IMG/VR virus record: IMGVR_UViG_3300027749_002876
Coordinates: 372,001-436,000 of that record
Direction: 5' to 3' (one strand)
Length of the DNA: 64,000 bases
The notes under the pieces are model-generated. The model did not search any database. It worked only from the letters and a program-made list of their open reading frames with translations, and had not been told where the DNA came from. This document shows positions 1-64,000 of this stretch, piece by piece. Positions within the stretch are counted from its first letter, which is position 1, and each line of letters begins with the position of its first letter. Both the position numbers and the translations under genes were made by a program.

Positions 1-2
1 AC

Positions 3-404
3 TATTATACAATTGATACTATTTTACCTAATCAACCAAGTGCTGGAAAATCAACAGTAGTTATACAACAAGTTTTTACTCAAACTGTTGCTCCGGGAAC
101 AAATGTTGAATTTTACACAAGAAGCTCAATTATAGCAAGTGCTCACACATTTGAATATGTGGGTGCAGGAACTAATCCTGCAACAGCATTACCACAGTAT
201 GGTGGTATACCAATTGAAGCAAATGAAGTTGTAGCTACAAATGGAGCAGTCATAACGTTTACAAGTACAGACCAAAAAGGAAATTTTAAAGTAGGTAATG
301 GATTTACAATTAATCAAGCTACTGGAACCATTACTGGTACCGATTTTTACCAAAGTTTATTTGCTCAAATGACACCATTCATATTGGCGTTGGGTAACGA
401 TTAA
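3..404 (+). CDS. Virion structural/tail protein, 5' truncated by window edge
   Basis: Frame open from position 3 to TAA at 404; RSSIIASAHTFEYVGAGT...STDQKGNFKVG resembles large myovirus tail/baseplate proteins. Confidence 0.7.
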   Translation, partial: YYTIDTILPNQPSAGKSTVVIQQVFTQTVAPGTNVEFYTRSSIIASAHTFEYVGAGTNPATALPQYGGIPIEANEVVATNGAVITFTSTDQKGNFKVGNGFTINQATGTITGTDFYQSLFAQMTPFILALGND

Positions 405-423
405 GAAAGAATAAAGGAATAAC

Positions 424-762
424 ATGCCAGCAGCATTAAATAATTTTAGAACAACATTAGCAGATATTACAACTACTACAGCCAATGTATACACTCCACC
501 TATAGGTTATTCTACAGTTGTTTTGATGGCACAAATTAGTAATATTGGTGTAGGAACAATACAAATATCAGCCGGGGTATATCGTACTGGTAACTACACA
601 TCACTAGTCAAAGAGGCTAGTGTGCCTATTAATGACGCTAGTACAGTACTAACTGGAAGATTGATTTTAAATTACGGAGATATATTGCAATTTACAAGTA
701 GTGATGATACTAGCGCACAGTTAGTATTGAGTTATTTAGAAACATTGGTTACCGGATCATAA
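424..762 (+). CDS. Small virion structural protein (tail-associated)
   Basis: 112 aa beta-rich ORF with AAGGA SD; similar size and style to 13982..14353. Confidence 0.6.
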   Translation: MPAALNNFRTTLADITTTTANVYTPPIGYSTVVLMAQISNIGVGTIQISAGVYRTGNYTSLVKEASVPINDASTVLTGRLILNYGDILQFTSSDDTSAQLVLSYLETLVTGS

Positions 763-765
763 AAT

Positions 766-3543
766 ATGGCAATGAATAACTCAAAGCTGTTAAGTGGTCG
801 TGCTCCGGTTACTCCTTATAGTAACCTGTCAAACGACCGCTACCAGTTCTTAGGGCTTAGTCAAGCAGAACCAAGTCTTGGTGCGGGTGCAGATAACTCG
901 GTATTGACAATAAGCACAAGTAATACTAGAGTTTGGAGTAACACCCTAAGTCTAAGTTCACTGACAGTTAATGGTGCAAGCAATCTTGGAAACATAGCCA
1001 ATGTACATATATTTGGTGGAGCCAATGGCCAACTAATTCAAACAGATGGTAGTGGTAATCTAATATTTGCTGATCCTGCAGTTAATACTAGTGCGGCACC
1101 AATGCCCTTCTACGTCCCTGTAGGAGAAACATATTATGTTCCCACTAACTTTCAAGGATTATTTACAGTTCCTATTGAGATTGACGGTGCGTTAGAAGTA
1201 GATGGTATATTAGCTGAAGTTGGTACTGCTATTAACTCACTTAATAGCCAAGTTATATTTGATGATAACGGTGAGTTAACCGGTAATACAGGATTCACAT
1301 TCGATACAGTATCAGGTAATTTATCAGTTCCTGGATCAGGAATATTTACTGGTAGCTTATTGCCTAGCGCAAATATTATATATGATTTAGGTAATACAAC
1401 CAATCGTTGGAACGATTTATATCTATCCGGTACTACAATTTATATTGGCAACAGTACAATTTCTACTGCAGGTGCAAATCTTGTTTTTACTAACGGCAAT
1501 GGTGGACAATTCGTACTAAGTGGAAATGCAAACACAACTAGCTTTTCTAGCGCCAATGGCTCAAGTGTACTAACACTACGTGAAACAGACATAACTTTTA
1601 CTGCTAACGGTAATGCAAATATCTTTAAAATTACTGGTACTGGTGTAAATGTAGCTGGAACATTAAGTTCAACTGGAAACGCCGCAGTCAGTGGTATATT
1701 AACTGACAATTATTATTACGCTAATGGTCAACCATTGGATGTGGGTGGTATACCCGGTGGTTCAAATACAACTATTCAATTCAATAATAACGGTGAATTT
1801 GCTGGAAGTAATAATCTAACATTTAATAGTACAGCCAACTTATTAACATTAAACGGAAATATAGCCGCAAGTAATGCTAATTTGGGTAATATTGTTACTG
1901 CTAACTATCTAGTATCAAATAGCGGATGTGTTCTTATTGGGAACGGAGCTATTGCAGTTATTGGTAACGCAGCCGGCTTTTTTAACTCAGGTATAACAGA
2001 TATTAATTTAGGCTTAGTAGCCAATGTTGTTGTAGGTAGCACTACCGGAAACGTCACAATTCAGGGTAATTTAATAGCTAATAATAATGTTACAGTAATT
2101 GGAAACGTTTCTGGTAATTTGTTAACAGGTACACTGACAACTCAGGCTCAACCAAACATCACAAGTACAGGTACATTAACTAGTTTAAGTGTAAGTGGCA
2201 ATAGTAACGTTGGTAATATTGGTGCTACTGGTGGCGTGTTCACTACTGTAACCGGTACATTAACAACGGCTTCACAACCTAACATCACTAGTGTTGGCAT
2301 ATTATCCGGATTGTCAGTAAGTGGTGGAATTGAAGTTAACGGTAATGTTCAAGCTAATACTAATATTGTAGTTACAGGAAATATATCATCAGGTAATGCT
2401 AACCTAGGTAATCTAGCAACAGCTAACTATTTCTCAGGCACATTAACAACGGCAGCACAACCAAATATCACAAGTACAGGAACATTAACTAGTTTAAGTG
2501 TTACTGGTACTATAAACTCCGGCAATCTAAGTGTTTCAGGCAATGTAGATTCGGGTAACTTAAACAGTTCTTTCTTAAGTATTACGGGAAATATAAACTC
2601 CGGAAATCTAAGTGCTTCTGGTAATATTAACTCTGGTAACCTAAGTGCTTCTGGTAATATTAACTCTGGCAATCTAAGTGTTACTGCTAATGTGATCTCC
2701 GGCAATATAAGTGCTACTGGTAACATAAATTCCGGCAATATAAGTGCTACTGGTAACATAAGTTCCGGTAATGTAAATGCCTCTTTCTTAAGCATTACCG
2801 GTAATATAACTTCGGGTAATTTAAGTGCATCGGGTAATATAGATGCTAGTAACTTTAATGGTTCATTCTTAAGTGTCACCGGGAATATAATCTCCGGTAA
2901 CATAAATTCAGGTAATGCTACATTTGGTAATATTACATCAAATGGCACAGGTGGTAACATTACTGGTGCTAATGTGATATCTGCCAATACATTCTCTGCC
3001 TCAGGTAACATCAGTTCTGCTAATTTAAATGCGTCTTTCTTAAGCATTACTGGAAACATAATCACCGGTAATTTAAGTACTTCGGGTAATATAGATTTTG
3101 GAAATTTAAATGGTTCGTTCCTAAGCATCACTGGTAATATAAATTCTGGTAATATAAGTGCATCGGGCAATATAAATTCTGCTAATTTGACAATTTCAAA
3201 TACAATTGATGCGGTAAACATAAAGGTTACGGATCTATATAGTAAACGTACATCAATTCCAATTACATCTAATACTCTAATTGACGTATTTCCTACTACC
3301 CAATTTAGGTCTGCGAAATATACAATGCGGGCAGGCAATGGAACTGATTTTCAAGCACTAGAAGTTCTTTTAGTTCACAATAGCATAAATAGTATTATAA
3401 CTGTTTATGGTAGTTTATCAACCTCGTCAACTGATTTGGTAGCTTTTGACACAGATATTAGTGCAGGAAATGTAAACGTATATGCGACAGCGGTTGGCGC
3501 AAATACAAATTTAAACTTAATGGGAACATATGTCCCGGATTAA
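766..3543 (+). CDS. Tail fibre-like protein, Gly/Asn/Ser-rich repeats
   Basis: 925 aa; TTxAQPNITSxGTL repeats, 11-aa SGNLSASGNIN tandem repeats, C-terminal FRSAKY domain shared with the next ORF. Confidence 0.75.
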   Translation: MAMNNSKLLSGRAPVTPYSNLSNDRYQFLGLSQAEPSLGAGADNSVLTISTSNTRVWSNTLSLSSLTVNGASNLGNIANVHIFGGANGQLIQTDGSGNLIFADPAVNTSAAPMPFYVPVGETYYVPTNFQGLFTVPIEIDGALEVDGILAEVGTAINSLNSQVIFDDNGELTGNTGFTFDTVSGNLSVPGSGIFTGSLLPSANIIYDLGNTTNRWNDLYLSGTTIYIGNSTISTAGANLVFTNGNGGQFVLSGNANTTSFSSANGSSVLTLRETDITFTANGNANIFKITGTGVNVAGTLSSTGNAAVSGILTDNYYYANGQPLDVGGIPGGSNTTIQFNNNGEFAGSNNLTFNSTANLLTLNGNIAASNANLGNIVTANYLVSNSGCVLIGNGAIAVIGNAAGFFNSGITDINLGLVANVVVGSTTGNVTIQGNLIANNNVTVIGNVSGNLLTGTLTTQAQPNITSTGTLTSLSVSGNSNVGNIGATGGVFTTVTGTLTTASQPNITSVGILSGLSVSGGIEVNGNVQANTNIVVTGNISSGNANLGNLATANYFSGTLTTAAQPNITSTGTLTSLSVTGTINSGNLSVSGNVDSGNLNSSFLSITGNINSGNLSASGNINSGNLSASGNINSGNLSVTANVISGNISATGNINSGNISATGNISSGNVNASFLSITGNITSGNLSASGNIDASNFNGSFLSVTGNIISGNINSGNATFGNITSNGTGGNITGANVISANTFSASGNISSANLNASFLSITGNIITGNLSTSGNIDFGNLNGSFLSITGNINSGNISASGNINSANLTISNTIDAVNIKVTDLYSKRTSIPITSNTLIDVFPTTQFRSAKYTMRAGNGTDFQALEVLLVHNSINSIITVYGSLSTSSTDLVAFDTDISAGNVNVYATAVGANTNLNLMGTYVPD
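2500..3190 (+). repeat. Degenerate 33-nt coding tandem repeat (SGNLSASGNIN)
   Basis: Near-exact copies such as ctaagtgcttctggtaatattaactctgg at about 2608-2670. Confidence 0.8.
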
Positions 3544-3555
3544 AAAGGAAATAAA

Positions 3556-6500
3556 ATGACTACAAAAAATTTCGTTGTTAAGAATGGTATTACAACAGGT
3601 AATATCGTTTTAGACGCCGCATCAGGTAATGTAACAGCTAACAACATATCGGTGTCTGGTAATGCAACGGTTGGTAATTTGATTACAACAGGAGCAGGTG
3701 GCGGTAATATTACCGGCGCTAACTTAATTTCTGCTAACTATTTTACAGGTACGTTAACAACTGCGGCACAACCAAATATCACTTCAGTTGGCACATTAGC
3801 AAGCCTATCAGTAGCTGCTAATGCCAATATTGGTAACATTGGTACAGGTGGATTAATTACTGCTACAGGTAATCTTAACGCAGGCAATTTAAATACAGGC
3901 GGTGTTGTATCTGCTACGGGCAATATTACTGGTGCTAATTTGATTACCGGTGGTTTAATTACTGCTACTGGCAATATTACTGGTGCTAATTTAGTTACAG
4001 GTGGTGTATTATCTGTAACAAGTAATGCTAATATTGGTAATATTGGCACAGCTGGTTTAATTACTGCTACTGGCAACATTACTGGTGGAAACTTAGTCAC
4101 TTCCAATGCAGTAAGTGCCGGTACATTAACAGTTTCTGGAGTAAGTAGTTTAGGTGCTATTGGTAATGTTAGAGTTACCGGTGGTACTAGTGGTCAAGTT
4201 GTGTCAACTGATGGTGCAGGTAATCTATCATTTATCTCAATCAGTTCTTCTGCACTTACAAATGGTAATAGTAATGTAACTGTATTAGCTAATGGCAATG
4301 TCACAATTTCAAGTACAGGAAATGCAAACGTATTAGTTGTTGATGGAGCTGGGGCTAATATAACAGGCACATTAACTGCTACTGGTAATATAACTTCTCC
4401 GTACTTCATTGGTAACGTTGTTGGTAACGTTTCTGGTAATATCTCAGGTAGTATTACTATCCCCGGTTCTAATACAGGTGTTGTATTCAATGACGCAGGT
4501 AATGCTAATACAAGTACAGCATTCACGTTTAATAAAGGTAGTAATCTAGTAACTATTACTAGTAACGCTAACGTAGGTAATTTAAATTCAAGCGGTTTTG
4601 TAACAAGTGCTAACTTAAGTGTATCAGGTAACGCTAACGTAGGTAATTTAGGTGTAACAGCATTAGTCGCAACTGGAGCAGGTAGCTTTGGTGCCAATGT
4701 TAATATGAACGGCTTTTTCTTAAGTAACATTGGATATGCAGTTTCAAATACAGATGCCGCATCTAAATTGTATGTTGATACAATGGTATCAAGTGGTATC
4801 AGTTATCACCAACCAGTCAATGTCGCAACTACAACTACATTAGCAGTTGCTACAGGCGGTACAACCGCATACAATTCACCTAATGGAGCTGCAAATGGTA
4901 TTGGTGCTTATATTAGTACAACTGGTACATTCTTATTAATTGACAGCGCAAACGTTCAAACAGTTGGTACACGTATCTTAGTTAAGAATGAAGCTAATGC
5001 AACATGGAATGGTGTTTATACATATTCTAATACGACAGCTATCGTTCGTTCTACTGATACTGACGAATATGGACCAGACAGCACAGAACAATTAAGTATC
5101 AATGATTACTTCTTTACACTAGGCGGTGTAGTTAATGAGGGTGTTGCTTTTGTAGTTAGTGCCCCAGCCGGAGTAATCACATTTGGTACTAGTAATATTA
5201 CATTCGCTGTATTCAGTACAAGTCAAATTTATGATGCTGGTACAGGTATTAATATTGTTGGTACTACAATTAGTGCTAACGCAAGTCAAACACAAATTAC
5301 AGCAATTGGTACATTGACAACATTATCAGTTTCTGGTAACGCTACAGTTGGTAACTTAACAACAGGTGGTTCAGGTGGTAACGTTACTGGTGCTAATGTA
5401 ATTGCAGCCAACACATTCAGTGCTACTGCTAACATTACCGGTGGTAATATCATTAGTGGTGGTATTGTTTCTGCTACAGGTAATGGTACATTTGGTAACA
5501 TTAGTACAGGTATAATTACTGCTACAGGTAACATCACTGGTGCTAATTTAATTGGCCCTCATGCTAATGGTAACAGTAATATTGCTATTACTGCTAATAG
5601 TAACATAGCAATGACAGTTGCAGGCACTGCAAACGTACTAGTAGTAACATCAACTGGTGCTAACATAACTGGTACATTAAGTGCAAGTGGTAATGCTAAC
5701 GTTGGTAACTTGGGTACAGGTGGATTGATTACTGCAACTGGTAATATAACTGGTGCTAATTTAATTACAGGTGGATTAGTTTCTGCTACAGGAAATATTA
5801 CTGGTGCTAATTTAATTGGCCCACATGCTAATGGTAACAGTAATGTTAATATTGCAACTGCAAACGGAAATGTAACTATTACTGCTGTAGGTAATACAAT
5901 AGTAACAGTTACAGGTACTGGTGCTAACATAGCCGGCACATTAAGTGTAACCGGTAACGCTAACATTGGCAACATAGGTACAGGTGGCTTAATTACTGCA
6001 ACAGGAAATATTACTGGTGCTAATTTAATAACAGGTGGCATTGTAAGTGCTACCGGTAATGGTACATTTGGTAACATTAGTACAGCCGGTACATTAACTG
6101 TTACAGGTAATGCTGTCGTTGGTAACTTAACAACTTCAGGTGGTTCAGGTGGTAACATTACTAATGCTAACGTGATTTCTGCGAACACATTCAGTGCTAG
6201 CGGTAATGTCACTGCTGGTAATTTGACTGTATCTGGATTAACTAGTTTAGGTGCAGTTGGTAATGTAGCAATCACTGGCGGTACTAGTGGACAAGTACTA
6301 AGTACAAATGGTTCAGGTGGATTGTCATTTATAACAATTGGCACAGCTGGCGTATCAAATGGTAATAGTAATGTTAGTATTGCAACAGCCGGAGGTAATG
6401 TAACTACAAGCGTAGCTGGTAATGCTAACATATTAGTTGTTACTGGAACAGGTGCTAATATAGCCGGTACATTAAGTGTATCAGGTAATGCTAACGTTGC

Positions 6501-8283
6501 TAACTTAGGTACAGCATTAATCACTGCTACTGGTAACATCACTGGTGCTAACTTAGTTACAGGTGGTGTATTGTCTGTTACAGGTAATGCTAACGTTGCT
6601 AACTTAGGTACAGCATTAATCACTGCTACTGGTAACATTACTGGTGCTAACTTAGTTACAGGTGGTTTACTATCTGTAACGGGTAACGCTACTGTTGGTA
6701 ATTTGATAACTGCAGGTGGTTCTGGTGGTAATATTAGTAATGCCAACGTAATCTCTGCTAACACATTCAATGGTACTACATTAAGTATAACAGGTAATGG
6801 TACATTTGGTAACATTAGTGCAGGAGCTGGTACAGGTGGTAACATCACTGGTGCTAACTTAGTTTCTGCTAACTTCTTTACTGGTACATTAACAACAGCG
6901 GCTCAACCAAATATCACAAGTACTGGTACATTAACAAGTTTAAGTGTTTCTGGCACAAGCAATTTAGGTGCAGTTGGTAATGTAACAATTACCGGTGGCT
7001 CAAATGGACAAGTTCTAACTACAAACGGTTCAGGTGGATTGTCATTCGTATCAATCAGTTCATCAAGTATCAGTAATGGAAATAGTAACGTAAATATTCC
7101 ATCAGCAAACGGCAATGTTAATATTAGTGCAGTTGGTACTGCAAACGTTGTTGTTGTAACTGCTACTGGTGCTAACGTCACAGGTACACTGAGTGTATCA
7201 GGTAATGCAACTGTTGGTAATTTAATAGGCCCACATGCTAACGGAAATAGCAATGTTAATATTGCAACTGCAAACGGCAATGTAACTATTGCGTCTGCAG
7301 GTAATACAACAATGACTGTTACTGGTACTGGCGCAAACATCACAGGTACATTGAGTGTATCAGGTAATGCTACAGTTGGTAACATAGTTGCAAGTGGTGG
7401 CGGTGGTGGTAACATCACAGGTGCTAACTTAGTTTCTGCCAACTACTTCACTGGTACATTAACAACAGGTGCACAACCTAATATCACAAGTACTGGTACA
7501 TTAACAAGTTTAAGTGTATCTGGCACAAGTAATTTAGGTGCTGTAGGTAATGTAACAATCACTGGTGGTACTAGTGGTCAAGTACTAAGTACAAATGGTT
7601 CAGGTGGATTGTCATTTATTTCAATCAGTTCATCAGGTATCAGCAACGGAAATAGTAATGTCAATATCGCTACTGCAAATGGTAATGTAACTATTGCTTC
7701 TGCAGGTAATACAACAATGACTGTTACTGGTACTGGTGCAAACATCACAGGTACATTGAGTGTATCAGGTAATGCTACTGTTGGTAATTTAATTTCAAGT
7801 GGTGCAGGTGGTGGTAACATCACAGGTGCTAACTTAGTTTCTGCTAACTACTTTACTGGTACATTAACTACAGGTGCACAACCTAATATCACAAGTACTG
7901 GTACACTAACAAGTTTGGTTGTAACAGGTAATGTTACAACTGGTAACGTTCTATTGAATGGTGGACTACAGAGTAATAGGTCAAATGTATCAGCAACAAC
8001 AAATACTGTTATTGACCAATTTGCAACAACAACTTATAGAACTGCTAAATATATCATCAGTGCTTCAAGTGCAAATGGATATCAGTCAATTGAAGCACTA
8101 TTAGTACAAGATGGAACAAACAGTTACATAACAATTTATGGATCAGTTTGTTCTAACGCAGTAGCAGACATTGTTGATATTAGCAGTAATATTAATGGTG
8201 TGTCAGGAAACGTGTCATTATATGCAACTAGTTCAGGTGGAACCGCAACAGTTAACTTAATAACAACTTACCTACTAACATAA
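3556..8283 (+). CDS. Giant tail fibre-like protein
   Basis: 1575 aa; ATGNITGANL, NGNSNVNIATANGNV and QPNITS repeats; SD AAGGA. Confidence 0.8.
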   Translation: MTTKNFVVKNGITTGNIVLDAASGNVTANNISVSGNATVGNLITTGAGGGNITGANLISANYFTGTLTTAAQPNITSVGTLASLSVAANANIGNIGTGGLITATGNLNAGNLNTGGVVSATGNITGANLITGGLITATGNITGANLVTGGVLSVTSNANIGNIGTAGLITATGNITGGNLVTSNAVSAGTLTVSGVSSLGAIGNVRVTGGTSGQVVSTDGAGNLSFISISSSALTNGNSNVTVLANGNVTISSTGNANVLVVDGAGANITGTLTATGNITSPYFIGNVVGNVSGNISGSITIPGSNTGVVFNDAGNANTSTAFTFNKGSNLVTITSNANVGNLNSSGFVTSANLSVSGNANVGNLGVTALVATGAGSFGANVNMNGFFLSNIGYAVSNTDAASKLYVDTMVSSGISYHQPVNVATTTTLAVATGGTTAYNSPNGAANGIGAYISTTGTFLLIDSANVQTVGTRILVKNEANATWNGVYTYSNTTAIVRSTDTDEYGPDSTEQLSINDYFFTLGGVVNEGVAFVVSAPAGVITFGTSNITFAVFSTSQIYDAGTGINIVGTTISANASQTQITAIGTLTTLSVSGNATVGNLTTGGSGGNVTGANVIAANTFSATANITGGNIISGGIVSATGNGTFGNISTGIITATGNITGANLIGPHANGNSNIAITANSNIAMTVAGTANVLVVTSTGANITGTLSASGNANVGNLGTGGLITATGNITGANLITGGLVSATGNITGANLIGPHANGNSNVNIATANGNVTITAVGNTIVTVTGTGANIAGTLSVTGNANIGNIGTGGLITATGNITGANLITGGIVSATGNGTFGNISTAGTLTVTGNAVVGNLTTSGGSGGNITNANVISANTFSASGNVTAGNLTVSGLTSLGAVGNVAITGGTSGQVLSTNGSGGLSFITIGTAGVSNGNSNVSIATAGGNVTTSVAGNANILVVTGTGANIAGTLSVSGNANVANLGTALITATGNITGANLVTGGVLSVTGNANVANLGTALITATGNITGANLVTGGLLSVTGNATVGNLITAGGSGGNISNANVISANTFNGTTLSITGNGTFGNISAGAGTGGNITGANLVSANFFTGTLTTAAQPNITSTGTLTSLSVSGTSNLGAVGNVTITGGSNGQVLTTNGSGGLSFVSISSSSISNGNSNVNIPSANGNVNISAVGTANVVVVTATGANVTGTLSVSGNATVGNLIGPHANGNSNVNIATANGNVTIASAGNTTMTVTGTGANITGTLSVSGNATVGNIVASGGGGGNITGANLVSANYFTGTLTTGAQPNITSTGTLTSLSVSGTSNLGAVGNVTITGGTSGQVLSTNGSGGLSFISISSSGISNGNSNVNIATANGNVTIASAGNTTMTVTGTGANITGTLSVSGNATVGNLISSGAGGGNITGANLVSANYFTGTLTTGAQPNITSTGTLTSLVVTGNVTTGNVLLNGGLQSNRSNVSATTNTVIDQFATTTYRTAKYIISASSANGYQSIEALLVQDGTNSYITIYGSVCSNAVADIVDISSNINGVSGNVSLYATSSGGTATVNLITTYLLT

Positions 8284-8333
8284 TATGCATTAATTTGCAT
8301 CTTACAATTTAATACAACAGGGAATATGGAACT

Positions 8334-9359
8334 GTGGCGACAACTGGTTATACAAAGAACTTTGTAGTAAAGAACGGCATTACAACCGGTCCTATTACAC
8401 TCGATGCTTCATCTGGCAATATTGCTGGATCAAACGTATCAATAACGGCCAACTTGTCTGTCACAGGTGTAAGTAACTTAGGTGCACCCGGTAATGTTAA
8501 AATATCCGGCGGTACTAATGGTTACGTACTAAGCACAGATGGTTCTTCAAATCTATCTTGGGTAGCACAATCAGCTGGTGGTGGCTCATCTATCAGTAAT
8601 GGTACAAGTAATGTTAGTATTGCAACATCCGGTGGTAATGTAACAATCAGTACAGCCGGTAATGCCAACATAATGACCGTCACTGGCACAGGTGCAAACA
8701 TTGCAGGTACACTAAGTGTTTCTGGTACAACTAATTTAGGTAATGTAGGTAACGTAACAATCACTGGCGGTACTAATGGATATCTGTTAAGTACTAATGG
8801 TTCAGGTGGACTAAGTTGGGTAGCATCATCATCCGGATCTAATATAGTACTTGACTCATTCACTGGTAATGGTGTACAAACAGTCTTTACATTAACCAAT
8901 GCACCTACATCAGAAGATTATACTATTATCAATATTGATGGTGTAAGTCAATTACATTCAGCATATTCAGTTGCAAATGCAAACGTTACATTAAGTAGTG
9001 CGCCGGCTAGTGGTGCCGCTATTGAGGTAATGACATTTAATCTTGGTGGAGTTGCAAGTGCATCAGGTTACACTTATGTAGAAGCTACTGGAAATACTAC
9101 AGCAGTCGCAAACACAAAATACATCGTTAACACTAACAGTGCTAACATAACTATTACACTTCCAAGCAGTCCTACATTAGGAACTGAAGTTGGTATCATT
9201 GATGGTACTGGTAATGCCAGTGTACATGCTATTACAGTTAGTAGAAATGGTGCAAATATTCAAGGAGCAGCCTCAAATATGACAGTCACCACAGCCCGTT
9301 CAGCATTTACATTGGTATATTATAATGCTTCTCAGGGCTGGGTATTAACAAACGTATAA
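8334..9359 (+). CDS. Tail fibre/baseplate-associated protein
   Basis: GTG start; N-terminus KNFVVKNGITTG shared with the 3556 ORF; FTGNGVQTVFTL module; C-terminal ITLPSSPTLG...LVYYNASQGWVL domain. Confidence 0.7.
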   Translation: MATTGYTKNFVVKNGITTGPITLDASSGNIAGSNVSITANLSVTGVSNLGAPGNVKISGGTNGYVLSTDGSSNLSWVAQSAGGGSSISNGTSNVSIATSGGNVTISTAGNANIMTVTGTGANIAGTLSVSGTTNLGNVGNVTITGGTNGYLLSTNGSGGLSWVASSSGSNIVLDSFTGNGVQTVFTLTNAPTSEDYTIINIDGVSQLHSAYSVANANVTLSSAPASGAAIEVMTFNLGGVASASGYTYVEATGNTTAVANTKYIVNTNSANITITLPSSPTLGTEVGIIDGTGNASVHAITVSRNGANIQGAASNMTVTTARSAFTLVYYNASQGWVLTNV

Positions 9360-9369
9360 GGTATAGAAA

Positions 9370-11196
9370 ATGGCAGATTATTATCAGTTAAAAAATCAAA
9401 ATATTTTTAACCCACCAGCAAATACAGATATGGGCAATGCAAATAGCCAGTTCAATAGTATGTATGTCCAAAATGCCTTAGTTTTAGGTAATGTTAGTGT
9501 GACTGGTAGTACAATTGTTGCACCACGTGTAAGTAGTATTGCTTATCCGGGTGACGACACAGCCGCCGATACCGCAGGTGGACAAACAATTACATTAACT
9601 GGTTCTGGATTTGTCGCCGGGGCAAGTGTATTAATTAATGGTAGTGCAGTGGGAGTAGTATCTGTAGTAAGTTCAACTAGTATTACATTTACTAGTCCAG
9701 CAAATAGTACTGGTAGCTATGTTATATATGTTATAAATCCAGATGGTAGCACAGCAATTTCTATTCCAGGCATTCAATACAGTGGAACACCAAATTGGAC
9801 AACCGCAGCCGGCACTTTAGGTAATGTATATGAAACTGCTAGTTTCAATCAAACAGTTACAGCAACAGGTGATGCACCTATTACTTATAGTGTTTTTAGT
9901 GGTTCATTACCACCAGGAGCAACATTTAACAGTAACGGAACAATAACTGGTATAAGTCAGGCATTAGCAAGTCCCACCACATATACATTTACGGTTAGAG
10001 CAACTGATGCCCAATTACAAGATACCAATCGTAGTTTTAGTTTAACTATTACGCCAGACGTAGTTACATGGAGTTCACCTGCACCTAACTCAACTAGCAC
10101 CTTATCATTAAATGTGGCAATGAGCAATGTAACAATGGTTGCAACTAGTGCTGCAGGATTTGGTATAGTATATACAGCAAATACTCTTCCGACTGGTCTT
10201 AGTATCACCGGTGCCAATATTAGCGGGACACCAACTGTGTCCGCTAATTCATCAAGTTTACTTACTGCCACAGCCAATAGCAGTGGCAAAACAAGTAGTC
10301 AAGTGATTAATTGGGTTGTGCAAAATTCTGTCACACCTACTGTAAATTATCTAGTGGTTGGTGGCGGCGGAGGTGGCGGTGGCGGAATTGGCGGTGGCGG
10401 TGGCGCCGGCGGCTTTAGAACGGGCTCCTCTTTTGCAGTTAGCGGCTCATTTACTGTAACAGTAGGTACAGGCGGCGCCGGCGGCCCTCCCGGTGCTCAG
10501 GGCGGTTCAGGAGGAACTGGAACCGGCGGTCCTGGTGTTAGTGGAACAAGTTCTGTTTTCAGCACAATTACAGCAGCCGGCGGTGGATTTGGAACTAGTG
10601 AAAACTACCCCCCTCCTACAGCAGGAAGTGGTGGTTCGGGTGGCGGTGGCGGAACAAACAACGGCCCCGGTGGATCTGGAAATACTCCAAGCACCTCACC
10701 ATCACAAGGTAATAATGGTGGTTTAGGTGGCAATAACTATGACAAAGGTGGCGCAGGCGGAGGTGGTGCTAGTGCAGTAGGTGCAGATGCAAATAATAGT
10801 ACCAGAGCAGCTGGCAATGGTGGTAACGGTACAGCATCATCTATCTCCGGTACTTCTGTAACTTATGCAGGTGGTGGTGGCGGTGGCTCACACCCGGCTG
10901 GATTATCAGCAGGTACCGGCGGTACAGGTGGTGGTGGTAACGGTGGTTATGCCGATGCTGTGGGTGCACCGGGTACTACTAACACCGGTGGCGGTGGTGG
11001 TGGTGGTGGCCATATAGGTAATATTCAGCAACAAAAAGCAGGTGGAGCAGGAGGTTCTGGAATAGTAATTATTGCGTACCCATCTAATTATCCAGACTTT
11101 ACATCAATTGGAGTAGGGTTAACTTATGCAAAAACAACTGTAGGTGGAAATAAAATTTACACATTTACTGCTGGTACAGGAACAATTACTGTCTAA
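9370..11196 (+). CDS. Ig-like (IPT/TIG) plus glycine-rich adhesin/tail-tip protein
   Basis: GGQTITLTGSGF IPT motif, SLPPGATF Ig repeats, YLVVGGGGGGG...GGSGIVIIAY glycine-rich domain. Confidence 0.75.
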   Translation: MADYYQLKNQNIFNPPANTDMGNANSQFNSMYVQNALVLGNVSVTGSTIVAPRVSSIAYPGDDTAADTAGGQTITLTGSGFVAGASVLINGSAVGVVSVVSSTSITFTSPANSTGSYVIYVINPDGSTAISIPGIQYSGTPNWTTAAGTLGNVYETASFNQTVTATGDAPITYSVFSGSLPPGATFNSNGTITGISQALASPTTYTFTVRATDAQLQDTNRSFSLTITPDVVTWSSPAPNSTSTLSLNVAMSNVTMVATSAAGFGIVYTANTLPTGLSITGANISGTPTVSANSSSLLTATANSSGKTSSQVINWVVQNSVTPTVNYLVVGGGGGGGGGIGGGGGAGGFRTGSSFAVSGSFTVTVGTGGAGGPPGAQGGSGGTGTGGPGVSGTSSVFSTITAAGGGFGTSENYPPPTAGSGGSGGGGGTNNGPGGSGNTPSTSPSQGNNGGLGGNNYDKGGAGGGGASAVGADANNSTRAAGNGGNGTASSISGTSVTYAGGGGGGSHPAGLSAGTGGTGGGGNGGYADAVGAPGTTNTGGGGGGGGHIGNIQQQKAGGAGGSGIVIIAYPSNYPDFTSIGVGLTYAKTTVGGNKIYTFTAGTGTITV

Positions 11197-11205
11197 GGAA
11201 TACAC

Positions 11206-11280
11206 ATGGTACATTATACATTTTTAGACAAAAAAATTGTTATTAAAACATTACCAACAAGTGCATTCCCGACATATTGA
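11206..11280 (+). pseudogene. 24-codon relic ORF (MVHYTFLDKKIVIK...)
   Basis: Good SD (AAGGA) but stops after 24 codons; resembles the start of small proteins that follow Gly-rich adhesins. Confidence 0.4.
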
Positions 11281-11313
11281 TATGAGCTAAATACATAATA
11301 AGGACAAGATATA

Positions 11314-13980
11314 ATGGCATTGACAGTAATTAAACCATCAGGAATAGATACATCTGGTAACTACACAGTTACCGGTATGAACGTTTCTGCCAATATTTCT
11401 GTTGCCAACTTGTCTGCTACTACTTCAGCAAATCTAGGTAATGTTGGCAATATAACTATCACCGGCGGTTCTAGTGGTCAAGTATTAAGTACAAACGGTT
11501 CAGGTGGATTATCATTTATATCAGTAAGTTCATCAGGTATCAGTAATGGTAATAGTAACGTTAACATAGCAACAGCAAATGGCAATGTAACTATCACTAG
11601 TGCTGGTAATACAACAATGACTATTACTGGTACCGGGGCTAATGTATCAGGGACATTAAGTATATCAGGTAATAGTAATTTGGGTAATAGCGCAGTAGCT
11701 AATTACTTCACTGGTAACTTGTATGGTACTGCTAATCTAGCAACATATGCTACAACAGCAAATAGTGTAGCCGGTGCCAATGTTTCTGGTCAAGTATCTA
11801 ACAGTTTAGTAGCTGGTACAGTCTACACTAACGCACAACCAAATATTACAAGTATTGGTACACTAACTAGTCTATCAGTATCCGGTAATGCTACAATTGG
11901 TGGCAATCTAATTACATCTGGTGCTGGTGGCGGTAATATTACTGGTGCTAATGTAGTTTCAGCAAATCTCTTTACAGGTACATTAACAACTCAATCTCAA
12001 CCAAATATCACAAGTGTTGGTACATTGACTAGCATAAGTGTTTCTGGTAACGCCAATGTAGGTAACATTGGTACAACTAACTTAGTTGCTACTGGCACAG
12101 GATCATTTGGCGCTAATGTCAACATGAATACATATTGGATAAACAACGTTGGTTATCCAAATTTAACTACTGATGTTGCTACAAAAGCATATGTTGATAC
12201 AATGATATCAAGTGGTATAGCGTATCATCAACCAGTCAATGTCGCAACTACAACTACATTAGCAATTGCTACTAGTGGTACAACATCATATGTTTCACCA
12301 AATGGTGCAGCCAATGGTATAGGTGCTTATATCAGCACGACTGGTACATATTTAAATATTGACAGTGCCAATGTACAAACAGTTGGCACTCGTATCTTAG
12401 TTAAAGATGAAGCTAATGCTACATGGAACGGAGTTTACACCTACGCCAATACAACAGCTATTATTCGTTCTACTGACACTGACGAATATGGCCCAGATAG
12501 CACAGCACAACTAAGTATCAATGATTATTTCTTTACTCAAGGTGGTACTGTTAATAAAGGTGTTGCTTTTATAGTTAGCGCACCTACTGGTACAATAACA
12601 TTTGGTACTAGTAATATTACATTTGCTCAGTTTAGTACAAGTCAAGTTTACACTGCTGGTACTGGTATCGCAATTACAGGTACTGTTATCAGTGCTAACG
12701 CAAGTCAAACACAAGTCACCGCAGTTGGTACACTAACAACATTAAGTGTATCCGGTAATGCTAACATAGGCAACATTGGTGCAACATCTGGTATATTCAC
12801 CAACGTATCAGGCAATGGCTCTACATTAAGTTCAATTACAGGTGGTAATGTTACTGGTCAAGTGGGCAATGCATTAGTAGCTGGTACTGTGTATACTAAC
12901 GCTCAACCAAATATCACAAGTGTTGGTACACTAACAACATTAAGTGTTTCTGGTAATGCTACTGTTGGTAATATAATTGCGAGTAGCGGCGGTGGTGGTG
13001 GTAACATCACGGGTGCTAATTTAGTTTCTGCTAACTTCTTTACCGGTACATTAACAACAGCCGCACAGCCAAATATAACAAGCACAGGTACATTAGCAAG
13101 TTTAAGTGTAACAGGTAATGCCAACATAGGTAACATTGGTACAGGTGGATTGATTACTGCTACAGGAAACTTAAATGCAGGTAATATAATCACAGGTGGT
13201 ATCGTATCTGCTACAGGCAATGGTTCGTTTGGTAATGTCAATGGTGGTAATTTAATAACGGCAAACTACACAACAGCAGTAATTACAACAGGTGCTCAGC
13301 CAAATATAACAAGTATAGGTACATTAACATCATTATCAGTTTCTGGTACAAGCAATCTAGGTGCCGTAGGTAATGTAACTATCACAGGCGGCACTAATGG
13401 ATATGTATTAAGCACAAATGGATCTGGCACTCTATCTTGGGTAGCACAATCAAGTGGTGGTGGCGCATCTATTAGCAACGGCACAAGTAATGTTAATATC
13501 GCAACGTCTGGTGGCAATGTAACAACTAGCGTAAATGGTAACGCTAACATATTAGTAGTAACTGGTACTGGTGCAAACGTCAATGGTACATTAAAAGTAA
13601 CCGGACAAAGTAATTTAGGCGCAGTCGCTAATGTAGTTATTACAGGTGGCACAGCAAATTATGCACTTACAACAGATGGTGCAGGTAATCTAAGTTGGGC
13701 AGCGATGCCAGGCGGAGCAAACGTAACAGTAGATAACTTCACTGGTAATGGAGTGCAAACAATATTTACTTTAAGCACTACTCCAATTGGTATAAATCAA
13801 ACAAGTGTTAACTACAATGGTGCAACAGTATTACGTACGGGTTATACACTAGCTAACGCAAACATAACATTCAGTAGCGCACCTGCAAATGGCAGCTTGA
13901 TAGAAGTAACAACAATCAACTTAACCTCCGGTGGCTCATCAGCCGCCGCAGTAGGCTATTCATTAATATTCGGAGGATAA
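11314..13980 (+). CDS. Tail fibre-like protein
   Basis: 888 aa; same repeat modules; preceded by CTAAATA late-type promoter and AAGGA. Confidence 0.8.
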   Translation: MALTVIKPSGIDTSGNYTVTGMNVSANISVANLSATTSANLGNVGNITITGGSSGQVLSTNGSGGLSFISVSSSGISNGNSNVNIATANGNVTITSAGNTTMTITGTGANVSGTLSISGNSNLGNSAVANYFTGNLYGTANLATYATTANSVAGANVSGQVSNSLVAGTVYTNAQPNITSIGTLTSLSVSGNATIGGNLITSGAGGGNITGANVVSANLFTGTLTTQSQPNITSVGTLTSISVSGNANVGNIGTTNLVATGTGSFGANVNMNTYWINNVGYPNLTTDVATKAYVDTMISSGIAYHQPVNVATTTTLAIATSGTTSYVSPNGAANGIGAYISTTGTYLNIDSANVQTVGTRILVKDEANATWNGVYTYANTTAIIRSTDTDEYGPDSTAQLSINDYFFTQGGTVNKGVAFIVSAPTGTITFGTSNITFAQFSTSQVYTAGTGIAITGTVISANASQTQVTAVGTLTTLSVSGNANIGNIGATSGIFTNVSGNGSTLSSITGGNVTGQVGNALVAGTVYTNAQPNITSVGTLTTLSVSGNATVGNIIASSGGGGGNITGANLVSANFFTGTLTTAAQPNITSTGTLASLSVTGNANIGNIGTGGLITATGNLNAGNIITGGIVSATGNGSFGNVNGGNLITANYTTAVITTGAQPNITSIGTLTSLSVSGTSNLGAVGNVTITGGTNGYVLSTNGSGTLSWVAQSSGGGASISNGTSNVNIATSGGNVTTSVNGNANILVVTGTGANVNGTLKVTGQSNLGAVANVVITGGTANYALTTDGAGNLSWAAMPGGANVTVDNFTGNGVQTIFTLSTTPIGINQTSVNYNGATVLRTGYTLANANITFSSAPANGSLIEVTTINLTSGGSSAAAVGYSLIFGG

Positions 13981-13981
13981 C

Positions 13982-14353
13982 ATGGCAGCACCAAATATAA
14001 TCAGTGCAACAACAATCAATGGTAAAACAACGGGTGCAAACCTAACAACAACCGCGGCAACCACAGTATTAAACAATGCTGTTGGTAGTGGTAAATGTTT
14101 AAAAGTAAACGTATTAAACGTATCAAACTACGGAGCTAGTACAGCCAATGTAACAGTTGGTTATTATAATGCAGCCAACGTTGGTGGAACATTGTTTCAA
14201 ATTACAGGTAATGTAAGTGTCCCTGCAAATAGTACATTAAACGTTATTGATAAAACAAGTCAGTATTACTTAGAAGAAAACAGTAGTTTAGGAGCCACAG
14301 CCGGGACAGCTAACACATTGTGTGTTACTTGCAGTTATGAGGATATAAGCTAA
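13982..14353 (+). CDS. Small tail-associated structural protein
   Basis: 123 aa MAAPNI...YLEE...CSYEDIS. Confidence 0.65.
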   Translation: MAAPNIISATTINGKTTGANLTTTAATTVLNNAVGSGKCLKVNVLNVSNYGASTANVTVGYYNAANVGGTLFQITGNVSVPANSTLNVIDKTSQYYLEENSSLGATAGTANTLCVTCSYEDIS

Positions 14354-14354
14354 C

Positions 14355-15584
14355 ATGGTTAAAAGATATTATGGTGGTATAATATCTGCTACACAAGCTG
14401 TAGCCAATTCCACATCAGCCTCTGGTGTTTTTAATGCTAGTCAACAAATGCAAGCTAAACAAGCAGGTAACTGGCCAATAACAATAACCGTACCGGGTGC
14501 ACCTACAATAGGTACAGCAACAGCTACTAGCTCAACAACAGCAACAGTAGCATTTACCGCTCCCGCAAGTAATGGCGGTTCAACTATAACAAGTTATACA
14601 GCAACAAGTAGTCCAGGCGGAATCACTGGTACATTAAGTCAAGCCGGATCCGGTACTATTGCTGTTACTGGTTTAACAACTGGAACAACTTATACATTTA
14701 CAGTAACAGCTACTAATAGTATTGGTACAGGCCCAGCAAGTGCGGCTTCTAACAGTATAGCTCCTTCTATGCCAGATTGGTACTTAGTACAAGCCGGCGG
14801 TGGTGGAGGGGGTAATAATGACGGTGCTGGAGCAGGCGGTGCTGGCGGGCTTGTAATTTACAATAATTTCACCTTTACTGCTACAAGTTATTCAGTATCA
14901 GTAGGCGCCGGTGGCGCAACTCACGCGGTTGGTAATGATTCAACCTTTACACACGCGGGCGGAACATCTACTGCTAAAGGTGGTGGTAAAGGCGGTAATA
15001 ACTCTGAAGATGGCAATGATGCTTTGACAAACGGAGGTTCTGCTGGTTCTGCTGGTTCAACAGGAGCCCCATTTCCTGTAGGGTCTGTAACGCAAGCTAA
15101 TCCTAGTGGCGGTGGTATTGGATATGGCAACCTCGCAGGAACTCAGGGCAGAAGCCCGTATAGACCCGGTGGCGGTGGTGGTGCTGGTGCGGCAGGTCAA
15201 GCTGGTACTGCGAATGCAAATGGTTCTGGTAATGGTGGCGCAGGTTATGAGTGGCCCGCATCTTCTGGCACTTACTACGGTGGTGGTGGTGGTGGCGGAC
15301 AACATTCTTCTGCAAGTGCTTCTGGTGCAGGCGGAATAGGTGGCGGCGGTGCTGGTGGAACTACTGGCAATGGCGCCGGTGGTTCTCCAAATACAGGTGG
15401 CGGTGGCGGCGGATCAGGCAACGCCGCGTATTTAGGTGGCGCAGGTGGTTCAGGCGTTGTAGTTATTTCTTGCCCAGCAACCTTTACTGTTTCTCAATCT
15501 GGATTGACAATGTCCACGGTAACAGTTGGCACTAAAAAAGTAACAACCATTACTGCTGGTAGCGGTTCATTTATTTTGTCATAG
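14355..15584 (+). CDS. Fibronectin type III plus glycine-rich adhesin protein
   Basis: VPGAPTIGTAT...YTFTVTATNSIGTGPAS FN3 pattern followed by a Gly-rich domain. Confidence 0.8.
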   Translation: MVKRYYGGIISATQAVANSTSASGVFNASQQMQAKQAGNWPITITVPGAPTIGTATATSSTTATVAFTAPASNGGSTITSYTATSSPGGITGTLSQAGSGTIAVTGLTTGTTYTFTVTATNSIGTGPASAASNSIAPSMPDWYLVQAGGGGGGNNDGAGAGGAGGLVIYNNFTFTATSYSVSVGAGGATHAVGNDSTFTHAGGTSTAKGGGKGGNNSEDGNDALTNGGSAGSAGSTGAPFPVGSVTQANPSGGGIGYGNLAGTQGRSPYRPGGGGGAGAAGQAGTANANGSGNGGAGYEWPASSGTYYGGGGGGGQHSSASASGAGGIGGGGAGGTTGNGAGGSPNTGGGGGGSGNAAYLGGAGGSGVVVISCPATFTVSQSGLTMSTVTVGTKKVTTITAGSGSFILS

Positions 15585-15592
15585 GATAAACA

Positions 15593-15673
15593 ATGCCTAG
15601 TTATTTAGGAATTTGGACACGCCCACAACAAATGCAAGCTAAATCTGCTGGCACAGGTACAGTCACTGTCTAA
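15593..15673 (+). pseudogene. Internally deleted adhesin gene relic (26 aa)
   Basis: MPSYLGIWTRPQQMQAKSAG-TGTVTV*: N-part matches QQMQAKQAG of the 14355 ORF, C-part matches AGTGTITV* of the 9370 ORF. Confidence 0.7.
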
Positions 15674-15721
15674 GAGATAAATTGGATTAAATACATAGAT
15701 AAACAATAAGAGAATTACTAC

Positions 15722-18700
15722 ATGGCAATTACAAAATTACAACCGTTCAACTTAGATACAACTGCTAATTATACCTTTGCCAACGTTACCGCAACCAATG
15801 CTAATTTAGGCAACGCGGCTACAGCTAACTTCTTTATTGGCTCAGGTAACAATCTAAGTAACATTCAAGGTGCTAATGTTACTGGAGCAGTATCAAGTGC
15901 GACAACAGCCGCAACTGTAACAACAAACGCACAACCAAATATCACAAGTACAGGTACATTAACTAGTTTAAGTGTATCTGGTAATGCTAATATAGGTAAT
16001 CTGTCTGTCTCTGGTGTAGTTAATAGCAATTTAATTCCAGTTGGAAACGGCGTTCAAAGTTTAGGTAACGCAACTAATCAATGGAGCAATTTATTTCTAA
16101 CAGGCAATACAATTTATTTAGGTAATGCTACTATTAGTTCTAATGCTACTACTATTGTATTGACAAACCCAGGCGGTGGACAAACAGTATTTGCAGGTAA
16201 TACAGGAAACAGTGACATATCTGGACAAACATTAAGTATAACAGGTAATGCTAGATTAGGTAATATCATATCAAGTGGTGGTAACATCACTGGTGCTAAT
16301 GTAATCTCTGCTAATCTATTTACAGGTACATTAACAACAGGACCTCAGCCAAACATCACAAGTACTGGTACATTAAGTAGTTTAAGTGTATCTGGTACAA
16401 GTAATTTAGGTGCAGTTGGAAATGTAACTATTACTGGTGGTTCAAGTGGACAAGTATTAAGTACAAATGGATCTGGTGGGTTGTCATTTATATCAGTTAG
16501 CTCAGCCGGTGTATCGAACGGTAATAGTAACGTTAATATAGCAACAGCCAATGGCAATGTAACTATTACTAGTGCTAGTAATACAACGATGACTATTACT
16601 GGTACTGGGGCTAATGTATCAGGGACATTAAGTGTTTCTGGTAATGCAACAATTGGTAATATCATATTAAGTGGTACTGGTGGAAATATAACAGGTGCTA
16701 ATGTAATCTCTGCTAATCTATTTACAGGTACATTAACAACAGCCGCACAGCCAAACATCACATCAGTTGGGACACTAGCAAGTTTAAGTGTTACCGGTAA
16801 CGGTGTATTTGGTAATGTTAATGCAGGTAACTTACTGACAGCAAACTATTCAACTGCGGTAATAACAACAGGTGCTCAGCCAAATATCACAAGTACTGGT
16901 ACATTAAGTAGTTTAAGTGTATCTGGCAATGCAAACATTGGTAACATTGGTACAGCTGGATTAATAACAGCAACCGGTAACTTAAATGCAGGTAACATTA
17001 TTACTGGTGGTGTTGTAAGTGCTACTGGTAACGGTACATTTGGTAATGTATCTGCAACTAATCACACTGGTACAACAGTAAGTGTAACCGGTAATGTTAC
17101 TGGTGGTAACTTAACTACAGGTGGTATCGTAAGTTCAACTGGTACAGGTGATAGTGCATTCAGTGGTAATATCAATATGAACGGCAAGTGGGTAGGAAAC
17201 ATTGGTTATGCAGTTGCTAATACAGATGCCGCATCTAAGTTATATGTTGATACAATGATATCAAGTGGTATCAGTTATCACGCACCAGTCAATGTCGCTA
17301 CAACAACAACATTAGCAATTGCTACAGGTGGTACAGTAACTTATAACAACGGTACTGCTGGTGTTGGTGCAAACTTAGTTACTACAGGTACATATTTAAA
17401 TATTGATAGTGCAAACGTTCAAACAGTTGGAACACGTATTCTTGTTAAGAACGAAGCTAACGCGGCATGGAACGGGGTTTATACATACGCAAATACAACA
17501 ACGATTGTTCGCTCTACTGACACAGATGAATACGGTCCAGATAGTACAACACAGTTAAGTGTTAATGATTACTTCTTTACAACCGGCGGTGTAGTCAATG
17601 AGGGTGTAGCATTCATTGTAAGTGCCCCAACAGGAACTATTACATTTGGCACATCATTAATTACATTCAGTACATTCAGTACAAGTCAAGTATATGATGC
17701 TGGTACAGGTATTGCTATCACTGGTACTACCATCAGCGCAAATGCAAGTCAAACACAAATCACAGCAGTTGGTACACTAACAAGTCTATCAATCTCTGGC
17801 AACGCAAACATTGGCAATATTGGTACTGGTATTATTACTGCTACTGGTAATGCTAACGTAGGTAATATTGGTGCGGCAGCAGGTGTGTTTACAACTGTTG
17901 CAGGTTCATTGGTAACGGCAGCACAACCTAACATTACTTCTCTTGGAACTATAACATCATTATCAATTTCTGGCAATGCAAACATTGGCAACATTGGTAC
18001 AGCTGGTTTAATTACAGCTACTGGTAATATTCAAGGTGGTAACTTAGTAACAGGTGGTGTTCTATCTGTTACTGGTAATGCTAACGTTGGTAATATAGGA
18101 GCAGCCGCAGGCGTATTTACAACAGTAGCCGGTTCATTAACTACTGCGGCTCAACCAAACATTACAAGTACCGGTACTTTAACTAGTGTTTCTGTTTCTG
18201 GTAATGCAAACATTGGCAACATTGGTACAGGTGGACTAATCACTGCTACCGGTAACTTGAATGCAGGTAATATTATTACAGGTGGCATAGTATCTGCTAC
18301 CGGTAATGTTACAGCAAACTTCTTTATTGGTAATGGTTCAGCATTAACTGGATTAAGTACAGCAGGTGTATCAAATGGTAACAGTAATGTTAATATCCCA
18401 AGTGCTAATGGTAACGTTAACCTTTCATCTGCAGGCATAGCAAACGTATTAGTAGTTACTGGTACAGGCTCAAACATAGCCGGTACATTAAGTGTATCAG
18501 GCAACGCTACAATAGGTAATATTGTATCAAGTGGTACAGGTGGTAACATTTCTGGTGCTAACGTAATAAGTGCCAACATACTTGTTTCTAACATAGCAAC
18601 TGGTACAGCTCCATTCACTGTAACAAGTACGACAGTAGTCCCCAACTTATATGTAGCACGTGCTAACGTAAGTGACTATGATGTTGTTACAGCATCTACT

Positions 18701-21091
18701 ACTGGTAATTATTATTTAGGTATGTGGACTGCTACTAGTGGTAACTTACAAAACTATGCAAACTCTGTGTTTGTAGCTAATGTAAGTAACGGAGCTATTA
18801 CAGCGACAACATTTGTTGGTGCACTAAGTGGTGCGGCAACTAGTGCTACAACAGCAGGTACAGTAACAACTGCGGCTCAACCTAATATTACGAGTGTTGG
18901 TACACTAACATCATTGGGTGTTAACGGTACTATTACAGCAGTTGCATTGACAGCTAATACAGGTGTTATTACTGGTAATGCTAACGGTATCTCAAGTGTT
19001 CAGGCAGCTAACATTGTTGGTACTACATTAGGTGCAACAGTTGTTACTTCAAGTTTAACAGCAGTTGGTACACTAACAAGTTTATCAATCTCTGGCAACG
19101 CAAACATTGGTAACATTGGTACAACATTAATCACTGCTACAGGTAATATCACTGGTGCTAACTTAGTAACAGGTGGTATACTAACAGTTACAGGTAATGC
19201 TACTGTTGGTAACTTGATTACTGCAGGTGGCTCTGGTGGTAACATTAGTAACGCTAACGTAATTTCTGCTAACTATTTCACTGGTACATTAACTACTGCG
19301 GCTCAACCCAACGTTACAAGCTTAGGCACATTAAGTACATTAAGTGTATCAGGTAATGCAACAGTTGGTAATTTAATAGGACCATATGCTAGTGGTAATA
19401 GTAATATTTCTATTACGTCTAATGCAAATATAACAATGTTTGTTGCAGGTAATGCAACAGCAAGGGCAGTATTTACTACAACTGGTGCAAATATAGCAGG
19501 TACATTAAGCGTATCAGGTAATGCAACAGTTGGTAATTTAATAGGCCCACTAGCTAATGGTAACAGTAATGTAAATATAGCTACAGCGAACGGAAATGTA
19601 ACTGTTACTGCTGTGGGTAACACAACAATGACTATCACTGGTACTGGTGCTAATATAGCAGGTACATTAAGCGTATCAGGAAACGGAACATTTGGTAACA
19701 TAAATGCAGGAAACTTATTAACAGCAAGTTATACAACTGCTGTATTAACTACAGGTGCTCAGCCAAATATCACATCAGTGGGTACATTAGCAAGCTTAAG
19801 TGTATCAGGAAACGGAACATTTGGTAATTTAATAGGTTCATATGCTAATGGTAACAGTAATGTAAATATTCCATCAAGTAACGGCAATGTTAATATTAGT
19901 GCAGTAGGTGTTGCTAACGTATTGGTAGTTACTGGTACTGGCGCTAATGTTAATGGTACACTAAGCGTATCAGGTAATGCCGCGTTCGCTAATCTTACAT
20001 CAAATGGAACCGGTGGCAATATCACTGGTGCTAATGTAATCTCTGCTAATACTGTAAGCGTATCAGGTAATGCTACTATTGGTAATATTATATCAAGTGG
20101 AAGTGGTGGTAACATGACCGGTGGTAATGTAATTTCTGCTAATACATTCAGTGCAAGTGGTAATATTACTGCTAACTTCTATATTGGTAATGGTAGTCAG
20201 TTAACTGGATTAAGCACAGCAGGTGTATCAAATGGTAATAGTAATGTAAATATTGCAACTGCAAACGGCAATGTAACTATTGCGTCTGCAGGCAACACAA
20301 CACTAACAATAACTGGTACTGGTGCTAATGTAGCAGGTACATTAAGTGTATCTGGTAATGCTACCGTTGGTAACATAAATGCAGGAAACTTATTAACAGC
20401 AAGTTATACAACTGCTGTATTAACAACAGGTGCTCAACCAAATATAACAAGTATTGGTACGTTAACCAGTGTTTCTGTATCAGGTAATGCTAACATTGGT
20501 AATTTAAATTCTGCTGGTAGAATAACAGGTGTAGATAATTTAATTGTTGGATCTAGTGGTGGCGAAGGTGGTCAAATAGTATTAGGTTATGTTGGTATTA
20601 ATAATATTACCGGTCAAGCAAATAGTACTTGGAATTTAGATGTTGATGGTTCAAACAACTATAGGTTATTCAGTCAAAATGCAACGGGTGTAGTAAGTGG
20701 CATAGCAATGACTGGCTATTCTGCAAACAACAATATATTGTTTGGAAATTCAATTGCCGCACCTAATGTTAACTTTACTGCATACAAAGAAACAGTAGTT
20801 GCAGGCGGTAACACAAGTACAAGTATTAGTCCTAACGTAGCTGCAGGTACTATTTTTAACTATACAGCTAATAGTAATTTTACTTTTAGCACATTAACTA
20901 ATGCAGTTGCAGGTAGTTCAGCAGTGGTAATTATTACACAAGATGCTACTGGAAGTAGATTGTTAACAAGTACTATGAAGTTTGCTGGTAATAGTAAAAC
21001 TTTAAGTACTGCGGCATCTAGTATTGATATTATTACTGTGTTCTATGATGGTGCTACTTACTATGCCACATTGACTAAAGGATACGCATAA
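15722..21091 (+). CDS. Giant tail fibre-like protein
   Basis: 1789 aa; same modules; C-terminal IITQDATGSRLLT...DIITVFYDGATYY domain. Confidence 0.8.
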   Translation: MAITKLQPFNLDTTANYTFANVTATNANLGNAATANFFIGSGNNLSNIQGANVTGAVSSATTAATVTTNAQPNITSTGTLTSLSVSGNANIGNLSVSGVVNSNLIPVGNGVQSLGNATNQWSNLFLTGNTIYLGNATISSNATTIVLTNPGGGQTVFAGNTGNSDISGQTLSITGNARLGNIISSGGNITGANVISANLFTGTLTTGPQPNITSTGTLSSLSVSGTSNLGAVGNVTITGGSSGQVLSTNGSGGLSFISVSSAGVSNGNSNVNIATANGNVTITSASNTTMTITGTGANVSGTLSVSGNATIGNIILSGTGGNITGANVISANLFTGTLTTAAQPNITSVGTLASLSVTGNGVFGNVNAGNLLTANYSTAVITTGAQPNITSTGTLSSLSVSGNANIGNIGTAGLITATGNLNAGNIITGGVVSATGNGTFGNVSATNHTGTTVSVTGNVTGGNLTTGGIVSSTGTGDSAFSGNINMNGKWVGNIGYAVANTDAASKLYVDTMISSGISYHAPVNVATTTTLAIATGGTVTYNNGTAGVGANLVTTGTYLNIDSANVQTVGTRILVKNEANAAWNGVYTYANTTTIVRSTDTDEYGPDSTTQLSVNDYFFTTGGVVNEGVAFIVSAPTGTITFGTSLITFSTFSTSQVYDAGTGIAITGTTISANASQTQITAVGTLTSLSISGNANIGNIGTGIITATGNANVGNIGAAAGVFTTVAGSLVTAAQPNITSLGTITSLSISGNANIGNIGTAGLITATGNIQGGNLVTGGVLSVTGNANVGNIGAAAGVFTTVAGSLTTAAQPNITSTGTLTSVSVSGNANIGNIGTGGLITATGNLNAGNIITGGIVSATGNVTANFFIGNGSALTGLSTAGVSNGNSNVNIPSANGNVNLSSAGIANVLVVTGTGSNIAGTLSVSGNATIGNIVSSGTGGNISGANVISANILVSNIATGTAPFTVTSTTVVPNLYVARANVSDYDVVTASTTGNYYLGMWTATSGNLQNYANSVFVANVSNGAITATTFVGALSGAATSATTAGTVTTAAQPNITSVGTLTSLGVNGTITAVALTANTGVITGNANGISSVQAANIVGTTLGATVVTSSLTAVGTLTSLSISGNANIGNIGTTLITATGNITGANLVTGGILTVTGNATVGNLITAGGSGGNISNANVISANYFTGTLTTAAQPNVTSLGTLSTLSVSGNATVGNLIGPYASGNSNISITSNANITMFVAGNATARAVFTTTGANIAGTLSVSGNATVGNLIGPLANGNSNVNIATANGNVTVTAVGNTTMTITGTGANIAGTLSVSGNGTFGNINAGNLLTASYTTAVLTTGAQPNITSVGTLASLSVSGNGTFGNLIGSYANGNSNVNIPSSNGNVNISAVGVANVLVVTGTGANVNGTLSVSGNAAFANLTSNGTGGNITGANVISANTVSVSGNATIGNIISSGSGGNMTGGNVISANTFSASGNITANFYIGNGSQLTGLSTAGVSNGNSNVNIATANGNVTIASAGNTTLTITGTGANVAGTLSVSGNATVGNINAGNLLTASYTTAVLTTGAQPNITSIGTLTSVSVSGNANIGNLNSAGRITGVDNLIVGSSGGEGGQIVLGYVGINNITGQANSTWNLDVDGSNNYRLFSQNATGVVSGIAMTGYSANNNILFGNSIAAPNVNFTAYKETVVAGGNTSTSISPNVAAGTIFNYTANSNFTFSTLTNAVAGSSAVVIITQDATGSRLLTSTMKFAGNSKTLSTAASSIDIITVFYDGATYYATLTKGYA

Positions 21092-23088
21092 TGTTTAATG
21101 CCGCAGTTGGCGGATATATGTACGGTAGTTCATCCGCTGGAGGTACTGCCAACTATATTGAAGATGTGTTTAGCACATATCTTTACCAAACTAACGACTC
21201 TACACAAACAATTACTAACGGCATCAATTTATCTGCAAATGGTGGTTTGATGTGGTTTAAAACAAGAACGGATGGTACTCAATCTCATTCATGGGTTGAT
21301 AGTGCGCGTGGGAATAACGCTATTTATTCAGACCGAACTGTTGCTCAAGATGCTCTTAGAGTTAATGGTGGTGGGGCGGGTTCTATTACATTAAACACTA
21401 ATGGATTTACTTTTAGCGGTTCGGTTTTTGATAACTATGGAAATATAAATAGCGGAACTACAGGCCCTATGGTTTCATGGACATTCCGCAAGCAACCAAA
21501 GTTCTTTGATGTTGTGACATATACCGGCACGGGCGCAAATACAACTATTGCCCACAGTCTTGGAGCTGTCCCCGGTTGTATTATGGTAAAACGCACAGAT
21601 ACAACAGCAGATTGGGCTGTGTACCACAGTAGTTTAGCCAATACAGAATATCTTGTTTTAAATACTACAGCCGCCAAAGCAACGGGCGCAACATGGTGGA
21701 ACAGCACAACCCCAACAAGCTCAGTCTTTAGCGTAGGTACTAATTCAACTGTCAATGCTTCTGGCGGTACTTACGTCGCTTACCTATTTGCCGACAACGC
21801 AGGAGGCTTTGGTCTGACTGGTTCAGACAATGTGATTTCGTGTGGGTCTTATACGGGTAGCGATTCAACAGCTACAACTGTTACCCTTGGGTATGAACCC
21901 CAATGGATAATGATTAAAAGAGCCACAGGTGCTACAAGTGCTTACACAGGATGGGCTATTTTTGACAATATGCGTGGTATGCCGGTTTCTGGAAACGACA
22001 ATACACTATTAGCAAACACTTCCGATGCAGAAAATCCAGCTACAGCAAATGGCGCTTTTGTTTCTCCAACTGCAACAGGTTTTACATTAAATGTACCGAG
22101 TTCAAATTTAACCAACACTACAGAAACATTCATCTACATAGCCATACGCCGTGGCCCAATGAAAGTGCCTACAGTGGGTACGAGTGTGTTTAGTCCTCAA
22201 TACAATGCTTCAGGTGCAACGGGCACCGCAATTACAACTAACTTCCCAGTTGATATGCAGATGCAGGCGTATCCGCCCGGAGATGGTTTTAACTCTTCTG
22301 TTAACGACCGTTTGCGTGGGGTTAGTACAACTGCAACCCAATCAACAAAACAGTTGGTTACATCTGCAACTACCGCTGAAGATTCTCCAAATAGTACAAT
22401 GACAAACTTTTGGAATAGCACGGGATTTTTAAAGCCACAATATTACAACGGCGTACCGTACATAAGTTGGAACTTTCAACGCGCCCCCAGCTTCTTTGAT
22501 GAGGTTTGCTATACAGGAAACGGCCCGGGTACTCAGGCTGTTAGCCATAACCTTGGTGTAGTACCAGAATTGGTTATTACCAAAGTCCGAAGTGCCAATA
22601 TTGGGTGGACGGTGTTCCAAGGAAGCACTACTTCTATGACTGGATTTTTGCAACTTAACACCAATAGTGCCGCAGGCGGAGATACGTTAAATTTAAGCTC
22701 TACAACCATCACGGTTAACAGCACCATTGGTAATGGCATGAATGCCAATGGGTCTACATACGTCACCTATCTTTTTGCAACCTGCGCTGGGGTATCCAAA
22801 GTAGGAAGATATACAGGCACAGGAGCAACACAAACCATCTCTTGCGGGTTTGCAGGCGGTGCCAGATTTGTTTTAGTAAAGCGCACTGACTCAACCGGTG
22901 ATTGGTATGTCTGGGACACAGCTCGTGGTATGGTTTCTGGTACTGACCCATCATTGCTTTTGAACAGCACAGCCGCTGAAGTTAACGCAAACAGCATCTA
23001 CACCGCAACAGGTGGCTTTCAAATTGTCAGCACAGCAGCCGGTATTAATGCTTCCGGCGGTACTTATATCTTCTTAGCAATTGCTTAA
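21091..23088 (+). CDS. Putative receptor-binding tail protein with repeated YTGxG...HxLGxVP domains
   Basis: Internal repeats FFDVVTYTG / FFDEVCYTG, ends YIFLAIA; visibly more C/G-ending codons than neighbours. Confidence 0.7.
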   Translation: MFNAAVGGYMYGSSSAGGTANYIEDVFSTYLYQTNDSTQTITNGINLSANGGLMWFKTRTDGTQSHSWVDSARGNNAIYSDRTVAQDALRVNGGGAGSITLNTNGFTFSGSVFDNYGNINSGTTGPMVSWTFRKQPKFFDVVTYTGTGANTTIAHSLGAVPGCIMVKRTDTTADWAVYHSSLANTEYLVLNTTAAKATGATWWNSTTPTSSVFSVGTNSTVNASGGTYVAYLFADNAGGFGLTGSDNVISCGSYTGSDSTATTVTLGYEPQWIMIKRATGATSAYTGWAIFDNMRGMPVSGNDNTLLANTSDAENPATANGAFVSPTATGFTLNVPSSNLTNTTETFIYIAIRRGPMKVPTVGTSVFSPQYNASGATGTAITTNFPVDMQMQAYPPGDGFNSSVNDRLRGVSTTATQSTKQLVTSATTAEDSPNSTMTNFWNSTGFLKPQYYNGVPYISWNFQRAPSFFDEVCYTGNGPGTQAVSHNLGVVPELVITKVRSANIGWTVFQGSTTSMTGFLQLNTNSAAGGDTLNLSSTTITVNSTIGNGMNANGSTYVTYLFATCAGVSKVGRYTGTGATQTISCGFAGGARFVLVKRTDSTGDWYVWDTARGMVSGTDPSLLLNSTAAEVNANSIYTATGGFQIVSTAAGINASGGTYIFLAIA

Positions 23089-23097
23089 AGGAAAATC

Positions 23098-23544
23098 ATG
23101 CAAATACGAATTAGAGAAACAGGAACAGTAATGTACGAAAATGAATTTCGTACATATATAAGAGACAACAACGGCCCTACTTGGGAGTTAACAACAACAC
23201 AGATTATAGAAAGTTTGGATGCCGATGTAGTTTTAGAAGGACCACAAGCACAACCAACACGCTATCAAATAGCATTTGCTGATGGTGTTCAAGAGATCAA
23301 TGGTCAATGGTTCACAAAATACAGTGTTGCTGATATGGGACAAGAAGCAAAAGATGCTTTAGATGCTAGCCAATCTAAATCTGTACGTGATAATCGTAAT
23401 CAATTGTTAAAAGATTGTGATTGGACACAATTAGCTGACAGCACCGCAGATAAAACTGCATGGGCTATATATCGTCAATCGTTACGTGATGTACCATCAC
23501 AATCAGGATTTCCTTGGGAAATCATTTGGCCTACACAACCTTAA
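23098..23544 (+). CDS. Tail fibre assembly chaperone
   Basis: RxxRNxLLxxCDWTQLxD...WxxYRQxLRDVPxQxGFP...WP motif. Confidence 0.85.
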   Translation: MQIRIRETGTVMYENEFRTYIRDNNGPTWELTTTQIIESLDADVVLEGPQAQPTRYQIAFADGVQEINGQWFTKYSVADMGQEAKDALDASQSKSVRDNRNQLLKDCDWTQLADSTADKTAWAIYRQSLRDVPSQSGFPWEIIWPTQP

Positions 23545-23820
23545 AAACGATTATGACAACACTAACAGGAATAACCATAACAGCTGGTCCCAGTCAAGGA
23601 GTATTAATAACAGGTGGTACCGGTGCTACGTATCCTTTCGAAGTTAAAGTTAATAATTGGACTAGATAGTCCAATTATTTTGTGCTATATCGGGGCAAAA
23701 ATGTCATCGTAACACTCAAATTTTCCTGTTATTTTAATAATCCTAAACACAATAAGATTAAAAAAATGATAAATAATAGTAATATGTGGTAGAAAACTAC
23801 TTGAAACACCAGGAAGAAAA

Positions 23821-26800
23821 ATGAGTTTAATATTAAAACAAGAACCAGCAAATACTATATCAACTCCACCAGCCGGAAAAAGTACGCTATTTATTACTGA
23901 TACCAGCACGATGGCAGTTAAAAACCCAAGTGGGGATGTAACATATTTCCCAACTGTTCAGGGTTCAAATACACAGGTCTTTTTCAATGACAACGGTAGT
24001 ATTAACGGCAATGCTAGCTTAGTCTTTAATAAGACTACTGGCACAATGACTGTTGCTAATTTATCAGTAACCGGTACATTGAATGCAGGAGATATCAGCG
24101 TTTCATCTATTGCTAACGGTACAAGTAATGTTGATATCATTGGTATAAGCGGCAATGTAACAACAAGCGTAGCTGGTGTCGCAAATGTATTAGTTGTAAC
24201 TAGTACTGGGGCAAACATTACAGGTACACTAAGTGCTAGTGGTAACGTTACAGCACCAAACTTTATTGGTAACATTACTGGTAATATTTCAGGAAATGCT
24301 GTAACAGCAGGTACAGTAACAACTAATGCACAACCTAACATTACAAGTACAGGCACATTAACAAGTTTAAGTTCTAGTGGTAACATCACTGGTGGTAACT
24401 TAGTAACTGCTGGTAACGTAAACGCATCTATTATTGTAAATGGTGGCACAGGCGTCTATATGGCTGCTGGTCCTGCAGGATACATTAATTTCTTCACTAC
24501 TGGTGGCGACAAAGCCACTATCACTGATGCTGGTAACATCGCAGCCAGTAACTTGATTGCAAATAGCACAATTTTTGCAGTAACGGCTAATATTTCCGGT
24601 AACGTAAATGCAGGTAATGTAGCAGCCACAACATTCACTGGAGCATTATCAGGTGCGGCTACAAGTGCTACTACAGCAGGTACCGTTACAACTGCGGCTC
24701 AACCTAACATCACATCAGTTGGTACATTAACAAGTGTTTCTTCCTCAGGTAATGTAACAGGTGCTAATTTAATAACAGGTGGTATTGTAAGTGCTACAGG
24801 TAATGTTACTGCTAGCTTCTTTATTGGTAACGGTAGTCAGTTAACTGGATTAAATTCAGCAGGGGTATCAAATGGTAATAGTAATGTAAATATAGCTACT
24901 GCTAATGGTAATGTAACTATTGCCGCAGTTGGTAATACAACAATGACTATTACTGGTACTGGTGCAAATATATCAGGTACACTAAGTGCAACCAGTAATA
25001 TTACTGGTGGCAATTTAATAGTCAACAATCTAACTTCTACCCGTGTCCCGTATGTAGGTACAAGTAAACAACTCACTGATACTGCCAGTTTGGTATGGGA
25101 CAATCCAAATCAAGTATTAAAAGTAGGTGCAGGTGCTACTGAAATTGGCGGAGATGCGGGTTTTGGTTATCTCTCTACAAAAAATATAACTGCATCAGGT
25201 AATGCCAACATCGGCAATATTGGTACAGCAATATTAGTTGCAACTGGAACAGGTAGTTTTGGTGGCAATGTTAACTTAAATAGCTTTAACATTATAAGTC
25301 TCGCAACACCAGTTAATGATACTGATGCGGCAACAAAAGCATATGTAGATACAGTAGCACAAGGTCTTGATACTAAGGCTAGCGTTGTAGCCGCAACTAC
25401 AGTTAATATTACATTAACCGGCGCACAAACTATTGATGGTATATCTATTGTAGCCGGTAATAGAGTATTAGTTAAAAATCAATCAGCTCCTGCAGAAAAC
25501 GGGTTATATTTATGTGCCGCAGGTTCATGGACACGAACACCAGATATGGATAACTGGACAGAAGTTCCAGGAGCATATGTATTTGTTGAAACAGGAACCA
25601 CACAAGCAGACACTGGTTGGGTATGTACTTCAAATGCAGGCGGTACAATTGGTGTAACCGCAATGACTTGGGCACAGTTCAGTGGCGCAGGTAGTTACAC
25701 AGCAGGAACAGGACTAACATTAACTGGTACTGTTTTTAGTGCAAATGCAAGTCAAACACAAATTACAGCAGTTGGTACACTAACTAGTTTATCAGTAAGT
25801 GGTAATATCAATGCTGGTAACGTAACTGCCACCACGTTCACCGGTGCATTGACAGGTCTTGCGTCTAGTGCTACTATAGCGGCATCAGCAAACAGTGTAG
25901 CCGGCGCTAATGTATCCGGCGCAGTAGCATTCGCAACTACAGCCAATGCAGTAGCAGGTGGTAATGTCTCAGGTGCAGTCGCATTTGCAACAACTGCTAA
26001 TAGTGTAGCAGGTGCTAACGTATCTGGTACAGTGTCTAGTGCTACAAGTTCTACAACAGCCGGTACCGTAACAACTGCGGCTCAAGGTAACATTACATCA
26101 GTTGGTACATTAACAAGTTTAAGTGTATCAGGTAATATCACTGCCGGTAATATAAGTGCTACAAATCATACTGGTACAACATCAAATATTACTGGTCAAT
26201 ACATAACTACACTAGCTACAGGTACAGCACCGTTTGTTGTTACATCTACTACACAAGTTGCTAACTTAAATGTTGCTTCTGCGGGTCTTGCTACATTCGC
26301 AACAACAGCCAATGCAGTAGCAGGTGGTAATGTTTCAGGTGCAGTCGCATTTGCAACAACAGCCAATGCAGTAGCAGGTGGTAATGTTTCAGGTGCAGTC
26401 GCATTTGCAACAACAGCCAATAGTGTAGCAGGTGCAAATGTATCGGGTACTGTATCTAGTGCCACAAATGCAACCACAGCAGGTACAGTAACTACTGCGG
26501 CACAAGGTAACATTACAAGTGTTGGTACACTAAGTTCATTAAGTGTAAGTGGTCAAATAACAAATGCTAACATCACAACCGGCGGTTCTGGTACAGCAGG
26601 TAACTTAACAGGTAACTGGACATTAAGTTCAGGATCAAGACTACAAGCAACTTATGCTGACTTGGCAGAAAAATATGTTGCTGACGCAGAGTACACACCC
26701 GGTACAGTATTAATATTTGGTGGTGATAAAGAAGTCACACTAGCTAATCTATTTGACAGTACACGTGTAGCAGGGGTTGTAACAACAAATCCAGCTTATA

Positions 26801-27027
26801 TTATGAATAGTGCATGTGAAGGTGAACATGTTGTTAACATTGCTCTGCAAGGTCGTGTGCCAGTTAAAGTACAAGGTCCTGTTTACAAAGGTGACTTACT
26901 AGTATCAAGTACTAATGGACATGCTACTGCTAATAATATAGCACGTGCGGGTACTATCATTGGTAAATCACTAGAAAACTTCAATGGTGAATCGGGTATC
27001 ATTGAAGTAGCGGTAGGACGATTCTAA
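23821..27027 (+). CDS. Tail fibre/spike with C-terminal intramolecular chaperone (autocleavage) domain
   Basis: ATYADLAEKY...PGTVL...GVVTTNPA...ALQGRVPVKV...KGDLLVSS...IGKSLE C-terminus; 18-aa FATTANAVAGGNVSGAVA repeats. Confidence 0.8.
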   Translation: MSLILKQEPANTISTPPAGKSTLFITDTSTMAVKNPSGDVTYFPTVQGSNTQVFFNDNGSINGNASLVFNKTTGTMTVANLSVTGTLNAGDISVSSIANGTSNVDIIGISGNVTTSVAGVANVLVVTSTGANITGTLSASGNVTAPNFIGNITGNISGNAVTAGTVTTNAQPNITSTGTLTSLSSSGNITGGNLVTAGNVNASIIVNGGTGVYMAAGPAGYINFFTTGGDKATITDAGNIAASNLIANSTIFAVTANISGNVNAGNVAATTFTGALSGAATSATTAGTVTTAAQPNITSVGTLTSVSSSGNVTGANLITGGIVSATGNVTASFFIGNGSQLTGLNSAGVSNGNSNVNIATANGNVTIAAVGNTTMTITGTGANISGTLSATSNITGGNLIVNNLTSTRVPYVGTSKQLTDTASLVWDNPNQVLKVGAGATEIGGDAGFGYLSTKNITASGNANIGNIGTAILVATGTGSFGGNVNLNSFNIISLATPVNDTDAATKAYVDTVAQGLDTKASVVAATTVNITLTGAQTIDGISIVAGNRVLVKNQSAPAENGLYLCAAGSWTRTPDMDNWTEVPGAYVFVETGTTQADTGWVCTSNAGGTIGVTAMTWAQFSGAGSYTAGTGLTLTGTVFSANASQTQITAVGTLTSLSVSGNINAGNVTATTFTGALTGLASSATIAASANSVAGANVSGAVAFATTANAVAGGNVSGAVAFATTANSVAGANVSGTVSSATSSTTAGTVTTAAQGNITSVGTLTSLSVSGNITAGNISATNHTGTTSNITGQYITTLATGTAPFVVTSTTQVANLNVASAGLATFATTANAVAGGNVSGAVAFATTANAVAGGNVSGAVAFATTANSVAGANVSGTVSSATNATTAGTVTTAAQGNITSVGTLSSLSVSGQITNANITTGGSGTAGNLTGNWTLSSGSRLQATYADLAEKYVADAEYTPGTVLIFGGDKEVTLANLFDSTRVAGVVTTNPAYIMNSACEGEHVVNIALQGRVPVKVQGPVYKGDLLVSSTNGHATANNIARAGTIIGKSLENFNGESGIIEVAVGRF

Positions 27028-27067
27028 TACAATTTCATACTGTACTTGTTGTAATGATAAGTACAGT

Positions 27068-27514
27068 GTGATGAACGTATTTCAATTAAACTATGACACC
27101 AGACTCCAGTACTGGTATAATTTAAGACAAACTCTCCAAAATTCTAATATACAAACCCAATGTGTAGAAATAGACAAGTGGTGGCAATACGCACCATTGG
27201 TAACACATTACCTACATCCACATGAAATTGAATCATGGCCCGGTCCATGGGAATTAATTAACGATAACGAATATTGTCATTTGGCTAGAGGTTTGGGAAT
27301 GATATATACTCTATTACTATTGGGTATCACAGACATTGACTTTTGCTTAGGAAAAGACGATAATAGTGAAGACGTGGCATTAGTCATGGTCGACAACGCA
27401 AAATATCTGCTCAATTACTGGCCTGATACGGTCATAAGTAATAAACTAAAAGATTTTAAAATAGTACAAAAATTAGATTTACAAATAATAATTAAAAAAA
27501 TAGGCAACATATGA
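27068..27514 (+). CDS. Hypothetical protein
   Basis: 148 aa ORF coupled to the nrdA start; GTG start after TAAGTA. Confidence 0.6.
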   Translation: MMNVFQLNYDTRLQYWYNLRQTLQNSNIQTQCVEIDKWWQYAPLVTHYLHPHEIESWPGPWELINDNEYCHLARGLGMIYTLLLLGITDIDFCLGKDDNSEDVALVMVDNAKYLLNYWPDTVISNKLKDFKIVQKLDLQIIIKKIGNI

Positions 27515-28983
27515 AAATTAACGTCACCAAACGCTCTGGTATAAAAGAGCCGCTTACTCTGGAAAAATGGCAAGCGCAAGTAGCAAAAGTATGTAAGGGA
27601 ATAGCAGACGTTAGCCCTTCAATGATAGAAATAAAATCACAACTACACTTCTATGATGGCATCACCACTACCGAAATTGATGAGATTACACTACGTGCTA
27701 TCGTTGACTTGATTGATGTAGAAAATAATACTGATATAGGTCATACAAACTATCAATACGTAGCAGGTAAACAACGTGTCAGTATGTTGAGGAAGGATGT
27801 ATATGGTAGCTATAATGTGCCGCATCTCTATGAAATAGTTAAAAAGAATGTAGAGACCGGTCTTTATACTGATGAACTATTGTCATGGTATAATGAAGAA
27901 GATTGGAACAAGATGAATGACATGTTGGATCATTCTAAAGACGAAAGTTATAGTTATGCCGCCATTGAACAATTGATTGAAAAATACTTAGTAAAGAATC
28001 GTAGTACGAAAGAAATATATGAAACGCCACAAATTAGATACATGGTTGCAGCCGCAACAGTCTTCCATAGTGAAGAACCAAACAGTGCAAGAATGCGATA
28101 CATTAAAGAATACTATACAGCAGCCAGTGACGGATTATTCACACTTGCAACCCCCGTACTTGCCGGCTTGGGAACGCCTACTAAACAATTTAGTAGTTGC
28201 GTTCTTATTCGCTCGGATGATGATTTGGACAGTATTTTCGCATCCGGGGAAATGATGGCAAAGTATGCCAGCAAACGTGCTGGTATTGGTTTAGAAATTG
28301 GTAGACTACGTTCATTGGGTAGTCCTATTCGTGGTGGCGAAATAATGCACACCGGCATGATACCATTCTTAAAGAAATGGTTCGGAGACTTAAGAAGTTG
28401 CAGTCAAGGAGGTATTCGTAATGCAAGTGCTACTGTATTTTATCCCATTTGGCATCATCAGTTTGATGACCTTATCGTACTTAAAAACAATCAAGGAACC
28501 GATGAAACACGTGTCAGGTTCATGGACTATGGGGTTGTTCTTAGTGCATTCTTCTGGAGAAGATTTAAAAATAAAGAACAAATAACATTCTTTGATCCAA
28601 ATGAAGTGCCAGACTTATATCAAGCATTCTATAGTAATACTGAATTATTTGAAGAACTATATGTTAAATATGAAAAACGTAAAGACTTAAGAAAGAAAAC
28701 AATGAGTGCTGAAGAAGTATTCAAGAGTGGCATTCTTAAAGAACGAACAGATACAGGGCGTATCTACTTAGTGTTCGTTGACAATGTTATGAGTCAAGGA
28801 CCATTTGATCCTGAATATCATACAATTTATCAATCCAACCTTTGCTTAGAGGTACTTTTGCCGACAAAGAGTTTTAAGAAGATCGATCCGACTAGAAAAT
28901 TGATTCGGGTTAAAAAGTCCAATGTTGATGAGTTTATGAAAACTAAACCCACAGACATAGTTAAGATTAGGAAGATAAAATAG
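27511..28983 (+). CDS. nrdA: Ribonucleotide reductase class Ia alpha subunit, N-terminal fragment
   Basis: ATP-cone VTKRSG, QFSSCVL, SCSQGGIR, QSNLCLE active-site motif; ends in a basic non-RNR tail. Confidence 0.95.
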   Translation: MKINVTKRSGIKEPLTLEKWQAQVAKVCKGIADVSPSMIEIKSQLHFYDGITTTEIDEITLRAIVDLIDVENNTDIGHTNYQYVAGKQRVSMLRKDVYGSYNVPHLYEIVKKNVETGLYTDELLSWYNEEDWNKMNDMLDHSKDESYSYAAIEQLIEKYLVKNRSTKEIYETPQIRYMVAAATVFHSEEPNSARMRYIKEYYTAASDGLFTLATPVLAGLGTPTKQFSSCVLIRSDDDLDSIFASGEMMAKYASKRAGIGLEIGRLRSLGSPIRGGEIMHTGMIPFLKKWFGDLRSCSQGGIRNASATVFYPIWHHQFDDLIVLKNNQGTDETRVRFMDYGVVLSAFFWRRFKNKEQITFFDPNEVPDLYQAFYSNTELFEELYVKYEKRKDLRKKTMSAEEVFKSGILKERTDTGRIYLVFVDNVMSQGPFDPEYHTIYQSNLCLEVLLPTKSFKKIDPTRKLIRVKKSNVDEFMKTKPTDIVKIRKIK

Positions 28984-29031
28984 TAGGTAATAGTATTTCA
29001 AGCATAAATAAGACTAGAGGAAATAATTTTT

Positions 29032-29787
29032 ATGAAGAAATATATTGTCTATTGTCACACATTAAATGGCAAGAAATACATAGGATATACAGGTAAAACA
29101 ATGGAAGAACGATTACAGGATCATATCGGCGAAGCATTAGAAGGAAGTGATAGACATTTCCATCGTGCTATCAATAAGTATGGATATGAGAACATCGTTT
29201 CAGATGTGTTAGCAGAAGTATACACCAAAGATGAAGCCAAAAAGTTAGAAGAAACATTCGTTGAAAAGTTAGATACCTTCAAAAACGGATACAATATGAC
29301 TCGGGGCGGAGATGGTGGAAATACCCTTGAAAAATATACAGAAGAAAAGATGATAGAGCACCGTAAGTTAAAGTCGTTTAATTCAACCGGAATGAATAAT
29401 AGTAATGCTAAACCCAGTATTACCAAAGAGATGCTAATAGATGTAGTGTATCAGTTTTGTATAGAAAACAATAAGCAAGGAGGTTACTTGCTTAGAAAAG
29501 AAATTGAAGCAGTCCTTAAGGAAAAGTTAGGTGTTAGTCAAATGATTTTAAAAAATAGGATTGACAATGGATTTAAACAACTAGTAGAAGAAGTAAACAA
29601 AAAGTTAGATGTGCTAGTTAAGTATGATCCTTACTATAGAAGCGAAGACCATCGCAAACAATTATCATCAGCAACCTCAAGACATCGCTGGGCAACAAAC
29701 GGCATTAAAAATATTAAACTTAATGAAAAAGATTTAGAAAAGTTCCTGAAAGAGAACATGACATACAAAAAAGGCAGAACATTATGA
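29032..29787 (+). mobile_element. GIY-YIG homing endonuclease inserted in nrdA
   Basis: YIVYC...KKYIGYT...R...H, GYNMTRGGDG; own ATAAATA promoter and GAGGA SD. Confidence 0.9.
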
Positions 29788-30800
29788 ACAAACTATACGA
29801 AGAAATAGAATATCTACCTGAAGAATTAGATGACGAATATGATTATTATGAGGTTGACGAAGTTGAGGGGAGGGTGGCCCTCTGTACTCTCGGGTCAATA
29901 AATTGGGGTGCGTTCCGTAACCCAGAAGACATGCGCCGTGCTTGCCGCATATTGCATCGTAGCCTCAATAACATTCTTGACTATCAAGACTTTCTATCCA
30001 TTCAATCTAAACTATCAAACGATGAAATCAGACCTCTTGGAATTGGAATCACTAATCTTGCCTACTGGCACGCCAAGCGAAGTCTCAAGTACGGAGAAAA
30101 AGACGCATTGGCTGAAGTCAAGACGTGGATGGAACACTTATCCTTCTATTTAACTGAAGCAAGTGTGGAACTAGCACAAGAGCGTGGTCGTTGTGAACAT
30201 AGCGATAAAACACGTTATGGGCAAGGCATCTTTCCCTGGGAACTACGTGCTAAAGGTGTAAACGAATTAACTAACTTTGATCCAGAACTTAATTGGGAAG
30301 GACTACGTGCTATGATGCGTAGTTATGGTGTCCGTAATGCTACACAAATGGCCGTTGCTCCTGTAGAATCTAGTTCAGTGGTAATTAACAGTACCAATGG
30401 TATTGAGTTGCCAATGAGTTTGATAAGTGTTAAAGAAAGCAAGGCAGGAAGTTTTGTACAAGTTGTTCCCGAATATCATAAGTTGAAAAACAAATATCAA
30501 TTGATGTGGGATCAAAAAGATTGTGATGGTTACTTAAAAACAGCGGCAGTGATTGCAGCCTATGTTGACCAAAGTATAAGTACTAACACATTCTATAACC
30601 CTGCACATTTCCCTGAACGTAAAGTTCCAACAACATTGATTGCTAAGAACTTAATGCAAGCTCATTATTGGGGACTAAAGACATTCTACTATAGCTTGAT
30701 TAACAAAGCAGGTAGTAAGAGCCAAGATGAAACTGTATTAGATTTGCCAAGTGGCTTTAATGATATGGATGAAGAAGATTGCGAAGCTTGTAAATTATAA
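29784..30800 (+). CDS. nrdA: Ribonucleotide reductase alpha subunit, C-terminal fragment
   Basis: ALCTLGSIN, RNATQMAVAPVESSS, DQSISTN, KTFYY, C-terminal CEACKL; acidic N-terminal extension. Confidence 0.95.
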   Translation: MNKLYEEIEYLPEELDDEYDYYEVDEVEGRVALCTLGSINWGAFRNPEDMRRACRILHRSLNNILDYQDFLSIQSKLSNDEIRPLGIGITNLAYWHAKRSLKYGEKDALAEVKTWMEHLSFYLTEASVELAQERGRCEHSDKTRYGQGIFPWELRAKGVNELTNFDPELNWEGLRAMMRSYGVRNATQMAVAPVESSSVVINSTNGIELPMSLISVKESKAGSFVQVVPEYHKLKNKYQLMWDQKDCDGYLKTAAVIAAYVDQSISTNTFYNPAHFPERKVPTTLIAKNLMQAHYWGLKTFYYSLINKAGSKSQDETVLDLPSGFNDMDEEDCEACKL

Positions 30801-30809
30801 AGGAAAAAA

Positions 30810-31886
30810 ATGATTAAAAATATATTAATAGGATTATTGATTAGTATAGCATTAGTAGCTAAGGCAGAAGATGCACCAACCACATTATCAAACTCAGGAA
30901 CTATAAGCCCTTATAAGGCCGAGCGTGGTGGAATATTCTTAGCACCAGATTTACTTCTTGTAATTCCAGGAAACACTAAGCTTGACATAAGCACACAACC
31001 GTGGGTAGATTCTTCAAATAACACAATTGTTATTTCAAAGATGCCATACGTTAGTGGTACCAAGTATGCTAAAGATTATGCAAAAGAAGGAAGTGTATTC
31101 ACTATAACTAGTGATAAAAAGTACCGTTATTTTAAAGGTAATGGATTACCATCAACTGTAATGGGAGAGTATCCGGTACAACAAGGAACTGAAGCATACA
31201 AGTATTACAGTGTTGCACCCGGTGGACATGATTTTAGAACAGGCATTCCTGGATCAGACTACTCAAGCGCCGCGGCAATTGGCATTAGTCCTTATAGACT
31301 AGTTGTTCAACTACCAAAACATCCAAAACCTAGTGCTACTCCAAATCCAATTGCTTCATTGCCAATTGGTGTAACACTAACCGGTACTGTGTGGCATTTT
31401 GAATTAGCAAATGCCAGTGGCACTGCATGGTATAATCCAACTTCATTATTACCAATTGACCAATGCTGGGGACATCCTTATGCTCAACAATATCACTTGC
31501 ATGGTTATTCATGGAAGTGTTTCCCTAATCAAGGAACAGAAGGACATTCACCATTGTTTGGTTATGCATTTGATGGCTTTGGCATCTATGGCCCTAGAGG
31601 CGATGATGGTAAAATGGTTACCAATGAGCAACTAGATGAATGTCACGGACATACTCATCCAGTACTATGGGATGGCAAAATGAAAAACATCTATCACTAT
31701 CACTTGAACAATGAATTTCCATATAGCATCGGTTGCTTCAGGGGTAAAGTTGACTATGCCAAAGCATTAGGGTCGCCTGATATGAATGCACATGGTAAAA
31801 TGGTTCATGGCACACCGAGCCATAAACACAAAGAAGATGAAAGTCTCCCACATATTATGATTATTCCAAGGAAACCGTTTCAATGA
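30810..31886 (+). CDS. Secreted YHYH-domain protein
   Basis: Signal peptide; DQCWGHP, YHLH, GYAFDGFGIYG, LDECHGH, YHYH, FPYSIGC motifs. Confidence 0.85.
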   Translation: MIKNILIGLLISIALVAKAEDAPTTLSNSGTISPYKAERGGIFLAPDLLLVIPGNTKLDISTQPWVDSSNNTIVISKMPYVSGTKYAKDYAKEGSVFTITSDKKYRYFKGNGLPSTVMGEYPVQQGTEAYKYYSVAPGGHDFRTGIPGSDYSSAAAIGISPYRLVVQLPKHPKPSATPNPIASLPIGVTLTGTVWHFELANASGTAWYNPTSLLPIDQCWGHPYAQQYHLHGYSWKCFPNQGTEGHSPLFGYAFDGFGIYGPRGDDGKMVTNEQLDECHGHTHPVLWDGKMKNIYHYHLNNEFPYSIGCFRGKVDYAKALGSPDMNAHGKMVHGTPSHKHKEDESLPHIMIIPRKPFQ

Positions 31887-32983
31887 GCAAACAACAATAT
31901 AACTTACACACAAAGACAGATTATTTGAATAGAAAAATGTTTTTGGACCCGGAAGGTCCCGTAACCATTCAAAGATTTGAAGAAGTAAAATATAAAAAGA
32001 TTGTAGACTTTGAAACAACCGCACGTGGTTTCTTCTGGGTTCCAGAAGAAGTCAGTCTTACTAAAGATGCCAATGATTTCAAAGATTCAAGCGATGCAGT
32101 TAAACATATCTTTACCAGTAATCTATTACGTCAAACAGCATTAGATAGTTTACAAGGGCGCGGCCCTAGTCAAGTGTTTGCACCTGTCATATCATTACCA
32201 GAACTTGAAGCATTAGTTTACAACTGGACGTTCTTTGAAACTAACATTCACAGTCGTAGTTATAGTCACATCATTCGTAACATTTACAATGTACCTAAAG
32301 ATGTATTCAATACTATACATGATACAAAAGAGATTGTAGACATGGCAAGCAGTGTCGGTCGTTACTATGATGAATTGCACAAAGTAAATTGTCGTAAAGA
32401 GTTGGGTGAAAATATTAATGAAAAAGAACATATCAAAGCAATTTATATGGCACTACATGCTAGTTATGCATTAGAAGCATTTAGATTTATGGTAAGTTTT
32501 GCTACTAGTTTAGCAATGGTTGAGAACAAAATCTTTATTGGTAATGGCAATATTATCAGTTTAATTCTCCAAGATGAACTTCTTCATAAAGGTTGGACTG
32601 CTTACCTTATTAATCAGGTAGTTAAAGAAGATAGTCGTTTTGCACAAGTTAAATTGGAGTGCGAAGCTGAAGTTTATCAACTCTACTTGGATGTTATTCG
32701 TGAAGAAAAAGAGTGGGCAGACTATCTGTTTAAGATGGGTCCAGTTATTGGCTTGAATGCAACAGTGTTAAAAGACTTTGTTGATTATACTGCTGTGGGT
32801 GCATTAAAAGAAATTGGTATACGATATAATAATCCTGCACCAAAGAGTACACCTATTCCTTGGTTTAATAAACATAGTGATACAAGTAAAAAACAATCTG
32901 CATTGCAAGAAACCGAATCAACAAATTATGTTATAGGTGTAATGAGTGAATCATTAAACTATGATGACTTGCCTAATATATAA
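31883..32983 (+). CDS. nrdB: Ribonucleotide reductase class Ia beta subunit
   Basis: FFWVPEEV, QTALDSLQGR, ETNIHSRSYSH, LEAFRFMVSF, DELLH. Confidence 0.97.
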   Translation: MSKQQYNLHTKTDYLNRKMFLDPEGPVTIQRFEEVKYKKIVDFETTARGFFWVPEEVSLTKDANDFKDSSDAVKHIFTSNLLRQTALDSLQGRGPSQVFAPVISLPELEALVYNWTFFETNIHSRSYSHIIRNIYNVPKDVFNTIHDTKEIVDMASSVGRYYDELHKVNCRKELGENINEKEHIKAIYMALHASYALEAFRFMVSFATSLAMVENKIFIGNGNIISLILQDELLHKGWTAYLINQVVKEDSRFAQVKLECEAEVYQLYLDVIREEKEWADYLFKMGPVIGLNATVLKDFVDYTAVGALKEIGIRYNNPAPKSTPIPWFNKHSDTSKKQSALQETESTNYVIGVMSESLNYDDLPNI

Positions 32984-32994
32984 GGAGAATAAAA

Positions 32995-33225
32995 ATGAAA
33001 GCAGTTATTTGGTCCCGTTACCATTGTCCTTATTGCGACCAAGCAAAGGCATTACTAACACAAAAGGGTATTCCGTTTGAAGAAAAGAAAATTGGGGACG
33101 GATACACTAAAGAAGAATTATTAGAAGCAGTACCAACTGCCAGAACAGTACCACAAATCTTTTTAGATGATGAATTGATTGGTGGATTTACAGAATTAAA
33201 ACAAAAATTAACAGAAAGTATCTAA
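32995..33225 (+). CDS. Glutaredoxin
   Basis: CPYC active site, TVPQIF, IGGF. Confidence 0.95.
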   Translation: MKAVIWSRYHCPYCDQAKALLTQKGIPFEEKKIGDGYTKEELLEAVPTARTVPQIFLDDELIGGFTELKQKLTESI

Positions 33226-33530
33226 TGCAAATAGCAATCCAACCAAACTCAGTATATACATTTAAACTTAACTCAGGGGAAGAACTGATAGCGAAAGTGA
33301 TTCAAGCAGGTAGTGAATTCATTAAAATTGAAGAGCCAGTATCTATTGCCCCTACACAACAAGGTATGCAAATGATTCCTAGTGTATTCACTGCAAATCC
33401 GAAGGGTGAATTTAAGCTAAATACTAGTAGTATTGCTCTTTATGCTGAAACGGATGACAGTATAAAAGACAAATATTTAGAAGCAACAACTGGTATTAAG
33501 ATACCTAGTAAAAAAATCGTATTGGGGTAA
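33225..33530 (+). CDS. Conserved phage protein (Sm-like fold suspected)
   Basis: KLNSGEELIA...Y..ATTGI pattern common in T4-like phages. Confidence 0.6.
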   Translation: MQIAIQPNSVYTFKLNSGEELIAKVIQAGSEFIKIEEPVSIAPTQQGMQMIPSVFTANPKGEFKLNTSSIALYAETDDSIKDKYLEATTGIKIPSKKIVLG

Positions 33531-33531
33531 A

Positions 33532-33816
33532 ATGGCAAAACTAAGTCGTGTAGGTGACAAGAATCAAGAGGGCGGCGCCATCGTAAGAGGTGCTGGTACT
33601 GTCTTTGCCAATGGAATCCAAGTTGGTATACACGTTAGTACAATTACTCCGCATGCTCCTTGGAGTAAAAAAGGTCATCCACCACACAAAGCCGCTACAA
33701 CTACAAGTGCTAGTCCAACAGTATTTGCTGAAGGTAGTGCGGTACTTAGAGTAGGGTCAGGAAACAGTTGCGGTCACAGTATCGTTGATGGTAGTCCTGA
33801 TGTATTTTGTCCATGA
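33532..33816 (+). CDS. PAAR spike-tip protein
   Basis: RVGD, TVFANG, TVFAEG...RVG...CGH...GSPDVF. Confidence 0.9.
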   Translation: MAKLSRVGDKNQEGGAIVRGAGTVFANGIQVGIHVSTITPHAPWSKKGHPPHKAATTTSASPTVFAEGSAVLRVGSGNSCGHSIVDGSPDVFCP

Positions 33817-35057
33817 GCGATTCAGGAAAACAAAGCCCACTTGGTGTTAATACACTAAGTTCATTACTACAAAATAAAGGGTTTAACATAAACCCTATCA
33901 TGGTTGAATATACCGGTGTTAGTACTAGTAAAACATCTGCTACAAACTTAGGTATAATTGTTAATAATTCATGTTTACGATTACTTACATATGCTATCAA
34001 TGATGCATATGGTAGGGGACAAGTTAACACATCAACATACAATAATCTAATTACAATTGGTTCTACAACCATACCTGCATTAGGTAATAGCAAAGCACCT
34101 ACATTTAATTGGACGGGTTATCCCAACTGGGCTAGTGATTATACTAAAACCAATGAAGTAACACGTTGGGGTTATGTAAGATTGTTTGCACTTCAAGGTT
34201 ATAATGAATTTAATTATAACAATGGCTTACCAGAATATAAAGATTATCTGTCAGCCTTTATGGCGGCAAGTAGTTTTGTTGAGAATTCTAACAAAGCTAT
34301 TATGTCAATGACAAATTCGCAAGACTTTTTAGATGGCACGTATAGTAATATGAATGATTTGATTAGTGCTGATATTGCTGGAATAAGTTTAGCAACATCA
34401 GCATTTGGTCGTGATTTAATTACCAGTGGCAAAGCAATCAACTTATCAACGATATCAACATTTGGTTTACCATCTAATTTATTATCAACATTACAACAAT
34501 ATAATTGTATAACAAAAGATGTGAGTTTAGCTATATTAGCATCTGGACTACAATTAGATGAATTAAGTCAATTGTTATCTAATATCAATTCTGCCACAAA
34601 AGAACAACAACGTAGACTATATGGTGCATTTAATCTTATAGTAGGCGATAGCCTTAATGATGTATTAGTAACATTGAATTGTAAAACACGTGGAGTAGAA
34701 TCGTTAGCAGATTTGTTAAATCCAAAAAAGTTATTTCCTAATAGTTATCAAACACTAACTGTTCCTGTTTACAATACAACTAGGGCTCCTACTAATAGTA
34801 AGACATATTATCCTATATACAGTAACGGGTCTACCAATGGTAATCTTAATAGTCCTTTAGTATCAAATCAAATTGGTACACAAACACCTACCGGAACACC
34901 ACCTATAGCAGAATCTATAATAACTCAACCAGAAACTGCTGTTATACAAAATGCAGTTGCCACAACCATTGCTGATGTAAATGCCGGTGGTGGAGATGGC
35001 GGTGGTGGAGATGGAGGCGGCGGTGGCGGTGGTGGTGGTGGCGGAGGTGCAATGTAA
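33813..35057 (+). CDS. Putative virion protein ending in a poly-Gly run
   Basis: ATGA-coupled to PAAR; SLADLLNPKKLFPNSY motif. Confidence 0.6.
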   Translation: MSDSGKQSPLGVNTLSSLLQNKGFNINPIMVEYTGVSTSKTSATNLGIIVNNSCLRLLTYAINDAYGRGQVNTSTYNNLITIGSTTIPALGNSKAPTFNWTGYPNWASDYTKTNEVTRWGYVRLFALQGYNEFNYNNGLPEYKDYLSAFMAASSFVENSNKAIMSMTNSQDFLDGTYSNMNDLISADIAGISLATSAFGRDLITSGKAINLSTISTFGLPSNLLSTLQQYNCITKDVSLAILASGLQLDELSQLLSNINSATKEQQRRLYGAFNLIVGDSLNDVLVTLNCKTRGVESLADLLNPKKLFPNSYQTLTVPVYNTTRAPTNSKTYYPIYSNGSTNGNLNSPLVSNQIGTQTPTGTPPIAESIITQPETAVIQNAVATTIADVNAGGGDGGGGDGGGGGGGGGGGGAM

Positions 35058-36676
35058 TGGCAATACTTTCTCAAAATCTTAGAATAGTATCAGAACGTGA
35101 AGATTCAATTGATTCTATTGGTGCAGCCTATGCACCTCCTACTAGTGGAACAACTAAAGTTATAGATGATACTATAACAGTACCCACAAATAATAAAAAT
35201 GTACAACAATTTCCCATAGGATTTGGATCATATCTAGATGGTATATTGCCACCAAATTTAGCAACAGCAGCCGGCGCATTTAGTGTATCAATGCAACAAG
35301 TTAAAAATATATCTTCTATCCCAATAGAAAAGTTTGCACAAGTTGTAACTAATATTGAGACCATTAATGGTCTACAAGTAAATGGAACTAGTGTTCCGGT
35401 AGATAATACATTAGTAAGTGGATCATTACCATTGGTAGCATTAGGTAGTGGGCCATATGGAACGTATACCATGAGTGACTTCTTTGGGTGTATGACTGGA
35501 CTACCTTATATAGGTATAGATATTCTTGGATTAATTAATGCATTGGAAACACCCGTATTGTATAACATATACAAACAATTATATTTGGCAGTGACTTGGG
35601 AGGGTGCAACTGCAACTTGGAATGGTAGTTCATTCACCTATACAAATAGAGGTGGAGGATATACCAATGCACCTACTGTAACAGTAGGTGGTAATCCTGC
35701 AATTGCTACAATAGGTACCGATTCTACCAATATAGTTACATTTGGTAGAATAATATCAATAAGTTATTCTGGCATAGCAAGCACGGTAGTAATAGACCCT
35801 CCACCCGGGGGTGGATGGCCTACAATGAATACAGTTGTGCAAGGTTACATTGACGCTGCCAATGCAGAAATATTAGCAATACAAACTAGTAAACAAAGAT
35901 TAGCTGAACAGATGAATACTAATTGGAATCTTACTGGAACTCAATTAACTATTGAACAACGTGCATTAAGTACTGCTTTACCAGTACCAGTACCAACAAT
36001 TGCCCCAATTACAGATTTAGCACAATTTCCTACTACACAATATGCATTTACTGATTCAGTTCCACAATTTGCATTGAATACAGATCCACATATGCAAGCA
36101 CAGAGTATTGAAGCAATAGCTAACACATGCTTACCCGGTGGACAAAGTATAGTGGGTATGATGCGTGAATCACGAAATCAAGCTAGATTGACACAAATTG
36201 GCATTTCATTAGACAATAATATCAGTGATTCAATTACAGTAGTAGAAAACAAAACGTTATTAGCAAATGGCTCAATTAATAATTCACCTCCTGCAAAATT
36301 AAGTCAAGTTGATTGTAATACTGGAAATGAAGTTACCACCAACCCATATGGTTTTTATAATCCAGAGAATAATAATTACTATGTTACTAACCCTGCTTAT
36401 TTGGGAGCAGGTGGCGCAGTCAATGTTGGTAATAATAATGGCTGGACAGGTTCCGGACAAGTTGGTGGTGGATCTACGCCAGCGTTGCCTTCTGCGGTAG
36501 ATGTTGGTAATGCTACTGCACTAGGATCATTTGCAGGTTCTCCTTATACAAATATCATACCTGCAAATTTAAATGTATTATACACATCTAAGAATTTGTT
36601 ACCATCTACCTACACTATCCCAGAAGCAATTGATGAAGTTATTCGTTGTAATTGTGACTGCTGGGATATGATTTAA
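35057..36676 (+). CDS. Putative virion structural protein
   Basis: 539 aa; TAATG coupling; GGGYTNAPTVTV module. Confidence 0.6.
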   Translation: MAILSQNLRIVSEREDSIDSIGAAYAPPTSGTTKVIDDTITVPTNNKNVQQFPIGFGSYLDGILPPNLATAAGAFSVSMQQVKNISSIPIEKFAQVVTNIETINGLQVNGTSVPVDNTLVSGSLPLVALGSGPYGTYTMSDFFGCMTGLPYIGIDILGLINALETPVLYNIYKQLYLAVTWEGATATWNGSSFTYTNRGGGYTNAPTVTVGGNPAIATIGTDSTNIVTFGRIISISYSGIASTVVIDPPPGGGWPTMNTVVQGYIDAANAEILAIQTSKQRLAEQMNTNWNLTGTQLTIEQRALSTALPVPVPTIAPITDLAQFPTTQYAFTDSVPQFALNTDPHMQAQSIEAIANTCLPGGQSIVGMMRESRNQARLTQIGISLDNNISDSITVVENKTLLANGSINNSPPAKLSQVDCNTGNEVTTNPYGFYNPENNNYYVTNPAYLGAGGAVNVGNNNGWTGSGQVGGGSTPALPSAVDVGNATALGSFAGSPYTNIIPANLNVLYTSKNLLPSTYTIPEAIDEVIRCNCDCWDMI

Positions 36677-36686
36677 AGTATCAACT

Positions 36687-37271
36687 ATGAATTTAAATTT
36701 TATTAAACCTATAGCCGCCTTTACCATGATTGTGATTACTTGTATGACATATGAGTTTGTGGATACTAGAGTAGTAGAAGAACCAGAAGTAGTAGCTAAA
36801 GTCATAGATCCAAAACAATTAGCATGTATGGCTAAGAATATATTTTATGAAGCAGGCAATGAAAGTATAATGGGTCAAGCCGCAGTAGCCAGAGTGGTAC
36901 TTAATAGAGTAAATCATGGCTTTGCTAAAACACCTTGCGCTGTAGTATATCAATCAAATGTTGTAGAGAAAATAGTAGATGATGAATCTGTTAAAGTAAA
37001 ACAATGTCAATTTAGTTGGGTTTGTGAAGGTAAAGGTGAACCAAACATAAACAGTCTAAAATATAAACAAGCCCAACAAGTAGCATATGATATTATGGCT
37101 AATGACGCATACAGTGATGTTGTACCCAAATCAGCATTGTTCTTTCATAACTTAACAGTTGACCCATTATGGCCTTATAAACAAGTAGCAAAGATTGGCA
37201 ATCATATATTTTATAGTAGAGTCAAAAAGTCTACCCAAAATAATAGTACTAAAACAGAAAATAACATATAA
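36687..37271 (+). CDS. SleB-like cell wall hydrolase (Hydrolase_2)
   Basis: CMAKNIFYEAGNE...AVARVVLNRV...CQFSW...IGNHIFY. Confidence 0.92.
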   Translation: MNLNFIKPIAAFTMIVITCMTYEFVDTRVVEEPEVVAKVIDPKQLACMAKNIFYEAGNESIMGQAAVARVVLNRVNHGFAKTPCAVVYQSNVVEKIVDDESVKVKQCQFSWVCEGKGEPNINSLKYKQAQQVAYDIMANDAYSDVVPKSALFFHNLTVDPLWPYKQVAKIGNHIFYSRVKKSTQNNSTKTENNI

Positions 37272-37277
37272 TAGCTA

Positions 37278-37754
37278 ATGAGTGACAAACCAAATTCAGC
37301 AAACGGTGTCAGTAGTTATGATTCAACTAGTAGTGGTTCACTAATACATTTCTTTAATCGTAATGTAACACCATATGCTACTGAAAGTTCAGGACCTAAA
37401 TTTGATTTAGTCCCTGTAGAAAAGCATAAAGATATTATGCTCAATGTTGCAAGGTTGCATGCCAAGCAAGAGTATGATAGAATCATGGAACTAGTTGAAG
37501 TATTACAGAAGCAAGCTGAACAGATTAAGCATAGACTTGATTTGACTGATATGGTTCATGCCGCTAAATATGATTTTCAATTATCAAATGGAAATATATA
37601 TTGGTTACTATTTGACACACGTAAACAGTACACTAGATTAAGTATTCATGGTCCCAATGATTGGTCTACTGGTAAGCCAGTTGACTATGAATACATTTGC
37701 AAAGTTAAATGGTTAGGCGATCACACTTGGATAGAGGTAGAAGATGATAAGTAG
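37278..37754 (+). CDS. Hypothetical protein (DUF2452-like)
   Basis: PYATESSGPKF, coiled coil, LSIHGPNDW, DHTW. Confidence 0.6.
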   Translation: MSDKPNSANGVSSYDSTSSGSLIHFFNRNVTPYATESSGPKFDLVPVEKHKDIMLNVARLHAKQEYDRIMELVEVLQKQAEQIKHRLDLTDMVHAAKYDFQLSNGNIYWLLFDTRKQYTRLSIHGPNDWSTGKPVDYEYICKVKWLGDHTWIEVEDDK

Positions 37755-38310
37755 TAGTCCAGATAGAAATACATTTCAATTAGAAAATTATGTTAAACGA
37801 CAAGAAGAAGCAGGTAAATTACCTTCTCCTGAATATTTAGAAATGTTCAAAACTTGGCGTGAACAAGATGAAGCTAATATTGTAGATCCATTATGGCAAA
37901 AAGATAACATGGAGTATGATTTACGCAGTACTCAATGGATTATTGATAAAGTTAAAGGTGATGAAGTATATGCACAACACTTGTATGCCTCAATGTGTAA
38001 CAATGATTTTACTAAAAATGATGTATGGCCTATATTAACCGAGAAACGTTGGAGTTGTAGTTGGAGACATGCAGGTGGCATCATTGCTGATATGCAAGGT
38101 AAGGGTGATTACATTGACTGGTACTGTAGTGGTATCAGAGATAGTAAGATACTAGATGATGATGAATTTCGTGCTCTTACTAAAGAACAACAAGAATCGT
38201 ATATTCAAGGTAAAAAGTTTGTACCAGAAAGCTGTGTAACTGATGAGATACGAGAAGATTTATTGAAATTAGGTTGGATAGTAGCAGATGAAGAACTTGA
38301 AGCATACTAA
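37744..38310 (+). CDS. Conserved phage hypothetical protein
   Basis: YAQHLYASMCNN...WSCSWRHAGGIIAD...YIDWYCSG. Confidence 0.7.
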   Translation: MISSSPDRNTFQLENYVKRQEEAGKLPSPEYLEMFKTWREQDEANIVDPLWQKDNMEYDLRSTQWIIDKVKGDEVYAQHLYASMCNNDFTKNDVWPILTEKRWSCSWRHAGGIIADMQGKGDYIDWYCSGIRDSKILDDDEFRALTKEQQESYIQGKKFVPESCVTDEIREDLLKLGWIVADEELEAY

Positions 38311-38337
38311 ATACAATACATACAAGGAGTATATATC

Positions 38338-38454
38338 ATGTTAGAAACATTATTTTGGTTAGCACTAGGTGCTTTTATTGGTTGGAATTTCCCTCAACCT
38401 CAGTTTGCAAAGAATATTCAAGCAAAAATATTGACTATGTTCAAAAAGGATTAA
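38338..38454 (+). CDS. Small membrane protein (38 aa)
   Basis: Strong SD AAGGAG; MLETLFWLALGAFIGWNFPQP; below the ORF-track cutoff. Confidence 0.7.
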   Translation: MLETLFWLALGAFIGWNFPQPQFAKNIQAKILTMFKKD

Positions 38455-38492
38455 TAACCCTCACAAACGGGCGCACCTAGATAAATAGTTAT

Positions 38493-39098
38493 ATGAAAAA
38501 TAAATATGGCTTATTAATATCTTGTTCGCATTGTGGAATTGAGTTTGTAACTAAACCTAGATTTTTAGAGTTTTGTTCAACTCCTTGCAAAAATCCGATA
38601 AATCGTGTAGGTAATATACCTTGGAACAAGGGTATAAAAATGACACCTGACCAAAAGTCTAAACTAAACACAGAAGGTCTTAAAAAGGGTCATGGTTGGA
38701 ATAAGGGGAAAGATAATCTGACACAAAAAGAAAAATGGACCGGTTCATCAAACCCAAACTGGGAAGGTAAATTAAACAATCAAAGGCCTAAAAAACAGAT
38801 AAATGATGAATTAGTTAAATACAAGAGAGAATGTAGGAAGGCAACTCGCCGGTCTCTATATAGACTTAGAAAGCAAAATTTAATGCCAGTGACTGGTAAA
38901 AAGAAAACAGATATTCAAGTAGATCACATCATACCCTTTAAACAGGGATATGAACTTAAAATTGATCCTATGATTATAGGACATCTATGTAATTTAAGAT
39001 TTATAACAGGTGAGGAAAACAGAAAGAAATGGGATACGTTTCAATCTGAAGAAATAGTTAATAATATAATGGAGAACTTTAATGGCATATTCAGATAA
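38493..39098 (+). mobile_element. Free-standing HNH homing endonuclease overlapping the iscU start
   Basis: CSHC..C..C zinc motif, PWNKG repeats, VDHIIP...NLRFI...ENRKK. Confidence 0.85.
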
Positions 39099-39471
39099 AG
39101 TGTTGGATCACTATAATAACCCCCGCAATGCGGGAACTTTTGATAAGGAGGACACGCACGTTGGGACTGGTATGGTAGGAGCCCCGGCGTGTGGTTAGTT
39201 AGGAGATGTAATGAAACTCCAAATAAAAGTAGATAAATTAACAGGGATAATAACAGATGCCAAATTTAAAACGTATGGGTGCGGGTCGGCAATTGCTAGC
39301 TCAAGTCTTGTCACTGAGTGGGTCAAAGGTAAGACATTGGATGAAGCTGCCGAACTCCGAAACTCTCAAATCGCAGAAGAACTTGCACTCCCCCCAGTCA
39401 AAATCCATTGCTCAATCCTTGCGGAAGACGCCATCAAAGCCGCAGTAAATGATTATAAACAGAGGCACTAA
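39082..39471 (+). CDS. iscU: Fe-S cluster scaffold IscU interrupted by in-frame TAG within a 9-nt insert
   Basis: MAYSDKVLDHYNNPRN...GAPACG*LGDVMKLQI...FKTYGCGSAIASSS...LPPVKIHCSILAEDA; TAG at 39196-39198. Confidence 0.92.
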
Positions 39472-39776
39472 TGTCAAATGATACAGCAAAATACATAAAC
39501 AGCCGCCGCCGTCATAAAAATGATGTTGCAATTGCAAGACAAGTTCGTATTGCTAAACAACATGGTGTAAGTTTTTATGATAAATCAATTAAAGAACCAC
39601 ATCGTTTAGCAAAACATCATGTTATGGATTGTGGCAATCCACAATGCCCACTATGTGGCAATCCACGTAGGACACATAAAGATACACTAACAGCACAAGA
39701 GAAACGATTGTACCAAGATACTGAAAAAGCTACAGATAAACATAGCAATGGTTTAATAAAACAAATTGAAGATTGA
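39471..39776 (+). CDS. Hypothetical basic zinc-finger protein
   Basis: CGNPQCPLCGNPRR. Confidence 0.65.
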   Translation: MSNDTAKYINSRRRHKNDVAIARQVRIAKQHGVSFYDKSIKEPHRLAKHHVMDCGNPQCPLCGNPRRTHKDTLTAQEKRLYQDTEKATDKHSNGLIKQIED

Positions 39777-39808
39777 CATCTTTGATATACACACATAAAG
39801 GAATAAAA

Positions 39809-40276
39809 ATGTCAGAAACTATTAATAGCCTACACAGTGCATATTCTGGTGAAAGTCAAGCGCATACTAAGTATCGCTACTTTGCTAAAATCGCACGTGC
39901 AGAAGGATATGAAGATATCGCAAAACACTTTGAACATACAGCAGACCAAGAGTTGTTGCATTCATGGGGTCACCTAGAACTAATCATTGGTAAACCAGAT
40001 ACACGTAAATGTTTAGAGTTAGCAATTGAAGGTGAAACATATGAGTTTACGGAGATGTATCCTCACTTCCGTGAAGTTGCTGAATTTGAAGGTAACTTAC
40101 AGGCCGCAAATGAAGCAACGCATCAGATTGAAGAATCACAGCGCCATGCTAGTGAATTCAAAGAAGTATTGAAGAAAGCAGAAAAGCGTTTTGCGGCACT
40201 GGCTAAAGTTGAACAACGTCATGCTGAAGCATATCAAGCTAAGTTAGATGAATTAAATCAAGTGGAGGCAAGATAA
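39809..40276 (+). CDS. Rubrerythrin (ferritin-like)
   Basis: AYSGESQAHTKYRYFAKIARAEG, QELLH, EGETYE..EMYP, EQRH. Confidence 0.92.
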   Translation: MSETINSLHSAYSGESQAHTKYRYFAKIARAEGYEDIAKHFEHTADQELLHSWGHLELIIGKPDTRKCLELAIEGETYEFTEMYPHFREVAEFEGNLQAANEATHQIEESQRHASEFKEVLKKAEKRFAALAKVEQRHAEAYQAKLDELNQVEAR

Positions 40277-40404
40277 TGGATCATATTTGCGTAATTTGTG
40301 GCCATGTACACGATGAAGAAACAGAAGGTAAATGGGATGATTTACCAGAAGATTTTCCTTGCCCAGAGTGCGGTGGTTTTAAGGTCGATTACGAAACTAT
40401 TTAA
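40276..40404 (+). CDS. Rubredoxin (42 aa)
   Basis: CVICGH...WDDLPEDFPCPECG; SD GGAGG; not in the ORF track. Confidence 0.92.
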   Translation: MDHICVICGHVHDEETEGKWDDLPEDFPCPECGGFKVDYETI

Positions 40405-40410
40405 CACCTA

Positions 40411-40950
40411 ATGCAACTGCATCAGTTACATGATTCCTCTAACACTTTTGTAATGAAGTTATTAGGGGAATCCTTTTCTAATATAACCAATCTTAATATT
40501 GTAAAAAATTACCATCCAGATTATCGTAATGATCCTGCCAACATTTTCTATATATTGAGTGATGTAAATGGTCGATATCATAGAGGATGTTATTATGTAT
40601 TAGAAGATGCAGGAGAATTCTTATGTAGTGCTGGTTGGAATGAATATGATTTAGATCAAACGATTGCACTTGCGCTTACTAGAGCCTATATAAACCCCAA
40701 ATATCGAGCTAATTATTATATGGGGGAATATATCTTACCTAAAATCATAGAGAACACTACACCATATAAACATTTATATATTACTGCCGATTCATACAAC
40801 AGTGCTATCTATCAATTTTTTGTAAGGGCTAGTGAAGGTAAAAGAACAGCAATATTCAATGATTGGCCTGATATCTATAGAAAGTTTAAACCATTGGGAA
40901 AAAAGAATATATACTATACTGAACAATTTGTAGCGGAATATCAAAGATGA
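40411..40950 (+). CDS. GNAT-like acyltransferase (putative)
   Basis: LTRAYINPKYR motif-A-like segment. Confidence 0.5.
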   Translation: MQLHQLHDSSNTFVMKLLGESFSNITNLNIVKNYHPDYRNDPANIFYILSDVNGRYHRGCYYVLEDAGEFLCSAGWNEYDLDQTIALALTRAYINPKYRANYYMGEYILPKIIENTTPYKHLYITADSYNSAIYQFFVRASEGKRTAIFNDWPDIYRKFKPLGKKNIYYTEQFVAEYQR

Positions 40951-41870
40951 ATTTTACACATAATAATCATTTAAAATACTATATAGGTGATCGTTTATTT
41001 GGAGACAGGATCAATTCAATTGATTCTTATAAGGTAACTGTAGGATCAATTGACAATGATTATTATAGAACCAGTAATTACTTATCCGAATTACATCGTA
41101 TTGCTGATTTAGTATATAAAAATTTTAATAGTGATTTTGGTATATTTTTAAGTGGCGGAACCGATAGTGAAATAGTAGTTCGTAATTTTGTTGATATTGG
41201 AATAAAACCAAAGTGTTTTACTATCAGATTTGAGAACGATTTAAATCTTGCTGATGTAATAGAAGCAATTGCAATTGCAAATGAATTAGATGTTCCTCTC
41301 TACATAATTGATGTAAATGTTAAAGAATTTGCATATAGTGGGAAAGCAAAAGAATTTGCAGACACAATTCAATGTAGTCAATTGGCATATTTGATTGTAT
41401 TTCAAGAAATAATTAATTTGGGAATGCCTTCTATAATGGGAGGAGAGTTGATGTTACGTAGAGGATTTAATCCAAATAGTTTTTGGCATTATTGTTTTCG
41501 TGAAAATGAAGATGGTAGTGCAATTAGATGTAGTAAGTTATATAACATCCCTATTGTTAATGAATGGTTTAGTTATACCCCTGAAATAATGCTATATTAT
41601 CTGGAAGATCCAGATATAAACACATTGGTTAACACTCAGTATAATTATAAATTGAGTTCAGTAAGTAGCAAAAATAAAATATTAAATAAACTTATACCTA
41701 ATATTAGACCAAAAACTAAAACACATGGTTATGAAAAGTTAATGGGATTGAATAATGAATTTTATAGACAATTAGGAAATTCACACATTACTAGATTAGA
41801 ACCATCTTTAGATGGGATTGAATATAATAATATTATTAAAATATTAAGAGGAATAAATGACCATAATTAA
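40947..41870 (+). CDS. PP-loop ATP pyrophosphatase (asparagine synthetase-like)
   Basis: IFLSGGTDSE motif; KTHGYE near the C-terminus. Confidence 0.75.
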   Translation: MNFTHNNHLKYYIGDRLFGDRINSIDSYKVTVGSIDNDYYRTSNYLSELHRIADLVYKNFNSDFGIFLSGGTDSEIVVRNFVDIGIKPKCFTIRFENDLNLADVIEAIAIANELDVPLYIIDVNVKEFAYSGKAKEFADTIQCSQLAYLIVFQEIINLGMPSIMGGELMLRRGFNPNSFWHYCFRENEDGSAIRCSKLYNIPIVNEWFSYTPEIMLYYLEDPDINTLVNTQYNYKLSSVSSKNKILNKLIPNIRPKTKTHGYEKLMGLNNEFYRQLGNSHITRLEPSLDGIEYNNIIKILRGINDHN

Positions 41871-42408
41871 ATTAACAAATGAACATAGTTCTGATGTTAT
41901 AAATTTTTTAAAGTCTATTGATACCAATGAGTATTATATAGAAGATTTTTGTCATACGTACTTAAAGGATCTACAAGCATTTCATTCATATGGGGTGTTC
42001 TCTAATACTGGCAAATTATTAACAATAATGGCGTATTATGAATCTATTGATGAGGCTAGTTGGTTTTTAACTAGAGTATATGGATTTCATAGAGAAGCAA
42101 ATAGTAAGTTGCTTGATACATTAATATCAGTAAACGAACAAATTGGCATTTATAAATGGTATATCAAAACACCTAATAGAATAAAAAATAAAGATACTAT
42201 TTGGAAATACATTGCTAGTAGAGAAGTTCAATCAAGATATATTATAACAGATGAGTATATTGTTGGAGAAAATCAAAAATGTAAATATACCTTAGTTTGG
42301 CAAGTTCTATATGATAGAATATTAGATAAAAATGAAACAGTAGTAAAATGTGTTTTCCTAAAACCGAAATTTCGTGGCAAATTAGTTAATGCCGGCGGAA
42401 TATATTGA
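41857..42408 (+). CDS. Hypothetical protein, possibly GNAT-like
   Basis: 183 aa ORF overlapping the upstream gene. Confidence 0.5.
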   Translation: MTIIKLTNEHSSDVINFLKSIDTNEYYIEDFCHTYLKDLQAFHSYGVFSNTGKLLTIMAYYESIDEASWFLTRVYGFHREANSKLLDTLISVNEQIGIYKWYIKTPNRIKNKDTIWKYIASREVQSRYIITDEYIVGENQKCKYTLVWQVLYDRILDKNETVVKCVFLKPKFRGKLVNAGGIY

Positions 42409-43221
42409 TTGATAAATAATGTTATGTTTAAAAATATTTCTAAATATGTATGGTTTGATTTTTTACCCACATTAATTTTTGGACTTATTGCAGTTTGGTT
42501 ACTAATTGCAAATATCATTCCTACTTACTATTTGTTCTTTACTCTTTTTAGTTGGATATTATTTGCTGGCTTGGGTGTTGCAGTAGGATATCACCGAATC
42601 TTTTCACACCAAACTCATCCTAAATTACCTCTTTGGAAAGAAAACATATTATTGTTTTGTGGAGCAATGAGTGGTCAAGGATCAAGTATTACATGGACCG
42701 CAATTCATATAGGAAATCATCATCCGTATAGTGATACCGATAGAGATTTACATTCCCCTACAAAAAGTATATTCAATGCATTCATTGGATGGTCATTAAA
42801 ACTCACCGAAACAAACGGACCCAATTTAGTTAATTTAAAATATGCAGTAAAACAACTTAGGAAACCAAATCATATATGGTTCCATAAACACTATCGAATT
42901 ATATATTGGACAATCCCTTTAATATTATTATTGATAGATTGGAAATTAGCATTAATGTTATCATTATTACCATCATCACTTGCATTAATACAAGACAATA
43001 TTGTTAATGTATTTGGTCACCGTAAAGGCTTTATAGGATACAGAAACTTTAATAATAAAGATTACTCTCAAAATAACTTTATTCTTGGTTTCTTAGCTTG
43101 GGGACAGGGTTGGCATAATAATCACCATCATGATCCTAAATCATATGATTTTGGTACTGGAGTTAGTGGCAAATGGTGGGAATTTGATCCATGCAGAATA
43201 TTTTTACCATTCTTAAAATAA
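42409..43221 (+). CDS. Membrane fatty acid (delta-9 type) desaturase
   Basis: His boxes HRIFSH, HIGNHH..SD...D.HSP, WHNNHH; TM segments; start may be ATG 42424. Confidence 0.92.
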   Translation: MINNVMFKNISKYVWFDFLPTLIFGLIAVWLLIANIIPTYYLFFTLFSWILFAGLGVAVGYHRIFSHQTHPKLPLWKENILLFCGAMSGQGSSITWTAIHIGNHHPYSDTDRDLHSPTKSIFNAFIGWSLKLTETNGPNLVNLKYAVKQLRKPNHIWFHKHYRIIYWTIPLILLLIDWKLALMLSLLPSSLALIQDNIVNVFGHRKGFIGYRNFNNKDYSQNNFILGFLAWGQGWHNNHHHDPKSYDFGTGVSGKWWEFDPCRIFLPFLK

Positions 43222-43222
43222 T

Positions 43223-43924
43223 TTAATATTTAGAACTTAAATATTCAAATCTATTAGCTATTTCATCATAATTAAGAATGAGGCTTTTTAAATCCTTATG
43301 TTGGTCAGTAGTAGTTACCTTATAATTAAAACCTAACTCTATCTGTCCTAAAATTAATTGGTCAAAATCTATTATTGTCCCTCGCCCAATTGATATTAGA
43401 TAATCTTGTGTTTTCTCTGTATTTTTTAAATCAAAGAAAAATCGGTCAAATTGTGACAAACTAATTGACATTTTTTGTGAGTCAAATTCCTCATTATAAT
43501 TTTTAAATTGATAGGTAAGAATTCTACTTAAAAGTTGTTCTAGTTTGTTTTTTCTCCTAGTACATAAAAAATGTCGATCATTCAATAAATCAAATAAAAT
43601 AACTGACATTTCTATCGGATATCCATGCATGGTTACGGTTGAGTTAAGTTTATTATCATATGATTTAAATTTTAATATTCTATCCTCTAATAAAATGCGA
43701 TGTTTAAATAGTTCCTCCCAAGAATTTTCATATATTTTATTAAATATTTCTATTTGATTGTTAGGAGGAAGTCTTTTTGCTATTAAGTCATCAGTAATAT
43801 AACTTGCAAAAGTATCAAAAAACTCTCCAAAATTGTAATATCCTTGCTGTTCTAATATATTGGCAAGAAGCTTGGTTCCTGACCTAGGAAATCCAAAAAT
43901 AACAAAACTTGTATTAGTCAACAT
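43223..43924 (-). CDS. Sulfotransferase-like P-loop protein
   Basis: GFPRSGTKLL 5'-PAPS-binding motif, RKNKLEQLLS; ATG 5 nt after TATAAATA. Confidence 0.7.
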   Translation of the reverse strand: MLTNTSFVIFGFPRSGTKLLANILEQQGYYNFGEFFDTFASYITDDLIAKRLPPNNQIEIFNKIYENSWEELFKHRILLEDRILKFKSYDNKLNSTVTMHGYPIEMSVILFDLLNDRHFLCTRRKNKLEQLLSRILTYQFKNYNEEFDSQKMSISLSQFDRFFFDLKNTEKTQDYLISIGRGTIIDFDQLILGQIELGFNYKVTTTDQHKDLKSLILNYDEIANRFEYLSSKY

Positions 43925-43994
43925 ACCCGTATTTATATAACTACATTGTGCAAAAATATTAAATTTATGATAAATACAGTTGAGGACAACTAAC

Positions 43995-44315
43995 ATGACT
44001 ACATATTATTTATTTGAAACACGACAGACTAAACCAGCTGACGCTATTTGGTGGCCTAACCAATACGTAGTTGAATCAGACATACGTTGGAACACACTGA
44101 ACAGTATCGTAACTTATTGTAAATACACATTAGAAGATGTAAATACCAAAAAGTTTGCATTGTATTTTAACACAGAGGAACAATATTTAACATATCGTAC
44201 CGCAATGGCTGCATTAAGTAGTACTCCAGGGAGAACTGCATATAACGCTGAACATAATATTGTCACAACTATCTTACATGACGGATTCGTAGAAGTAGAT
44301 CCTGCAACTCTTTAA
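43995..44315 (+). CDS. Hypothetical protein
   Basis: SD GAGGA with ATAAATA upstream. Confidence 0.6.
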   Translation: MTTYYLFETRQTKPADAIWWPNQYVVESDIRWNTLNSIVTYCKYTLEDVNTKKFALYFNTEEQYLTYRTAMAALSSTPGRTAYNAEHNIVTTILHDGFVEVDPATL

Positions 44316-44353
44316 TTAAAAACATACTTTGGGAAAACAACTACAAAAAACTG

Positions 44354-44382
44354 TTGACAATAATTTAAAATCCTGCTATAAT
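44354..44382 (+). promoter_or_regulatory. Sigma70 promoter upstream of the leader/attenuator
   Basis: TTGACA-17-TATAAT with TGn extension. Confidence 0.9.
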
Positions 44383-44417
44383 ACATATTAGTTGAAGAAC
44401 AGGACTAAATAAAAACT

Positions 44418-44555
44418 ATGATGAATAAACCTTGTAACATGCTGAAACATATCGGACAGTGGCTAACGTTAGCCAGTGCATCCTTTGTGCCAGCATATCC
44501 ATCAAGTATTCGTGGCTCAAATGATAACCAAGAGATAAGCCCGGGGACTAGGTAA
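44418..44555 (+). CDS. Putative attenuator leader peptide (45 aa, all 20 amino acids)
   Basis: MMNKPCNMLKHIGQWLTLASASFVPAYPSSIRGSNDNQEISPGTR*; 36 distinct codons; weak AGGA SD. Confidence 0.6.
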   Translation: MMNKPCNMLKHIGQWLTLASASFVPAYPSSIRGSNDNQEISPGTR

Positions 44556-44583
44556 CAAGTTAACATCATAACTACTTTTATCT

Positions 44584-44623
44584 AACCCCTGGGAACTAAG
44601 AAATCTCAGGGGTTTTTGCTTTT
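44584..44623 (+). terminator. Intrinsic terminator with competing antiterminator (44540-44555 pairs with 44578-44593)
   Basis: aacccctggga-loop-tctcaggggtt, 11-bp stem followed by tttgctttt. Confidence 0.85.
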
Positions 44624-44634
44624 ACAGAGAGGAT

Positions 44635-44663
44635 TTGACAATAAATGGATAAAGAGATACAAT
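44635..44663 (+). promoter_or_regulatory. Sigma70 promoter
   Basis: TTGACA-17-TACAAT. Confidence 0.7.
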
Positions 44664-44812
44664 ACAAAACTACTGAAACAAAGCGTGATTGGTTTAGCAA
44701 TCATGTTCTGACGAAGGAGCAAGTAGCACAGTTGATACAAAATAAGATCGACCGTGCTAAAGTCTATCAAGAGGCTGTTAAGAAAGTCAACCGACTAACT
44801 TATACTGATTGA
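44645..44812 (+). CDS. Small hypothetical protein (55 aa)
   Basis: MDKEIQYKTTETKRDWFSNHVLTKEQVAQLIQNKIDRAKVYQEAVKKVNRLTYTD; GAGGA upstream. Confidence 0.5.
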   Translation: MDKEIQYKTTETKRDWFSNHVLTKEQVAQLIQNKIDRAKVYQEAVKKVNRLTYTD

Positions 44813-44960
44813 TGACAGCGTGAATAGGCAACGAGAGCCGGAATACAGCGTTAAATGTATCGAATGGGCGGACAGTACACATGAAAGCATGGAGACAACA
44901 TGTTAGTAAGACTACTGGGTAGGGTATTAACCCTACCATGTCGTGTAGAGATACACGGCA
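44813..44960 (+). ncRNA. Unidentified multi-hairpin RNA
   Basis: GC-richer non-coding stretch; stems ggtaggg/ccctacc, tgtcgtgta-GAGA-tacacggca, agcatg/catgtt. Confidence 0.55.
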
Positions 44961-45046
44961 TTCTAAAATATACCTAGTGAAAAACAATATTAGCTGAAAA
45001 CGCTAGACCCATTAGATCAGGGAGTACTAGGTGTGTTTTAGAATGC
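44958..45046 (+). ncRNA. Stem-bracketed small RNA A
   Basis: gcattctaaaatatacctagt / actaggtgtgttttagaatgc closing stem with G-U pairs. Confidence 0.65.
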
Positions 45047-45121
45047 GACCGTAACTCAGATGGATAGAGTACTAGGCTACGAACTTAGGAGTCGGGAATT
45101 CGAATTTCTCCGGTCGCACCA
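45045..45121 (+). tRNA. tRNA-Arg(ACG)
   Basis: Cloverleaf, loop CT-ACG-AA, CCA end. Confidence 0.92.
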
Positions 45122-45127
45122 ATATAT

Positions 45128-45204
45128 GGAAGCATAACTCAGTTGGCTAGAGTAACGGACTTTTAATCCGTGAGTCGAGGGTTCGAATCCCTCTGCTTCC
45201 ACCA
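45128..45204 (+). tRNA. tRNA-Lys(TTT)
   Basis: acgga-CT-TTT-AA-tccgt, GTTCGAATC, CCA. Confidence 0.95.
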
Positions 45205-45217
45205 GTATAAATACTGC

Positions 45218-45403
45218 ATGATAATTCAAACCATATCAGCAGTAAACGATATTACCAATCATCAATATCGCACAACAGTTTATAAAACATTAGAAGATCC
45301 TGCAACTAATAAGCAATACTTAGAGGTTGTACAGTATCTATACGATAAAGTAGGTAAATTAGAGCCTACACATTATAATAATCAAATAGATAAAAAAGCC
45401 TAA
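45218..45403 (+). CDS. Small hypothetical protein
   Basis: ATG 4 nt after TATAAATA, fills the tRNA spacer. Confidence 0.6.
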   Translation: MIIQTISAVNDITNHQYRTTVYKTLEDPATNKQYLEVVQYLYDKVGKLEPTHYNNQIDKKA

Positions 45404-45493
45404 GGAAACGTGGCAGAGTCCGGCCTATTGCAACAGTCTTGAAAACTGTCGATCCGAAAGGGTCCGTGAGTTCGAATCTCACCGTTTCTACCA
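45404..45493 (+). tRNA. tRNA-Ser(TGA)
   Basis: acagt-CT-TGA-AA-actgt, long variable arm, CCA. Confidence 0.95.
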
Positions 45494-45494
45494 T

Positions 45495-45571
45495 GGTGCT
45501 TGTCGTCAAGCGGTTAAGACCTCGGATTGTGATTCCGATATACGTGGGTTCGAATCCCATCAAGCACCCCA
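45495..45571 (+). tRNA. tRNA-His(GTG)
   Basis: tcgga-TT-GTG-AT-tccga, G-1/C73. Confidence 0.95.
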
Positions 45572-45572
45572 A

Positions 45573-45647
45573 GGATGTATAGCACAGCGGTAGTGCAATT
45601 CCTTCATACGGAATAGGTCAGTAGTTCAAATCTACTTACATCCACCA
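45573..45647 (+). tRNA. tRNA(CAT), elongator Met or Ile2
   Basis: attcc-TT-CAT-AC-ggaat, CCA. Confidence 0.88.
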
Positions 45648-45651
45648 TTAC

Positions 45652-45728
45652 AGCCTCATAGCTCAGTTGGTTAGAGCAATGTGTTGATAACGCATAGGTC
45701 CTCTGTTCGAGTCAGAGTGAGGCTACCA
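45652..45728 (+). tRNA. tRNA-Ile(GAT)
   Basis: atgtg-TT-GAT-AA-cgcat, CCA. Confidence 0.93.
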
Positions 45729-45733
45729 TTTAT

Positions 45734-45808
45734 ACCCCCTTCGCCAAGCGGTAAGGCCTCGGATTTTGATTCCGACATTCGGTGGTTCGAATCCATCAGG
45801 GGGTGCCA
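45734..45808 (+). tRNA. tRNA-Gln(TTG)
   Basis: tcgga-TT-TTG-AT-tccga, CCA. Confidence 0.95.
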
Positions 45809-45822
45809 GTGATAAATATAGA

Positions 45823-46377
45823 ATGATTTATTATAAACCATTAGAAATAGATTATTTTGCTACCATTATAAATAAATGTTTAGCATACGTAAAAACAGTC
45901 GATAGAGCCTATACTAGATCGTTGGCAAATACTAATTGGTATTATCTTGATTTAGAAATGTTAATGAAGGTATGCCCCGAACTTCAATTGGCATTTCAAA
46001 AACATGACTTAAAAATTATAATGGCAGCAGTCTATGTAATGTATTTACCTAAACACAGTAGACCTCATATTGACGCTTACCCTTCACACGCCAGAGTAAA
46101 TTTACCATTACTAAATTGTCAAGACACATATACTAATTTTTATACTAGTGACACTGAATCTCCAAGATATGTTAATCCAGATGGTGGTGGGAGATTCTGT
46201 TTCATGGCTGATAAGTATGAAAATCTAGTATTAGTTGATAGAGTAGAAATAAAACAAGCGACGGTGTTAAGAACAAAAGTATTGCATAGTGTGTATTTAC
46301 CCATAGATAATCCTGTGCCTAGAATTACACTATCATTAGCTTTTGACAAAGACCCTATTTATTTACTTGAAAATTAA
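45823..46377 (+). CDS. 2OG-Fe(II) oxygenase-like protein
   Basis: PHID...RVNLP...LHSV...RITLS; ATG 4 nt after ATAAATA. Confidence 0.6.
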   Translation: MIYYKPLEIDYFATIINKCLAYVKTVDRAYTRSLANTNWYYLDLEMLMKVCPELQLAFQKHDLKIIMAAVYVMYLPKHSRPHIDAYPSHARVNLPLLNCQDTYTNFYTSDTESPRYVNPDGGGRFCFMADKYENLVLVDRVEIKQATVLRTKVLHSVYLPIDNPVPRITLSLAFDKDPIYLLEN

Positions 46378-46385
46378 CTGTTTAT

Positions 46386-46535
46386 GGGATAGACGATAGG
46401 TTTAAGTCCCTGTCAATCTAATCACAGTGGGGTTAACTGTGATGACACTATAGTATGATTGACGGGTAGTATAAACTTGCCTATACGAGACAATCTAATG
46501 AGGCTTATTAACAATAAGATAGTTAGGCTCCCACC
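46386..46535 (+). ncRNA. Unidentified structured RNA
   Basis: cctgtcaatc/gattgacggg, atcacagt/actgtgat, cttatt/aataag; GGGA...TCCCACC ends. Confidence 0.6.
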
Positions 46536-46541
46536 TTTATT

Positions 46542-46616
46542 GGGTCCTTAGTTCAATGGATAGAATACGATGCTTCGAACTTCGGGATGTGGGTTCAATT
46601 CCTGCAGGACCCGCCA
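46542..46616 (+). tRNA. tRNA-Arg(TCG)
   Basis: Loop CT-TCG-AA, acceptor gggtcct/aggaccc, CCA. Confidence 0.9.
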
Positions 46617-46664
46617 ACAAGTGATTAAATACAATTAGTGATAATAACAGAAAAGGAGTACTAC

Positions 46665-47225
46665 ATGGCTGTTCTAGCACTAGATATCTCGGGAGTTCCC
46701 CGGCAATGGATATCAAATGATGACGCAATTACCTATAAAGCAAAAGATGCCATTGCATGGTCAATGGGGAACATTGTGGCTAGATATCGAGGTGGCACAC
46801 AAAATGACGGCACATTAAGTTACTTAGAAGCTAGTAGCATTATTGCCATCAAAGGTCATGGATTCAATCCATATAAACACTCATGTGTAGCACTAACTAA
46901 TAAAACATTGTTCGGTCGTGATAGACATGTATGTGCTTATTGCGGTGAACAGTTTCCCAATTATCATCTATTAAGTCGTGACCACATTGTCCCTAGAAGT
47001 AAGGGTGGTGAAAACACTTGGATGAACGTGGTTACCAGTTGTAAAACTTGTAACAGTAAAAAAGGACATAAGAGTTTAAAAGAAGTACGTATGGAATTAT
47101 TATACGCACCTTATGTCCCAAATCACTACGAAAATATGATACTACAACATAGAACTATACTTGCTGACCAAATGGAATATTTGTTAGCAGGTGTTCCAAA
47201 ACATAGTAGAATATTATTAAGTTAG
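46665..47225 (+). CDS. HNH endonuclease (McrA-like)
   Basis: RDRHVCAYCG...DHIVPRSKGG..TWMNVVTSCKTCNSKKG; SD AAGGAG. Confidence 0.9.
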   Translation: MAVLALDISGVPRQWISNDDAITYKAKDAIAWSMGNIVARYRGGTQNDGTLSYLEASSIIAIKGHGFNPYKHSCVALTNKTLFGRDRHVCAYCGEQFPNYHLLSRDHIVPRSKGGENTWMNVVTSCKTCNSKKGHKSLKEVRMELLYAPYVPNHYENMILQHRTILADQMEYLLAGVPKHSRILLS

Positions 47226-47254
47226 TGTACAATATTATTAAATAAAATACATAT

Positions 47255-47330
47255 TCCTTGATAGCTCAGTCGGTAGAGCAAAGCACTGTTAATGCTTGGG
47301 TCACACGTTCGAACCGTGTTCAAGGAGCCA
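47255..47330 (+). tRNA. tRNA-Asn(GTT)
   Basis: aagca-CT-GTT-AA-tgctt, CCA. Confidence 0.95.
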
Positions 47331-47337
47331 AATTTCC

Positions 47338-47411
47338 GCCCTACTAGTACAATGGTAGTACACTGGTTTTGTAATCCTGTGATGGCAGTTCAATTCTGTC
47401 GTGGGGCACCA
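47338..47411 (+). tRNA. tRNA-Thr(TGT)
   Basis: Loop TT-TGT-AA; anticodon stem contains mismatches; CCA. Confidence 0.8.
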
Positions 47412-47468
47412 AATAAATGCTGTTTTTAGAGTTGAGGACTAAATACTAGTATACAAGAAAGTTCAACT

Positions 47469-48068
47469 ATGAAAATGAGCAAATCACAAGCAGGTAAATT
47501 AGGCGCAGAAGTTTCTGCACTAATTACAGCAAAAAAAAAGCAAGCAAATATAGAAGCATATCTGTCTAACCCAAAAAAATGTGGGCATTGTAATGCACTC
47601 ATTAATTATGAGGGTAGATATAAAAAATTTTGTAATTCATCTTGCTCTGCATCACATAATAATACAAAAAGATTAATTGTTTCAACTAATAGTTGTCCTC
47701 AATGTAGTAAGCTAATTGGAAAAAATAGTAAATATTGTTCGGTTCGTTGTCAGCAAGATTTTCAATCAGCAGAAACTATTAGAAAATGGATTGCAAGGGA
47801 AACAATAACGGGATTATCTGCTGTTCGCCGGCATATCAAAGAACAACAGGATAGTAAATGTGCTGAATGCGGTATCGCTGAGTGGAATGGAAAAAATATA
47901 ACATTAGAGCTTGAGCATAGAGACGGAAACAGTGATAATAATACTCCTGAAAATTTATGTTTATTATGCCCAAATTGTCATAGCCAAACCCCAACATACA
48001 AAGCAAAAAATAAAGGTAAGGGTAGACATTCGCGCCGAGAGCGATACAAAAACGGTCAAAGTTATTGA
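47469..48068 (+). mobile_element. HNH homing endonuclease within the tRNA array
   Basis: Zinc ribbons plus CAECG...LELEHRDGN..NN...NL.LLCPNCHSQT. Confidence 0.9.
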
Positions 48069-48079
48069 CAACAAAGTAG

Positions 48080-48154
48080 CTGGCGTTAGTATAATGGATA
48101 ATACAATCGGCTTCTACCCGATGAATGTGGGTTCGATTCCTGCACGCCGGACCA
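48080..48154 (+). tRNA. tRNA-Arg(TCT) copy 1
   Basis: atcgg-CT-TCT-AC-ccgat, CCA. Confidence 0.93.
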
Positions 48155-48736
48155 TCATTGAATTAGAAGTTGCCAGTCACTATGACTATAATGGTAATCT
48201 TCTAATATTTCTAACATTCGTGAAAAAACTATTAAGGCTCTTTTATGATTTACCAGTTCAGTATGATGAATGTTTATTTTTTTCTCAACAAAAGATTTTA
48301 ATATATTATCACCCTCTTTTTTTAATTTGATTTTTTTTGCAACAATGTTCAATTTTGTTATTAGAGCGTTACAATCTACTATAGCAGTATTGGTTTGATT
48401 TTGTGCATGATGTATGTCAAACTTCATTTGTAAAATTAAATCGTCAAATTCTGGATTTATCTGTTGACTGTATTGTGATACCATATTTGAAAGTCTTGCA
48501 TAAACTTCAGCATCAAGATTGGTATCATCATAATGATCTCCGGTACTATCATAGTGTTCACGTTTAACAGGATCACTTAATGTTTCATATGCTAATTTGA
48601 TTCGTTTAAATTTTTCTATATCACCACCTTTATCGGGATGATGTGTTTGTGCTAGTATTCTATATTTTTGTTTGATATCATCGGGAGTACAATTTTTGGG
48701 TAATTCTAGTTCATCGTATAAGGTGTTGTTTTCCAT
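48155..48736 (-). CDS. DnaJ-domain (J-domain) protein
   Basis: LYDELEL...IKQKYRILA..HHPDKGGD...AYETLSDPVKR..YD. Confidence 0.92.
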   Translation of the reverse strand: MENNTLYDELELPKNCTPDDIKQKYRILAQTHHPDKGGDIEKFKRIKLAYETLSDPVKREHYDSTGDHYDDTNLDAEVYARLSNMVSQYSQQINPEFDDLILQMKFDIHHAQNQTNTAIVDCNALITKLNIVAKKIKLKKEGDNILKSFVEKKINIHHTELVNHKRALIVFSRMLEILEDYHYSHSDWQLLIQ

Positions 48737-48748
48737 ACGACTATTTAT

Positions 48749-48803
48749 CTGGGGTTAGCCTTCTAAGCAATCAATACAGGTTCTATTTTTGTACTATAGA
48801 CCA
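48749..48803 (+). pseudogene. Decayed tRNA-Arg(TCT) copy lacking the D-arm
   Basis: ctggggttag-[deletion]-ccttctaagcaatcaatacaggttc...gacca matches the tRNA at 50158-50232. Confidence 0.8.
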
Positions 48804-48807
48804 AAAT

Positions 48808-48836
48808 TTGACAATAAATTCAATCGGTACTATAAT
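48808..48836 (+). promoter_or_regulatory. Sigma70 promoter
   Basis: TTGACA-17-TATAAT. Confidence 0.85.
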
Positions 48837-48925
48837 ATATGTATAGATTGATTTAGCAGGTATGTTTATAATAAAACCCGCTGATTATTTGTATAAAAAA
48901 CACATCATTAAATACGGAGTTTTCC

Positions 48926-50104
48926 ATGAGAATTAATTCTATTGCTAGTACGATATTAGCAATCATACTTGTAGGATGCGGTGGCGGAGGTGGTCAACCA
49001 ACTACACCTATCATTGAAGCATATCCTCAAATTATAGATAACAATATAAAAAACAAGTTTGCTATTAAAAGTGTAAACATGGTTTTAAATAGTGATAGCC
49101 TGTTAGGACTACCCGGATGGACTAACATTGATGACCATATTAAAAACATTAAAGCATTGGGTGCTAATGATGTTAAAGTAACGATTAGTGCAGGGTATTA
49201 CGATACCCCATCTTCTAATAGTCCTAATTCAAATATTAACTTTAATCCAAGTGACAATGATTTGCTAACATTCTTTCGAAAGCTTAAAGCGGCAGGTTTA
49301 ACTATAACAGTTTACCCTTTTGTACATAAAAATACAAACGTTACCAATTTGTTAAGTACTGTTCATTCATCACCTTCTAATTTTGACGAATGGATATCTA
49401 ACCATACTAGTAGTATGTCAAGAATAGCAAATATAGCACAGCAAGGATCTGTGGATAGATTTGTAATTATAGGAGATGAGGTTCAACATCTAACGTATGA
49501 TGTTAAAAATCAAAATGGTTGGTTAAATCTCATTACAGAAATACGCAAGGTATATAAAGGACAATTAACCACTGTAATATATTCAAATGGAATGTACTAC
49601 AATGGAAAAAATCAGGTTGATATGGTTGGTGAGACTATATTAAGTAAATTGGATATTATTGGTGTAGGATGGTTTCCTAAATACTTAACTAATTCAAATA
49701 ATCCAACAGTTGCTGATTTGATTGCAGGTTGGAAAAATAATACAAATGGTGTAGACACTATTAAGTTTTTTGAATTAGTTAATCAAAAATATAAAAAACC
49801 AATTTGGATAGCTGATATGGCAATTCACAGTTTTGACGGAGACAATATTGATCCTGATAATATATACAACAACCTAATTAATTTAGTAACGGACGAACAG
49901 GAGCAAGCCGATGAATATGAAGCACTATTTACGGTATTGAGTTACAACATGGGCAATTGGTTTTTGGGAATGAGCATTGACAGTTATAACAATTTTCCTA
50001 GCAATTATACATTGCCAAGGCATTTAAATTCACCGTATAGTGAAGATATACGAGGTAAGATCGCTGAGGGTGTTGTCCGTAAATGGTATCGTCAGAAGAT
50101 GTAG
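48926..50104 (+). CDS. Lipoprotein with TIM-barrel glycoside hydrolase-like (GH113/GTA-like) domain
   Basis: Lipobox LVGC; IGDEV...IRKVYKGQLT...LDIIGV...KPIWIAD...DEQEQADEYEA. Confidence 0.65.
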   Translation: MRINSIASTILAIILVGCGGGGGQPTTPIIEAYPQIIDNNIKNKFAIKSVNMVLNSDSLLGLPGWTNIDDHIKNIKALGANDVKVTISAGYYDTPSSNSPNSNINFNPSDNDLLTFFRKLKAAGLTITVYPFVHKNTNVTNLLSTVHSSPSNFDEWISNHTSSMSRIANIAQQGSVDRFVIIGDEVQHLTYDVKNQNGWLNLITEIRKVYKGQLTTVIYSNGMYYNGKNQVDMVGETILSKLDIIGVGWFPKYLTNSNNPTVADLIAGWKNNTNGVDTIKFFELVNQKYKKPIWIADMAIHSFDGDNIDPDNIYNNLINLVTDEQEQADEYEALFTVLSYNMGNWFLGMSIDSYNNFPSNYTLPRHLNSPYSEDIRGKIAEGVVRKWYRQKM

Positions 50105-50107
50105 GGC

Positions 50108-50136
50108 TTGACACTAAATGAGTATTCTGCTATAAT
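50108..50136 (+). promoter_or_regulatory. Sigma70 promoter
   Basis: TTGACA-17-TATAAT with TGn. Confidence 0.85.
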
Positions 50137-50157
50137 ATAGACAAGCCAAAAATCTAT

Positions 50158-50232
50158 CTGGGGTTAGTATAATGGATAATACAGCTGCCTTCTAAGCAGT
50201 CAATACAGGTTCGATTCCTGTACCCCGGACCA
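50158..50232 (+). tRNA. tRNA-Arg(TCT) copy 2
   Basis: gctgc-CT-TCT-AA-gcagt, CCA. Confidence 0.95.
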
Positions 50233-50261
50233 AATGTTGTTTATTTACAACAACTAATAGT

Positions 50262-50372
50262 TTGACAATAAATCCAAATAGTGCTATACTCTATGTATAG
50301 ATTGATTGAACAAGTTCTTGGACACAGAGACACAAAAAAGAATTTGACAATAAATGGTGATTGTGATACAAT
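50262..50372 (+). promoter_or_regulatory. Tandem sigma70 promoters
   Basis: TTGACA-17-TATACT (50262-50290) and TTGACA-17-TACAAT (50344-50372). Confidence 0.8.
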
Positions 50373-50412
50373 CATAGCATGAGTTGAAAAAGTCATCGTA
50401 CTAATCAACAAA

Positions 50413-50424
50413 GTTCTTTAAAAA
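50413..50424 (+). promoter_or_regulatory. boxA-like Nus antitermination site
   Basis: GTTCTTTAAAAA fits GYTCTTTAANA, about 35 nt into the leader of a stable-RNA transcript. Confidence 0.65.
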
Positions 50425-50460
50425 GTTAAGTTATCATATAGCCCTGTACAAGTTACAGGG

Positions 50461-50695
50461 ACTATATGTAAACATATTAAGGGTTACCTGATCCGTTAGG
50501 ATGTACGAAGGTTATAAGGGTATCGACGGATACACGCCGAGACATACATCAGGAAGCGTATGATAACGAAAGTTATGAACGTGACGGGCAGTTAGGCAGT
50601 AATGACGAAGTTCAGAGTTCCCGGTGTACAAGCCGGGGTACAGGAGACGGTCCTGGACAGACGAATGTAGTTCCCATAATGTGTTTTCATATAGT
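50461..50695 (+). ncRNA. Stem-bracketed ornate RNA B (about 195-nt core)
   Basis: Closing stem actatatgtaaacatatta/taatgtgttttcatatagt; internal atccgtt/gacggat, catac/gtatg, ataac-GAAA-gttat, cccgg/ccggg, cagga/tcctg. Confidence 0.75.
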
Positions 50696-50825
50696 GTGTT
50701 ATTAGTTTTGCTGATGTAAGCCATGGGGGAAACGTCAACCCTGAGTAACTATGTATATAAACGGTAGTGTGGCCACCAATTCCGTTGAGACATAGCAAAC
50801 AGTGCGTCAGCAAAACTAATAATAT
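50696..50825 (+). ncRNA. Stem-bracketed RNA C
   Basis: ttattagttttgctgatg/cgtcagcaaaactaataa closing stem; internal ctatgt/acatag, aacgg/ccgtt. Confidence 0.7.
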
Positions 50826-50828
50826 TTG

Positions 50829-50904
50829 GCTCGGTTCATCTAGCGGCCTAGGATAGTGCCCTTTCACGGCATTCACACGGGTTCGAATCCCGTACCGAGC
50901 TCCA
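50829..50904 (+). tRNA. tRNA-Glu(TTC)
   Basis: gtgcc-CT-TTC-AC-ggcat, CCA. Confidence 0.95.
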
Positions 50905-51104
50905 GTATCCCGTTACTATTTTCGTTAAAATAGCGTTTGATTAGCGACAGAGATCCGGTGGCAGAAAACCGTTAGCGTGAGGATTAAAAATACCCTCGCA
51001 GGCTCTGATAGGCAGAATCTCAACTGCACACAGACTTTGAATAAATGAGATGGACAGAGTAACCGCTCAATTAAGGGCTGGCGTGGAAACAAGTAGCTTA
51101 TACT
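50905..51104 (+). ncRNA. Unidentified multi-stem RNA between tRNA-Glu and tRNA-Tyr
   Basis: ctatttt/aaaatag, cggt/accg, gcg..gagg/cctcgc, atctca/tgagat stems; no credible ORF. Confidence 0.6.
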
Positions 51105-51110
51105 AATTTT

Positions 51111-51195
51111 GGAGATGAAGCATCAATGGTGATGCAGTGGATTGTAAATCCGCCGCCTTATGGCACGACTGGTTCAATCCCAGTAATCTCCACCA
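51111..51195 (+). tRNA. tRNA-Tyr(GTA)
   Basis: gtgga-TT-GTA-AA-tccgc, long variable arm, CCA. Confidence 0.93.
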
Positions 51196-51200
51196 ATATT

Positions 51201-51275
51201 GGTCTCAAAGTGTTCACGGACGCATACATGCCTGTCACGCATGAGGAGCGGGATCGTTACCCGCTGGGACCGCCA
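51201..51275 (+). tRNA. tRNA-Asp(GTC)
   Basis: catgc-CT-GTC-AC-gcatg; atypical T-loop ATCGTTA. Confidence 0.88.
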
Positions 51276-51281
51276 AAATAT

Positions 51282-51310
51282 TTGACAACAAAAACTATTT
51301 GATATATAAT
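51282..51310 (+). promoter_or_regulatory. Sigma70 promoter
   Basis: TTGACA-17-TATAAT. Confidence 0.85.
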
Positions 51311-51327
51311 ACAGATTGTTTATAAAT

Positions 51328-51412
51328 GCGGGCATGGGGAAATTGGTTAGACCCAATAGACTTAAAATCTATCGCCTTGTGCATCCCGGTTCGAGTCCGG
51401 GTGCCCGCACCA
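51328..51412 (+). tRNA. tRNA-Leu(TAA)
   Basis: ataga-CT-TAA-AA-tctat, long variable arm. Confidence 0.95.
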
Positions 51413-51421
51413 AAGAATGAT

Positions 51422-51498
51422 GCCCCTTTAATTAAATCAGGTTATAATGCCGGCCTCATAAGCCGTTTTTCTGGGTTCAAATCCCAGCGGGGGTACCA
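51422..51498 (+). tRNA. tRNA(CAT), probably Ile2 (lysidine) or Met
   Basis: cggc-CT-CAT-AA-gccg, GCCCC acceptor, CCA. Confidence 0.8.
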
Positions 51499-51506
51499 TG
51501 TATTTA

Positions 51507-51595
51507 GGAGAGTTGGGTGAGTGGTTAAACCAGCAGATTGCTAATCTGTCACTGTGAATAACGGTGCGTGGGTTCGAATCCCACACTCTCCGCCA
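51507..51595 (+). tRNA. tRNA-Ser(GCT)
   Basis: gcaga-TT-GCT-AA-tctgt, long variable arm. Confidence 0.95.
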
Positions 51596-52157
51596 AACTT
51601 TTTAGTAATTCTTCAATGCTAATATTTAAGAATGATAACCCGAAAATAATTCGTGTGGTTTTGATATTTTCCACACTGTGAAAGTTTCTGCTATTCATTA
51701 GATACCAAGTACCAGTATTAAAAAAATATTCTTGTTGTGCAGATACCTCTTTATATGTAAGTACATTTCCTCCTACAGTATCACTTGCTAAATCTTCTTT
51801 ATCATAAAAGATAGTGCTAACATTATCTCCACCTAACTCAATATAAAAATTTATACTTGCTGTTCGCACTCTATCAGAGTGTGGTGGATATGATGCAAAT
51901 TCTATAGGATTTATATTATGTATAACACCAATTGTTGCATATAGTTTATGCTTAAACAATGGCTGGAATTCTTGTGTAGCTATGAGATTAATACTGTCGT
52001 TAGAAAAAAAATCACCAGCGGCACAGTTAATATCAGGACCTTGTATTGAACTGTGCCAATTTCTAGAACTAACATTTATTGGTCGATCTAGAGCGACTGA
52101 TTTAACTAAGTTAATTAAGTTATCAGATGGTTTAGGTAATTGCAAAGTATAAATCAT
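51549..52157 (-). CDS. 2OG-Fe(II) oxygenase-like protein; 3' end overlaps tRNA-Ser on the opposite strand
   Basis: PPHSD..TASINFY...FHSVEN...RIIFG; minus-strand TATAAATA upstream. Confidence 0.6.
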   Translation of the reverse strand: MIYTLQLPKPSDNLINLVKSVALDRPINVSSRNWHSSIQGPDINCAAGDFFSNDSINLIATQEFQPLFKHKLYATIGVIHNINPIEFASYPPHSDRVRTASINFYIELGGDNVSTIFYDKEDLASDTVGGNVLTYKEVSAQQEYFFNTGTWYLMNSRNFHSVENIKTTRIIFGLSFLNISIEELLKSLAESVGFEPTHRYSQ

Positions 52158-52196
52158 TTAATACAGTCTTATGTTTAAGACTGTATTTATACCGAA

Positions 52197-52386
52197 CGTT
52201 CCGGGTGTCTTCGGATAGTGTGACCCACACGATGAGAAGTACAGTGACATGTACGGGTGGTAGTCTTTAAACCTAAAGGCCGCTAGCAATGCGAGAACGG
52301 TCCCTGTCGGGAAGCGGGTGGAAGGAGTGTGTGATGGGTATGATAGCGTCATATCTTGATACTCTATAATTACCGCCGGGGGATGC
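52197..52386 (+). ncRNA. Unidentified GC-rich multi-stem RNA
   Basis: tccggg/cttcgga, ccac/gtgg around gtaca/tgtac, gtcttta/taaaggc, gggtatgat/gtcatatct, ggagtgt/atactct. Confidence 0.7.
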
Positions 52387-52387
52387 A

Positions 52388-52477
52388 GAGCATATTGAAA
52401 TACATTAAAGATAGGGTCGTATCGGTTCATTGAACCTTAGTACATACCAAGGTAGTTAGTGTGTTTCAATATGCTTT
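52388..52477 (+). ncRNA. Stem-bracketed small RNA D
   Basis: agcatattgaaatacattaa/ttagtgtgtttcaatatgct with G-U pairs. Confidence 0.65.
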
Positions 52478-52480
52478 TAT

Positions 52481-52556
52481 GTAGGTGTGTACCGAATGGT
52501 TAGGTAGCGGATTGCAAATCCGTGCTATGCAGGTTCGATCCCTGTCACCTACTCCA
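52481..52556 (+). tRNA. tRNA-Cys(GCA)
   Basis: gcgga-TT-GCA-AA-tccgt, U73, CCA. Confidence 0.95.
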
Positions 52557-52564
52557 GAATATAT

Positions 52565-52638
52565 GCGGGGTTGGCATATTGGTTGTGTCCTAGCCTTCCA
52601 AGCTAGTCAAAGGAGTTCGATTCTCCTACCCCGCTCCA
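52565..52638 (+). tRNA. tRNA-Gly(TCC)
   Basis: ctagc-CT-TCC-AA-gctag, U73, CCA. Confidence 0.95.
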
Positions 52639-52641
52639 AAA

Positions 52642-53202
52642 TTATCGTATAATAAGGTTAGAAAAAAGTTTAACGATATCATCCCATGCTATACGTCTGT
52701 CATTAGTTCGAAGGCTGTAACATTTTCTTGGTCCAATTCCAATTGCTCGGTGTATTGTAGAAGCATTTACTAAGTATGCCTTATTGTTGTTTGTATCATA
52801 CTGTTTGCTAGGAGTAAGTATAGGTTTGTATTTTGTAACTACTCCCCAGTTATCTTTATTTAAAGCCCCACCAGTAATTCCATCTACTTCAACCTCATCA
52901 TGGTCATAAAATTCTAGTACACCTGTACCACCGTCTATCCAATTAATGCCAAACATAAAATCTTCAGGAACTATTGCATCTGAATGCAATGCTCCTTTGA
53001 AATCTGTTTTTTTAAAATAACTTAGTTTACACCAATTTAAACCCAAAAGATTAATATATTCTGGTTTAAAAATATGATCGATTCTATCTAGTCTCATATA
53101 ATTAAATGGTAAATGGTCATCATCAAATCCCTTAAAGGAAGGCAATGTTACCTCACTGAATGCCGGTAAGTTTAACTCATATAGTTGTTCGGATGTAATC
53201 AT
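52642..53202 (-). CDS. 2OG-Fe(II) oxygenase-like protein
   Basis: LHSD...FGINW...IHRA...RKCYSLR. Confidence 0.55.
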   Translation of the reverse strand: MITSEQLYELNLPAFSEVTLPSFKGFDDDHLPFNYMRLDRIDHIFKPEYINLLGLNWCKLSYFKKTDFKGALHSDAIVPEDFMFGINWIDGGTGVLEFYDHDEVEVDGITGGALNKDNWGVVTKYKPILTPSKQYDTNNNKAYLVNASTIHRAIGIGPRKCYSLRTNDRRIAWDDIVKLFSNLIIR

Positions 53203-53230
53203 ATATATATTTAGTTGTTGACCAATAGTA

Positions 53231-53259
53231 TTGACAGATAAATAGTTTTTTGTTATAAT
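53231..53259 (+). promoter_or_regulatory. Sigma70 promoter
   Basis: TTGACA-17-TATAAT with TGn. Confidence 0.85.
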
Positions 53260-53267
53260 AGTAAAAT

Positions 53268-53344
53268 GCCCTGGTGGTGAAATTGGTAGACACAGCGGTC
53301 TTAGAAGCCGTAAGCTGAGAGTTCGAGTCTCTCCTAGGGCACCA
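53268..53344 (+). tRNA. tRNA-Leu(TAG) with short variable region
   Basis: gcggt-CT-TAG-AA-gccgt, only 5 nt before the T-stem. Confidence 0.88.
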
Positions 53345-53420
53345 AACTAAAACATATTAAACAGATGGATACAAGCTGTAGGTATACAGTGGTAACAGAA
53401 TGGTTAGTATGTTTTAGTTT
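53345..53420 (+). ncRNA. Stem-bracketed small RNA E
   Basis: aactaaaacatattaa/ttagtatgttttagtt fills the Leu-Ala spacer. Confidence 0.6.
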
Positions 53421-53494
53421 GGGGGATTGATGTAATGGGAGCCTGGGACCTTTGCAAGGTCTTCGTAACAGTTCGATTCTGTTATCCTCCACCA
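53421..53494 (+). tRNA. tRNA-Ala(TGC)
   Basis: ggacc-TT-TGC-AA-ggtct, G3-U70. Confidence 0.93.
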
Positions 53495-53500
53495 AGATAG

Positions 53501-53575
53501 CGCGGGGTAGAGAAGTAGTAACTCATCAGGCTCATAACCTGAAGATCGGCGGTGCGAATCCGTCCCCCGCATCCA
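53501..53575 (+). tRNA. Initiator tRNA-fMet(CAT)
   Basis: CGCGGGG 5' end with C1:A72 mismatch; tcagg-CT-CAT-AA-cctga. Confidence 0.9.
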
Positions 53576-53579
53576 GTTA

Positions 53580-53656
53580 CGGAGTGTAGCGCAGTCTGGT
53601 AGCGCACCTGGTTTGGGACCAGGGGGTCCAAAGTTCGAATCTTTGTACTCCGACCA
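53580..53656 (+). tRNA. tRNA-Pro(TGG)
   Basis: cctgg-TT-TGG-GA-ccagg, CCA. Confidence 0.95.
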
Positions 53657-53678
53657 TAGTTTTTTAAAAGGAAATGTT

Positions 53679-53846
53679 ATGACATGTAGAGGATATGATT
53701 CACGGGCAGTTAAACTTCCCAAAGCAGTTAAACGTGCGGCAACACTTATTCGTGATGCACATGTACGTGGAGCTTTTATTCGTAGTTTTGTAGAGATTGA
53801 AAAAAGCAATTCACGTACAAGTTCTCGTAAGGATAATAGCAAATGA
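53679..53846 (+). CDS. Small basic hypothetical protein
   Basis: SD AAGGA; 55 aa. Confidence 0.6.
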   Translation: MTCRGYDSRAVKLPKAVKRAATLIRDAHVRGAFIRSFVEIEKSNSRTSSRKDNSK

Positions 53847-54022
53847 CTAAAGGTAGCTTGCCAAGACCATACAGTGTTGATTTAAATACATTTGACAACA
53901 ACTGGAACAATATTTTTCGCAAGCCTGATCCAAGAACTATTGAGGATCAACAGAATGAAGATGAAGCGTTTGAAAAAATTGCTAATCAAACAGAAGTTAA
54001 AGATAGTAACCAAGGTGGTTAA
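53843..54022 (+). CDS. Small phage protein (59 aa)
   Basis: MTKGSLPRP...FDNNWNNIF; ATGA coupling; not in the ORF track. Confidence 0.65.
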   Translation: MTKGSLPRPYSVDLNTFDNNWNNIFRKPDPRTIEDQQNEDEAFEKIANQTEVKDSNQGG

Positions 54023-54027
54023 ATATC

Positions 54028-54103
54028 GGGTCGTTAGCTCAGTTGGTAGAGCGTCTGCCTTACACGCAGAATGTCGGGAGTTCGAGTCTCTCACGACCCA
54101 CCA
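54028..54103 (+). tRNA. tRNA-Val(TAC)
   Basis: tctgc-CT-TAC-AC-gcaga, CCA. Confidence 0.96.
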
Positions 54104-54118
54104 AACAAAGGAGTAATT

Positions 54119-54259
54119 ATGAGCAAAAGTGAAGATGTAATCAACAGAGCATACGGTCACATTGTGAAAGAAGTTAATCCTACAATTAGTTTTGATATAC
54201 TTGTATTTCGTGGTTTCAAATACTATTGGTACAAGTTGATTAGAAAAGTAACAAGATAA
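54119..54259 (+). CDS. Small hypothetical protein
   Basis: SD AAGGAG; 46 aa. Confidence 0.55.
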   Translation: MSKSEDVINRAYGHIVKEVNPTISFDILVFRGFKYYWYKLIRKVTR

Positions 54260-54284
54260 CCAAGTTTAACAATAGAAAGATGAT

Positions 54285-54506
54285 ATGACTGAAAGCAGAG
54301 CAAGATATACAAGTGAAGAAGCCGCACTCATGGTCGGTAGTCGATTTGATTTAGTTCTTATTGCCTCACAACGTGTAAGAGAATTAAAGCGTGGGCATAA
54401 ATCATTGCTCAATACAAAAGCAGGACCCACTGTAACTGCATTAATGGAAATTGAAGCTGGACTAGTTGGACGAGAATATCTCAAACGTATTAGAAAAAAT
54501 TTATAA
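54285..54506 (+). CDS. rpoZ: RNA polymerase omega subunit homologue
   Basis: ARYTSEEA...GSRFDLVLIASQRVREL...PTVTALMEIEAGLV aligns with RpoZ GNRFDLVLVAARRARQ...TVIALREIEEGLI. Confidence 0.88.
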   Translation: MTESRARYTSEEAALMVGSRFDLVLIASQRVRELKRGHKSLLNTKAGPTVTALMEIEAGLVGREYLKRIRKNL

Positions 54507-54511
54507 ACAAT

Positions 54512-54585
54512 GTCTCTCTAGTATAATGGCAGTACTGCGGTCTCCAAAACCGTTAGTGGGGGTTCGAGTCCCTCGGGGGATGCCA
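54512..54585 (+). tRNA. tRNA-Trp(CCA)
   Basis: gcggt-CT-CCA-AA-accgt, CCA. Confidence 0.93.
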
Positions 54586-54630
54586 AATAAGTAGTATAAT
54601 TGATATTTTTTAAAAAAAATATAGGTCCAC

Positions 54631-55275
54631 TTATTTTTTATTAATAGAAGAAACTTGTGCTGTTCTAATTATATGACCGACAGGATCAACGGATTTACAC
54701 TTATCTCCGTGCCATCTTTTAAGATTGCCATTTGATACTATAAATCCGCAATGTTGACATGTGTATTTAGGGGGCGACATTCCTTTGTTAGTTGTTTTGC
54801 CTTTTCGGTAAGCAGATAGTTTTGCTCTTTTTTGGTCTGATCCGATTTTGCCGGTATTTGATATAGCAATATTTTTTTTGTGTTCTTCTGATTTAGGACG
54901 ACCTTTTCCTGCTATGGACATTTTATTTCTTGTTTTTTCAGTTAATATATTAACCCTACGAAATATTTCTACGTTTGAATTCGGGTCATGATATTTGCCA
55001 TTTAATAACAACGGGTTCCCCCATTCTTGTTTAATTGTAATTTGTTCTTGTTGCCAGCACTTGACAGAATCTATATTTCTATATATAATCTCTATTATAA
55101 ATGCCTCTTTTCCGTACTGTTTTATATCTTTCTTTATACGAGTAGAAGATGTAAAATATATTATCCAAAGGTCATGTTCTGGAGTAATTCCAAGTGTTTG
55201 GTTTTTATAGCGGTACCCGTAGTAAAATTCGCTAGTAATTTTGTTAGTTATTTTGTAAACATAAGCGTCAATCAT
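54631..55275 (-). mobile_element. GIY-YIG/NUMOD3 (Seg-like) homing endonuclease
   Basis: YVYKITNK...YYGYR...YFTSS; KSEEHKKNI repeats; CQHCG...RWHGDKCK. Confidence 0.85.
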
Positions 55276-55317
55276 ATATTGTCCTTGTTTATCTATTTAT
55301 CATTTAGGAGATGTTTT

Positions 55318-55902
55318 ATGCCAAAAGTTTTTCTTTATTCTGACCCACATTTTGGGCACGCCGGCGTTTGTAAATTTACACGTAATGATGGTATTACAAA
55401 ATTAAGGCCATGGACTGATCCAGATGAAATGGATGAAGAATTAGTCCGACGATACAATGAAGTGGTAGGCCCCAAAGACAAGTGCTATTTTTTGGGAGAT
55501 GTAGTTATCAATCGCAAAGCATTATCTACCGTAGGCCGCTTAAATGGCGACAAAGTATTGATTCGTGGTAACCACGATATCTTCCGTGATGATGAGTATA
55601 GATTATACTTCCGTGAATTGCGCGCCTATCATGTTATGAATGGAATGATATTAAGTCATATACCTATTCATACTGAATCCTTAGGTCGTTTTGGAACTAA
55701 CATTCACGGTCACTTACACGCCAATCGTGTAATGATGGAACCTGTGGGCAAGTATGGCATTCCTATAATTGATGCTAGATATCATTGTGTATGCGTTGAG
55801 CATACAGATTACACACCTATACTGTTTGAAGATGTTATCAAACGTATTGAAAGTGAAGGTGGTAGTGTAGGTTTCAAAAACGGCAACGGACCTACAATGT
55901 AA
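55318..55902 (+). CDS. Calcineurin-like metallophosphoesterase
   Basis: SDPHFGH, LGDV, GNHD, SHIP, HGHLH; SD AGGAG. Confidence 0.92.
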   Translation: MPKVFLYSDPHFGHAGVCKFTRNDGITKLRPWTDPDEMDEELVRRYNEVVGPKDKCYFLGDVVINRKALSTVGRLNGDKVLIRGNHDIFRDDEYRLYFRELRAYHVMNGMILSHIPIHTESLGRFGTNIHGHLHANRVMMEPVGKYGIPIIDARYHCVCVEHTDYTPILFEDVIKRIESEGGSVGFKNGNGPTM

Positions 55903-55927
55903 AATAGGACCTTCGGGTCCTATTTTT
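55901..55927. terminator. Bidirectional intrinsic terminator
   Basis: aaaataggacc-TTCG-ggtcctatttt between convergent genes. Confidence 0.9.
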
Positions 55928-56522
55928 ATTTACAGCCTATAATCATATAACGATTATATCCATTTTCTTTATATTGTACATGTTTTTGTCCGGAATACAA
56001 TAATTTATTTAGATTAAACTTATTAATTAACTCATCTAAACTACTAGTGGTTTGTTTTATATACCAGGGAAATTTAGGATCCGATATATCGGTAGTTTGA
56101 ATACATACTAAACTATTATTAGGAACTGTATCATACCATTTATTACTATCCATCTGGTCTATACTACAGTTTATAAAAATAGAGTCATTACAATTACTAA
56201 AATCATAATCATTAACATCCTGTATATGATTATGTACATTTGGTTTCTCATACTGCCACATATCACATACACGATTAGCCGTAGTAATTGCTTCTGGATT
56301 TATATCATAACCGTATACCGTATTATAAAATTCAGGTTTGCGAGTAATTAACATAAATGCTAGTAAGTTATCCCAACATCCTAATACATGTAACGTAGGA
56401 TCTTTAACGAATTCGCTATACATTACAATTTCTAATTCCTCACATAACCATAACTTACTTTTTATTAAGCCATGATAAAAGGATTCATGTGTATCAAATT
56501 TATTTGAATTTGTCATTTTCAT
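55926..56522 (-). CDS. SAM-dependent methyltransferase-like protein
   Basis: KSKLWL...VLGCW...GYDINP...INCS. Confidence 0.6.
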   Translation of the reverse strand: MKMTNSNKFDTHESFYHGLIKSKLWLCEELEIVMYSEFVKDPTLHVLGCWDNLLAFMLITRKPEFYNTVYGYDINPEAITTANRVCDMWQYEKPNVHNHIQDVNDYDFSNCNDSIFINCSIDQMDSNKWYDTVPNNSLVCIQTTDISDPKFPWYIKQTTSSLDELINKFNLNKLLYSGQKHVQYKENGYNRYMIIGCK

Positions 56523-57405
56523 TAACCAATGTATCTAAAAGGGTTTTTATGGTATTATTCCATTTAATTTGATGCCAAGTAGGCTTTAATTTTTTAATTA
56601 AATCTATTCTATATATAGATAGATTAAAGGTTTGTGTTTTAAGCTGTTCCCAGCCGTGACTTTTTATTCTTTTTTCTAATTTTGGGTACATTATTTGATA
56701 CATCCGAGATTTAAAACTAGAAATAGTATCACCTTCCATTGGATTATCTAAATGTATTTGTATAAGTTTAATGGAAGAATCTAAACTGTAACTTATCATA
56801 TTTCCTATTCCATTAATACCTTTATCAAGCATAAATCTTTCATAACTTGCAAACTCTAATCTAAATGGGGACAGTACCGGATTCTCATTATGAGTTTGTG
56901 CCCAAGGCCAATCCCCTCCTATTATAGGGAAATAACTACATTGTTCAATTAACCATAAATGTGTGGCTACGTGAGGTTCTATGATATAATAAGGAGTCAA
57001 ATATTTTAAATGATCACCATTTTGAAAAAACTTATCAGCATTCAATTCAACCAGTTTATGACTTATACCATTCTCCCTACAAAATTTTTCAGCATAATAT
57101 ATATCATGTGTATTGATTATCATACCATCTACTTTTATAATTAAAGTAATTGCTATTACAGGTATACTGTTTTTAATACATGACAATAATACCAATTCAC
57201 TATCCAACCCACCACTATACAATACTTCCACATATTTGGTTTGTCTAATAGATAAATGGTCATTAAATATATCAGTAATACTTCGATTACTATTAAACGG
57301 AACATCTAATATTTCTGTAGTGAAATTATGGATAGTATCACTTAATTCTAAGGTACATTTTTTAAACCCATTCAATCCAACATTCCATTCAATAATATTT
57401 TTCAT
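56500..57405 (-). CDS. PP-loop ATP pyrophosphatase-like protein (paralog of 40947)
   Basis: VLYSGGLDSE, IIGGD, KSHGWE. Confidence 0.7.
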   Translation of the reverse strand: MKNIIEWNVGLNGFKKCTLELSDTIHNFTTEILDVPFNSNRSITDIFNDHLSIRQTKYVEVLYSGGLDSELVLLSCIKNSIPVIAITLIIKVDGMIINTHDIYYAEKFCRENGISHKLVELNADKFFQNGDHLKYLTPYYIIEPHVATHLWLIEQCSYFPIIGGDWPWAQTHNENPVLSPFRLEFASYERFMLDKGINGIGNMISYSLDSSIKLIQIHLDNPMEGDTISSFKSRMYQIMYPKLEKRIKSHGWEQLKTQTFNLSIYRIDLIKKLKPTWHQIKWNNTIKTLLDTLVNENDKFK

Positions 57406-57479
57406 GTCAATATTTAGCGTAAATAATAGCATATTATTAAATTTGTGCTAAATACGATTAACACACCCCAAGGATTAAA

Positions 57480-57929
57480 ATGCTCCACTTCATAACAGAC
57501 TTAACACACAAACTATTAAATTTTATTAAAGATGATCCAGTTAGACCAGAAATTTCTACCGATTTTAGAGTAAGTAATGGTAGAATGGTTGCGGCATTAT
57601 CTAGTAATGATGATGATCCGGATGCAATGGTATGTGTTAGTTTCCATGATTTTGTTCCAGCCGGAGTAGATGATTTATCTAATGTATCAGAGGTTCCAAC
57701 TACCGCTGTATTCTATACTATCTGGAGTTATAAAGCCGGTAAAGGCCGTGATTTATTAATACAAGCGGTAAAAGGTATTCAGGAGCAATATCCTAGTGTA
57801 AATAGATTTGTGACATTAAGTCCTAAAACAGAAATGGCTAGAAGATTTCATTTAAAAAATGGTGCTATTATATTCCGTGAAAATATAGAAACCATTAACT
57901 ATGAATATACTAAAACAATAAGTGAATAA
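57480..57929 (+). CDS. GNAT-fold protein resembling the malonyl-CoA decarboxylase catalytic domain
   Basis: TAVFYTIWS...G.G..LL...YPSVNRFVTLSP. Confidence 0.55.
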   Translation: MLHFITDLTHKLLNFIKDDPVRPEISTDFRVSNGRMVAALSSNDDDPDAMVCVSFHDFVPAGVDDLSNVSEVPTTAVFYTIWSYKAGKGRDLLIQAVKGIQEQYPSVNRFVTLSPKTEMARRFHLKNGAIIFRENIETINYEYTKTISE

Positions 57930-57933
57930 TATT

Positions 57934-58212
57934 ATGGCAAAAGAAGTTAAAATGGTTAATACTAGTGAAGAAGTAGAGCAAATAGAAAAAAGCGCATTAT
58001 TATCATGTGATTTTATATATGATACATTATTACCATTATTAGAAGAATTTGAAAATAATAATGATGATCCAGAATATATTCCCGGTGTCGCTACTCATGG
58101 ATTATTTATAGCATTAATACAAGAGTTGGCTGATTTAGGATATACTCAAAGAGACTTAAACAAAGAAATCAAAACCTACATGAATACAAGTATAGGGGAA
58201 GTAGTACACTAA
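57934..58212 (+). CDS. Hypothetical acidic protein
   Basis: ORF in operon context. Confidence 0.55.
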   Translation: MAKEVKMVNTSEEVEQIEKSALLSCDFIYDTLLPLLEEFENNNDDPEYIPGVATHGLFIALIQELADLGYTQRDLNKEIKTYMNTSIGEVVH

Positions 58213-58325
58213 AGTACTACATATTTAAGAAACAAAAGTACTCATTTTAGCACCTCAGGTGCTTCAAAATCGCTAGACTATTCAGGAACATATACTGATA
58301 CACTTCTAGCGATTTTTGCCAATAT

Positions 58326-58354
58326 TTGACAATAAATGGGTTATAGTGTATAAT
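58326..58354 (+). promoter_or_regulatory. Sigma70 early promoter (leaderless start at 58361)
   Basis: TTGACA-17-TATAAT, 6 nt before ATG. Confidence 0.85.
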
Positions 58355-58360
58355 TCATCT

Positions 58361-58699
58361 ATGAACTCAAAAATCGTCCGCAAACGTAGAACTGATAGAA
58401 ATCAAGTGATTTACTATATCCAAGATACAGTAACACTTGAGTACTACATTGGTTTAACCGCACTTTGTTTTAATGGCAATGTACGTAGAACACTAGTCCG
58501 TCGTATGCAAAAGCACATGCAACGGGCTATGACAGAAAACAAAAACTGGGGTTTGAGTCGTGCCTTACGTGAGCATGGTGCTGAACGTTTTGTATTTGGC
58601 ACATTAGAAGTTGTCCGTGGTAAGCGTCCTGCTCACGCACGTGAGACAGAATTGATTAACACATTGCAACCAGCATTGAACACATTTGGAGTAAAGTAA
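58361..58699 (+). CDS. Small GIY-YIG nuclease-like protein
   Basis: VIYYI...YYIGLT...R..KH...E.ELI...QPALN. Confidence 0.75.
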   Translation: MNSKIVRKRRTDRNQVIYYIQDTVTLEYYIGLTALCFNGNVRRTLVRRMQKHMQRAMTENKNWGLSRALREHGAERFVFGTLEVVRGKRPAHARETELINTLQPALNTFGVK

Positions 58700-58926
58700 T
58701 GAACGAAAGAATTAAAGAACTTATTGAGCAGGCTGAAGATTATTCGGCAGAGCAACATGCCCCCTATTCACACCATGAACGTGTGTTGAGGTACGAAGTT
58801 TTTAAGGAGAAGTTTGCCGAATTGATTGTTAAGGAATGTATGAATGTTTTAGATCCGGGTGGTCATCAATTGATAGCACGTTTTCACACAAGACAATGGT
58901 TGTCAGAACATTTTGGAGTAGAATGA
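58699..58926 (+). CDS. Small phage protein (MNERIKEL...EKFAELIVKEC...HFGVE)
   Basis: SD GGAG, TAATG coupling. Confidence 0.7.
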   Translation: MNERIKELIEQAEDYSAEQHAPYSHHERVLRYEVFKEKFAELIVKECMNVLDPGGHQLIARFHTRQWLSEHFGVE

Positions 58927-59150
58927 AAGTAAACGATATATTACAATGGACTGGTGCAGTATTTATTATTGCTGGCCATATCTGTAACGCAATTGGACCT
59001 GATGCACACCCCTACAACATTGTAGCATTTACATTAGGTACAATTATGTTTTTAACATGGACAATCCGTGTAAAGAATAACCCGCAATTGGTAGTAAACG
59101 TAGTAGCAATAGTTACTTGTTTAATTGGTTTAGTTAATGCATGGAGATAA
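58923..59150 (+). CDS. Small membrane protein
   Basis: Three hydrophobic segments; SD GGAG. Confidence 0.65.
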   Translation: MKVNDILQWTGAVFIIAGHICNAIGPDAHPYNIVAFTLGTIMFLTWTIRVKNNPQLVVNVVAIVTCLIGLVNAWR

Positions 59151-59305
59151 AGAATGAGTTGGATACTATATATAATTTTAGGAACCTCAATGCCTGTTTT
59201 AAATCAGGTAAATCGGTATACGGATGAAACAGTTTGTAAACAAGCTATTAAAGAATTAACGGATAAAAATGTAAGGGCCGTATGTTTGCCCAGACAGGAG
59301 ATAAA

Positions 59306-59614
59306 ATGAACAAATTGATTAGAGACGGAATGGTCGCTGTATTGTATAGTCCTGACTATGGTTCGGGCTGGTATACATGGAACCAAGACTATCCTGAAAT
59401 ATTGTTTGACCCTGCTATCGTCAAGTTGGTAGAAGAAAACAAATGGGATGAATTGAAAACATATATTACACTAAAATATCCTAAACTATATACCGGTGGT
59501 ATTGTGGACTTGAAAGTAGCATTGATACCCGAAGGCGCAATGTTTAGAATAAATGAATATGACGGTGCCGAATCCATTGAATTAAAAGATGATGCAGATT
59601 GGTTTGTAGCGTGA
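59306..59614 (+). CDS. Conserved phage hypothetical protein
   Basis: AVLYSPDYGSGW...FRINEYDGAESI; SD AGGAG. Confidence 0.7.
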   Translation: MNKLIRDGMVAVLYSPDYGSGWYTWNQDYPEILFDPAIVKLVEENKWDELKTYITLKYPKLYTGGIVDLKVALIPEGAMFRINEYDGAESIELKDDADWFVA

Positions 59615-59740
59615 GGTATATTACTAATAAGTATAAGTCGGTCATTCTTCCATACGAAGAAGGTATGTTAGAATGGCTACACGAAACCTATCCACATAGT
59701 CTTTATTATATTGTAGAGGTGTAAATGTATAAATATCTTT

Positions 59741-59968
59741 ATGGACTTTTGGGATATTTTACACTTGCACAAACAAAAAATATTTGCTATAATAGCAATA
59801 TTATTTGGATTATATTGGATGCATGTTCCTGAAGAAGAAGAACCACCTCAGCCAATCATCACTCTTAAGTATAGGTGTGAATTAATTGTAAAAAATTTAC
59901 ACGATTTTCCAAAAAATGTAAGTGACAGTTGTGAAAAACTTTTGAAAGAAGAAAATGAAATTGAATGA
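59741..59968 (+). CDS. Small membrane-anchored protein
   Basis: One TM segment; ATG 5 nt after TATAAATA. Confidence 0.55.
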   Translation: MDFWDILHLHKQKIFAIIAILFGLYWMHVPEEEEPPQPIITLKYRCELIVKNLHDFPKNVSDSCEKLLKEENEIE

Positions 59969-60479
59969 AGTTAATGAAGTATTGGATCACAAAATTACCG
60001 GTGGTAGTGAGTATCAATGGAATTGCTATCCAGATGGTAGATATTTAGATTACGAAAGTGATTTTGCACATGCATCGGTAATTTATAGTACTGTTGACCA
60101 AACAATTTATCAGGCTGAAGTTTCCGTTAAACGTGAAGCTTGGGACGAAGATAAAAAACCCTATCGTTGGTTGAATCCTGATTATAAAGATGCTTTATAT
60201 AAAGAATCAGAGAAACGACAAGTAGATACTGACATTGCTTGGGACGATATTAAGTTTATTGATTTAGAAATGGAAGAAGATTTCCTTGAGAAGGCTAAGG
60301 CTCTTTGTAACGGAGAAGAATGTGATACCCGTGTTCAGTTTCCAATTGATATAGATGATGAACTAATATTAAAATTATCTATGGAAGCACATAAACGTGA
60401 TATTACACTAAATAAGATGATAGAGATTATTTTACAAGAAGTAATCGACCGTCACCGTGTCAACGGAACATTAGCCTGA
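59955..60479 (+). CDS. Hypothetical protein with C-terminal ribbon-helix-helix-like motif
   Basis: EAHKRDITLNKMIE. Confidence 0.6.
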   Translation: MKLNEVNEVLDHKITGGSEYQWNCYPDGRYLDYESDFAHASVIYSTVDQTIYQAEVSVKREAWDEDKKPYRWLNPDYKDALYKESEKRQVDTDIAWDDIKFIDLEMEEDFLEKAKALCNGEECDTRVQFPIDIDDELILKLSMEAHKRDITLNKMIEIILQEVIDRHRVNGTLA

Positions 60480-60509
60480 CACGTTATATAAGTGTAACAG
60501 GAGATAGTT

Positions 60510-60815
60510 ATGAAAAAAGTTCTATTAGCATTGTCATTATTAGCAGTTACGGGAACAGCAATGGCGCAACATTATCATGGCCATGGTATACGTCACGGTG
60601 GTTATTATCGAGGCGGACCTGGATTTGGTTGGTGGGTAGCACCAGTAGTCACAGGTGTAATCGGTTATGAAATTGCAAAACAGCAACAGGTAATTGTACA
60701 ACAACCAGTTGTTGTACAAAATCCTCAACCTGCACAAGGACAAGTTTGTACACCTTGGACAGAGACACAAAACTCAGATGGCACAATCACTCGCACACGA
60801 ACCTGTAATCAGTGA
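60510..60815 (+). CDS. Secreted/periplasmic small protein
   Basis: Signal peptide MKKVLLALSLLA...AMA; SD AGGAG. Confidence 0.7.
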   Translation: MKKVLLALSLLAVTGTAMAQHYHGHGIRHGGYYRGGPGFGWWVAPVVTGVIGYEIAKQQQVIVQQPVVVQNPQPAQGQVCTPWTETQNSDGTITRTRTCNQ

Positions 60816-60858
60816 CCAAATTATTTGCTATTGTATCGTTCATAGTGTATAATATATT

Positions 60859-61146
60859 ATGAACGATATTTTTTATGGTATTTTTTCGTGGATAAAAGAT
60901 GACTTTAAGTCTAACAGAATTCGCTTTGTTATTGAGCTTCTTGCATGGGCTATTAGTATTGGTTGCAGTATTACTATGGCACTCACAGTACCCAATCCAC
61001 CGCTTCTTACTCTTTATCCTGTTTGGATCACTGGCTGTGCTTTGTATGCTTGGGCTAGTTGGACTAGGAAATCTTTTGGCATGCTGGCTAACTATCTATT
61101 GTTGACCACAATTGATAGTATTGGATTATTAAGGATGGTTATATGA
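60859..61146 (+). CDS. Small membrane protein
   Basis: Hydrophobic; ATG 5 nt after TATAAT. Confidence 0.65.
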   Translation: MNDIFYGIFSWIKDDFKSNRIRFVIELLAWAISIGCSITMALTVPNPPLLTLYPVWITGCALYAWASWTRKSFGMLANYLLLTTIDSIGLLRMVI

Positions 61147-61454
61147 CACAAACACAATGGGTATTAGTGGAAACGGTAAACACATTCCGTCAACGTTACA
61201 TGGTTGAAGTTCCTATCGGTACTGATAACTACGGCAAAGACAAAATTGACTGGGCCTTAGATACAGTTACTATGGAAGAGGCAAAAGAATTTAGCCAAGA
61301 ACATATCGGCGAACTGATTGTAAGCCATCGTGTTGTTACTAAAGATGAAGCATTATTTTTGTGCGATAAAGATAATGACTACACCAAATCTTGGAATGAA
61401 GAACAAAAAATAAATACTTTTTTTACACTTTGGAAAGAAGAAGATGTTATCTAA
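61143..61454 (+). CDS. Conserved phage hypothetical protein
   Basis: FRQRYMVEVP...WALDTV...EFSQEHIGE. Confidence 0.7.
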   Translation: MTQTQWVLVETVNTFRQRYMVEVPIGTDNYGKDKIDWALDTVTMEEAKEFSQEHIGELIVSHRVVTKDEALFLCDKDNDYTKSWNEEQKINTFFTLWKEEDVI

Positions 61455-61815
61455 AATAGAAAAATATAAAAAATACTTTGCGTTTGAGGGTAAAGCCTCA
61501 CGCAGTGAATATTGGGGTGTGTACTTAATTGGTGTATTGCTAATTATGTTAGTGGGTTTATTAGCAACAGTAGTTGCACTAATTAGCACGCCATTCACAC
61601 TGTTACTGATTGGCTTTATTGGGTGGATATCCGCATTGGCAATAGTTTGTGTAGGTAGTGTACTAGCATTTTGGATGTGGATTGCAACCGCTATTAGACG
61701 TTGCAATGACGCCGGTGTAAATCCTTGGTTTGCTATTACACTATTATTACCCACACCTTTAAATCTTATACCATTCGTTGTGTTTGGTTGCTTACCCTCA
61801 GAGGAAATTAAATGA
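61444..61815 (+). CDS. DUF805 inner membrane protein
   Basis: FEGKASRSEYW...IRRCNDAG...W. Confidence 0.85.
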   Translation: MLSKIEKYKKYFAFEGKASRSEYWGVYLIGVLLIMLVGLLATVVALISTPFTLLLIGFIGWISALAIVCVGSVLAFWMWIATAIRRCNDAGVNPWFAITLLLPTPLNLIPFVVFGCLPSEEIK

Positions 61816-62102
61816 ATATTCAAGAAACTTGGACTGATAGTGATTGGACTAAATTCAGTGAATGGCTAAATGGGATGCTACGTCTAGGTCCTGCTACCGT
61901 TACGTTTACCAAAGCCGATGGCACTGACCGTGTAATGCAATGTACACTAGAAGAAGATAAATTACCTAAAGTTGAAATCAAAGAAGGTGCAAAAACTCGT
62001 AAAGAATCAACTACAAGTATGCGTGTGTTTGATTTAGAAAAGAATGAGTGGCGCAGTTTCACTCTTAAAAAAGTAAAACAAGTTAATATCTCTATACCAT
62101 GA
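61812..62102 (+). CDS. WYL-like/SH3-fold phage protein
   Basis: VTFTKADGTDRVMQCTL...VFDLEKNEWRSF. Confidence 0.75.
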   Translation: MNIQETWTDSDWTKFSEWLNGMLRLGPATVTFTKADGTDRVMQCTLEEDKLPKVEIKEGAKTRKESTTSMRVFDLEKNEWRSFTLKKVKQVNISIP

Positions 62103-63427
62103 ATGACTTTGAGCAAGGTAACATTCACTATATGGCTAAAGAATATTATGAAGCCACAGAATGTTATAAAAGATTTTTACAACAAGAGCCAGAAAATTAT
62201 GTAGCATTACATAATCTTGGTATCGCTCTTTGTCAACTAGGACAGGATCAAGAAGCATTAGAATGTTTTGAATTACCTTGTAAACATGATTATGCAGAGA
62301 GTTGGCTTAGTCGCGGTACCGCCTTGCGTAATCTGGGTAGATACAAAGAAGCATTAATTACCTTTGCACATACATTTGCATTGGATCCTAAACATCCCAC
62401 TGCATACAGTAACTACGGGAATACATTACGTGAGTTTGGATTACCTGAACTTGCTGTACCATTCTTAAAAATAGCACAAGAACTAAAACCAAATGATGTA
62501 AACTATGAATTGAATGAATCAGTGTGTCATTTGATGAAAGGTGATTTAGTTGAAGGTTGGAAAAAATACAATGCTCGTTGGTATTATCAAAGTGATATCA
62601 GTTTTAAACCTAATTTACCCGGTCCCGAATATGATGGTTCACAAGACATTGTGAATAAAAGAGTATTGGTATATTATGAACAAGGGTTTGGTGATAGCAT
62701 ACAATTTATTCGTTTCATTAACGTATTAAAACAAAAAGGTGCTATCGTTTTATTGATAACTAAACCTCAATTGTATGATTTGTTTAAGTTTAATTTTCCT
62801 GATTTGTTAGTATTAAATGCAGATGAACACTTACCTGTATATAATTTTCATGTAGCACTGATGGATCTTCCCAAATGCTTTGGTACTACAATTAATACTA
62901 TACCTAGTCCATCTGCATATTTGGATGTAGATGAAGGAATGAAACAAACATGGAAACAACTATTAGGCCCTAAAACAAAGAAACGTATTGGGTTACTATC
63001 TAGTCCAAATAAGGTTGCATTCATATCTCGTTTTCGTAGGATAGAGTTAGAAAAGTTATTGTCAATTGTAAGTGATGAATATGAATTCGTTAGTCTATCA
63101 TATGAAGTAGATGAACAAATATTAGAATTGTTAGCAAAATACAATGTTAAAACATTCCATGAAAATATATCAGGCTTCTACAATACAGCAGGATTGATTA
63201 GCCAATTAGATTTAGTGATATCAATTGATACCGTTATACCACACTTATCCGGAGCACTTGGTATACCCACATGGGTGATGTTAACTGATTACGGTTGTGA
63301 TTGGCGATGGTTTATGAACCGAAATGATAGCCCATTCTACAGTTGTATGAGGTTGTTCCGTCAAACAAATGGTACATGGGATACTGTACTAGAATCTATA
63401 AAACTAGAACTACAAAATTTTAGTTGA
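62099..63427 (+). CDS. TPR-repeat plus GT-B (GT9-like) glycosyltransferase
   Basis: TPRs; EQGFGDSIQFIRF; LDLVISIDT...HLSGALG.PTW...DWRW...SPFY..MRLFRQ. Confidence 0.88.
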   Translation: MNDFEQGNIHYMAKEYYEATECYKRFLQQEPENYVALHNLGIALCQLGQDQEALECFELPCKHDYAESWLSRGTALRNLGRYKEALITFAHTFALDPKHPTAYSNYGNTLREFGLPELAVPFLKIAQELKPNDVNYELNESVCHLMKGDLVEGWKKYNARWYYQSDISFKPNLPGPEYDGSQDIVNKRVLVYYEQGFGDSIQFIRFINVLKQKGAIVLLITKPQLYDLFKFNFPDLLVLNADEHLPVYNFHVALMDLPKCFGTTINTIPSPSAYLDVDEGMKQTWKQLLGPKTKKRIGLLSSPNKVAFISRFRRIELEKLLSIVSDEYEFVSLSYEVDEQILELLAKYNVKTFHENISGFYNTAGLISQLDLVISIDTVIPHLSGALGIPTWVMLTDYGCDWRWFMNRNDSPFYSCMRLFRQTNGTWDTVLESIKLELQNFS

Positions 63428-63453
63428 CATAAATACGTTTCCTATGCTATAAT
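63424..63453 (+). promoter_or_regulatory. Sigma70 early promoter (leaderless start at 63461)
   Basis: TTGACA-18-TATAAT with TGn. Confidence 0.8.
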
Positions 63454-63460
63454 ATGCATT

Positions 63461-63619
63461 ATGAAACGAAAAATCTTATCTTTTACTGTTGAACAGCCCA
63501 AACATCGGGCCCACAAAGTGTTGTTTTCTAGCAACACTCCGTTCAAACCTAAGGTCGTACAGTCCAAAAAAGGTCTGTACATTCGTAAACCCAAACATCC
63601 AAAACTCAACGAAATTTGA
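63461..63619 (+). CDS. Small basic protein, ArfA-like
   Basis: 52 aa; PFKPKVVQSKKGLYIRKPKH resembles ArfA [22 protein letters not shown]. Confidence 0.5.
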   Translation: MKRKILSFTVEQPKHRAHKVLFSSNTPFKPKVVQSKKGLYIRKPKHPKLNEI

Positions 63620-63644
63620 CAACAAATGGTGTTGGGTATATAAT
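63616..63644 (+). promoter_or_regulatory. Sigma70 early promoter
   Basis: TTGACA-17-TATAAT. Confidence 0.85.
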
Positions 63645-63673
63645 AGAGTCTTATTCAGTCAAAAGGAGTTCAA

Positions 63674-63949
63674 ATGAACATCAAGCAAATTAATACTGCT
63701 ATCATGCAGGGTGACTTCACTAACGAAGAATTGAATAGCATCGGTGATGCAATGCGTTTTGCCCGTGCCCAACTAGTAGTACGAAACAAATCGGCATTGA
63801 CGATCGGTTCCAATGTGAAATTCACAAGTTCAACCCGTGGTACAATCTCCGGTGTTGTAAAGAAAATCAATCGTAAATTTATTATTGTAGATCAGCCGGG
63901 TCAGTTCCGTAGTTGGAAAGTGCCCGCTAACATGTTGGAGGTATTGTAA
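63674..63949 (+). CDS. Hypothetical SH3-like protein
   Basis: SD AAGGAG; IGSNVKF...GVVKKINRK...WKVP. Confidence 0.7.
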   Translation: MNIKQINTAIMQGDFTNEELNSIGDAMRFARAQLVVRNKSALTIGSNVKFTSSTRGTISGVVKKINRKFIIVDQPGQFRSWKVPANMLEVL

Positions 63950-64000
63950 TGAGCAAGATGGCTAATCTGTATATGGAGATTGAGGAAATGCTTGACAAAG

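What the first reader, a model, noticed from the sequence alone, without database searches (positions are those of the whole stretch)
50480..50676. Ornate ~195-nt RNA with a possible pseudoknot as first product of the boxA operon
Seen: a GC-richer non-coding region with at least five stems and a GAAA tetraloop; cctgat near the 5' end is complementary to atcagg in a hairpin loop. An upstream hairpin (catatag-ccctgta/tacaggg-a-ctatatg, 50435-50468) competes with the closing stem, suggesting alternative folds. I cannot match it to tmRNA, RNase P, SRP or 6S.
Basis: partly seen in the sequence, partly recalled or inferred. Interest (0 to 1): 0.62.

Follow-up and report, generated by a model that had tools for sequence, protein, structure and literature searches.

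The report
New structured RNA of huge phages
The flagged stretch is the gene of a real, expressed, about 193-nucleotide folded RNA of a previously undescribed family, found once per genome in huge freshwater phages and made from an operon built like a bacterial ribosomal RNA operon; its job is still unknown.

Summary
The finding holds up. Window 50483-50675 (+) is a non-coding RNA gene with no match among the 4227 Rfam families. I found 81 copies (60 distinct sequences) in uncultured phage contigs with genomes of about 320-370 kb, one copy per genome, mostly inside tRNA arrays. Covariation supports a 22-bp closing helix P1, a long-range helix P2/P2b, a long arm P3, a GNRA-capped hairpin P4 and a hairpin P6 with a conserved GACG loop. 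Lake metatranscriptome contigs cover only the RNA genes. One contig is exactly 50483-50675 with a sequencing adapter abutting 50483. These ends sit in P1 with a 2-nt 3' overhang, as RNase III would leave. Upstream lie tandem sigma-70 promoters, a boxB-like hairpin, a boxA and a conserved leader hairpin that competes with outer P1, as in an rRNA operon leader. I infer antiterminated transcription, leader-trailer helix formation and RNase III release of a stable trans-acting RNA. Its function is not shown. Two further unrelated structured RNAs (B, and the very abundant C) share the operon.

The parts
50262..50290 (+). Upstream promoter of a tandem pair (TTGACA-17-TATACT, TG-extended)
   Evidence: Consensus scan, 11 of 12 matches. 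Conserved in the second genomic copy.
50344..50372 (+). Proximal sigma-70-type promoter (TTGACA-17-TACAAT, TG-extended). Start of transcription inferred near 50379-50380.
   Evidence: In 30 of 51 distinct relatives' contexts that also carry a boxA, a consensus promoter lies upstream of P1, 62-84 nt in most.
50383..50409 (+). boxB-like leader hairpin (gttga ... tcaac)
   Evidence: Read from the sequence. Relatives carry a compact hairpin at the same place, such as GTTGA-GAAA-TCAAC or CTAGTTAG-AAAT-TAACTAG.
50413..50424 (+). boxA (GTTCTTTAAAAA), the inferred NusB/NusE loading site
   Evidence: The only exact match in the window. Present in 34 of 51 distinct upstream contexts, 36-46 nt upstream of P1 in most. 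Two relatives have GTTCTTTAACAA, 11 of 12 identical to the E. coli rrn boxA as I recall it.
50435..50468 (+). Leader hairpin whose 3' arm (50462-50468) is also the outermost part of the P1 5' strand, giving alternative pairing
   Evidence: conserved, with covarying arms, in relatives with a boxA leader.
50461..50483 (+). P1, 5' (leader) strand of the 22-bp closing leader-trailer helix
   Evidence: RNAalifold. Pair counts: 17 of 22 pairs changed on both sides, 94% paired.
50483..50675 (+). Mature RNA of about 193 nt, as seen in lake metatranscriptomes
   Evidence: Run X2, record 19 matches 50483-50675 with no differences and has an Illumina adapter abutting 50483. Run X3, record 26 also starts at 50483. 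Covariance model R1 scores 125 bits, E 2e-35.
50487..50496 (+). 5' strands of P2 (50487-50492, cctgat) and P2b (50493-50496, ccgt)
   Evidence: They pair with 50591-50596 (gttagg) and 50584-50587 (acgg). Covarying versions: CCUACA/UGUAGG, CCAAUU/AAUUGG, CCGU/RCGG, CCAG/CUGG, CUAG/CUAG.
50500..50550 (+). P3 arm: P3a (50500-50505 with 50545-50550), internal loops, and P3c (50520-50524 with 50529-50533) with a GACG loop
   Evidence: Almost every homologue folds into the same three-segment arm (the two exceptions are sequences my anchor cut short). P3a is 80% canonical against 34-48% for slid partners, with 4-6 pair types per position.
50556..50582 (+). P4 arm with GAAA tetraloop (50568-50571)
   Evidence: GNRA-capped hairpin in most homologues: GAAA, GCAA, GUAA, GAGA, GUGA.
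50584..50596 (+). 3' strands of P2b (50584-50587) and P2 (50591-50596), separated by a 3-nt bulge
50597..50605 (+). Junction strand CAGUAAUGA; its GUAAUG is invariant in the 43-sequence alignment
   Evidence: Invariant columns of A3, including the diverged subfamily.
50620..50637 (+). Insert hairpin (cccgg-tgtacaag-ccggg) specific to the window's lineage
   Evidence: Present only in the window and its second genomic copy; absent from all other homologues.
50641..50655 (+). P6 hairpin with the conserved loop GACGG
   Evidence: All 6 model pairs changed on both sides. The loop's central G is invariant and its neighbouring A, G, A and C are at least 90% conserved.
50673..50695 (+). P1, 3' (trailer) strand
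50694..50827 (+). Element B, a second conserved RNA in the same operon: a long hairpin with a closing stem of about 20 bp
   Evidence: 17 distinct homologues; compensatory change gtggccac to ccagctgg in the apical hairpin.
50829..50904 (+). tRNA-Glu(UUC), the next product of the operon
50905..51110 (+). Element C, a third conserved structured RNA of the operon, unrelated in sequence to A
   Evidence: 25 distinct homologues. Not hit by the A profile or by R1. Contig depth 1276-7206 in three of the four runs.

Best explanation
Window 50483-50675 encodes a stable, intricately folded non-coding RNA of a new family, which I call A. It occurs once per genome in a clade of uncultured phages of about 350 kb from fresh water. 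They are T4-superfamily jumbo myoviruses, whose nearest cultured relatives infect Proteobacteria.

How it is made. Steps 1-3 are inferred from anatomy plus what is established for rRNA operons. Step 4 is partly shown.
1. Host sigma-70 RNA polymerase starts at the tandem promoters (50262, 50344).
2. The nascent leader presents a boxB-like hairpin and boxA (50413-50424). These recruit the host NusB/NusE antitermination complex, as in rrn operons.
3. A leader hairpin (50435-50468) temporarily holds the first 8 nt of the P1 5' strand. About 200 nt later the trailer strand (50673-50695) emerges and the 22-bp leader-trailer helix P1 forms around the folded core.
4. Host RNase III cuts P1 with a 2-nt stagger, releasing an RNA of about 193 nt (5' end G50483, 3' end C50675). 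RNase P then frees the tRNAs that follow.

What it does (inferred, not shown). The excised RNA acts in trans. It has two three-way junctions with invariant purine-rich strands (UAGG, RGAA, GUAAUG), a GNRA tetraloop and conserved GACG loops. It also exists as a stand-alone gene with its own promoter in some relatives. I therefore take it to be the RNA part or RNA decoy of a protein complex, most likely connected with translation or tRNA use during infection.
For: Real gene and real structure:
- No Rfam match.
- 81 copies, 60 distinct, found with model R1 at 39-180 bits.
- Covariation of P1, P2, P2b, P3, P6: 92% paired against 37-44% for slid partners, 24 of 31 pairs with two-sided changes, 0 of 500 shuffles. 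Independent of the model.
- The two genomic copies differ at 3 of 197 positions while the flanking tRNAs and promoters differ by about 20%.

Expression and ends:
- Freshwater metatranscriptome contigs cover 50121-51674 only, with zero on the flanking protein genes.
- One contig equals 50483-50675, with an adapter abutting 50483, and a second run has the same start.
- G50483 pairs with C50673, which leaves CC as a 2-nt 3' overhang.

rrn-like leader:
- Promoters; boxA at a near-constant distance in most of the 34 of 51 contexts that have it and unique in the window; boxB-like hairpin and competing leader hairpin conserved.
- The rrn parallels (boxB-boxA-boxC after P2, leader-trailer helices cut by RNase III, boxA tethering proposed to promote helix formation) are taken from PMC10250234.

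Trans action:
- About 12 loci carry A alone with its own promoter, with the -10 box ending 6-7 nt before P1 in the ten with a detectable promoter, and no tRNA nearby.
- One copy per genome.

The RNase must be the host's, because no RNase III gene is found in the record.
Against: - The function is not addressed by any data here.
- No partner protein was found. The only recurrent neighbour of the stand-alone copies is a small, probably membrane, protein. Its homologue in the window lies 8 kb away, so the link looks like synteny.
- The ends come from assembled contigs, not raw reads. The 3' end is only a contig end, and the strand rests on adapter orientation and gene context.
- RNase III cleavage and Nus-factor binding are inferred by analogy.
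- 17 of 51 upstream contexts lack boxA, so antitermination is not obligatory.
- The host is unknown.
Confidence: 0.55

Rival explanations
1. A is a cis-acting spacer with no trans function. It would be a folding and processing module that merely organises transcription and maturation of the downstream tRNAs, like a transcribed spacer, and is then discarded.
For: In about 70 of 83 loci it lies in a tRNA array, and a tRNA starts 1-14 nt after P1 in many of them. It is the first element of the boxA operon.
Against: Stand-alone copies have their own promoter and no tRNA nearby. Core nucleotides are invariant far from any processing site. It accumulates as a discrete contig in metatranscriptomes. 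A spacer would not need two conserved three-way junctions and a GNRA loop.
Confidence: 0.12
2. A is a self-assembling RNA that forms RNA-only multimers (a cage or scaffold), like the phage-associated GOLLD, ROOL and manA RNAs.
For: It shares their genomic habit: phage-borne and next to tRNAs. Conserved apical loops (GACG, GNRA) could act as intermolecular contacts. RNAs under 200 nt, including manA, can form 60-mers (bioRxiv 10.64898/2026.07.01.735769). GOLLD and ROOL nanocages are described in bioRxiv 10.1101/2024.12.08.627333.
Against: Rfam models of these families give no hit. No self-complementary loop is conserved across the family. Nothing here tests oligomerisation.
Confidence: 0.1
3. 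A is a decoy or sponge against a host factor. It would sequester a host nuclease, defence protein or ribosomal/translation factor during infection.
For: It is an abundantly transcribed, stable, protein-free-standing phage RNA with conserved exposed purine-rich junctions, single-copy, and independent of tRNAs in some genomes.
Against: No mimicry of a known RNA was detected: no Rfam match, no tRNA-like, CRISPR-repeat-like or rRNA-like hit. The idea rests on analogy only.
Confidence: 0.1
4. A is a ribozyme, either self-cleaving or acting on the co-transcribed RNAs.
For: Complex conserved junctions and a GNRA loop are typical of catalytic RNAs.
Against: No match to any ribozyme model. Both ends fall within a perfect 22-bp duplex with a 2-nt stagger, the signature of RNase III rather than of self-cleavage.
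Confidence: 0.06
5. A is a riboswitch-like or T-box-like leader that senses a ligand or tRNA and controls the downstream tRNA operon.
For: It sits 5' of tRNA genes and has alternative pairing between the leader hairpin and P1.
Against: No terminator or other expression platform follows it. It is excised as a discrete RNA. Stand-alone copies have nothing downstream to control. The alternative pairing involves only the processing helix.
Confidence: 0.04

Closest known systems
Bacterial rRNA operon leader and pre-16S leader-trailer helix (boxB-boxA-boxC, rrnTAC, RNase III)
   Same: Tandem promoters; a leader with a hairpin followed by boxA; further leader helices; a long (22-bp) helix formed by sequences flanking the structured RNA; ends consistent with RNase III; tRNA genes downstream in the same transcript (PMC10250234).
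   Different: The RNA enclosed is 193 nt and unrelated to 16S, 23S or 5S rRNA (no SSU, LSU or 5S hit). It is phage-encoded. No boxC was recognised. A third of the relatives lack boxA.
Phage T4 stable RNAs rnaC (species 1, 139 nt) and rnaD (species 2, 119 nt)
   Same: Small stable RNAs of unknown function encoded within a phage tRNA cluster that also holds homing endonuclease genes, in a T4-superfamily phage (PMC9697503).
   Different: No detectable homology: R1 gives only noise on the T4 cluster, at most 6 bits. They sit at the end of the T4 cluster, whereas A sits at the start of its operon. No boxA leader or 22-bp leader-trailer helix is known to me for them.
GOLLD and ROOL large ornate RNAs (and the manA motif of cyanophages)
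   Same: Phage or prophage-borne, typically next to tRNA genes, highly structured, function unknown (bioRxiv 10.1101/2024.12.08.627333; PMC5737381, listed).
   Different: GOLLD and ROOL are several hundred nucleotides long, from my own knowledge. Their Rfam models do not match here. Multimer formation is untested for A.
Bacterial Y RNAs (YrlA) with Ro60/Rsr
   Same: An RNA of about 100-200 nt whose 5' and 3' ends form a long stem, sometimes phage-encoded near tRNAs (PMC4201824, listed).
   Different: No Ro60/TROVE or RtcB gene in the record. No YrlA Rfam hit. The long stem is removed during maturation rather than kept as a protein-binding site. No tRNA-like module.

Membership tests
Any of the 4227 Rfam 15 families (including tmRNA, RNase P, SRP, 6S, Y RNA, GOLLD, ROOL, ribozymes, riboswitches) | Covariance-model score at or above the family's gathering threshold | tested here: not met
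   In the whole window only tRNAs reach threshold. At E up to 10 on 50230-51120 only chance-level hits appear: mir-19, two snoRNAs.
rrn-type antiterminated operon | boxA sequence in the leader, downstream of the promoter | tested here: met
   GTTCTTTAAAAA at 50413-50424. Conserved in 34 of 51 contexts, 36-46 nt before P1 in most.
rrn-type antiterminated operon | boxB-like hairpin 5' of boxA | tested here: met
   50383-50409. Compact hairpins at the same place in relatives.
rrn-type antiterminated operon | Leader-trailer helix longer than 17 bp enclosing the structured RNA | tested here: met
   22 bp, 17 pairs with two-sided changes. The threshold is from PMC10250234.
rrn-type antiterminated operon | RNase III cleavage of the leader-trailer helix | tested here: inconclusive
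   Contig ends 50483 and 50675 lie in P1 with a 2-nt 3' overhang, but they come from contigs only and no enzyme test was possible.
rrn-type antiterminated operon | Binding of NusB/NusE and antitermination | not testable with these tools
   Needs biochemistry or reporter assays.
Y RNA / YrlA | Ro60 (TROVE) partner encoded in the genome | tested here: not met
   PF05731 is absent from the 524-kb record, while the control genomes respond.
T4 rnaC / rnaD | Sequence and structure homology | tested here: not met
   R1 with filters off on the T4 tRNA cluster gives at most 6 bits and nothing on rnaC or rnaD.
GOLLD / ROOL | Match to the family model; size of several hundred nucleotides | tested here: not met
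   No Rfam hit. The mature length is about 193 nt.
GOLLD / ROOL | Phage-borne and adjacent to tRNA genes | tested here: met
GOLLD / ROOL | RNA-only multimer | not testable with these tools
   Needs SEC or cryo-EM.
Protein-coding gene | Conserved open reading frame | tested here: not met
   The 70-aa minus-strand ORF 50512-50724 has no Pfam match.

The most novel reading that the evidence does not exclude
A, B and C together form a phage 'mini-rrn operon'. On this reading the phage copies the host's rRNA expression and maturation pathway (boxA antitermination, leader-trailer helices, RNase III) to mass-produce its own set of structured RNAs. These would be RNA subunits of a new phage ribonucleoprotein or ribozyme that reprograms translation or tRNA metabolism, or RNA-only assemblies. 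That would make A a new functional class of RNA, not just a new family.
Probability: 0.15. Interest if true: 0.9.

Novelty: new variant of a known kind. Interest (0 to 1): 0.68.

Why it matters
- Stable RNAs of unknown function in phage tRNA clusters have been an open question since T4's species 1 and 2 RNAs. GOLLD and ROOL revived the question.
- This adds a compact (193-nt), well-defined family with a solid covariation-backed fold, defined ends and proof of expression in nature. That makes it tractable for structure determination and pull-downs.
- It also shows a phage using the architecture of the host rRNA operon (boxA, leader hairpins, leader-trailer helix) for its own non-coding RNAs. 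I did not find this described in the papers searched.
- The neighbouring element C reaches very high depth in lake metatranscriptomes, so these RNAs may be among the most abundant phage transcripts in fresh water.

Tried and rejected
1. Rfam at gathering and at E up to 10: nothing but tRNAs.
2. blastn of 50230-50830 against 50,697 phage records: no match.
4. Pseudoknots of CCGUU with the GACGG loops or with UAAUG. The diverged subfamily changes CCGU to CCAG together with RCGG to CUGG, while the loops stay GACG. The partner is therefore the internal RCGG, forming P2b.
5. Y RNA: no TROVE, no RtcB.
6. Phage-encoded RNase III: none.
7. Coding potential: none.
8. Bacterial homologues. The exact two-motif pattern hit 2 MAG contigs among 596 billion bases, about what chance predicts by my estimate. 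R1 does not recognise them.
9. Cultured relatives (Sinorhizobium phage Phosso, Pseudomonas PA5oct, Vibrio 2.275.O, Cronobacter GAP32): no R1 hit below E 0.09.
10. T4 rnaC and rnaD: no similarity.
11. Element C as a paralogue of A. It shares the short motifs CCGTTAG and TAGGCAG, but neither the A profile nor R1 detects it.
12. A partner protein from the neighbours of stand-alone copies: only a small DUF6552-like protein that looks syntenic.
13. Resemblances I noticed by eye to 16S helix 45/530-loop, the 23S GTPase centre, SRP and RNase P conserved regions. They are short and not collinear, and no model hit backs them, so I dropped them as chance.
14. Not used: the large protein searches, structure prediction and the metagenome-contig scan. 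The question did not depend on them.

Full report
Setting. The window is bases 372001-436000 of a 524,565-bp IMG/VR virus record with 36.7% GC. Window 44.4-55.9 kb is a tRNA array. ARAGORN finds 25 tRNAs and Rfam adds one more tRNA hit. HNH and GIY-YIG-like endonuclease genes are interspersed. The large terminase is 43-51% identical to those of the jumbo myoviruses Sinorhizobium phage Phosso, Pseudomonas phage PA5oct, Vibrio phage 2.275.O and Cronobacter phage GAP32. The phage is therefore a T4-superfamily jumbo phage whose nearest cultured relatives infect Proteobacteria.

Noticed in passing
window 50905-51110: Element C is a conserved structured RNA of about 205 nt between tRNA-Glu and a tRNA-Tyr-like gene. 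It has 25 distinct homologues with covarying hairpins and long invariant stretches, and no Rfam hit. Summed contig depth in three of the four lake or freshwater metatranscriptomes is 1276-7206, against 5-48 for A in the same runs. It may be among the most abundant phage RNAs in these samples. The A profile and R1 do not detect it.
   Followed up: partly
window 50694-50827: Element B is a long hairpin with a near-perfect closing stem of about 20 bp, another possible RNase III substrate. It has 17 distinct homologues and a compensatory change (gtggccac to ccagctgg) in its apical hairpin. Depth in metatranscriptomes is low.
   Followed up: partly
window 51111-51192: A tRNA-like gene that Rfam finds (35.4 bits) but ARAGORN misses. 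Its anticodon loop reads GTA, which would make it a class II tRNA-Tyr with a long variable arm. ARAGORN calls tRNA-Tyr(gta) in the tRNA arrays of several relatives.
   Followed up: partly
G000 whole record (window = 372001-436000): The 524,565-bp record consists of a unique core of about 183 kb, holding the only terminase gene at 256.6 kb, flanked by two inverted arms of about 175 kb that are 65-91% identical (mostly 73-85%). In addition 172924-177012 repeats 520477-524565 at 99.6%. Complete relatives are 320-367 kb. The record is probably a chimeric assembly of two related phages, not one 524-kb genome.
   Followed up: partly
window 46638-47225, 47469-48068, 54631-55275: HNH endonuclease genes (one clear, one weak) and a weak SegE-type GIY-YIG match lie between the tRNA genes. 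T4's tRNA cluster likewise holds the homing endonuclease gene segB. They may explain the shuffling of the array between relatives.
   Followed up: no
L101:2840-2985, L109, L138, L147 (upstream of their A copies): In one subtype, A is preceded not by a boxA leader but by a GC-rich conserved stretch starting GGGTGGTAGTCTTTAAACCGAAAGGCCGC. It looks like yet another structured RNA.
   Followed up: no
L130:75-533 (-): One contig carries two tandem, diverged copies of A. The downstream copy's P1 starts right after the upstream copy's P1.
   Followed up: no
window 39773-40276, 42409-43221, 48155-48736, 48926-50104: Auxiliary genes around the array: rubrerythrin, a fatty-acid desaturase, a DnaJ-domain protein and a GH113-like glycoside hydrolase.
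   Followed up: no
window 58926-59144 and L091:1007-1243: A small (75-90 aa) protein with weak DUF6552 similarity is encoded next to stand-alone A copies, about 35 nt upstream in five of the ten loci that have it. In the window its homologue lies 8 kb downstream, beyond the tRNA array. This suggests the array was inserted between A and this gene.
   Followed up: partly
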